Source: Tepidiformaceae bacterium
GTDB taxonomy: Bacteria > Chloroflexota > Dehalococcoidia > Tepidiformales > Tepidiformaceae
Assembly: GCA_035606745.1 (NCBI GenBank)
Contig: DATNET010000130.1
Coordinates: 1-29,215 of the forward strand
Direction of reading: 5' to 3'
DNA length: 29,215 nucleotides
The position numbers and the translations under genes are program-made. The notes below the pieces were generated by a model. It searched no databases. It was not told where the DNA came from and was given only the letters and a program-made list of their open reading frames with translations. Below, in pieces: positions 1 through 29,215 of the stretch (its first letter is position 1; the number at the start of each line of letters is the position of its first letter).

Positions 1-11
1 CGCCTTTCGGA

Positions 12-74
12 GTGAGTCTATGAGCAACTCACACCGGACGTCAACCTAAATTTTCCTGTCACAGTCACTTGACA
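12..74. promoter_or_regulatory. Candidate operator inverted repeats
   Basis: GTGAGT-N9-ACTCAC (12-32) over the leftward -10; TGTCA-N8-TGACA (57-74) over the rightward -35. Confidence 0.3.
15..44 (-). promoter_or_regulatory. Putative leftward sigma70-type promoter
   Basis: Minus strand TTGACG (44-39), 18-nt spacer, TAGACT (20-15), followed by GAAAGG near the window edge. Confidence 0.45.
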
Positions 75-97
75 CCGCCTTCGCCTTCCGTTAGTCT
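69..97 (+). promoter_or_regulatory. Rightward sigma70-type promoter giving a leaderless transcript
   Basis: TTGACA (69-74), 17-nt spacer, TAGTCT (92-97); the ATG at 104 lies 7 nt after the -10 and has no Shine-Dalgarno. Confidence 0.7.
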
Positions 98-103
98 CGC
101 GAC

Positions 104-289
104 ATGCCGATCGGAGAAAACATTCGCCACCTTCGCGAAGCGAAGCGTTGGACGCAAGAGAAGCTTGCCGAGAAGTGCGGAGTGACGCGCCAGCATATCA
201 ATGGCGTGGAGAATGGCCATACGCCGTCGATGACGCTGGCGGCTAAGCTGGCGAAGGCGCTGGGAGCAACACTTAAGGAGATTGTGTAG
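104..289 (+). CDS. XRE-family helix-turn-helix regulator (Cro-like)
   Basis: 61 aa with IGENIRHLREAKRWTQEKLAEKCGVTRQHINGVENG..PS..LAKALG, the typical HTH_3 pattern. Confidence 0.92.
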   Translation: MPIGENIRHLREAKRWTQEKLAEKCGVTRQHINGVENGHTPSMTLAAKLAKALGATLKEIV

Positions 290-291
290 CC

Positions 292-471
292 ATGACCACA
301 CCCCGGGGTCCCCGCCCACGAGAGAGGAAGCCGGAGACGATTCTGCGGTCGATGCGAGTGGAGCTGAACTACATCGAGGCGATGCACCTGGGGACGTTTC
401 CAGGCATGCGGCGATATCTCGCAGAGCTTCGCCGCTCCCTGGCATCGCAGCGCAAGCGAGGGCGACCATGA
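292..471 (+). CDS. Small basic hypothetical protein (59 aa, MTTPRGPRPRERKPETILRSMRVELNYIEAMHLG...)
   Basis: Translated by hand; starts 3 nt after the HTH gene stop, and its TGA overlaps the next ATG (ATGA). Confidence 0.55.
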   Translation: MTTPRGPRPRERKPETILRSMRVELNYIEAMHLGTFPGMRRYLAELRRSLASQRKRGRP

Positions 472-641
472 GCCTCGCGCCGAAGTACGAGGGTGGCTGG
501 AACGCAATCGTTGGACAGAAAGCAAAGGAGAACACCATGGGTTACGGATGCCAGAGAGAGTTTCACCTCAACGACTTCCACCGGGCCAACTTCGAGCGCC
601 AGAGCGTCGCGGCTCCTCTTCCTAGGGGAGGCACCGAATGA
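468..641 (+). pseudogene. 57-aa ORF carrying a duplicated N-terminal fragment of the MazG-like gene
   Basis: GWNAIVGQKAKENTMGYGCQREFHLNDFHRANFERQ matches the protein at 1153-1587, then stops before the catalytic EEVGE motif. Confidence 0.55.
495..602 (+). repeat. Direct repeat copy 1 (108 bp)
   Basis: 100/108 identical to 1195-1302 by manual alignment. Confidence 0.95.
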
Positions 642-793
642 GCGACACCGACGTTTGCGTTTGCGGGGACGTTCGCGACGAGCACGGCGGCGACCCGAAC
701 TACCCCGGCTCGACCTCGTGTTCCTGCGACGGCTGCGACTGCCTCGCGTTCGAGATGGACCACCCAGAGGACGACGCGGGCGACCAGCCGTGA
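638..793 (+). CDS. Small Cys-rich, probably metal-binding protein (51 aa)
   Basis: MSDTDVCVCGDVRDEHGGDPNYPGSTSCSCDGCDCLAFEMDHPEDDAGDQP; GGAGG upstream; ATGA overlap. Confidence 0.65.
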   Translation: MSDTDVCVCGDVRDEHGGDPNYPGSTSCSCDGCDCLAFEMDHPEDDAGDQP

Positions 794-816
794 CCCCACA
801 GAGCAAGGAGGGAGCG

Positions 817-948
817 ATGCCAACGACGCTAGGAGAGGCCCTGCCGGCCGAGATGGCCCGCGTTCGAGACAAGGTCATGCCGGCCTACCTGGAAATCGAC
901 GGCGCCCTGTTCGGTCGCGCGTCTACTACTGCTACGAAGGAGGGATGA
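817..948 (+). CDS. Short, probably truncated hypothetical phage protein (43 aa)
   Basis: AAGGAGG RBS; MPTTLGEALPAEMARVRDKVMPAYLEI resembles the start of a recurrent small phage protein (from memory), but the ORF ends in the next gene's RBS. Confidence 0.5.
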   Translation: MPTTLGEALPAEMARVRDKVMPAYLEIDGALFGRASTTATKEG

Positions 949-949
949 G

Positions 950-1156
950 ATGGACAGCGTGTATCTGGTAGGTCACGAAGACGTGCGGAGCGCAGCATCG
1001 GTGATGCAGTCGGCCGCCGACGACATGAGAAACGCCGCCGGGACAATCAGCAGCGCGGTCTACGATCACCGCGTGGCCATGCAAGACGCCCTGGACCGTT
1101 TCGAGGGGTTGGTTGAGCGACTGGAGGCCCTGGCCGCTGGAAAGACCGCGACATGA
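950..1156 (+). CDS. Hypothetical helical protein (68 aa)
   Basis: AAGGAGG RBS, Ala-rich heptad pattern, ATGA overlap with the next gene. Confidence 0.7.
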   Translation: MDSVYLVGHEDVRSAASVMQSAADDMRNAAGTISSAVYDHRVAMQDALDRFEGLVERLEALAAGKTAT

Positions 1157-1587
1157 CCACCACCAGGACCCCAGGAGCCGAGCCGAACGAGCGAGGCTGG
1201 AACGCGATTGTTGGACAGAAAGCAAAGGAGAACACCATGGGCTACGGCTGCCAGAAAGAGTTTCATCTCAACGACTTCCACCGAGCCAACTACGAGCGCC
1301 AGCGCGAGGCGTTCGCACCGCCTCACCCACTTATGTCCCTGGTGGCGTGCGTTCAGGAAGAGGTGGGCGAACTTGCAGCCGCCGTGCTGGGCGTGACCGG
1401 CGAGAAGAAGCGCAAGGCTCACCTGACGAACGACGACGTGCTGGATGCGGTCGCCGATGCCATGACCTACCTGTCCCTCGTGGCCTCAAACGTCGGATGC
1501 ATGGACCTGGAGACGTTGCTGGCGAAGACCTTCAACATGGTGAGCGACCGGGCGAAGTCCAAGATCAAGGTCGGCATCGATGGCTGA
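1153..1587 (+). CDS. mazG: MazG-like nucleotide pyrophosphohydrolase (alternative start at 1237)
   Basis: All-alpha NTP-PPase acidic motifs VQEEVGEL and DAVADAMTYL, C-terminal TFNMVSDR; internal AAGGAG-N6-ATG at 1237. Confidence 0.8.
   Translation: MTTTRTPGAEPNERGWNAIVGQKAKENTMGYGCQKEFHLNDFHRANYERQREAFAPPHPLMSLVACVQEEVGELAAAVLGVTGEKKRKAHLTNDDVLDAVADAMTYLSLVASNVGCMDLETLLAKTFNMVSDRAKSKIKVGIDG
1195..1302 (+). repeat. Direct repeat copy 2 (108 bp)
   Basis: 100/108 identical to 495-602. Confidence 0.95.
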
Positions 1588-1855
1588 CCGTACCCCGGAG
1601 ACGCCCGTGAGCACCCCAGGAGAGACCGAGAGGGAGTTCGTCGACCGGATTTACCAGCGGCTCGACCTAACTGAGCGAGACGCAGAACTTCTCATCGGCG
1701 AACTGGCGACCCGCGAAGCCGCTCTCCGTGCCCGTATCGCCGAGATGGAGAAGCAGCTAGCCGACGTGGCGCGGATGGCCTGCCCGGGACGCGGCTACAC
1801 GATGCAGGACATTCGGGACCGTGCTCTCGGGACACCCACGGAGACAACGCCATGA
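1580..1855 (+). CDS. Hypothetical coiled-coil protein (91 aa)
   Basis: Overlaps neighbours in operon fashion; heptad ELATREAALRARIAEMEKQLA. Confidence 0.7.
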   Translation: MADRTPETPVSTPGETEREFVDRIYQRLDLTERDAELLIGELATREAALRARIAEMEKQLADVARMACPGRGYTMQDIRDRALGTPTETTP

Positions 1856-2301
1856 TTCAAGGATGCCCAGGCTGGCCGCTCGGTGCGGGATTCGACCCCG
1901 CTCATTGCGAGGGGTGCCGGGACCGCGACCGCCTCGCCTCCCAGCTCTCGGAGGCTGAAGCCGCGCTGAAGTACGGACGAGACGCCATCGAGAGCGCCCA
2001 GGCCAGCGAGCACGCGGCCGTGGCCCATCTCCGCCAAGTAGAGGCCGAGAGGGACGTAGCGAAGGACGAGGCTCTTTGCGCTGGCCGCGTCGTAGAGGTC
2101 GCGGTTGACTGGATCAGGAAGCTTGCCGAGTTCGCGCCGCTCCTGCACGCCGCAGACAGGAAGGAAGGGGAGGCACTCGCCCGCGCGTGGCTAAAGACCT
2201 GGGACGAATGCGGGGCGACCATCGGCAAGCTCTACATCGACCGCCTGCGCGCCGCTGAGGCCAGTCTGCAAGAGGCGCGAACCGAGATCGCGCGACCGTG
2301 A
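1852..2301 (+). CDS. Hypothetical coiled-coil protein with N-terminal CxxC (149 aa)
   Basis: ATGA/GTGA overlaps on both sides; HCEGC motif followed by Ala/Glu-rich helices. Confidence 0.65.
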   Translation: MIQGCPGWPLGAGFDPAHCEGCRDRDRLASQLSEAEAALKYGRDAIESAQASEHAAVAHLRQVEAERDVAKDEALCAGRVVEVAVDWIRKLAEFAPLLHAADRKEGEALARAWLKTWDECGATIGKLYIDRLRAAEASLQEARTEIARP

Positions 2302-2519
2302 GCCTCACTGCGACTCGCTTTCGGCCGGCTGTCATGGGCGAGACCGGCTCCGTCGAGGCAGCCATCGCACTCGCGGCCGAGGACGGAGAGCACGGCGTTC
2401 GATTCCCTCGCGTCGTCGCTGCATTCGACAATCTCATGACGGGCGAAACGCAGATGTGGCTCGCGGTAAACAGCGCGGACTACTGGCGCCCGAGCACTCC
2501 AGAGAGTGGGAGCCGCTAG
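2298..2519 (+). CDS. Hypothetical protein (73 aa)
   Basis: GTGA overlap; last gene of the plus-strand unit. Confidence 0.55.
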   Translation: MSLTATRFRPAVMGETGSVEAAIALAAEDGEHGVRFPRVVAAFDNLMTGETQMWLAVNSADYWRPSTPESGSR

Positions 2520-3004
2520 CTGAGTTCCAGGTAGCCGAGCAACTTGCCGCGCTTGCCGTCGGCGGGAGTCCAGGTGTGGCGCCCCATCGCATCCCCGGTT
2601 GCCGATCCTTGCGCGTTCGTGTCGCCTTCGATCGTCGTGATGGCCTGGCCGTCAGGCGAGACCGCTTCCACGATTCCGCAGTGCCCGCTCCACCCGTCCC
2701 GGTGTTCCAGGACAAACACGTCACCGGGGGCCGGAAGGATCCGCTTGCACGAGTCGGGCGCGTTCTTGAACAGGTGGACCGCGCTTGGCGTACGGGGACA
2801 CGGGTTCGCGTCCTGTCCGATCGTCGCCTGCGCGAAGCAGTGGAACATCTCGGCTGCACACCATGGCGCCGGGTAGTCGATACCCACCGCAGCAAGCCGC
2901 AGCGCCACGTCCGGCGACTGGAAGCGTCCCGGTTGGCCACCTCGGATGCCGGCGGCGAGATCGGCCTGGGCGACTGAGAGCGCAGCCAGTCCGAGCGCGC
3001 TCAT
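2516..3004 (-). CDS. CHAP-domain endolysin (Cys/His amidase-peptidase), catalytic domain only
   Basis: PWCAAE catalytic Cys, PAPGDVFV, SGHCGIV catalytic His, TIEGDTN; last gene of the late operon. Confidence 0.88.
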   Translation of the reverse strand: MSALGLAALSVAQADLAAGIRGGQPGRFQSPDVALRLAAVGIDYPAPWCAAEMFHCFAQATIGQDANPCPRTPSAVHLFKNAPDSCKRILPAPGDVFVLEHRDGWSGHCGIVEAVSPDGQAITTIEGDTNAQGSATGDAMGRHTWTPADGKRGKLLGYLELS

Positions 3005-3690
3005 CGCTGCGTCCTGAGTCGGCGCAACAGCCGGCCACCAACGTCCATTAGTTTGTGCGGTGGAACGTCTCCGAGGATCCTGCGCGCGAACACGTCGTGC
3101 TCGTTCCCCGTGGCGTCCAGTTCGGCAGCGTAGCCTCCCGGAGCGATCTGAAATGGAGCCCGCAGGTTTCCTAGGCGATCGTATGGTCCGGAAGCGTTAC
3201 TGGCCTCGAAGAACGCCGGCAGTACGTAGTTGCTCACCTTGATCTTCCGGGTCTCGCCTAGCACCGTCGCTTCCTGCGCGTAGGCGTCCGCTTGGACTGG
3301 GTCTGCCACTTCCACCGCGATTTCAACTCCGTCCGGCATGCGGAACCAGCGATCGCACGTCGGATCGCCTCGGGTCTCCAGGATTTCATGCGAAAGGTCG
3401 GTGGCGTCGAGCTTGTCATCGGGTGGCAGCATCCGGCCGTAGGGGCGGCCGAGCGCGTCCACCGAGTGATAGGCCAGGGCGCCGTCTACGTCGAGCTGGT
3501 CGACGTAGACGAAGATGTAGATGTCGTCGGCGGGAAGGCCTGCGGTGCTGGCATAGAAGCCGATCGCCCACGGGTCGAGGTTCCAGCGCTGGCAGAACTC
3601 GTAGAGCTGCTGGGCGCACGCCTCGACGAGAAAGGTCACATCGATGTTGGCGAGCTTCGACGAGCCGTTGAGGACGGCGATCTGGGTCAT
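3001..3690 (-). CDS. Putative zincin-like metallopeptidase (229 aa)
   Basis: GALAYH and LSHEILETRGDP (HExxE-type) motifs; ATG at 3690 overlaps the upstream TGA. Confidence 0.55.
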   Translation of the reverse strand: MTQIAVLNGSSKLANIDVTFLVEACAQQLYEFCQRWNLDPWAIGFYASTAGLPADDIYIFVYVDQLDVDGALAYHSVDALGRPYGRMLPPDDKLDATDLSHEILETRGDPTCDRWFRMPDGVEIAVEVADPVQADAYAQEATVLGETRKIKVSNYVLPAFFEASNASGPYDRLGNLRAPFQIAPGGYAAELDATGNEHDVFARRILGDVPPHKLMDVGGRLLRRLRTQR

Positions 3691-3875
3691 CGCCCGCCGT
3701 CCGCCCGCTCGTCCTGTAGCGGCGGGTAACACCCCGGCTGCGTCGGATCATCCGCGCAGCTCGGCGCCGGCACGTGGGCGTAGCAGCTCAGGGCGGCCAC
3801 CTCCACGACGGCGAAGCCGACCGACACGGGGGCGAACAGCATCAGCGACAGCAGCAGCCGGTCGGTGCGCCTCAC
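3687..3875 (-). CDS. Small exported Pro/Cys-rich protein, possible lipoprotein or o-spanin-like (62 aa)
   Basis: MRRTDRLLLSLMLFAPVSVGFAVVEVAALSCYAHVPAPSCADDPTQPGCYPP...; GTGA/ATGA overlaps on both sides; imperfect lipobox AALSC. Confidence 0.55.
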   Translation of the reverse strand: MRRTDRLLLSLMLFAPVSVGFAVVEVAALSCYAHVPAPSCADDPTQPGCYPPLQDERADGGR

Positions 3876-4399
3876 TGGAACTGCACCGGGTGCGCCGCCA
3901 GCCAGGCCCGCGCGTGAGCGGCCTTGGTCGCTTCCAGGGGATCGCCGGTGGCGGTCTCCTGGAGCGCGGCCTTGCTCGCGATCCACTGGAGCGCGCAGGC
4001 CACCTCGGCGAACGCCAACGGACCGCCGATGCCGGCGATGAGCGCCGCCACCGCAGCCTCGTAGTTCGCCTGTGCGATGGCGGTCTCCGCGCTCGGGAGG
4101 ATGTTCAGCGCGGCGGCGTGCAGCGCGGCCTCCGAGCAGTTGACGAAGCCGGGCGTATTGGGCGGCGGGACCGGGCCGAGGACGCTCTTGCACCCCGAGA
4201 GACCGACGAGTGCCGCCAGCGCCAGCACGGCCACAGGAGGGCCACTCAGCTTGGTCCCGAGAATGTTCTTGAGGTCGACGGCGAGCGCGACGGCGATGGG
4301 CGCCCACACGGCGTGGGACTGCGTGAACACGTCGACGATGCCGCCCAGGACGCCAACGGCGGCGAGTCCGAGGATGTGGAGAAGTTGCTTTTTGGTCAT
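3872..4399 (-). CDS. Membrane protein with holin-like N-terminal helices and an internal lipobox (175 aa)
   Basis: GGAGA RBS; hydrophobic LLHILGLAAVGVLGGIV, AVWAPIAVALAV and VAVLALAALVG followed by LSGC. Confidence 0.75.
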   Translation of the reverse strand: MTKKQLLHILGLAAVGVLGGIVDVFTQSHAVWAPIAVALAVDLKNILGTKLSGPPVAVLALAALVGLSGCKSVLGPVPPPNTPGFVNCSEAALHAAALNILPSAETAIAQANYEAAVAALIAGIGGPLAFAEVACALQWIASKAALQETATGDPLEATKAAHARAWLAAHPVQFQ

Positions 4400-4680
4400 G
4401 GTGTCTCCTTGATATTCAGGCAGGCTACGAGCCGTCCAGTGAGTTGAGATGTCCTTTGGAAGGCTTCTGCGGCTCGGTGGAACTCGGCCCGGTGGGTGGC
4501 GGTAGCAGCAATTCCAACCGTCCGAACGAGTCCACCAAGGCGGCCCGCGAATTCCCCAAGTCTCTCAGCGTCGTCGCGTAGCCTCTGAAATGCGCCGATA
4601 GCGTCGTCGTAGAAGAATCCGAGAACGTCGGACTCGGCGGTGTTCCCGGTAAGGCCAGGGCTGTTCGTTTCATCGGTCAT
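4396..4680 (-). CDS. Hypothetical helical protein in lysis region (94 aa)
   Basis: Overlaps both neighbours; GAGG upstream. Confidence 0.6.
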   Translation of the reverse strand: MTDETNSPGLTGNTAESDVLGFFYDDAIGAFQRLRDDAERLGEFAGRLGGLVRTVGIAATATHRAEFHRAAEAFQRTSQLTGRLVACLNIKETP

Positions 4681-4936
4681 TGCTCCCTCTTACACGTCCA
4701 GAAAAGTCTCCCATCCGCTCAACGGGGATTCCGTCTGCGGTCAATCCTACGTAGCTCTCCAGGTTGCCGATGCGGCGCCCCTGGGCAATTGCGCTCGCCG
4801 ACGTTGTGGTCCTCAGGCTGGTCACGTCTGTCCGCAGGGCGTCGATGCGCTCAAGCAGCCGCCCCACGGCGAGGATGAGGCCGGCGATGGGGAGGAAAAG
4901 CCCGATGCCGAGCGCGAGCTGGCCCCAGGTGATCAT
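4670..4936 (-). CDS. Single-TM plus coiled-coil protein (holin- or i-spanin-like, 88 aa)
   Basis: MITWGQLALGIGLFLPIAGLILAVG then RLLERIDALRTDVTSL; ATGA overlap with the fibre gene stop; GGAGA RBS. Confidence 0.65.
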   Translation of the reverse strand: MITWGQLALGIGLFLPIAGLILAVGRLLERIDALRTDVTSLRTTTSASAIAQGRRIGNLESYVGLTADGIPVERMGDFSGRVRGSNDR

Positions 4937-7900
4937 TGGTAAATCTCCACGTCCACATAGAGACTCGACGTGCCACCTGGATATGACCCGGCCGCAAGCA
5001 CACCCCATGTGTCAGTCGATGCGCTTCCGGACACGCTGACCTCGCCGCTATCGATGACCCCGGTAAACCCGGCTGCGAGTCCACTCGTCACACAGCCGGT
5101 CACGTTCGAACCATTTCGCGTCACCTGGAACGTCAGGGGAACTGCCGCCGCGGCATAGCTATTAACGACCACGTTGACCGTAACGCGACAGAAATTCGCC
5201 GCGAATCCCTTGGCCAATTCGGCGACCACGCCAAAGCCGTCTGGTTGGCAGGGATTGATCGTTCCGGCCCCCGTGGGTCCGGGCGTGAGCCAGCAACTGA
5301 TTCCGGTAAACAGTCCAAAGTCGTTCCATGAGTAGAAGATCGACGTTGTGCGCCCGAAGTTCTTGATTGCATTCGTCGCAATGTGGTTACCCGCCGTCGC
5401 TACGAACGGCTGCCCTGGGACGAAAACACCTGAGGTGCTGAAGCTAGTACCCGCGCCATCCGTGAGGTGGTCTGTCACCGTCGCGCAAGACCCGGCCGAC
5501 GAATGCGTGTCCCCCGTTAGTGCCGGGAGCTGCGCGCACGTCGCGGAGCCGGTCACGTCGCTGAACGCCACCGTGGAGCACGTCGAGCTTCCGTCTCCTC
5601 CGACAGCGGTGAAGAAATGCGAGGCGCCGCACGAATTCGTTCGAATGCCGTGGTTGATGTTTCCCGCGTCGTCCTTGACGGCGATGTTCTTCGAGCCCGA
5701 GTCGACGTAGAGCGCCCCTATCCCACTCGCCGGGGTTGCCGGGGCGGTCATCGCCACGAAGTCGAGATCTCCCGCGGAGGCCAGGTGGACCCGGGTAGTC
5801 CGTGACGACCCCGTGTAGAGGTCGATTCCGTTCGACGTCGAGCTATTGCCGATCCTGAATTGCCCCGAACTCGACGTGTTGCTGTCGAGAATCGCCGAGC
5901 CGCTCGCCCCAAACGTCGTGTTCGCTAGGGCCGGCACCAGGTATTGAAAGTACGGCGCCCCCGCGAGTGTCGCTCCGAGATAGATCACGAAGCCCGAGTA
6001 GTCTCCCGACCCAATCCCGGCCGTGTGGGTCGCAATGAACGACGACCCCGAGGCCGCCTGCGCATCGATCTCGGCGGGGAACGTCGCCTGCGGAGCGCCG
6101 CCTACGACAAGCCCGTTTCCGAGCACGCCATAGGTGAGATTCGATGTCTGCGCGAGCCCACCGCCGCTCGCGGCGCCGATCTGAACCTCGCTGGCGACAC
6201 ACTGGTAGGTCAGCGGAGCCGCGACCCCCGCCGTGGTCACCTGTTCATTTACGCCGCTAGCTAGCGCGCCAAGATTCACGCCGTTGACCGGAATGTGGCT
6301 GGACGAGGTTACTTCGTACGTCGCCAAGGCGTCAGCTCCAGCCGTCCCGGGGGCATACGCAGTAACCCGCCCGAAGTTGTCGATCGTCGCGGAGCAGTTC
6401 GTGCACGACCCCGGCGTCACGAGTATCGGCAGGGAGATGACCGTGGCTGCGTCGCCGGGGTCGTCGGTGATGTCCAGCCCGGCTCCGGCCGTCGAGAACG
6501 TTTCCTGTGGCAGCGGCGTGAATGTGTTGTCGGTCCACGCCTGATAGCGTGGTGTGGTGCAAGCCAGGCCGCCCGTGCTTGCCGAGGACACGAAGTCGCC
6601 GGGTGAGCACGCGAACGTGTCCATGGTGCATGTCGGGTTTGGCGATGTGGGCGAGCAGACAAGACCGCCGGAGCCGGTCACGGAGGTGACGGTGCCGCTG
6701 CCGCTGCCGCAGGAGCTTCCTGTGCTGGACAGGATGCCACTCGTATTGAACTGAGCGCAGCCGGCCGAAGTGATAGGCGTTCCAGTAGAACCTAGGTGCG
6801 ATCCAGAATTGACGTCATTGACAGGAAGGTCAGCGGCATGGAACCCAACTCCGTTGACAACTATCGAATTAACTGCCGACGTCGATGCATCCGACACGGT
6901 AACTCCGGTGGCCGTCGCATTATTCACCGATACCATCGGTATGGTATTCCCTTTCCCTCCAATAGCCTCTACGGTTTGTTGATACCTAGCCGTGGTCTGG
7001 ACTTGCAAACAACCACCCAATCCACTGACGTCATAAAAGTTTATTTGGAATGCCGTTGCCGTGGCGACCTCGACATCGAGTCCCGCGCCCTGGAATGTTA
7101 ATCTCCCTCCCTCCATGTTGAACCAGTGAGGGCTTACTACGGTATATTCAGTCGACCCCGTTCCGCGCAGAAGACCGCCGGCAACAAGGACGCTTCCGCC
7201 GAAAAGATTTCCCAGCCAATTGTAATTCGCGGAAAATGCGCAATTGTAGAAAACTCCTCCATCGCGGCTGTGGGTTGTAAACCAATCTTGTTGGTAAAAC
7301 AGATTTTGTCCTCCCGGTACATTGGCATCAGAAATCATAAATCCATTGGCCACGGTGCCTAGCTCTTGCGACCCCTGGAAGTGAGCAAACGACAGAAGCG
7401 GCATCGACGATGCGGTGTAGGTATCTCCCGGTGCCGGAGTACATGCCGTCAATAGATTAGACGGCCATGATACGCGAATTGTCTTCGAACCGAGATCCTT
7501 GGCCGCGTACCAAGTGCAAGGCGTTCCGCTGGTCCGATGGAAGACGACGCCGTTAGCTAGCAGCCCGCTAGCCGTGTACGAAACCGGAATCCCCGTATCA
7601 GAAAGCTCATTGTCATCGGCGGCCGGAGTTCCAACCGTCGCCGCCGTGTACGTGCTCACTGTCCCTGTGTAAAGAACGGTTTGCGTGGCCACAAAAGTAA
7701 CTTGAGACTGGCTCGTGGTGTAATATGTGAAGATTGGCGTATCGCTAGCGTTCTGTGCTGATTGACCATGTACCGTCATGGTAACCGTGCTCGCAAGCGT
7801 CGCTCCAGCTAGCCGCCGAGCCAGTTCGGAGTAGTTGCACAGCGGACCGCCCGCCGTCAGTCCTGTGTTTCCGTCGCTGCACGTCCCGAAGATAGACTGC

Positions 7901-8130
7901 GGGTCTACATACCACGTCGTCTGTGTCCACCAATTCGGTGTGTCGTTTACGATTTCACCTGTTCCGACTACCGAATAGGCTCGCCCACCACTGGTCAGGT
8001 TGTTCGCGCTAAACGAGCCGACGTCGTAGCACGCGAAGTTATTCCCGTCCTGGTTATCCTGCCATCCCTGGTCAGCTCGTGCGCCCGCGCCGAGTAGGAT
8101 CACGGCGACTATTAAAGCCGACCGGCGCAC
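4933..8130 (-). CDS. Large tail-fibre/adhesin-like protein with N-terminal signal peptide (1065 aa)
   Basis: Gly/Ser/Thr-rich; fibre motifs VTPGSCTNCSATIDNFGRVTA and LPALTGDTHSSAG; about 24 Cys; N-terminus MRRSALIVAVILLGAGARA-D. Confidence 0.75.
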   Translation of the reverse strand: MRRSALIVAVILLGAGARADQGWQDNQDGNNFACYDVGSFSANNLTSGGRAYSVVGTGEIVNDTPNWWTQTTWYVDPQSIFGTCSDGNTGLTAGGPLCNYSELARRLAGATLASTVTMTVHGQSAQNASDTPIFTYYTTSQSQVTFVATQTVLYTGTVSTYTAATVGTPAADDNELSDTGIPVSYTASGLLANGVVFHRTSGTPCTWYAAKDLGSKTIRVSWPSNLLTACTPAPGDTYTASSMPLLSFAHFQGSQELGTVANGFMISDANVPGGQNLFYQQDWFTTHSRDGGVFYNCAFSANYNWLGNLFGGSVLVAGGLLRGTGSTEYTVVSPHWFNMEGGRLTFQGAGLDVEVATATAFQINFYDVSGLGGCLQVQTTARYQQTVEAIGGKGNTIPMVSVNNATATGVTVSDASTSAVNSIVVNGVGFHAADLPVNDVNSGSHLGSTGTPITSAGCAQFNTSGILSSTGSSCGSGSGTVTSVTGSGGLVCSPTSPNPTCTMDTFACSPGDFVSSASTGGLACTTPRYQAWTDNTFTPLPQETFSTAGAGLDITDDPGDAATVISLPILVTPGSCTNCSATIDNFGRVTAYAPGTAGADALATYEVTSSSHIPVNGVNLGALASGVNEQVTTAGVAAPLTYQCVASEVQIGAASGGGLAQTSNLTYGVLGNGLVVGGAPQATFPAEIDAQAASGSSFIATHTAGIGSGDYSGFVIYLGATLAGAPYFQYLVPALANTTFGASGSAILDSNTSSSGQFRIGNSSTSNGIDLYTGSSRTTRVHLASAGDLDFVAMTAPATPASGIGALYVDSGSKNIAVKDDAGNINHGIRTNSCGASHFFTAVGGDGSSTCSTVAFSDVTGSATCAQLPALTGDTHSSAGSCATVTDHLTDGAGTSFSTSGVFVPGQPFVATAGNHIATNAIKNFGRTTSIFYSWNDFGLFTGISCWLTPGPTGAGTINPCQPDGFGVVAELAKGFAANFCRVTVNVVVNSYAAAAVPLTFQVTRNGSNVTGCVTSGLAAGFTGVIDSGEVSVSGSASTDTWGVLAAGSYPGGTSSLYVDVEIYQ

Positions 8131-8131
8131 G

Positions 8132-8767
8132 TTACAGCCACAGGCCAGTAACGAACAGACGGAATGTTCCCGCAGTTACGCCCGTTGGCGCGGTAACCAC
8201 CTTGATAACAATTGGAGTGGTATTATCAAGCAGCGTGCCGAACGCGCCGAAGTTGTTACCCGTGATGATGATGGGTGGTGCGGTTGCTCCCGTGAGTCCA
8301 TTGAGCACGCCAGACGTGATAGTTCCAGCGGTGGTGCTCAGCATGTTTTGATGACTGGCATCATTGCCAGCCGAGAATACAAGCGAGCCGGATGCCGTTC
8401 CAGTAACAGAGGCAACCATCCAGCTCGACCGAAGGCCAAGGAAAAACTTGCCGGCGTTCGCAGGAAGAAACGCGATGTTGTCAGCGGGCGTTGTCATATC
8501 GATCGCGGCGCTGATATATGCCGCCGCCGGAACACCTCCGACAATCGCCGCCGCCTGAGCAGCCGTCATGGCTCCCGGAAGCGAAGCCGTCGCCGGATTG
8601 ATGAGCGCCGTGAGCTGCGTCGCCGTGAGAGCGACGGGAGATTCCGTGCCTCCGCCGGCTGGAACCCCGACCACCGTCGAATCGCCCTGGGTGGCTAGCT
8701 TCGAGAGGGCCAGCGTGCCGGCTGGGATGGTCGCTGGCGCCGAGGCTGCGGGGACGCTCGTTCCCAT
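8132..8767 (-). CDS. Short tail-fibre-like protein (211 aa)
   Basis: Shaft-like motifs TLALSKLATQGDSTVVG and ATASLPGAMTAAQAAAI, then a beta-rich C-terminal domain; TAATG coupling at 8767. Confidence 0.65.
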   Translation of the reverse strand: MGTSVPAASAPATIPAGTLALSKLATQGDSTVVGVPAGGGTESPVALTATQLTALINPATASLPGAMTAAQAAAIVGGVPAAAYISAAIDMTTPADNIAFLPANAGKFFLGLRSSWMVASVTGTASGSLVFSAGNDASHQNMLSTTAGTITSGVLNGLTGATAPPIIITGNNFGAFGTLLDNTTPIVIKVVTAPTGVTAGTFRLFVTGLWL

Positions 8768-9159
8768 TAGAAGCTCAGCGCCTTCTGGCCGCGCGAGAGC
8801 GTCAACGTCGGCTGCCATCCGGTCTGCGCCGTGCCACTGTTCAGCCAGGCCAGCTTCCAGTCCGCAAAACCGGACAGCGAGTAGTCAAACGGGCTGGCGA
8901 GAATGCCAGATGTTGCGCCGCCGCCGCGGGCGGCTACCGACGTGGTGGAATTGAGGTTCCACGTCGTTCCCTTGTCAGGGGACCAATAGGACTTGAGCGT
9001 TCCTGCGGCCGGATTGTCGACCATGAACTGGCCGCGATCGATTCCTTTGACCTGCATCAATCCGGCGCCAAGGGCGATGGTAGAATCGAAAAGAACGTAC
9101 TCGTTCGAATCTGCGGCTGGTGTTCCACCGGACACTCCGACTATAATGTCTTCAATCAC
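8767..9159 (-). CDS. Beta-rich virion structural protein (130 aa)
   Basis: Gly/Ser/Thr/Trp-rich; position among tail genes; GGAGGG upstream. Confidence 0.55.
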   Translation of the reverse strand: MIEDIIVGVSGGTPAADSNEYVLFDSTIALGAGLMQVKGIDRGQFMVDNPAAGTLKSYWSPDKGTTWNLNSTTSVAARGGGATSGILASPFDYSLSGFADWKLAWLNSGTAQTGWQPTLTLSRGQKALSF

Positions 9160-9163
9160 TGGC

Positions 9164-9406
9164 TTACCCTCCGAAAAGGTGGTGCATTACGTGGTGGACA
9201 ACGTGGTGGATGGCGCCCGAGTCGGGATGGTTCGGTAAATGGGCCGCCGAGGTTCCGTGGTGTGCCATCTCCGACATTTTGTGGCCGCCGTATTTCGCCC
9301 GCCCAATGGACGCGGCTAGGCCAGCCGGATTCGTTACGCCGGGTTGACCGGAGAGCTTGTGTTCCAGCGAGGCAAACTGGCCCCCGCCACCAAGGTGCAT
9401 GTTCAT
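9164..9406 (-). CDS. Small virion-associated protein with His-rich C-terminus (80 aa)
   Basis: GGGGQFASLEHKLS..NPAGLAASIGRAKYG resembles a recurrent small phage family (from memory); 13 His. Confidence 0.7.
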   Translation of the reverse strand: MNMHLGGGGQFASLEHKLSGQPGVTNPAGLAASIGRAKYGGHKMSEMAHHGTSAAHLPNHPDSGAIHHVVHHVMHHLFGG

Positions 9407-10305
9407 TGATTTCCTCCGGGAAGCGGTGAACCGGGAAGCGCTGTTCCTGGATTCCCCATGACCGCGCGCATGATTGGCGAGTTCAGAAAAGCCGTCGTCG
9501 GACTAACGACGTTGGCGATTCCGGCGCCAGTCGCATTCGCGATGGACGCCGGAACGGTAAGCCTTCCCATGATCGGCGGGAGAACGTGCGTTCCGGCCGA
9601 GGCCAGTGCAACGGGATTTCCGTGCAGAGCATGAACCGACTCATAGGCGGTCGGCGGCCGAAATTTGAGCGCGGCGTGAGCGGCTTCAACGTCCGGACTG
9701 CCCGTATGCGCGTCGTTCATGATCGTCTCAAGCTCACGCTCGACGTCAGCCCCGTTGGCCTTGAGGCGTTGTAGATGCTCGATCGCGTCCCCGACCTTCT
9801 GTCCCTTTAGGCTGCCGCCCTGAACGATCGCATCCAGATTGAACACGCCGGGATCTCCCCCTGACGCCTCGGTAGACTTGAGCAACTGAGCGGCACGCCC
9901 TCCTTTTGATTTCAGGATGGCGCTGGCCGGCTTCGACAGAGCGAGCCCGATCCCATGCATAAGTGCAGTGCCCATTGCGCCGTTAGCGATTTCTTGACCT
10001 ACGAAATCGTTGTCAAGCTCCTCGGGCCGCTTCGGAGAAACCGCGGCTTCGTCCTGTTCTTCTTGGCTCAAACCGGGTGAAAACTGATCCGCGATTGGAC
10101 CATGGGACTCGATCGGCCTGTTCTCGATCCCGAGCTTTTCGTCTTCGGCGACAGGATCTCCGTTGTCGCGTGGCTTCATGTTCGGACCTGGGAGCATCCC
10201 GAGGGCTTGGCGGGCGAGGGCCGCCTTCTCCGGAGGCGGATTGCCGTCAAGGAAGGCATGCAGTTTCGCCCGTGCCATTTCTGCCGTCTTCGGGTCGATG
10301 TCCAT
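9403..10305 (-). CDS. Putative internal virion/ejection protein (300 aa)
   Basis: Ala/Gly-rich helical protein, translationally coupled to the preceding ejection-like genes. Confidence 0.55.
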   Translation of the reverse strand: MDIDPKTAEMARAKLHAFLDGNPPPEKAALARQALGMLPGPNMKPRDNGDPVAEDEKLGIENRPIESHGPIADQFSPGLSQEEQDEAAVSPKRPEELDNDFVGQEIANGAMGTALMHGIGLALSKPASAILKSKGGRAAQLLKSTEASGGDPGVFNLDAIVQGGSLKGQKVGDAIEHLQRLKANGADVERELETIMNDAHTGSPDVEAAHAALKFRPPTAYESVHALHGNPVALASAGTHVLPPIMGRLTVPASIANATGAGIANVVSPTTAFLNSPIMRAVMGNPGTALPGSPLPGGNQ

Positions 10306-11825
10306 TACTTGATCCCCAGCCCTTCCATGATCTTCGCCAGCTTCTCCGAGTCGCTCGGTCCGTTGTTCGGCAGCGGAATCCCCAACTCCTTCGCGAACGC
10401 CCGGCGCTGTTCCTCAACGTGCGGCGCAACCTCGGGATCCTGCGCGTAGGCGCTCCGCGAACCCGCCGCATCTTCGAACGCCTCGAACTGGCCCTTTCCG
10501 ATCTCCTGCTGGGACTCGCGCAGTTCGCGGACGGTGGAGTTTAGCGAATCGATCCACGCCTGCGAGTGACGTCCGTTGTGCGTAGCCTGATAAGCCTTAT
10601 CCTTGGCCATTTCCAGCGGCCCGAGGCTGTGATTGTTGAACGCCCGCATGACGACAACGCCCGCCTTACCCCCTTGCGCGATCTGCGCGAGTGTGTCGGC
10701 CGCCGCCTGCTGCGATGTCGCCGAAGAATCCGGGCTCAACTCGCCCTTGATCTTCGTGAGGTTCTTGAGCGCCTTGAGATCCGCGTTCGTCCCGGCCGTC
10801 GATTGGAAGTGGTTGACGACTCCCATGTACTGCGTCCGCTTGCCGGTGTCGGCCTGTTCCTGTCGCGGACCGCCCATGAGAGCGGCGGCTTCGAGGCGCG
10901 TCTTGTTGTTCTCCGCGTTGCGACGGTTGCGGCCCTGCTCGGCGGTCTCGGTGTTGCCTTGTCGTTGTTCTGCGGTGAGCGCGAACTTGTTGCCGTAGTT
11001 CTCTTTCTCCTGCTCGCGCTGCTTGATCTCTTCGGCCGTACGGCTTGCGATGTTCGTCGCCTTGTTGTCGTCGGAGTACATCGAGAAGACGTGCTCTCGC
11101 GCCTTCGCCGGATCCATGCCGCTCTGCACGAGCGCCGAGAAAGCGTCGTCGTACTTCTTCCCGAGGCCCGTGCCGGGAACGGTCGACGGAAGCTGATAGT
11201 GATGATTCCCGATCACCGCTTCGAACAGCGGGTTCGACGGCTTGGGCGCTTCGTACGACGCAGCCTCGAACTTCGGCGCAGCAGACGCGGACGACATGAG
11301 CGCTTCGAGCTTCGCGTCAGGCTTCGCCTGCTGCATGCGCTCCTCAAGATCGGGCGACTCCTGCGGACCCTCGAAAACGGGATCGGGAGGCTTGGGATAA
11401 CCGGCAGGGCCTGCCCCGCTTGACGGCACTCCGGCGTCCGGACCGGCGCCCGCAAGTTCATGGTTCAACTGATCGTCGAACGACGGCGCTTGCGCGACCG
11501 GAGTCGCGGCGGTCAACGGGTTGAGGTGGATTCCGTAGGCGTTCGCCAGCGCTTCGGCTGCGCCTGGATTGGTCGGATGGAGCATCCCGATCGTCTGCAA
11601 TGCATGCGCCTGTTCGATGTCTTCCTTGCGCTTCTCGTCCGCCTGCTTCTGCTCGAATTCCTGCTGTTCGCGCAAGTCCTGCGCAGACTGGCGCTTCGCC
11701 TGATTCTCCGCGAACATGCGTTGAGTCTTGGCGTTGCGATTGCGCTCTACCATCTTCTGTGCCACCGACATGGGCGTCAGGTAGTCGATCGGCTTGTAGT
11801 ATTGGAGGAAGTTTAGATCGGCCAT
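10305..11825 (-). CDS. Putative DNA-ejection protein, gp16/gp20-like position (506 aa)
   Basis: Gln/Ala/Glu-rich coiled coils; follows the gp7-like gene. Confidence 0.6.
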   Translation of the reverse strand: MADLNFLQYYKPIDYLTPMSVAQKMVERNRNAKTQRMFAENQAKRQSAQDLREQQEFEQKQADEKRKEDIEQAHALQTIGMLHPTNPGAAEALANAYGIHLNPLTAATPVAQAPSFDDQLNHELAGAGPDAGVPSSGAGPAGYPKPPDPVFEGPQESPDLEERMQQAKPDAKLEALMSSASAAPKFEAASYEAPKPSNPLFEAVIGNHHYQLPSTVPGTGLGKKYDDAFSALVQSGMDPAKAREHVFSMYSDDNKATNIASRTAEEIKQREQEKENYGNKFALTAEQRQGNTETAEQGRNRRNAENNKTRLEAAALMGGPRQEQADTGKRTQYMGVVNHFQSTAGTNADLKALKNLTKIKGELSPDSSATSQQAAADTLAQIAQGGKAGVVVMRAFNNHSLGPLEMAKDKAYQATHNGRHSQAWIDSLNSTVRELRESQQEIGKGQFEAFEDAAGSRSAYAQDPEVAPHVEEQRRAFAKELGIPLPNNGPSDSEKLAKIMEGLGIK

Positions 11826-11827
11826 GG

Positions 11828-12589
11828 CTACAACAGGCTGCTAAGAATCCCCATGCCGCCGCCCATGAGTTGCGACATCATCTGCTGACGAGCGAGATAC
11901 GGAATCATTGCCGCCTGCCCGCTCAGTGAAAGTCCAGTGTTGTTCGCGTTGGTCCAGTCGGTTGCCGCGCCAGTGTCGTAACCACCGGCCAATCCGGCCT
12001 GGCCACCGGCCAGTCCCATGCCCATTCCGAGCATTTGACTGATCTGGTTGGCGTTCTCGCCCGACGCTCCGGCGGCAAGCGTGTCAAGTTGACCCTGGCG
12101 CTGCGCGCCCATGTTCGCCAGGTAATCCGAGTCCTGCTGCATACTGGCGCCGCCGTTGAACCCGCCGCGAGCTGCGGCAGCATTGTCGAGCGCCTTGATC
12201 CCGCGTCCGGTCGTGTACTCGTAGGCCGGATCGGTGCCGTTAGCACGCTCTCCGAACCACTGTTGAAGGATCCCCGGCCCGCTCTGCGTTCCATAGGTCG
12301 GCGTCGCAGGGGAAGTGCTCGGAGCAGGCGCAGGCGAAGAAACGGGAGACGTGCCCGTTCCGGTTCCGCCAGCCGCTGCCACCCCGGCATACGTGGTCCC
12401 CGGCGCACCGTATATCTCAGGTCCACCGAACGGGCTATTCAGCGGGGGTGTAGTCGCTGCCGTTCCCGGAGCGGTCGCGGAACTGAATCCCGGATATTCT
12501 CCAGTCGGGCTGATCGGCGCCGTTCCGGGTGCCGTATACGAAGTCGCGTTCGGCTTCGTCCCCACCAACGTGCTAACGGGGCCGGCCAC
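11828..12589 (-). CDS. P22 gp7-like DNA transfer (pilot) protein, C-terminal-type portion (253 aa)
   Basis: TDPAYEYTTGRGIKALDNAAAARGG motif and Gly/Met-rich C-terminus; GGAGG RBS and TAGTG overlap give the GTG start at 12589. Confidence 0.7.
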   Translation of the reverse strand: MAGPVSTLVGTKPNATSYTAPGTAPISPTGEYPGFSSATAPGTAATTPPLNSPFGGPEIYGAPGTTYAGVAAAGGTGTGTSPVSSPAPAPSTSPATPTYGTQSGPGILQQWFGERANGTDPAYEYTTGRGIKALDNAAAARGGFNGGASMQQDSDYLANMGAQRQGQLDTLAAGASGENANQISQMLGMGMGLAGGQAGLAGGYDTGAATDWTNANNTGLSLSGQAAMIPYLARQQMMSQLMGGGMGILSSLL

Positions 12590-12951
12590 TACCTGCCTCC
12601 GATCGGAGTGCTGCCCGGAACGCCAGGCGCTTTCGCCGGCATGATTCCGCCGGTTCCATACATCTGCCCGAACATCTGTTGCATTGGGCTGTAGTACTTC
12701 TCGGCGTTTCCTTCGCGGCTTAGAAGGAAATTCTTCACCTGATTGCCCTGGCTGTACGCCTGGCTGGAAAGCTTCTGGAGTTGGGCCGACAGACCGTTCG
12801 GATCGCCCTCCAGCCCGTTCATGATGCTGCTCAGACTCGGAAATCCGCCGCCGAACGCGCCGGTTCCGTTGGACTTGTCGTCCATGGCGGCTCCCGCGAT
12901 TCCAATGCCGCCGAGAGGCGCGAATGCAACGTCTTGCCAGGAAAGACCCAT
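12589..12951 (-). CDS. Ejection/pilot-like protein, N-terminal-type portion (120 aa)
   Basis: Gly-rich hydrophobic N-terminus FAPLGGIGIAGAAM followed by a Gln-rich helix; directly after the gp10-like gene. Confidence 0.6.
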   Translation of the reverse strand: MGLSWQDVAFAPLGGIGIAGAAMDDKSNGTGAFGGGFPSLSSIMNGLEGDPNGLSAQLQKLSSQAYSQGNQVKNFLLSREGNAEKYYSPMQQMFGQMYGTGGIMPAKAPGVPGSTPIGGR

Positions 12952-14442
12952 TTACACGTCCTGCACGTTGAAGGTTTCGGTTGCGCCGGTCAACGAGAAT
13001 GGTCCCCCTCCGGACCATTCAAGCTCCCACTGGCGTTGCTGATAGACGCCGAGATTGAACTTTTCGACGATCGGATTGTAGTCGCCCGCGACGCCAGCGG
13101 ACCAACTAACCACCGGGCGAAAATTGCCGAGGTTATCGCGATAGCGAAGCTCCACGACAGGTGCCGGTCCCGGTTGAGCAGTCGATCCACGTACGAACTG
13201 GAGACGCGCATAGCGGCACTCCTTCCAGTTGAAGGTGCCACGATTCTGAAAACCAGTTCGCGACACCGCTTTGAGTGTCGTTCCGAGATCATCTGTAGCC
13301 GCGAAAGTCAACTCAGCAATTGTACCATTCGCCAGACCAACAAGGTGGACATTTTGCTGCGGCGAGGCGCCGGGGACGTAGGCGTAGGAGGTCGGTGCCC
13401 AGGCCAACCAGTTGCCGCTGGCGTCAATGGTCCGAAACTCGCCCATCCATTTCGACGTGGTTCTGTCGTAGCAGAAGCCGCGTCCTTGTGTCGGAAACAC
13501 CCACAGCAGCAGATCCCAAACGCCGAGACGAATGCGAGCTGCCCAACAGTCAGAGACAACGAATCCTGGTTGCGTGATGTCGTTATCAATCGCAGGAGTC
13601 GATATGACGTTGTAACTTCGCCCGTCCGACAGGCCGAATCGGTGCTTGTCGTCGAGCCACGCGAAAGCGCCGATCTCGGTCACCGGAATAACGGAATAGG
13701 TCGCGCCGACGCCCGCTTGGACGGTCATCGCGGCCGAGAACGCAGTCGTCGGATCGGGCAGGTAAACCTGCGTCGTCTCCGTGCCAAAAACAAACACCTC
13801 GTTCGTGGTCGTAAACAGGGCCACCGCCGGATCGGGCCATGCTTCGGCTTCTTGAAAGTACGGCCCGACGATTGGCCACGTCGAGTGCGCGGGAGGACCC
13901 GGATCGGTCCACTGGAAATATCCGCTGAAACTGTTGTCGCAGCCGACGAAGCGCTGAGCGTTGTAGCCGATGTGCGTAAGCGCGAGCGGAGATCCATCCG
14001 GCATCGTCTGCCCCGGCGCCAGTCGCGACGACAAGCCGCCGCCCGTCCACTGTTGGGGACCGCCGCCTCCGGCAATGGCGACGCGGGTGGAGTCGTACGT
14101 GAAGATCGGTCGCCCTGAACCGTCAAGTCTGGTTGTAGCGTCGCCCGAAGACGACAGCGCGATCACGTTGCCAGGTCCAATCCACGCCCAGATGTAACGA
14201 TCGGCAGTAACAAAGACGATATAGTCGCCGACTTGATTGTGCCACGGGAAGATGCCGATGACCGGGGAGTTGTTCACCGGGGACGAAGACGGAAACGCGG
14301 ACCACGCGCGGATGCCGGGACGAATCGTCATTGACCCCGTTGGATCAACGAGCATGTTCACGAACAGCGGAGATGACCCTGAGAGTTCCCCGAGGCCGCT
14401 GGCCAGGCCATCCGCGAACGGTATGGGCTTCTCGTCGCTCAT
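12952..14442 (-). CDS. P22 gp10-like tail hub / packaged-DNA stabilization protein (496 aa)
   Basis: Beta-propeller-like aromatic pattern; AEAWPDPAVAL, VFGTETTQVY, VQAGVGATYSV and FAWLDD motifs; ATGA overlap at 14442. Confidence 0.8.
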   Translation of the reverse strand: MSDEKPIPFADGLASGLGELSGSSPLFVNMLVDPTGSMTIRPGIRAWSAFPSSSPVNNSPVIGIFPWHNQVGDYIVFVTADRYIWAWIGPGNVIALSSSGDATTRLDGSGRPIFTYDSTRVAIAGGGGPQQWTGGGLSSRLAPGQTMPDGSPLALTHIGYNAQRFVGCDNSFSGYFQWTDPGPPAHSTWPIVGPYFQEAEAWPDPAVALFTTTNEVFVFGTETTQVYLPDPTTAFSAAMTVQAGVGATYSVIPVTEIGAFAWLDDKHRFGLSDGRSYNVISTPAIDNDITQPGFVVSDCWAARIRLGVWDLLLWVFPTQGRGFCYDRTTSKWMGEFRTIDASGNWLAWAPTSYAYVPGASPQQNVHLVGLANGTIAELTFAATDDLGTTLKAVSRTGFQNRGTFNWKECRYARLQFVRGSTAQPGPAPVVELRYRDNLGNFRPVVSWSAGVAGDYNPIVEKFNLGVYQQRQWELEWSGGGPFSLTGATETFNVQDV

Positions 14443-15965
14443 GTAACCGTATCCTGGCGCCACATTTCGCGGTACTTAGACGTCGTGGTGTCCCAGTACC
14501 AGCCGACAGAAATCGTGTGACCGTCGGTCGTTGGGATTGACGCGTTTGCCACGAATACGGCATTCAAGGACCACGTAACCGCGCCCCCGGAAGCATTCTT
14601 GAAGTGCGTGACGAAGTATTGACCGCGCTCAGCGGCCGGCGTCGGCACGGGAGCCGCGACCGTCATCGTACCAGCGCCGCCGGAAGCAGCCACCAGAACT
14701 GAATCGTGACCGTACTGGCTGAGGATGGACAGCGTATTACCAATCGCCGCCGAGTACGTAATGCCTTCAACTCCGTTGGCGACTTGGAATAGATGCGGAT
14801 CCGTCGAAAGCCCAGACAGGTCGAACGGCAGCGCGTTCAGTCCGAGTGATGGGCAGCCAACTACGGAAAATCTAGCCCCCGTGAGTGCCGCATTGAACAG
14901 AATTCCTGTGCTGCCGATTCCGGACGGAAAAAAGTTTATTCCTCCCGAAAGCGAAACGTTAGCAGCTCCCAGCGTGAACTCCATGGGATACCCTGAAACG
15001 ATGCCGTATGACCCACCAATGATTACGGTGAACGGCGTTTCGCTCTTGAGGCCCCTCCCGGAAGCTTTCCCCTGTAAATTACACGATATCAATGTGAGTC
15101 CACTTGACGTATTACCCGACGAGTACAAACCAATCGTGAACAAAGGATTGCATCCGATGCGCTCCGCAAATACGCTGCTACATTGCGACAGTGTTATTGC
15201 GTTCCCGCTGGTCGAACTGGCATGCGACATGAAAAAGCCAGACAAATAAAGCGACGTACAGGAAGTGAAGTCGAATACGTCTGCTGAGGCGTTCGTCTGA
15301 TTAACGACGCTGGCGCTCGATCCGGTCCCCTTTACCGCTATTCCGGTCGCAGACGACAGAGAAATGGTTGCACTGGTCTTGTATGTCCCAGGACTAAGAT
15401 ACAGCGTACCGCCACCCGCTGCTTTGAGTGCATTGAGTGCGGCCTGAATCGCGCTGGTATCGTCATGCAGCCCGTCTCCGAGGGCTCCGAAGTCCTGCGG
15501 CGTGAGTTGCAGCGACGATAGGACAGCGTTGACAGCGCGCGGAGTCGTCCCGGTCGGTGCCTGGTAGTTTCCGTCAATGCCTCCAAGGCTCGTTCCAAGC
15601 GCCGTGAACCCCGCGTCTACCGTCAACTCAGCGGGAAATTTCGCATTAGCTAGTGCGGCCCCGGAGGCGACCGTTTGAAACACGGTATCGCTAATGACTG
15701 TACTTCCGTCAGCGGCGAGCACATAGAGCCGCACAGGACCGACGCAGTAAAGGCCGTTCGGATAGGTCGCATACGGAATCCTTCCGGCGTTGTCCAGTGT
15801 TACCGGCTGAGCGATCGCGATCGTCGCGGCGGCGTCCGAGTAGATCGGCGTCTGCGTCGTCGTTCCGACGATGTACGCGAAGAAACTACCTCCAGCGTTC
15901 GGCGTGCCGGTATTCGTGTTCGATCCGCTGATCGACAGCGGACCAATGAGAGAGCCTGCGCTCAC
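14439..15965 (-). CDS. Tailspike with head-binding N-terminus and pectate-lyase-like beta-helix (508 aa)
   Basis: TTTQTPIYSD..IAQPVTLDNAGR head-binding-type motif; TPQDFGALGDGLHDDTSAIQAAL..GGGTLYLSPGTY beta-helix cap. Confidence 0.85.
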   Translation of the reverse strand: MSAGSLIGPLSISGSNTNTGTPNAGGSFFAYIVGTTTQTPIYSDAAATIAIAQPVTLDNAGRIPYATYPNGLYCVGPVRLYVLAADGSTVISDTVFQTVASGAALANAKFPAELTVDAGFTALGTSLGGIDGNYQAPTGTTPRAVNAVLSSLQLTPQDFGALGDGLHDDTSAIQAALNALKAAGGGTLYLSPGTYKTSATISLSSATGIAVKGTGSSASVVNQTNASADVFDFTSCTSLYLSGFFMSHASSTSGNAITLSQCSSVFAERIGCNPLFTIGLYSSGNTSSGLTLISCNLQGKASGRGLKSETPFTVIIGGSYGIVSGYPMEFTLGAANVSLSGGINFFPSGIGSTGILFNAALTGARFSVVGCPSLGLNALPFDLSGLSTDPHLFQVANGVEGITYSAAIGNTLSILSQYGHDSVLVAASGGAGTMTVAAPVPTPAAERGQYFVTHFKNASGGAVTWSLNAVFVANASIPTTDGHTISVGWYWDTTTSKYREMWRQDTVT

Positions 15966-16294
15966 TTGGCGCCTCCGAACAGCAGTGACATAATCGCGCT
16001 CCCGAGGCCCGAGGACTGCATCTCCACCGGATCATGCTGTGCCGGCGGCAAAGGCGGCATACCACCAAGGGCGCGACGAGCGTCTGGTCCCATGTCCGTT
16101 TTCGGCTGCGTAAGGTATTGCATTGTTTCGAGGTAGTCACCCCATGGATCGCTCCTGGGTCGCTCGGGGTTGCCGTACTTGTCGAGCTTGTGCGTATTTG
16201 CCGATGGAATCAGGCTGCCAAGCTCGTCCAGCGTGACCGAATCCTTCCCGGTCTCGCTCGGTTTCATCGTCATCATATCGCCAAGCATGCCCAT
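15962..16294 (-). CDS. Hypothetical virion-region protein (110 aa)
   Basis: Coupled on both sides (TAGATG, GTGA); Met/Gly-rich ends. Confidence 0.6.
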   Translation of the reverse strand: MGMLGDMMTMKPSETGKDSVTLDELGSLIPSANTHKLDKYGNPERPRSDPWGDYLETMQYLTQPKTDMGPDARRALGGMPPLPPAQHDPVEMQSSGLGSAIMSLLFGGAK

Positions 16295-16981
16295 CTAGAA
16301 CCGCCTTCCGTAGCCGTAGGTGCCGTAGTCCGGGATCAGTCGCAGCGATCCGCGTTCCGTGTCGTCGTTTCGGGCGAGCTTTTTCGCTTCTTCATACTGC
16401 CCGAACAGCAACGGAGCGCGCTGCGGAAGCATGGACATGGCCAGGTCTGCCGCGACTCCCAGTGTAAGGCAGCGAAGGTACTTCGCCATGAGCGAGGTCG
16501 TGTCAGTTCCGACGTTCAAGTCCGGCAAGAGAGTGATAATCGGAAGCGTCATCGTTGTCCACGACGAATCTGGAACCGGGTATAGGTACACATTGATCGT
16601 CGGCGTCTTCTCGACGTAGAACGCGGTCGGCTGGCCCGTGAAAGTCTTCACCGTGAGTGACATATATTGATCGCGGGAATACTCGGTCATCGGCACGTCG
16701 ATCCCGCCGCCGCTTACGTACGGGTGGCCCGTGTCAATGTCGAGCACGGAAGACGCCATCGCATAGATCGCCGTTCCAGCAACAAGCGAAATCGTCTGCT
16801 GCGTCAGCGTTCGGAGAATGATCCCCTCGGACTGCAATTCCTTCGTCCGCATGTTGATAAGATCTTTTGCGCCCGCGAGCTGATCGGTGTCGGGCTGAAT
16901 ATTCGGCCCAATGAGACCCGCATAGAAGTACGCATTCTTCGCGATGGCCTGGAGATTCAGATCGAAAGAGTAGGTCGTCAT
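16295..16981 (-). CDS. Head-tail adaptor (P22 gp4-like position)
   Basis: MTTYSFDLNLQAIAKNAYFYAG, ISLVAGTAIY, GQPTAFYV..INVYLYPVPD, CLTLGVAADLA and YEEAKKLA motifs. Confidence 0.8.
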   Translation of the reverse strand: MTTYSFDLNLQAIAKNAYFYAGLIGPNIQPDTDQLAGAKDLINMRTKELQSEGIILRTLTQQTISLVAGTAIYAMASSVLDIDTGHPYVSGGGIDVPMTEYSRDQYMSLTVKTFTGQPTAFYVEKTPTINVYLYPVPDSSWTTMTLPIITLLPDLNVGTDTTSLMAKYLRCLTLGVAADLAMSMLPQRAPLLFGQYEEAKKLARNDDTERGSLRLIPDYGTYGYGRRF

Positions 16982-18531
16982 GGATTTGAGTAGCGAAAGA
17001 CGTTTCCGTACTGCGCCGCGAACACCACGTCAGGGGTAGACTGGCCGGCGCTCGAATGCGGTTGCAGCGAAAGCCCAGCTCGCCCGAGAACGCCGAGAGA
17101 CCTAAGATCCAGATAGTAGGTCGACCACGGCACGCTGAGCGCGACTGCCGTTCGAGCAGTACGCAGGGTGTTGGCATTCGTAGCGCTCAGGACGGGCGCG
17201 AGAATGCCGAGTGACGCCAGGTCGTATAACGCGCCTGTTGCCTCGGTGAACGGAGCAGATGCCGTCAAGGCAGTAGCTGGTGCCGTCGCCGGGCTATACG
17301 TCCCCGTGATCCCGTCGAGCGTCTGTTGCGCCGTGTTCGTCGTCGGCGTCCTGTTCGCGGCGTTCGACGTTCCTGCGGCAAGCCACGCGAGCATGGCGGT
17401 AACCGTCGCGTCGGCCCCGTTTGCGGCGAAGCAGCCGGCCACGGCTCCCGCAATCGCCGATCCGGGTACGGTCGTCGGGGCTCCCCATGAACCGTTGCCG
17501 GTCCCTGTGCTCAGATATGCCACATACGTGGTCTTCGGCGCGGTCGCGGAAAGCCCCGGCGTGTTCGCGTCGCCGTGAGCCGAGTCCTTCGGTCCGGTTT
17601 CAGCGAACGTGGACAGCTCAGAAATCATCGTACTAAGCGCCGCCTGCGTCGAGGCGGTAAAGAACGAAGTTGAACTCGCGTCTCCGTACGTCGTCGACAG
17701 TCCAACCACCGACCCGAGTTCCTTGAAGAACACTGCCGCGTAGACGTCCGCCAGGTTGAACGTATTGGACTGGAATCCAGTCGAATCTGTCACAGACGAA
17801 GCGACGCCACCGACGTGATACGCGCTTCCACCGTTCGGGTAAACGGTGTGCTGCGTGACCTGGACATCGCCGCACTGGGCGTGCCGCAAGAACGTCGCGC
17901 AGCGGTTCGCCGCATTGAGATACTCGACGGTCCCGAGCGCAAAATACGCCTTCATGAAAGCGCGCCCGGCCGCGATGACCGTCGAGGCGACGTAGAAGCC
18001 TCCGGACAGAAACCCGCCGTAGCGCGGATCCTGCGCCGTTACGCTCGGGCCGGTCGGGCTGCCGCTCTGCTGCGTGAGTAGGTACGTCAGAAGCGAGGCG
18101 ATCTTGATCTTCGCCGAGGCCACCCAGCTTGCCGGTCTCGTCGTCAAGGAGGTTGTCGCGTTCTGAGTCACCACGTCGGACAGGTACGCAACGGCCCATG
18201 CGGCAGCAAGGGGATCGTTCGCCCCTCCGGTATTGCGCGCCGGTGCTGTCGACAGAATGAAGTCGAACAAGATTCCTTCCTCTGCAATGTAGTTGTAGAG
18301 GTTTTCGATCAGGAGCGGCTTCGGATTTGGAACGGGAAGAATTCGGAACGGGCGCTGGCGGGCAATCGCCTCGTTCTCTTCCTCGATGATCCGCGTTCCC
18401 TTGCCTTCGCAGTCGTCGCAGAAAATCCAGTTCCGGCGGCGGCGAAGCTGGGAACGATTGTACAGGTTGCCGCACTGGTCACAGACGCGCCGGAAGTCCC
18501 GAGGGACGTAGGTGGTCGTCGTGTCGCCCAA
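16978..18531 (-). CDS. CxxC..CxxC zinc-finger phage protein fused to a long alpha-helical, possibly (alpha/alpha) barrel domain (517 aa)
   Basis: TTG start with GGAGG; RVCDQCG..WIFCDDC..ILPVPNPKP N-terminus; DPRYGGF and EYLNAANRCATFL helical-repeat motifs. Confidence 0.7.
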   Translation of the reverse strand: MGDTTTTYVPRDFRRVCDQCGNLYNRSQLRRRRNWIFCDDCEGKGTRIIEEENEAIARQRPFRILPVPNPKPLLIENLYNYIAEEGILFDFILSTAPARNTGGANDPLAAAWAVAYLSDVVTQNATTSLTTRPASWVASAKIKIASLLTYLLTQQSGSPTGPSVTAQDPRYGGFLSGGFYVASTVIAAGRAFMKAYFALGTVEYLNAANRCATFLRHAQCGDVQVTQHTVYPNGGSAYHVGGVASSVTDSTGFQSNTFNLADVYAAVFFKELGSVVGLSTTYGDASSTSFFTASTQAALSTMISELSTFAETGPKDSAHGDANTPGLSATAPKTTYVAYLSTGTGNGSWGAPTTVPGSAIAGAVAGCFAANGADATVTAMLAWLAAGTSNAANRTPTTNTAQQTLDGITGTYSPATAPATALTASAPFTEATGALYDLASLGILAPVLSATNANTLRTARTAVALSVPWSTYYLDLRSLGVLGRAGLSLQPHSSAGQSTPDVVFAAQYGNVFRYSNP

Positions 18532-18550
18532 GTGCGGCCTCCGGTTCGAG

Positions 18551-18580
18551 GCCGGGCCGCCCCCGAAGATACGGCCCGGC
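18551..18580. other. Intergenic GC-rich inverted repeat (9-bp perfect stem)
   Basis: GCCGGGCCG (18551-18559) / CGGCCCGGC (18572-18580), 12-nt loop; no U-tract in the coding direction. Confidence 0.75.
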
Positions 18581-18586
18581 GATTTG

Positions 18587-19525
18587 TTACGAGCTGGCGC
18601 TTCCGATCAGAATGCCGGTAACCGCGCCGCCCGCGCACCCGAAGTTCTGGGTGAGTTGGAGCGATCCGAGCGTGCCGAATGCGGTGGCACCGCCCGTGGC
18701 GTTCGTGATGTATCCGGTGTTGTACTCGACGAACCCGGTCGCGGCCGTGATGCCGACAAAGCACTTGGTCGAACTGGTGATCGAGTTGTTGAAGATGTTG
18801 TTCCGGATCACGATGTTCGTGGGCGCCACCGTCATCGTGCAGACGCCGGCCGTGGTGGCCGACATTCCCACGTTGATGTTGTTCCACTTGATCTTGCCTT
18901 GATCGAGCGCGGCGACGATCTTGAGACACGCCACGACGGCGGCATCGGCCGGGGCAAAGACAATGTTGCCTTCGTCCTCGGTGTCACCCCCGAACGTGAA
19001 CTTGCCCGCGCCCGTGCCGTACTCGCATGCGATCGTGGCGACCTGTGTTCCGCCAGCCGCACCGGCGATGACGCGACACCCGGAGATCGTGCTACTCGCC
19101 CCGGTCACGACGATTGCCTTTGTGGTTGCCGTCGCCGCAGTTCCGGCAAGATTGAGAATCAAGTTCGCAATCTTGACGTTCGCGACGTTGATCGCCCACT
19201 GAGAGGTGGTCGCCGTCCAGGTGAACGTGCCGCGCTCGTCTCCGGTTCCCACTCCGACAATCGTTACGCCGGCCTTGAACGTTGGCGTGGTCGTAACGTT
19301 CTCAGCGTGGCCAGGAAGAACGATCACGGTCCATCCCTGATTTGCCTGGCACACGTTCAGCGCGGCATCGAGCGTCGTGTAGAGCCTGCTCGCGATGTCG
19401 TCCTGAATGCCGTTTTGGACGCCGAGAGAGCAGACGTACACGACGTCCCCTCCGTTCGGCGCCACGATCCACGGAGGGAGCGCAAACGGATTCTTGAACG
19501 AACTTGTACGGTTGATGTGACCCAT
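18587..19525 (-). CDS. Right-handed beta-helix (pectin-lyase-like) protein following the major capsid gene (312 aa)
   Basis: YTTLDAALNVC..TVIVLPGHAE, GVTIVGVG and Asn-ladder repeats NIVIRNNIFNN; TAAGGAG RBS. Confidence 0.75.
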   Translation of the reverse strand: MGHINRTSSFKNPFALPPWIVAPNGGDVVYVCSLGVQNGIQDDIASRLYTTLDAALNVCQANQGWTVIVLPGHAENVTTTPTFKAGVTIVGVGTGDERGTFTWTATTSQWAINVANVKIANLILNLAGTAATATTKAIVVTGASSTISGCRVIAGAAGGTQVATIACEYGTGAGKFTFGGDTEDEGNIVFAPADAAVVACLKIVAALDQGKIKWNNINVGMSATTAGVCTMTVAPTNIVIRNNIFNNSITSSTKCFVGITAATGFVEYNTGYITNATGGATAFGTLGSLQLTQNFGCAGGAVTGILIGSASS

Positions 19526-19534
19526 GGCCGCTCC

Positions 19535-20446
19535 TTACGAGTTCGACCCGTACACGTCGCGCGGATTCGTCCAGCCAGCGGAGAACCGCTCGATGGCCGA
19601 GTACGTGCAGGTGTAGTTGTCTTCGGTGTTGTGCTCGCGGAACATCGGCTTTTTGCGCCAAATGACGCGGATGCCGGCCTTGATGTCGGACACGAGCCAC
19701 CAGTTCGTGGTGCTCGTCAGGTACGGCGACGCTTCCTCGGCGACCTCGATACCCATGCCCTTGAGCACGTTGATCGCGTTGTTGTTCGTGTCGTTCTGCT
19801 TCTCCGACTTGAGGATGCGCATCGCCCGGTAGAGCAACTGAACGGGGACCACGATGCGCTTTGGCCGATATCCGTTGACGATGTAGCCGTTCGAGTCCGG
19901 GAGCTGCGCCATGTTCGCGCGGGCGGTCTCGATTGCCGTTTCCGACAGCGAGAGCGCGTTCGTGAACATGTTGGAGTACGTGCCGCCCTTCGGGAGAAGG
20001 TGGGCCGTGTTGCAGAGCGACAGCGCATCGGCGCCGACGAACGAAGACGAGAAGGAGTTGATGAAGATCGAATTGATCACATACTCCTGAGTGAGATTGA
20101 GCGAATTGCTCAGATTCTCCGTACCGTTGATCGCCTCGTCGTACTTGCAGTCATCGATCGCTTCCTCCGAAAGAGTGAACCGGAGGCCATAGGTGACGTG
20201 CGTGTACCGCTTGGCGAAGCCCTGCTGAATGGTGTCGAACTGGAGCATCGCGCCCTGCGCCTTCGCAGGCGCCGGCCCGAGGCCGGCGAACTCCTGATCG
20301 TCTTCGAAGGCGTCCGTTGAATTGGACACCTTGAAGCCCATGTCCTTCCAAAAGAGCTTCTTTTTCTGCTCTTGGCCCCACACCAAGTCGAGGGTCGGCT
20401 TGAGTGTGGACGGGATATTTGAGGTGGTGAGAATTGGCGTAGCCAT
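19535..20446 (-). CDS. Major capsid protein (Mu gpT-like HK97-fold family, 303 aa)
   Basis: FEDDQEFAGLGPAPAKAQGA..RYTHVTYGLRFTLSEEAIDD, LSETAIETA, PKRIVVP, NDTNNNAINVL, YLTSTTNWWL, ERFSAGWTNPR. Confidence 0.92.
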   Translation of the reverse strand: MATPILTTSNIPSTLKPTLDLVWGQEQKKKLFWKDMGFKVSNSTDAFEDDQEFAGLGPAPAKAQGAMLQFDTIQQGFAKRYTHVTYGLRFTLSEEAIDDCKYDEAINGTENLSNSLNLTQEYVINSIFINSFSSSFVGADALSLCNTAHLLPKGGTYSNMFTNALSLSETAIETARANMAQLPDSNGYIVNGYRPKRIVVPVQLLYRAMRILKSEKQNDTNNNAINVLKGMGIEVAEEASPYLTSTTNWWLVSDIKAGIRVIWRKKPMFREHNTEDNYTCTYSAIERFSAGWTNPRDVYGSNS

Positions 20447-20455
20447 GATCGCTCC

Positions 20456-21112
20456 TTAGGTTCCCGAGGTGGTGTAGGGAGGAAGCCAGCCCTGGTTGAG
20501 AGTCACCAGGGCCTTGCAGTGAGAGAGCGTCGGATCGCCCATGCCCGCCTGAGTGATGTCGAGCCCGTTCTCTAGCGAGTAGCCGGGGACCCCGATGATT
20601 CGGAACTGCGCGGCGGTCGTAGCGTGCGAGCTGTCGTCCAGGAACATGCAGGAATTTCCGATCGTGGTGCTCGGCGTGCCCGTGATAACGAGGTTGCAGT
20701 TCTCACCCATCAAGCCAAGACGGCCGGCAACCGTGTTCGAAGTCGTCCCATTCAGGTCGACCTCCCAGATAACGTCAGCCGTACCGGGAATGTACGAAAC
20801 GAGCGATTCGTTCGGGCTGCCGACCGTGGTCGGAGAGAACGTAGTGCTCGCCGGAATGAAATCGCTCATCGTGCGACGACCCGTGAAAGCGCCGCCGGCC
20901 TGGATGAACGAGCAGGCATTGATGACCCCGAGAAGAATCGTGCTGTTGGCGGCAGCCTGAGCCACCGTGCCGTCGCTTACCGGAATGATCCAGTCGCCCT
21001 TGTTGAGCTGGGTTCCGTAGTTATTCGCCACGGGGCGAATGAGCGGAGTCGGCAGCGGACCCCCTGAAAGAGTTCCGACGGCTCGAAAGCCGCCAATAGT
21101 GACGTTTGCCAT
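20456..21112 (-). CDS. Capsid cement/decoration protein (218 aa)
   Basis: MAN..GFRAVG..LNKGDWIIP..GVINAC..DVIWEVD pattern directly upstream of the major capsid gene. Confidence 0.7.
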   Translation of the reverse strand: MANVTIGGFRAVGTLSGGPLPTPLIRPVANNYGTQLNKGDWIIPVSDGTVAQAAANSTILLGVINACSFIQAGGAFTGRRTMSDFIPASTTFSPTTVGSPNESLVSYIPGTADVIWEVDLNGTTSNTVAGRLGLMGENCNLVITGTPSTTIGNSCMFLDDSSHATTAAQFRIIGVPGYSLENGLDITQAGMGDPTLSHCKALVTLNQGWLPPYTTSGT

Positions 21113-21115
21113 GAT

Positions 21116-21550
21116 TTATCGAGCCTCCTCAGACGCGGTGACGTTGAAACGGTTGCGGTAGCCGGGGTCCTTCGAATAGGACAGATATCGGGTGTCGTCC
21201 TGCGACGGGTCCTTGATCTTCGCCTGCGTCGCCTTGAGGACGCGGTTATGGCGTTCCTCGGCGGCGTGCTGGATCGCCTCGCCGCGCTCCTTGTCGATTT
21301 CCATCAACGTGAGCTGGTTGTTGACGCGGTAGCCGGGGCCGTGATCGGCGATGCCGTCGTACCACTTGGCCGGGCGGGGGCCATTGGCGCTGCGCTCGGT
21401 GCGCGCGTAGCCGCGCCCAAAGGCGGTCGGCATGTCCTCATCCGAGACGTACCAATACTTCTTGGACGGGTCGGCGTTGAGAACTTGGTCGTACTGCGGG
21501 TCAGAGAGGATGTTCGTGTCGGTCGGGTCGGGTCGCTTGCGCCGTGCCAT
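21116..21550 (-). CDS. Conserved capsid-operon hypothetical protein (144 aa)
   Basis: KKYWYVS..GRGY..LTLMEIDKE pattern typical of the gene between scaffold and cement; GGAGA 4 nt before the ATG at 21550. Confidence 0.7.
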   Translation of the reverse strand: MARRKRPDPTDTNILSDPQYDQVLNADPSKKYWYVSDEDMPTAFGRGYARTERSANGPRPAKWYDGIADHGPGYRVNNQLTLMEIDKERGEAIQHAAEERHNRVLKATQAKIKDPSQDDTRYLSYSKDPGYRNRFNVTASEEAR

Positions 21551-22035
21551 GGGATCTCCGAATGGCTTCGTTTCACCGTTCCTCGCGATGCCATTCGCGA
21601 GAGGCGTCAACGGACCACCGGACCCCGAACTACCGGGCGGCGCTGCTTACTTCGAAACCGTACCCGACCCGCAGTAAGATCGGAGGCTAGCTACCAGTAT
21701 GCACGAGCTACGTAATGACGCAAACGTTTTCTGTGGATGAGCGAACTACCCGCCAGTACGGCTGGCGGTCCCCGTGCGCTCCGTCGATTTCAGCGCTACG
21801 CCGCGCTGGAGTTCAGACCTGGGTGGCGACGGTTCCCCTTTGCGCCGAGATGGAGCGGCGCGAAGATTAGGTTCTATGTCGGCGCCCCGGCGTACGGGCA
21901 ACGCATGCGGGCGCCGACAACCCGGAGTCGTACAGCCCCGAAGGGCCGTTCCCCGGTGGGCTCGTCTCTCCCGCGTGGCTGGCCATGTCACAGCCCTTTG
22001 GACTCGCGGCCCGATCGAGACGCTCTCCCTCAATC
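21551..22035 (-). ncRNA. Candidate structured non-coding RNA / long regulatory leader (485 nt)
   Basis: No credible ORF in an otherwise gap-free operon; at least 8 stems found by eye, including an 11-bp perfect stem and a C(UUCG)G hairpin; no family assigned; strand not certain. Confidence 0.55.
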
Positions 22036-22959
22036 TTACCGACCGGCCTTGGCCTGGCGACGAGCTTCGGGAGCGCCGACCTCGCGCGCCCACTTCTTCT
22101 CGGCTTCCGCCGGATCGAGACCGGGGTACAACTTGTGGGCCATCGTCTTCTCGGCCTTGCCCATTCGAACGGTCACGGGACCTTCGCCGCCGCCTTCGCC
22201 TTCGCCGCCGCCGGGGGCCTGGTAAGCGGCACGGGAGCGCTCGGATGGGGGAGTATTGATCTTGAGGTTGAGATCGCGCTGAACCTCGGCTGCGACAACT
22301 CGGGCCATCTCATACGAGAACTGCTGACCGGAACGCATGCGGCGATCGACCTCTGCGTCGGTCGCGTCCAGAGCGCGCTTGTTCGTTGTGAGCCACGGAA
22401 ACTCGCGCTGGAGACTATCGCGGGCCTGGAGGAGCTGCGGAGTCATCGCCATCGGCTGCTGCCGCTGGAACTGCTGGAACCGCTGATCGATGTCGGGTTC
22501 CATCTCAGCGCGGAATTCCAGCTTGGCGATCTCGCGCTGCTTGGCGTTGTACGCGCGCATCTCGGCCTTGGCGCGTTCCTGGTCCTTCGCAGCGGCGGCC
22601 ATCCCGGCGTTCGCGAGATGACGATCGGCTTCGTCTTCCAGAGAGGCGATCTTGGTCTTGCGCGCGGCGGCGGGATCGTCCTGGTTGCGCTGGCCGAGAG
22701 CGGCGGCGTAACCACGGGTCTCGGCGAGATCGCGCTCGATGCGAGCAACCCGCTCCTCGGCGAGACGGGCACGCTCATCGGCTTGACGACGGGCCTCTTT
22801 CTCGTCGCGCAGGGTCGCCTGACGGCGATCTTTCCGGGACTGCTTCTGCTCCTCGGTCTCGGCCGGCTTGTCGGTCGGAGTTTCGACGTCATCCGGATCA
22901 ACCGTTACGCCCTCGGTCTTCTCTTCAACCTTCGGCTCGTCGTCATTCTCGGGAACCAT
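22036..22959 (-). CDS. Capsid scaffolding protein (307 aa)
   Basis: Acidic N-terminus, long coiled coil, FPWL motif and C-terminal KAEKTMAHKLYPG helix; position between portal module and capsid genes. Confidence 0.75.
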   Translation of the reverse strand: MVPENDDEPKVEEKTEGVTVDPDDVETPTDKPAETEEQKQSRKDRRQATLRDEKEARRQADERARLAEERVARIERDLAETRGYAAALGQRNQDDPAAARKTKIASLEDEADRHLANAGMAAAAKDQERAKAEMRAYNAKQREIAKLEFRAEMEPDIDQRFQQFQRQQPMAMTPQLLQARDSLQREFPWLTTNKRALDATDAEVDRRMRSGQQFSYEMARVVAAEVQRDLNLKINTPPSERSRAAYQAPGGGEGEGGGEGPVTVRMGKAEKTMAHKLYPGLDPAEAEKKWAREVGAPEARRQAKAGR

Positions 22960-23397
22960 TTACTTGCCTTTCTTCTTGGGGACGTAGAAGTGTTGCCCGG
23001 TAGGTTCGCCCTCTACCGCAAGCTCCTTGATGTCGTATCCCTTCAACCGTTCAAGGGCATCCACGGAGATTTGCACGTCTTCGACCTTCATCGCCGTGAT
23101 CTGCTCGGCCTTCTGCGCGGCCTCGCGCCGAACGGTGCGGTTGGTTCCGGCAAAGCGGCCGAACCAAATGACGTCGCCGATTTCGATCAGCGCCGCCTTG
23201 AGGATGTCGATCGCACCGAGGCCGGCAGCGAGCAACACGCCGATCTCCTGCTCGCCCTGATCGGTTTCGGGAATGTAGAGGCCGCCTGCCGTCCGTTCGA
23301 CCGGCGGAATGCGGAACACGAGGATTGTCTTACCCATCGGAAGACCCGGAATCGGCGGGATTCCGTACTGCTTCATTCGTTCGTCAAGCTTGCTCAT
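22960..23397 (-). CDS. groES: GroES/Cpn10-like co-chaperonin (145 aa)
   Basis: PMGKTILV..ERTAGGLYIPET..GVLLAAGLG..IEIGDVIWFGRFAG. Confidence 0.85.
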   Translation of the reverse strand: MSKLDERMKQYGIPPIPGLPMGKTILVFRIPPVERTAGGLYIPETDQGEQEIGVLLAAGLGAIDILKAALIEIGDVIWFGRFAGTNRTVRREAAQKAEQITAMKVEDVQISVDALERLKGYDIKELAVEGEPTGQHFYVPKKKGK

Positions 23398-23630
23398 TTC
23401 TTCTCCGGTTTGCGTTCCAGCATCGAAGTGATGCCATCGATAAAGTCAATCACTCCTGAGTATCGGGCGACCTCATTTGTCGTTACCATCGCGCGGCGCC
23501 CTGCATTCACGAGCATGTGAATGTTGTTCGCTTTCGCTTCGGCCAAGAACGCAACGAAGTCCTGCGCGATGTCGCTTTCTTCCAGCCACGCGCGAATCTC
23601 CTCGGGTTTGCGCTCCTCAAACTTACTCAC
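23394..23630 (-). CDS. Small helical head-module protein (78 aa)
   Basis: AAGGAG RBS; YSGVIDFIDGITSMLE; ATGA overlap with the GroES-like gene. Confidence 0.65.
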   Translation of the reverse strand: MSKFEERKPEEIRAWLEESDIAQDFVAFLAEAKANNIHMLVNAGRRAMVTTNEVARYSGVIDFIDGITSMLERKPEKK

Positions 23631-23793
23631 TCGGACGCTCCTTCTTGCCGCCCTTGCTACCAGCCGCCTTCGCCTGCTCCGGTGTCCAGCGATGCGCTTT
23701 CCCGCTGGCCTGCGCCGCGAGGCCGCCCTTACTCGCGACGGCGGTTCGCTCCTTCGGGCTCAGGTTCGCGAACCCGCGTTTCTGGGGACTCAT
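23623..23793 (-). CDS. KGG-domain general stress protein (YciG/GsiB/Con-10-like, 56 aa), absent from the supplied ORF track
   Basis: MSPQKRGFANLSPKERTAVASKGGLAAQASGKAHRWTPEQAKAAGSKGGKKERPSE; two KGG motifs with the RGFA..SKGG..AH.W/F..E.A..AG.KGG consensus. Confidence 0.85.
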   Translation of the reverse strand: MSPQKRGFANLSPKERTAVASKGGLAAQASGKAHRWTPEQAKAAGSKGGKKERPSE

Positions 23794-23804
23794 CGCTGAA
23801 CAGT

Positions 23805-23833
23805 AGCCTAAACAATAAGCCCAGCCGTGTCAA
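23805..23833 (-). promoter_or_regulatory. Internal sigma70-type promoter upstream of the KGG gene
   Basis: TTGACA (23833-23828), 17-nt spacer, TAGGCT (23810-23805), in the only AT-richer gap; ATG 11 nt downstream. Confidence 0.6.
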
Positions 23834-23839
23834 AGAGTC

Positions 23840-26263
23840 TCATTGACCCTGATTCATGAACGGCGCGTTTACAGGCGCCCCCCCGCTGTTTGGAACGGTC
23901 ATTCCCGGCGGCTGCGGGTGCGGGTGCGGCATCGACTGTCCGTTACCCTGCGGCTGTTGCGGTGGTCTCGGAGGACCTCCTTGCGGGGCGCCGCGAACTG
24001 GCATTCCACCGGGGGCCGGCGCGACAGGGATCTGAGGCGGTGGCGGCTGAACGAGCGCCACAAGATCCGGCCGGTCCATCGCCGTGAACAGCGCGCGGAG
24101 CAAGACCATCCAGAGTTGCGGGTTCTGTGCGATCCATGGCGCAACCGCTGCCGCGTTCTGAGTCACCTGGATCGCCTGCATCGCCTCTTGGAACCGCTGC
24201 GGCTGACTAGCCATTCGCGGGTCTGCGGTCACGGTGATCGCGACGTCCTCCAGGTAGTCTTGGCGCGCGATACTGTGGTCTTCGACCATGCCGACCGACG
24301 GGTGATAGGCTTGGTTGTCCTTGAGCCCGCTGTACGTGCCGTCTTCTGCTTGCGGAGGCGCCTGGTGGTACGGATCAATAACGCTGAAATACTCCACGTC
24401 GCCAAGATACACGCTGTTCAGTCGGGCAAATTTCTCCCCCTCGGACGTGCGCGATCGGCCATAACGCTTGCCCTGAATACTGACTGCTGCAAGCGCCTGA
24501 CTGATGCGAATCTGCGTCGTCGTCGCCGTTTCGTTCGAGCCTCCCACTTCGCCCGAGAGAATGTCAGACGCGCCTGACAGTTCCTCGGCCTCTTCCTTTT
24601 GGTCCTTGATGACTTCGCCAAGGGTCGGCTCCGGCTTGGGGAATTGGAGGAACTTGATCGCGCCGTCGATCTCGCCGGGCAAAAGTTCCGTCTTCATGAT
24701 CTCACCCGGCTTGATGCGCCATTCGCCAGCGCCAAGCTTCGCCTCGCGAGACGCGATGCCGGTCTGTGTGTTCGCGCGAACGGCCGAGTCAACCAGCGCA
24801 GATCCAAGCGAGTCGGCCGCGAGGTTGTTGCCTTCCAATAGGTAGCCGATACCGAAACCATAGATCCCCTCGGGATTCGGAATGCAGATGAAGTGCGTGA
24901 AGAAGTGGATCGGAACGAGCGTCGGCTCTTTCGGAAGCGGCTTTTTCTTCGGTGCAACCGGGGGCGTCATTGGCTGCGGTGCAACCGGCATCGTAGGTGT
25001 CATGGCGCCAGGCATCGGAGGCGCGGTCATGCTCATTGCGGGCGGCGGACCCATTGCTGGCGTCGGCATGCCCATCTGAGGCGGCGGCATGGCGCCCGGT
25101 CGAATTCCACCGAGGATGCTAATCGCGTTGGCCTGGTACGCCTGCAAGTCCTGCTCGTACTGCTGCATCGCCATTTCGTACGCGGCGTCGTCTGCCTGCT
25201 TCTCGCGGTTGTAGCGCGCGCGGTCCTCGGGATCTTCGTCGGCCCGGACCACGAAACCGATCAGCGTCTTTGTCGCGCGGTCGATGGTCGCGATAACCGG
25301 CCGTTCCTCAGGCCACTCGTCCAGCTTCCACCAGCGATGTTGTTCAAGCAGTTCGCGGCGAGCTGGGGTTTCCTTCTCGGGCTTCTTGACGCCGCTGGCA
25401 CGGTCGATAACCTCGCGGACGGGATCGCTGACCTCGCTCCCGCTCGTCATGTTCCCTGCGGTCGCGTCGTCTTTGTCTTCGTCGTCGTCGCCGAAAAGCT
25501 CCTCGACGTTCATCTTGCTGTAGTAACCCGAGCGCGCCCAAGCGTCGAGGCCATCCGCGCCATAACGGTACTTGCGGACGATGCGCGTAATGCGCGGCAA
25601 CCCTGACATACTCGGCTCGTTCGCGAACTGCGGGTAGGCGTACGGGAGCACGATGTCTTCCGTGGGGCAGATTTCGTGGCATGGACGGTTCTTGACTGGG
25701 TTCCAGTAGATGAAAGTGAACGCAGAGCCGTATAGATACCACTGCATGATCAGCGCGTCGTGGTTCGGCACGTACTCGGGAATTTGGTGCAAAACCTGCC
25801 AATTCAGGTGCTTCGCGACGCGGACGCAGCGCGGAAGATCGGCGGCCGAAGTCGGGCGAATGCCGAAAAACTCGCCGTTCGACGGGAATTGCTGGTCGTA
25901 GACACGGGCCGCGAGCTTGACGACGGCCTTCATGATGATCGAATAGTGAATCTGGCTGTAGCCGTCCTCTTTCGGCGGCAACTCGCCAAGTGCCAGCTTC
26001 AAGATCTCTGCGCGTCGCTGGCGAAATTTCGTGGAACCACTCCAGTCGGTTTCGAAATCCTCAAAAACCGCATCGGCGATTTCTTGCTGCTCATCTTCCT
26101 TGATCGAGTCGACAAGATTGGCCGTTTCGGGCGCAACTCCCTTGAGCGCGTCTTCCGTTCCGCCGACCGTGATCGTGTCGACCGGCCTGTCTTCGACGTT
26201 TGTAGAATCGGCACTGTCGGTGTCGAGTTCGGAAGAATTGGTGTCTTCAGGGGTCGTGCTCAT
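23840..26263 (-). CDS. Portal protein (807 aa)
   Basis: Follows terminase; QIPEY, WYLYGSAFTFIYWNP, ELLEQH, FTHFICIPNPEGIYGFG, TTATTT-like ETATTT and VTADP motifs. Confidence 0.9.
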   Translation of the reverse strand: MSTTPEDTNSSELDTDSADSTNVEDRPVDTITVGGTEDALKGVAPETANLVDSIKEDEQQEIADAVFEDFETDWSGSTKFRQRRAEILKLALGELPPKEDGYSQIHYSIIMKAVVKLAARVYDQQFPSNGEFFGIRPTSAADLPRCVRVAKHLNWQVLHQIPEYVPNHDALIMQWYLYGSAFTFIYWNPVKNRPCHEICPTEDIVLPYAYPQFANEPSMSGLPRITRIVRKYRYGADGLDAWARSGYYSKMNVEELFGDDDEDKDDATAGNMTSGSEVSDPVREVIDRASGVKKPEKETPARRELLEQHRWWKLDEWPEERPVIATIDRATKTLIGFVVRADEDPEDRARYNREKQADDAAYEMAMQQYEQDLQAYQANAISILGGIRPGAMPPPQMGMPTPAMGPPPAMSMTAPPMPGAMTPTMPVAPQPMTPPVAPKKKPLPKEPTLVPIHFFTHFICIPNPEGIYGFGIGYLLEGNNLAADSLGSALVDSAVRANTQTGIASREAKLGAGEWRIKPGEIMKTELLPGEIDGAIKFLQFPKPEPTLGEVIKDQKEEAEELSGASDILSGEVGGSNETATTTQIRISQALAAVSIQGKRYGRSRTSEGEKFARLNSVYLGDVEYFSVIDPYHQAPPQAEDGTYSGLKDNQAYHPSVGMVEDHSIARQDYLEDVAITVTADPRMASQPQRFQEAMQAIQVTQNAAAVAPWIAQNPQLWMVLLRALFTAMDRPDLVALVQPPPPQIPVAPAPGGMPVRGAPQGGPPRPPQQPQGNGQSMPHPHPQPPGMTVPNSGGAPVNAPFMNQGQ

Positions 26264-26272
26264 TCGCGGCTC

Positions 26273-27916
26273 CTACCAAAGTCCAGGGTACGATGTACGG
26301 CTCTTTCGTGTCGATTTCGGCTTATCCCACTTTTCCCAGTCGTCGTCGGCCGTTTTGCTCCGATCGGGCGTGAGCGGTCTGCTCATCGCAGCGTAACACA
26401 TAGCACTATAAGCGGTTGCCGGCGCCTTCGGATCGGGACAGTCCTTGTCGTTCTTGTCGGCCGGCATGGACGGGATCTCTTCGATCGAGTGCTTGCAGTC
26501 ATCGAAGAAGCGCAGCCCCGGAACGCCGGGGGATTTTTTCAGAGTGCCGTCAAGCGTGCGTGACAGCAGCCGGTCGCGAATTTGGTCTGCCGCAGCTCCC
26601 AGGTTGTCGTCCGCTCGCGTCCACCGGATCCCGACTCGTCGCATGGTCTCTGCCGGCGAAGGGCCGCGTTGTTTCGTCCGCTCCCAGGCCGTCACCGGCC
26701 CCAGCACGCCGATCAGCTTCGATCCGTCGTCCGGGTCAACCGACCACTCGCGCGGTTCCTTAGCGTACTCCTCGATCTCCCGGATGCGCTCCGCGACCAT
26801 CTTGGCCGTGTGGTCCTTTAGGTGCAACTCCCGATAGCCCGTCAGGTTCCCGTCGTAGTCGACCGCAAACCACTGCACCGTCGTCTCGGCGTACGTGAAG
26901 TGACACGAGCGGAACAGGTGCCGCGTCGAAGGAATCGTGAACGACCGGACGACATGCACGCCTTCGTCCCAGCACAGTCCGACAAGATCCCCGAGTGCGG
27001 AGCCGAAGTCGCCGTCTCGCATCGCGCGGACAAGTCCGGCTGGCTTCCCGTCGAACGAGGCGAGGTATGCGGCCTGGTCGACGCTCTTGTTGTCCGAAAC
27101 CTTCGCGTAGACGTACATTCGCGAGCGCTCGACTACTTGCTTGCGCTTGCTCCCGTCAGCGTCCTCGACCTCAACCTCGACCTTCTTAGTGATTTCCTTG
27201 CCTGAGCCGAAGTCGACGAAGAACTTTTTCACCCACGCGCGACCGACGCCGATCGGGTTTCCGCCGGCCCGCTGAATCGGCGTCAGGAACGACCCGGCCG
27301 GCTGGCGTACCCACTGGTCCATCATATCCCATTGCGACAACAGGAACGACGGCAACTCGTCCCACAGGAGGCAGGTGATCTGCCACCCCTGGTACTTATC
27401 CCAGTCCTCGTCGTTCTCCATGTGTCCGAACGTCATGCGATAGCCGTTCGGATGCACATACGTCTTGTCCATCGCCTTCCAGGTGACGTCGGGGCAAGCG
27501 AGTTTGTAGTCACGCGCGCAGCGGTTCATAACCTCGCGCAAGCGAGGCGTCTCACGTAGCAGGTAAAGCGCCTGCCCGAACGATTCGGTTATCTCGCCGC
27601 TTTTGATTCGCTTATTGTCTTCCTCGATCTGCTGCCACGGATACCAGCGAAGAATGTCCGTCTTCCCGGTGTACGTGCCGCCTCCGATAAACCCGTAACG
27701 GCCTTCGTACTCCCAGATCTTGTCCTGCGGTCCCGCCCACGTCCCGAAAATCGGCTTCCCGTTGGCGGCGAAAATGCGGTTCGTATAGCCAGGAACGACC
27801 GGCCATTCCTGTTTCTTCGGCGCGAACGACGTCTGGTCAATGGACCGCGATATATGCATCGGGTCCATCCCCGGCGCCTCGGGCTCAAGCGGAACGGGTT
27901 TGCGCTTAACTGGCAC
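26273..27916 (-). CDS. terL: Terminase large subunit (547 aa)
   Basis: Walker A GGGTYTGKT, Walker B LLWDELP, motif III GGNPIGVG..WVK, C-terminal nuclease region (AVDYDGNL, RFFDDC..IEEIP). Confidence 0.92.
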   Translation of the reverse strand: MPVKRKPVPLEPEAPGMDPMHISRSIDQTSFAPKKQEWPVVPGYTNRIFAANGKPIFGTWAGPQDKIWEYEGRYGFIGGGTYTGKTDILRWYPWQQIEEDNKRIKSGEITESFGQALYLLRETPRLREVMNRCARDYKLACPDVTWKAMDKTYVHPNGYRMTFGHMENDEDWDKYQGWQITCLLWDELPSFLLSQWDMMDQWVRQPAGSFLTPIQRAGGNPIGVGRAWVKKFFVDFGSGKEITKKVEVEVEDADGSKRKQVVERSRMYVYAKVSDNKSVDQAAYLASFDGKPAGLVRAMRDGDFGSALGDLVGLCWDEGVHVVRSFTIPSTRHLFRSCHFTYAETTVQWFAVDYDGNLTGYRELHLKDHTAKMVAERIREIEEYAKEPREWSVDPDDGSKLIGVLGPVTAWERTKQRGPSPAETMRRVGIRWTRADDNLGAAADQIRDRLLSRTLDGTLKKSPGVPGLRFFDDCKHSIEEIPSMPADKNDKDCPDPKAPATAYSAMCYAAMSRPLTPDRSKTADDDWEKWDKPKSTRKSRTSYPGLW

Positions 27917-28394
27917 TGAGCGAACCGCCTCTGAATCGTGCCGTGTTGCCCGGCGTTGACTGCAACGTCATCTGAATGAGATTCGCGGTGTTCCCCGTAA
28001 CCAGCACGGGCGTCGCCTGCACCGTTTGAAATCCCGTAGACGTAGCGGTGATTCTGACTATCTCAACCCCGTCGGTTAGCCCGTACGAACCGCCGAGACG
28101 CAGGCGGAATATGCCGTTGCTACCCGTGTCTTCGATCTGTCCGCCGAAGCCGATCGTAAACGTGGGATACACTACCGGGGTAATGAACGGCAGACCGACT
28201 AGCTCGACGCCGTTGGTCAACGTGGCGAGCGTGTCACCGCGTCCGATTGCCGTGGAGAACAGCGCCGCCGTTGCCCCGGAAGCATTGCCGATTACGCGCC
28301 TGCGAAGTTGGTTCACGAGGCGGATGATCTGCGAAAGGCCGTCGCGACCTTCGCGCAGTTCAGGCAGCCAGGTTGTCGTATTGGGTGCGCTCAA
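27906..28394 (-). CDS. Hypothetical protein, helix plus beta-sandwich, structural-looking (162 aa)
   Basis: TTGA overlap gives a start at 28394; LSQIIRLVNQL helix then Gly/Thr-rich beta strands. Confidence 0.6.
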   Translation of the reverse strand: MSAPNTTTWLPELREGRDGLSQIIRLVNQLRRRVIGNASGATAALFSTAIGRGDTLATLTNGVELVGLPFITPVVYPTFTIGFGGQIEDTGSNGIFRLRLGGSYGLTDGVEIVRITATSTGFQTVQATPVLVTGNTANLIQMTLQSTPGNTARFRGGSLSAS

Positions 28395-28714
28395 GGCCAC
28401 CGCCCCGCATGCTGGAACGGCCACGGTTTGTGCTTGCGCTCATCGGGCACGAGCCGTGTTTGCAGTTCCGTGTAGACGTCGAGCGTGCTATGCGGGCACT
28501 GCATCGGCTTCGAGTGGCAAATCGGACAGCGTTTCGTCTGCTGCAATTCCTGCGCAAGCCTTTTCCGGCCGTGACCACCGAGGCTCATGTAATCCATGTT
28601 TTGCTCGCGTGAAAACATGAACCAGCGACAAAACGCCTTCCACTGACCGATGAGCGCGCGCCGCTTCATCGACTCCCGTTGCTGCCGCGACCACGGCCGA
28701 GACTTCTTGCTCAC
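28391..28714 (-). CDS. Basic hypothetical protein with CxxC..CxH motif (107 aa)
   Basis: RCPICHSKPMQCPH; GGAGA upstream. Confidence 0.5.
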   Translation of the reverse strand: MSKKSRPWSRQQRESMKRRALIGQWKAFCRWFMFSREQNMDYMSLGGHGRKRLAQELQQTKRCPICHSKPMQCPHSTLDVYTELQTRLVPDERKHKPWPFQHAGRWP

Positions 28715-28774
28715 TTGACGGGAATCTCCGCGATCAGTCCTTCGTGAAATAGTTTCCGTCTTCGCCGCGCTTGC

Positions 28775-29152
28775 TCATTGCGGCGGCCTCTCCGGATAGC
28801 CGCACTCGCCGCCGTGGCCCTTCGCTTTCATGCATTGACCACCCTTGTACATGATTTCCTTGCATAGCGGCATGAGCTGTTCCCGCAGGTTCTCTACCGT
28901 CGTAGAAAAAACCTCGGCAACCACAACCGTGCGCGGTTCAAACGAACCCACAATTTGCGACATGCGACCGCCGGTTGCAGTAAGCACGGCTGCGACGCGA
29001 ATCGGACCGTCCGGCAAGTCCTGTGTAAACACCGGCATGATATTGAAGCCGATCAGTCCGCAATCGTCGCTCAGCATCGTAACCTGCGCTTCGTGAACAC
29101 GCTTGCCAGCGGCCTTCGCCATGGAAGTGCCGTTCGTCTTGTGGTCGCCCAT
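28775..29152 (-). CDS. Hypothetical protein with C-terminal CxxxxGHxGxC motif (125 aa)
   Basis: GAAAGGA RBS; QCMKAKGHGGEC. Confidence 0.65.
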   Translation of the reverse strand: MGDHKTNGTSMAKAAGKRVHEAQVTMLSDDCGLIGFNIMPVFTQDLPDGPIRVAAVLTATGGRMSQIVGSFEPRTVVVAEVFSTTVENLREQLMPLCKEIMYKGGQCMKAKGHGGECGYPERPPQ

Positions 29153-29174
29153 TTTGGTCCTTTCTCAGTATACC

Positions 29175-29215
29175 TCAGACGCCGACCTTGATCTTAGAGT
29201 TTGCGCGGTCGCTGA
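29175..29215 (-). CDS. 3' end of a second MazG-like gene, cut by the window edge
   Basis: Reads (V)SDRANSKIKVGV-stop versus VSDRAKSKIKVGIDG at 1540-1587; 32/38 nt identical. Confidence 0.7.
   Translation of the reverse strand, partial: SDRANSKIKVGV

Follow-up and report, generated by a model that had tools for sequence, protein, structure and literature searches.

To our knowledge, few post-transcriptional controls of head genes have been described in tailed DNA phages, the autoregulation exerted by the P22 scaffold being the classic case of head-gene control. In the preQ1-I and SAM-II riboswitches, a hairpin loop pairs with a 3' tail near the ribosome-binding site. According to the model of autogenous repression, the pseudoknot of the T4 gene 32 leader nucleates binding of the repressor (PMC535899), and in the E. 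coli rpsO mRNA the pseudoknot is the form bound by S15 (PMC3985624). Moreover, a catalogue of structured RNAs in IMG/VR phages contains five candidates located ahead of a major capsid gene (PHA00201) and six ahead of GP20 genes (PMC10690425).

The locus described here lies in a window of 29,215 nt (the whole stretch of DNA that was analysed), which is a phage contig, C409 within a bin of 639 contigs. The contig has almost no DNA in common with the bin, the bin was searched for 16S and none was found, none of the GTDB genomes carries a close capsid, and the closest cultured relatives reach a capsid identity of only about 30%. On the minus strand, on which all features of this contig given below are located, the large terminase and portal genes are followed by a GroES-like gene, a 307-aa gene, a gap of 485 nt, a 144-aa gene, a 218-aa gene and the major capsid gene. 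The GroES-like co-chaperonin gene (22960-23397) is found between portal and scaffold throughout the clade; a small KGG-repeat gene (23623-23793) has a counterpart in L011. By its position the 307-aa gene, whose product gave no family match, is probably the scaffold gene. The first gene behind the gap (21116-21550) belongs, as judged from homologues, to an uncharacterised phage head-module family with an Arg/Lys-rich N-terminus that is conserved across homologues. Its 144-aa product matched no PHROG, Pfam, NCBIfam or PDB fold, and a fold search against BFVD retrieved uncharacterised phage proteins only. The 218-aa gene (20456-21112), likewise without family match, has its ribosome-binding site inside the last codons of the first gene, and its position suggests a capsid accessory protein. 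The major capsid gene (19535-20446) was assigned by Pfam PF25209 with a score above the cut-off. The genes downstream of the gap, in a long co-oriented operon with a virion region of about 17 kb, are structural, with no metabolic or transport gene. The C-terminal EEAR of the 144-aa family is nearly invariant and coincides with the Shine-Dalgarno sequence of the 218-aa gene (21116-21130), so that it may be conserved for translation and not for protein function.

A preliminary description of this DNA had pointed to the final 63 nt of the 485-nt gap and the start codon, and all pairing segments that it named were verified in place. These are an upstream hairpin (21601-21582) with the loop AUGGCA (21594-21589), the segment GCCAU (21566-21562), the GGAG (21559-21556), the AUG (21550-21548), and a perfect 8-nt complement between 21597-21590 and 21566-21559 that arises in 0.085% of tail shuffles. 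The start codon at 21550 is also supported, since homologues share the same initial Met and GGAG precedes the equivalent start in 19 of 22 loci. A start at 21610 was rejected: an in-frame stop lies at most 22 codons upstream in 12 of 24 loci, and a start at that codon occurs in only 2.

For the pairings, 22 distinct loci with capsids 53-94% identical were compared, in all of which a structured leader precedes the homologous first gene. In every one of them the loop of the last hairpin module forms 4-7 bp with a segment that follows the module at a distance of 4-13 nt; in our genome this segment is GCCAU (21562-21566), preceded by a 7-nt A-rich linker (21573-21567). The helices include UGGC:GCCA, CGGC:GCCG, GGCC:GGCC, GCUGC:GCAGC, GCUGG:CCAGC and UGCC:GGCG, and such differing helices sit in separate lineages, even in sister taxa of the tree. 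By permutation tests that ignore relatedness, the loops match their own tails (-10.1 kcal/mol) better than swapped tails (-8.6 +/- 0.4; p=0.0002) or shuffled ones (-7.1), and a second knot, formed by the first module with GCAG (21643-21646) over 4-9 bp in 19 of 19 loci, behaves alike (-11.7 versus -8.4 +/- 0.5 for swapped pairs, 0 of 20000 permutations being as strong). When a partner of the last loop was sought 5' of the Shine-Dalgarno sequence, it was present in all 22 loci and covaried, whereas the Shine-Dalgarno sequence was unchanged. The pseudoknot helix therefore does not contain it; the knot ends 5' of it in 22 of 22 loci, at a distance of 1-6 nt, mostly 3-4. A model built from the 22 loci retrieved module and pseudoknot in a phage outside the training set (L067, capsid 42% identical, E=1.5e-5), and in L068 (capsid 49% identical) a degenerate single module alone was seen. 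The ENA contig that carries L067, the most distant locus with a complete leader, measures 153,557 bp against at most about 50 kb for other contigs of the clade, a threefold difference; L067 is possibly a prophage, which would reveal a host. The preliminary description had offered an H-type pseudoknot or a strand exchange; it is the H-type form of 4-7 bp, with the hairpin intact, that relatives keep, and not the 8-bp exchange. In our genome the strand-exchanged form is 0.6-1.9 kcal/mol less stable than the nested fold, which comprises the upstream hairpin and a hairpin masking the AUG (-27.7 kcal/mol, of which the latter contributes -7.6).

This AUG-masking hairpin (21546-21566) had been taken for the OFF state of a translational switch, with the pseudoknot as its ON state and a ligand, a protein or timing toggling between GCCAU-AUGGC and the knot. 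The two folds are indeed feasible here, and engagement of the pseudoknot strand lowers the cost of opening the region from Shine-Dalgarno to AUG by 3.2 kcal/mol. Moreover, the E. coli rpsO operator is a two-state RNA of such a kind (PMC3985624). Eight of the 22 loci have a pairing of 4-5 bp, in L028 and L031 with both sides changed, and the hairpin is slightly better than composition shuffles (p=0.01). However, swapping the partners between loci gives pairings that are just as good (p=0.39), and in the other 14 loci the pairing reaches at most 3 bp although the full module is kept. The trait shows no clustering on the tree (7 changes versus 6.9 for shuffled labels). Five of the eight loci combine a Met-Ala start with a GCC tail facing it, and those of the 13 loci with a Met-Pro start that have a GCC tail pair over 3 bp at most. 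The copy of the start context in the loop AUGGCA exists here, but most of it simply follows from combining a GGC loop with a Met-Ala start; in 13 of 22 loci the start is Met-Pro. With any alternative fold allowed, the median gain in opening is 0.5 kcal/mol; it reaches about 2 kcal/mol or more in four loci and is negative in nine.

Conservation of the complementarities had been named beforehand as a test, which the loop-tail pairing passes and the OFF hairpin fails. Given a knot that is conserved and covarying and a hairpin that is scattered, the comparison indicates that the last loop-tail pseudoknot is real and under selection and that a two-state AUG switch is not the conserved mechanism; such a switch is very improbable, and the anti-RBS/anti-anti-RBS logic is not supported. 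Since the hairpin is unconserved and its effect on opening small, the conserved entity is a knot ending 1-6 nt before a free Shine-Dalgarno sequence. Competition between knot and hairpin could, at most, tune output locally in this genome. The switch read from one genome was thus half real (the knot) and half coincidence (the hairpin at the AUG). What stands of the proposed gating of capsid genes is that this stretch most likely regulates the head operon in cis.

[quoted passage not shown] The structured 5' leader (21551-21690, from the predicted transcription start, placed by promoter spacing, to the start codon) contains three tandem modules, and relatives have 2-3 of them in 105-150 nt; the two upstream copies and the promoter were missing from the preliminary description. 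Each module consists of a 4-bp stem N-R-C-C/G-G-U-N', a 1x4 internal loop in which U or G faces G-N-N-Y, a C-G pair and a variable upper hairpin. Module 1 (21656-21688) has a 7-bp upper stem above the 4-bp lower stem and the 1x4 loop, and CUGC (21674-21671) is its loop strand. Module 2 (21616-21642), which is optional, has the same core with a short hairpin, a GNRA-type loop in several relatives, and no pseudoknot. In module 3 (21574-21606), the lower stem CGCC/GGUG pairs 21606-21603 with 21577-21574 below the 1x4 loop, and the upper stem 21601-21595/21588-21582 carries the loop at 21594-21589. This is the conserved stem, in place of the CCGUU/AACGG that had been drawn at the 5' boundary.

Of 62 modules tallied in 23 loci, 37 have C-G and 18 have A-U as the outer pair, 51 have G-U as the second pair, and 55 retain the internal-loop G; these counts lean towards pairing because the descriptor itself selects for it. 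A strict descriptor gave 42 matches in leaders and 6 elsewhere (354 kb). In an alignment of the last module made by sequence only, 89.8% of cells are paired and two-sided changes were seen at 8 of 11 pairs; with 0.431, the covariation score exceeds that of shuffled alignments (0.134) and of slid registers (at most 0.098). Helix sequences vary freely, whereas the internal-loop core is fixed and repeated within one RNA. Of the unpaired bases, only the loop G is strongly kept; the other three bases on the 3' side of the internal loop vary, as do all linkers. Several variants were seen. In module 1 of L004, L006 and L032, U-A replaces the inner C-G pair and the internal loop is shortened to 1x2. 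In L031 (4811-4889), the module-1 loop can pair only with a segment behind module 2, and the resulting pseudoknot would have module 2 inside it. The linker of the last module (21567-21577) often reads GU-GNRA-C and could form a T-loop or a GNRA-like turn.

In front of the leader, the comparison points to a conserved, sigma-70-like promoter. The putative -35 hexamer is TTTGCG (21719-21724), where 15 of 19 loci have TTGAC at the same position; a consensus promoter scan of the window itself did not pick it up. The putative -10 hexamer CATACT (21696-21701) lies 17 nt behind the -35 and 7 nt ahead of module 1. Because the leader begins 6-8 nt past the -10 hexamer across loci and the spacing to TTGAC is fixed in those 15 of 19, the RNA most likely starts at module 1, with a predicted transcription start near 21690. 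In the spacer between -35 and -10, L007, L009, L011 and L019 have a palindrome of the type TGGCAC-N5-GTGCCA, which is at the same time similar to a sigma-54 -24/-12 site. A near-perfect match to the sigma-54 consensus is present in L029 (approximately 1062-1077), and other palindromes occur in L003 and L004; these might represent an operator or a dual promoter.

Further RNA elements lie upstream of the promoter. A second conserved element is found just ahead of it (21746-21832); it consists of a 6-bp stem that encloses a variable insert, followed by GGGGAC, a covarying hairpin of 7 bp whose loop starts with CCG, and GGUAG. It had no Rfam match; variants are present in L011, L014, L019 and L020, a partial one in L006, and it is absent from the others. 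Behind the stop codon of the scaffold gene lies a hairpin-rich cassette (21870-22035) that is 86% identical over 167 nt in L009, has a 33-nt core also in the distant L033 and is missing from closer relatives, and so looks like a mobile, patchily kept RNA module.

The position of module 1, which starts 0-2 nt past the predicted start site in nearly all loci, would suit a constitutive leader, in which a pseudoknot at the extreme 5' end protects the mRNA against nucleases and the compact modules prevent the GC-rich leader from pairing with the ribosome-binding site or dock on the 30S platform, giving a steady high output and no switch. A head operon encodes high-copy virion proteins, and no alternative fold is conserved, both of which fit. 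However, the fixed, repeated 1x4 loop and its G-U pair, kept even in the knot-less module 2, are left unexplained, and we consider a purely constitutive role unlikely.

The leader is, as far as comparative analysis of sequences can tell, an RNA uncatalogued in Rfam and conserved across a family of uncultured phages. With Rfam 15, there were no matches in the window at the gathering score, none in 21400-22100 at E up to 10 and none in 15 related loci. The motif occurs once per phage, at the leader position; the capsid clade has about 90 clusters. Two pattern scans of IMG/VR for other gene contexts returned clade members and chance matches without helices only; the motif was absent from the cultured phages searched and was not found in the rest of the bin or in 40 genomes related to the bin. 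In distant clades with capsids 30-33% identical the gene order is kept and the motif was not found; among the gaps listed for these clades, three measure 41-65 nt and one has at least 130 nt. No account of the leader turned up in literature searches.

The ribozyme layouts that were compared did not fit either. In the HDV-like layout, a nested double pseudoknot, a P3/L3 hairpin lies within P1 and J4/2 carries a catalytic C; the module has a loop of 5-14 nt without inner hairpin or conserved J4/2, and no Rfam match. By-eye comparison of layouts gave no fit to HDV-like, pistol, twister or hammerhead ribozymes or to group II domain 5.

A tandem-aptamer riboswitch, in which each module would bind an ion or a small molecule at its 1x4 loop and the crossing linker and thereby close the pseudoknot next to the Shine-Dalgarno sequence, might be considered, as H-type pseudoknots in this position are common in riboswitches (preQ1, SAM-II), tandem aptamers exist and the covariation is strong. 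Nevertheless, few unpaired bases are conserved, a single G among them, the Shine-Dalgarno sequence lies outside the pseudoknot strand, and no metabolic or transport gene follows. Together with the missing Rfam match and the restriction to this phage clade, this makes a riboswitch decidedly improbable.

Control at the level of transcription was weighed as well. Neither a U-tract terminator nor an attenuator was found in the leader, and neither of the flagged U-runs stands behind a module hairpin. The RNA might act as an antitermination or antipausing element in cis, binding polymerase like HK022 put or recruiting the Arg-rich product of the first gene as lambda N is recruited at nut, which would secure processivity over the virion region. 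It lies directly behind the promoter, as does putL (PMC9378689), and has fixed bulge nucleotides, GNRA-type loops and a long co-oriented operon downstream. On the other hand, the fixed spacing between last knot and Shine-Dalgarno sequence points to translation, and terminator-like sites downstream are no more common than in shuffles (13 versus 15.2). Moreover, put is an RNA of about 70 nt whose two stems are unlike each other, and no pseudoknot is mentioned in the paper on its structure (PMC9378689). Antitermination is thus distinctly unlikely.

We tentatively suggest, as a reading that may well hold, that the leader is a multivalent protein-binding translational operator, whose last knot is probably the bound, repressed form. 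Precedents for such a role of a knot are T4 gene 32 (PMC535899) and rpsO (PMC3985624). The repeated 1x4 internal loop would be a protein-binding site on a rigid pseudoknot scaffold, and a head-module product, when in excess and unassembled, would bind the modules. A protein operator is favoured since a fixed short internal loop on free helices resembles a protein site more than a ligand pocket, and since the last knot lies in a region that the 30S subunit covers. Binding might stabilise the last pseudoknot. As this knot ends within the ribosome footprint, about 10-15 nt ahead of the AUG, initiation would then be blocked or trapped; Shine-Dalgarno sequence and AUG would not need to be base-paired. 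[quoted passage not shown] We counted in favour of the operator the covarying modules and knots, the held spacing to the Shine-Dalgarno sequence, the lack of a terminator and the structural genes downstream; against it, the occurrence of the 144-aa family without the leader, the distance of module 1 from the ribosome-binding site (about 100 nt) and the degenerate L068.

The first candidate for the protein that would bind this operator is the 144-aa protein with its Arg-rich N-terminus, and otherwise the capsid or scaffold protein. This choice of RNA-binding partner is a guess, because the 144-aa family is widespread and uncharacterised and also occurs in clades without the leader. As no known RNA-binding fold was recognised, its basic tail may instead serve DNA or capsid assembly. 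A broader idea, which we regard as speculative and rather doubtful, is that the module is a new RNA fold acting as a repeated sensor. It might be a tandem aptamer by which the phage senses a host small molecule before capsids are made, or else a multivalent site that either binds RNA polymerase or gauges the amount of free, unassembled head protein. The leader would then belong to a wider class, so far undescribed, of pseudoknot arrays timing capsid synthesis in tailed phages.

Comparison of the relatives indicates that the cis-acting RNA is real and larger than first noted, and that its regulatory logic probably differs from the one proposed. The leader is small, well bounded and strongly covarying, with its own promoter and one repeated unit of 30-45 nt, and it can be synthesised and tested directly. 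It adds an RNA family missing from Rfam and could reveal what a widespread but uncharacterised protein of the head module does.

Compared by description only, the IMG/VR candidates also precede capsid genes, of another capsid family name, and may overlap with the present motif (PMC10690425). Our leader differs from preQ1-I and SAM-II: its Shine-Dalgarno sequence lies outside the pseudoknot helix, it conserves few unpaired bases, it precedes structural genes and it gave no Rfam match. HK022 put is likewise a structured RNA with bulged stems behind a phage promoter and ahead of a long operon; it has about 70 nt, two non-repeated stems and a triplex, serves lambdoid early operons and has no link to a ribosome-binding site (PMC9378689), whereas the present leader has 105-150 nt and 2-3 repeated modules with pseudoknots. 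The rpsO operator alternates between a pseudoknot and a double hairpin with the Shine-Dalgarno sequence paired in the second hairpin, an arrangement that is feasible in our genome; in rpsO, that sequence lies in the loop of the knot, the knot includes coding sequence and the gene encodes a ribosomal protein (PMC3985624). Here, in contrast, there is more than one knot, the last of them ends before the Shine-Dalgarno sequence, and the second hairpin lacks conservation among the relatives. The T4 gene 32 operator shares with our leader its place in a phage leader, an H-type pseudoknot 5' of the Shine-Dalgarno sequence and a structure that is conserved rather than the sequence, here on comparative evidence (PMC535899). 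Gene 32 encodes a ssDNA-binding protein, whereas the 144-aa protein here is without family or fold match. In T4, one knot of about 28 nt is followed by more than 40 unstructured A/U-rich nt with UUAAA repeats before the start (PMC535899), whereas the present leader has 2-3 bulged modules, a knot 1-6 nt from the Shine-Dalgarno sequence and head genes downstream.

Follow-up and report, generated by a model that had tools for sequence, protein, structure and literature searches.

Separate minus-strand RNA elements in a 485-nt gap between the scaffold-like and 144-aa genes of a phage head module

Why should 485 nt lie between two genes of a phage structural module in which the remaining junctions either overlap or measure 55 nt or less? 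The question is raised by contig C409 of a fragmented MAG of a Tepidiformaceae bacterium. The whole contig, a stretch of 29,215 nucleotides, was analysed and is called the window here. All of its long genes are on the minus strand and constitute a phage structural module (Table 1), in which the genes after the gap encode, in order, a 144-aa protein, a 218-aa protein and the major capsid protein. An initial annotation, made by eye, had described the gap as a hairpin-dense interval inside the head operon, and had proposed that it holds a new structured RNA or a cis-regulatory leader for the capsid genes. The gap itself is borne out by the gene ends at 22036 and 21550. The other proposals fared differently, as described below.

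Table 1. Features of the window and of the gap, in window coordinates
Feature	Coordinates	Strand	Description
Large terminase subunit	26273-27916	-	
Portal	23840-26263	-	
GroES-like gene	22960-23397	-	
Scaffold-like gene	22036-22959	-	307 aa, coiled-coil, charged; from ORF listing and translation
Gap	21551-22035	-	485 nt; from the end of the scaffold-like gene to the ATG of the 144-aa gene
H0	22013-22035	-	8-bp hairpin directly after the stop codon; MFE prediction, weak
Hairpin motif	21958-22012	-	P1 22006-22012 with 21971-21974 (plus 21958-21960); core 21975-22005
Motif P2	21991-21995/21977-21981	-	5 bp
H2	21922-21956	-	Predicted; nested, outer CCGGGG/CUCCGG, inner stem with UUCG loop
H3	21877-21919	-	Predicted; 11-bp stem with small inner hairpin
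Filler	21777-21876	-	Window and L007 only; hairpins H4 (21839-21864) and H5 (21786-21813); absent from L010
Terminator-like hairpin	21740-21776	-	Stem 21762-21768/21750-21756, loop CCGUA; flanks GGGGAC and GGUAG conserved
Putative sigma70-type promoter	21696-21723	-	-35 TTGCGT 21718-21723, 16-nt spacer, -10 CATACT 21696-21701
5' leader	21551-21689	-	139 nt; 13-14 distinct homologues
Leader P1	21679-21683/21664-21668	-	Helix
Leader PK1	21671-21674/21643-21646	-	Pseudoknot pairing
Leader P3	21616-21642	-	Optional module
Leader P4	21574-21606	-	Hairpin, conserved UUGGCA-type loop
Shine-Dalgarno GGAG	21556-21559	-	3' end of the leader
144-aa gene	21116-21550	-	First gene after the leader
Major capsid gene	19535-20446	-	

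A mosaic gap among tightly packed head genes

The possibility that the gap hides a small protein-coding gene was considered, as both of its strands offer ORFs of 39-162 aa. However, this is high-GC DNA, and the ORFs read as Arg-rich nonsense. The sole long frame of the minus strand (21746-22093, 115 aa, Arg-rich) is out of frame with the scaffold-like gene, is impossible in the relatives that lack the distal insert, and is disrupted by 1-3-nt indels in the relative L010. Stop codons occur in at least two of the three frames of nearly all leaders. No coding frame conserved among relatives, which the initial annotation had named as contrary evidence, was found across the large indels and the 1-3-nt indels, and its statement that the gap lacks a credible ORF holds. 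A hidden gene is considered extremely improbable.

Searches for known RNAs were also negative. With Rfam 15, no match was obtained at the gathering score in the whole window, nor at E <= 10 on either strand of 21400-22200; the families covered include riboswitches, ribozymes, group I and group II introns, GOLLD, ROOL, pRNA, ykkC-III and ZTP. The initial annotation had likewise matched the gap to no known family. ARAGORN detected no tRNA or tmRNA in the window, and the gap displayed no DNA similarity to GenBank phages or to 40 related genomes. Compared with shuffled sequences, the folding energy of the whole gap gave z = -0.80 on the minus (sense) strand and a marginal z = -2.21 on the plus strand, and the values for the distal 224 nt (-0.98 minus, -1.19 plus) were not significant. 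The hairpin density reported by eye is thus not seen as folding energy above chance on the sense strand. Because these sense-strand z-scores are not significant, the case was built on covariation.

Approximately 20 homologues of the 144-aa protein were found, and 17 relative loci were compared. The distance from the scaffold stop codon to the start of the following gene is 187, 192, 250, 265, 268, 316, 337, 344, 391, 476 or 485 nt. Only the proximal ~150-175 nt are common to all relatives (blastn, MAFFT), and the other blocks are patchy. The scaffold genes of all relatives end at the same codon, the protein of the window finishing in ...ARRQAKAGR* at that position, and the variable DNA starts directly after the stop. 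An intron at the 3' end of the scaffold gene was considered and rejected: the stop codon is the same in all relatives, splice-site rules are not fitted, and no intron model matches.

A single large structured ncRNA spanning the whole 485 nt would agree with the density of hairpins throughout and with the plus-strand folding value. It is, however, highly improbable, in view of relatives that retain sub-blocks only, a putative promoter and a terminator-like hairpin inside the interval, the unremarkable folding energy of the sense strand, and modules that are found independently in other genomes. The gap is a mosaic of separate minus-strand RNA elements, not one RNA. Covariation, which the initial annotation had sought, is present among relatives in the leader and the terminator-like hairpin, and among unrelated phages in the hairpin motif. 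Its proposal of a new structured RNA can be retained insofar as the leader and the motif are covariation-supported structures with no counterpart in Rfam 15, and must be amended insofar as there are several RNAs.

As to what these elements do together, it seems reasonably likely that the interval is a transcription-unit boundary built of independent modules, namely an insert with the motif, a terminator, a promoter and a leader. According to this proposal, the scaffold stop codon would be followed immediately by a 3'-UTR insert of ~260 nt with a copy of the motif at its heart, and a conserved hairpin would then end or pause upstream transcription. A sigma70-type promoter would restart it, and the new transcript would open with the 139-nt leader, comprising P1/PK1, optional P3, P4 and the Shine-Dalgarno sequence. 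In cis, the leader would govern how efficiently the mRNA of the 144-aa, 218-aa and major capsid genes is translated and/or how stable it is.

Terminator-like hairpin, promoter and leader

The terminator-like hairpin is found in 7 relatives, among which 95.9% of its positions are paired (23-51% in slid controls) and 5 of the 7 pairs have changes on both sides. The stem 21750-21756/21762-21768, first picked out by eye, is therefore real. It is GC-rich and 7 bp long. The tail after the stem is GUAGUUCGCUC in the window, a poor U-tract, compared to GUAGUUUU(U) in L017, L014 and L021, and a terminator scanner lists no minus-strand terminator at this hairpin in the window. In L017, L014, L018, L019 and L021, moreover, the -35 box is directly adjoined by hairpins with T-runs.

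When the sequences were anchored without gaps on the conserved TAGCC of the leader start, all 13 distinct relatives were seen to carry TTGAC or TTGC, a spacer of 17 nt (16 nt in the window), and yAnnnT ending 6 nt before TAGCC. The spacer sequence varies among relatives, and in some of them it contains the perfect palindrome TGGCAC-N5-GTGCCA. The -10 hexamers mostly begin with C, and a consensus promoter scanner made no call in the window, where the score of 8/12 is below its threshold. Fixed positions in 13 relatives suggest a functional promoter with a transcription start near 21689. The preceding hairpin may be a terminator or a pause site, after which the promoter would restart transcription. 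With such elements inside it, the interval can no longer be placed within an uninterrupted operon; what appeared to be one head operon is split by a putative terminator-promoter pair.

P1 and P4 of the leader were found by RNAalifold on a plain MAFFT alignment. In a second alignment (A6), P3 was added and the sequences were re-aligned to the covariance model, with the result that 96.9% of 319 cells are paired, compared to 37-41% in slid controls, and 13 of the 26 pairs have changes on both sides; none of 500 shuffles reached these values. For P1 and P4, the unfitted alignment (A5, MAFFT only) leads to the same result. Compensatory pairs make up 4 of 5 in P1 and 5 of 7 in P4, the latter being the stem 21582-21588/21595-21601 of the initial annotation. 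The outer stem drawn around it by eye (21576-21580/21609-21613) was not upheld: the conserved CGCC/GGUG pairing competes with it, and leaders that lack P3 do not have it. The P3 module is missing in 4 relatives, and its layout of CGCC, hairpin, 3-nt bulge and GGUG repeats that of P4.

The loop of P1 pairs with a segment 15-20 nt downstream to form PK1. This pairing was counted per sequence by script, since MAFFT could not align the columns of the loop. It appears as CCUGC/GCAGG, GCUAG/CUAGC, GCUAC/GUAGC and UCUGC/GCAGA in different relatives and as CUGC/GCAG in the window. Three of the five positions have compensatory variants, and loops pair better with their own partner (4.92) than with those of other sequences (3.79). 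These compensatory variants indicate an H-type pseudoknot at the 5' end of the leader. Moreover, the paired cells of the leader include 51 G:U and no A:C, and therefore the structure belongs to the sense (minus) strand. The conflict of strand signals noted earlier is thereby settled for the leader.

The leader model (R1) detects exactly one copy in the window and in each relative, always at the same position, and no further copy in the MAG (G000) or in 123 genomes of the host family. A degenerate leader pattern was not found in IMG/VR. The leader is a lineage-specific cis element, and it probably controls the expression of the capsid block in cis. The earlier proposal of a cis-regulatory capsid leader therefore survives for the covarying 139 nt, confined to the proximal part of the gap and with regulation as its probable function.

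How the leader might act was approached through its 3' part. Predictions consistently pair UCCGGUGG with the Shine-Dalgarno region in a long-range helix, for which L003 provides one compensatory variant, and in 8 of the 9 leaders with P3 the predicted partner of the Shine-Dalgarno sequence is the UCC of GUCCGGUGG. By prediction, the Shine-Dalgarno sequence is no more likely to be paired than in shuffled controls. As a working hypothesis, the Shine-Dalgarno sequence may be sequestered, with a candidate switch in which UCCGGUGG would pair either with the Shine-Dalgarno region or with CGCCG of the outer P3 helix. Two further pairings were tried and rejected. For PK2, between UGGC of the P4 loop and GCCA before the Shine-Dalgarno sequence, the GGC/GCC is invariant and gives no own-versus-cross signal. 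For a pairing with the start codon, the AUGGC context is not conserved, most relatives beginning with AUGCC.

The leader could instead be a cis antiterminator similar to HK022 put, whose nascent stem-loops bind RNA polymerase and bring about read-through of terminators. In agreement with this, the structured RNA begins at the supposed start, directly behind the conserved putative promoter, and heads a block of ~20 kb of structural genes on one strand; moreover, Shine-Dalgarno sequestration is statistically weak. In HK022, put consists of two stem-loops of ~70 nt with no pseudoknot, is not joined to a ribosome binding site, and acts in processive antitermination. The likeness lies in a structured RNA right downstream of a promoter and before a long operon. 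The leader described here, however, is pseudoknotted and reaches the Shine-Dalgarno sequence, and conservation of its 3' part (GGUGAAAC..GCC..GGAG) goes along with that of the ribosome binding site. No sequence or Rfam family match to a known element was found, and only a single leader copy exists. Antitermination is therefore judged unlikely, and regulation of the capsid-block mRNA remains the preferred reading of the leader.

By analogy, the likeliest kin of the leader in mode of action may be phage translational operators and capsid leaders, and possibly also put. The mRNA leader of T4 gene 32 has a 5' H-type pseudoknot that serves as a translational operator, followed by an unstructured A/U-rich tract and ending at the ribosome binding site. 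The present leader is similar in its 5' H-type pseudoknot and in its end at the ribosome binding site, but has no sequence relation to it, and P3 and P4 replace the A/U-rich tract. The first gene also differs. Its 144-aa product is no known autoregulator; it has no match to a Pfam family, a PHROG family or a PDB fold, its fold resembles only uncharacterised Caudovirales proteins, and these predictions lend no support to a role as an RNA-binding autoregulator. In T7, the phi10 promoter and the gene 10 leader, a simple 5' stem-loop, precede the major capsid gene and boost capsid expression by means of the RNA polymerase of the phage itself. Both loci have a dedicated promoter, putative in the present case, and a structured leader before capsid genes amid late genes; in contrast to T7, the promoter here looks like a host promoter, and the leader is covarying, multi-helix and pseudoknotted. 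The leader provides a concrete, mutable model of how the output of the most abundant structural proteins may be set.

The distal insert

The distal ~260 nt (~21777-22035) exist only in the window, in L007 and, in part, in L010 and L012. They are absent from L002 and L003, and unrelated inserts take their place in L008, L013 and L014. Alongside the insert lies a degenerate second copy of the scaffold 3' end. It is a lineage-specific 3'-UTR insert, separate from the leader. Relatives without it evidently manage without it.

The hairpins of the insert, apart from the motif, could be compared mainly between the window and L010. In H3, two pairs are changed on both sides (U:A to C:G and G:C to U:A) and 11 of 11 pairs are kept, and so the stem 21877-21887/21909-21919 that had been noticed by eye is real, with two fully compensatory pairs. 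In H2, the outer stem is kept and the inner hairpin differs (UGCCCC-ACC-GGGGCA) at the same place; the UUCG hairpin singled out earlier is thus matched in position by a hairpin, although by a different one. In H0, one substitution breaks a pair in L010. For the stem 21839-21864 (H4), conservation was not confirmed, there being no comparators. The stretch 21744-21811 is common to the window and L017 with 94% identity, and in L017 the H5 core CAGCGC/GCGCUG has become AAGCGC/GCGCUU.

Such a patchy distribution suggests another explanation, in which the distal ~260 nt are a recombination scar or a hitch-hiking mobile insertion, the hairpins are passengers, and only the leader matters. The insert is polymorphic, as described, and the degenerate scaffold duplicate lies beside it. 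Furthermore, the ~100% identity between L007 and the window extends over the scaffold gene and the gap and is lost at the 144-aa gene; the site is therefore a recombination boundary and, in this reading, a hotspot. On the other hand, compensatory changes between the window and L010 occurred in H2 and H3, the identity between the two over the distal module (82%) is above that in the flanking genes (77%), and the motif covaries in dozens of unrelated phages with a consistent strand and context. A mere scar is accordingly held to be rather unlikely, and the boundary of independent RNA modules is retained as the preferred reading, with the insert as one of them.

A hairpin motif shared with unrelated phages

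The motif unit consists of a variable P1, GAGUCCAAAG, P2, a UGACAUGGC loop, P2', AC and P1'. A block of 25 nt is found exactly in 30 unrelated IMG/VR contigs, in a Cellvibrionaceae MAG and in Pandoraea iniqua LMG 31009. When the 5+5 stem positions were left free, at least 53 IMG/VR contigs matched, and eight versions of P2 were observed, all of them with 5 of 5 positions paired. Among 45 distinct copies, P2 is 100% paired and all 5 of its pairs covary, and the P1 pairs adjoining the core are paired in 44 and 41 of the 45 copies, with every pair type used. The flanks of these copies are otherwise unrelated. The invariance of the internal and apical loops was partly imposed by the search patterns, and six positions that were left unconstrained were invariant in the first scan too. 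The nested stems 21977-21981/21991-21995 and 21971-21975/22005-22009 drawn by eye are therefore real and correspond to P2 and P1.

The motif model (R2) scores 62 bits at the copy in the window. The motif is single-copy per contig, and the contigs that bear it have a flanking GC of anywhere between 46% and 71%. No further copy was found elsewhere in the MAG nor, by model R2, in 150 genomes of the host phylum; searches for the core in GenBank phages, E. coli genomes and plasmids were negative. Rfam identified only tRNAs in 15 other motif-bearing loci. Intron models matched neither the window region nor these 15 loci, and a literature search for the core sequence retrieved no paper.

Two kinds of neighbourhood recur. 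In 10 loci the motif is located within or beside tRNA arrays, on the strand of the tRNAs, and in 5 sequence contexts it caps the anticodon arm of a tRNA-like gene. In the intron mode of ARAGORN, L054 is called as a tRNA-Tyr carrying 55 nt inserted at position 37, and L037 as an unusual tRNA with its insert at position 32. The majority of copies lie outside tRNAs. Of 20 further loci tested, 10 have a portal or large terminase gene as the longest same-strand ORF downstream, sometimes at a distance of just 27-270 nt, and in a further group the motif is just upstream of the small terminase subunit. Clustering of neighbouring proteins revealed no shared family. The grafting onto tRNA bodies and the location in tRNA arrays suggest that a stable, processed RNA product has been selected for, and the neighbourhood of head and packaging genes hints at when and with what the motif acts. 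Sense-strand orientation, single copy and a context of tRNA or head genes form the pattern expected of a stable functional RNA. The motif probably forms a small and stable RNA module, and could have a fixed 3-D fold that acts on a conserved partner; a contact of CC in its internal loop with GG in its apical loop is proposed.

It was also considered whether these elements act as DNA in packaging, recombination or replication, either through single-strand hairpins or through palindromes bound by proteins. The proximity of the motif to terminase and portal genes and the palindrome in the promoter spacer of some relatives accord with this. Nevertheless, the stems vary while complementarity is kept, which is the behaviour of RNA helices and not of protein-bound half-sites, and G:U exceeds A:C not only in the leader but also in the motif (28:17). 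Moreover, the motif is oriented as the tRNAs are and is embedded in tRNA-like genes. Action as DNA is thus very unlikely, and the elements are further treated as RNA.

A bolder reading is offered as a speculation of low probability. The motif would be a new functional class of phage RNA, made by diverse uncultivated phages from tRNA arrays, tRNA scaffolds and head-gene UTRs so that a stable product results, that is either trans-acting in head assembly or packaging in the manner of pRNA, or self-processing or a protein decoy; the leader would be a new class of capsid riboregulator. The phi29 pRNA (RF00044) is 120-174 nt long, forms rings by complementary loops, and is tied to the packaging motor. 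It is the nearest functional analogy for this boldest reading, as the motif also adjoins portal and terminase genes, with the difference that the motif has no Rfam match and no evident pair of complementary loops.

Among known RNAs, GOLLD and ROOL (RF01998, RF03087) come closest in niche. These ncRNAs of phages and prophages, whose function is unknown, are often near tRNA islands and are supported by covariation; they are 580-800+ nt in length, multi-domain, and form nanocages (bioRxiv 10.1101/2024.12.08.627333). The motif occupies the same tRNA-island niche, but at ~50 nt (P1 plus a 31-nt core) it is ten times smaller, has no Rfam match, and is associated with portal and terminase genes and with tRNA-like scaffolds. 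A similar enigma is thereby available in a form that is easy to synthesise and test. As regards earlier surveys, Fremin et al. (2023) presented ~10,000 covariation-supported candidate RNAs from IMG/VR, which include tRNA-like RNAs and others upstream of capsid genes; the main text describes no entry with the motif core, and the leader or the motif could already be listed in the catalogue that it accompanies (PMC10690425).

The motif is broadly distributed in phages and is a more valuable lead than the leader. It is also the more general result, being a near-fixed 31-nt core with a covarying P2 across phages that differ so widely in GC. The copy at 4648-4678 of L055, in the prophage of Pandoraea iniqua LMG 31009, belongs to a cultured strain, which makes the question directly testable; there the motif follows a strong terminator and precedes a run of genes leading to a 459-aa ORF.

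Sequence junctions and promoter spacer in relatives

When the window is compared with its relative L007, identity is about 100% over the scaffold gene and the entire gap that separates it from the 144-aa gene; beginning with the first bases of the latter gene, it falls to 60-95%. The leader/gene junction is thus a sharp recombination breakpoint (window 21551 vs L007:1347).

Variation is also seen in the putative sigma70-type promoter preceding the 139-nt leader. In 4-5 relatives, the spacer between the -35 and -10 boxes holds a perfect inverted repeat, TGGCAC-N5-GTGCCA, while the spacers of the window, L002, and L022 differ from this type. The inverted-repeat spacer is similar to a sigma54 -24/-12 element (GG-N10-GC), and it may serve either as an operator or as a second type of promoter. 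Coordinates are displayed in the table.

Coordinates of promoter-spacer repeats, motif-bearing tRNA-like genes and the GroES/Cpn10-like gene
Feature	Locus	Positions	Strand	Remark
Spacer inverted repeat	L003	3820-3850
Spacer inverted repeat	L008	2830-2862
Spacer inverted repeat	L010	745-775
Spacer inverted repeat	L017	78-108
tRNA-like gene with motif	L037	4480-4640		likewise in L045, L053
tRNA-like gene with motif	L041	440-570
tRNA-like gene with motif	L054	2640-2790
tRNA-like genes with motif	L051, L035			close to motif
GroES/Cpn10-like gene	window	22960-23397	-	Pfam PF00166, E = 3e-8

The GroES/Cpn10-like gene lies immediately upstream of the scaffold gene, within the head module, and is kept in relatives.

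Terminator-like hairpin and an alternative module

In the relative L002 (L002:3779-3808), the scaffold ORF runs through the terminator-like hairpin, gains 3 residues by this read-through, and stops at the conserved GGUAG of the hairpin, which therefore overlaps coding sequence there. Additionally, a distinct module of about 110 nt is common to L021:108-225 and L019:676-790, ending in its own strong hairpin and a T-run just 5' of the -35 box; in L021 it is located after the first terminator-like hairpin. This module may represent a separate small RNA unit in the same hotspot.

The hairpin motif in other phage contexts

In the subgroup L024, L027, L050, L056, and L062, the small hairpin motif is found upstream of Sf6-type small terminase genes, where it supplies an arm of a conserved three-way junction that extends beyond it, with flanks CAACACG...CGUGUUG and GGAUCUUC...GGAAGAUCC plus a side hairpin. 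This arrangement suggests a larger RNA in this lineage.

In the tRNA-like genes, the motif caps a long helix that forms the anticodon arm, and the acceptor, D, and T arms are normal. For the gene in L054, ARAGORN run in intron mode predicts a tRNA-Tyr that carries an insert of 55 nt at position 37. These genes may be intron-bearing tRNAs, or else natural tRNA scaffolds for the motif. In one IMG/VR phage (L063:3849-4928), the motif has an array of six tRNAs on one side and, on the other, a tmRNA gene encoded by the phage.
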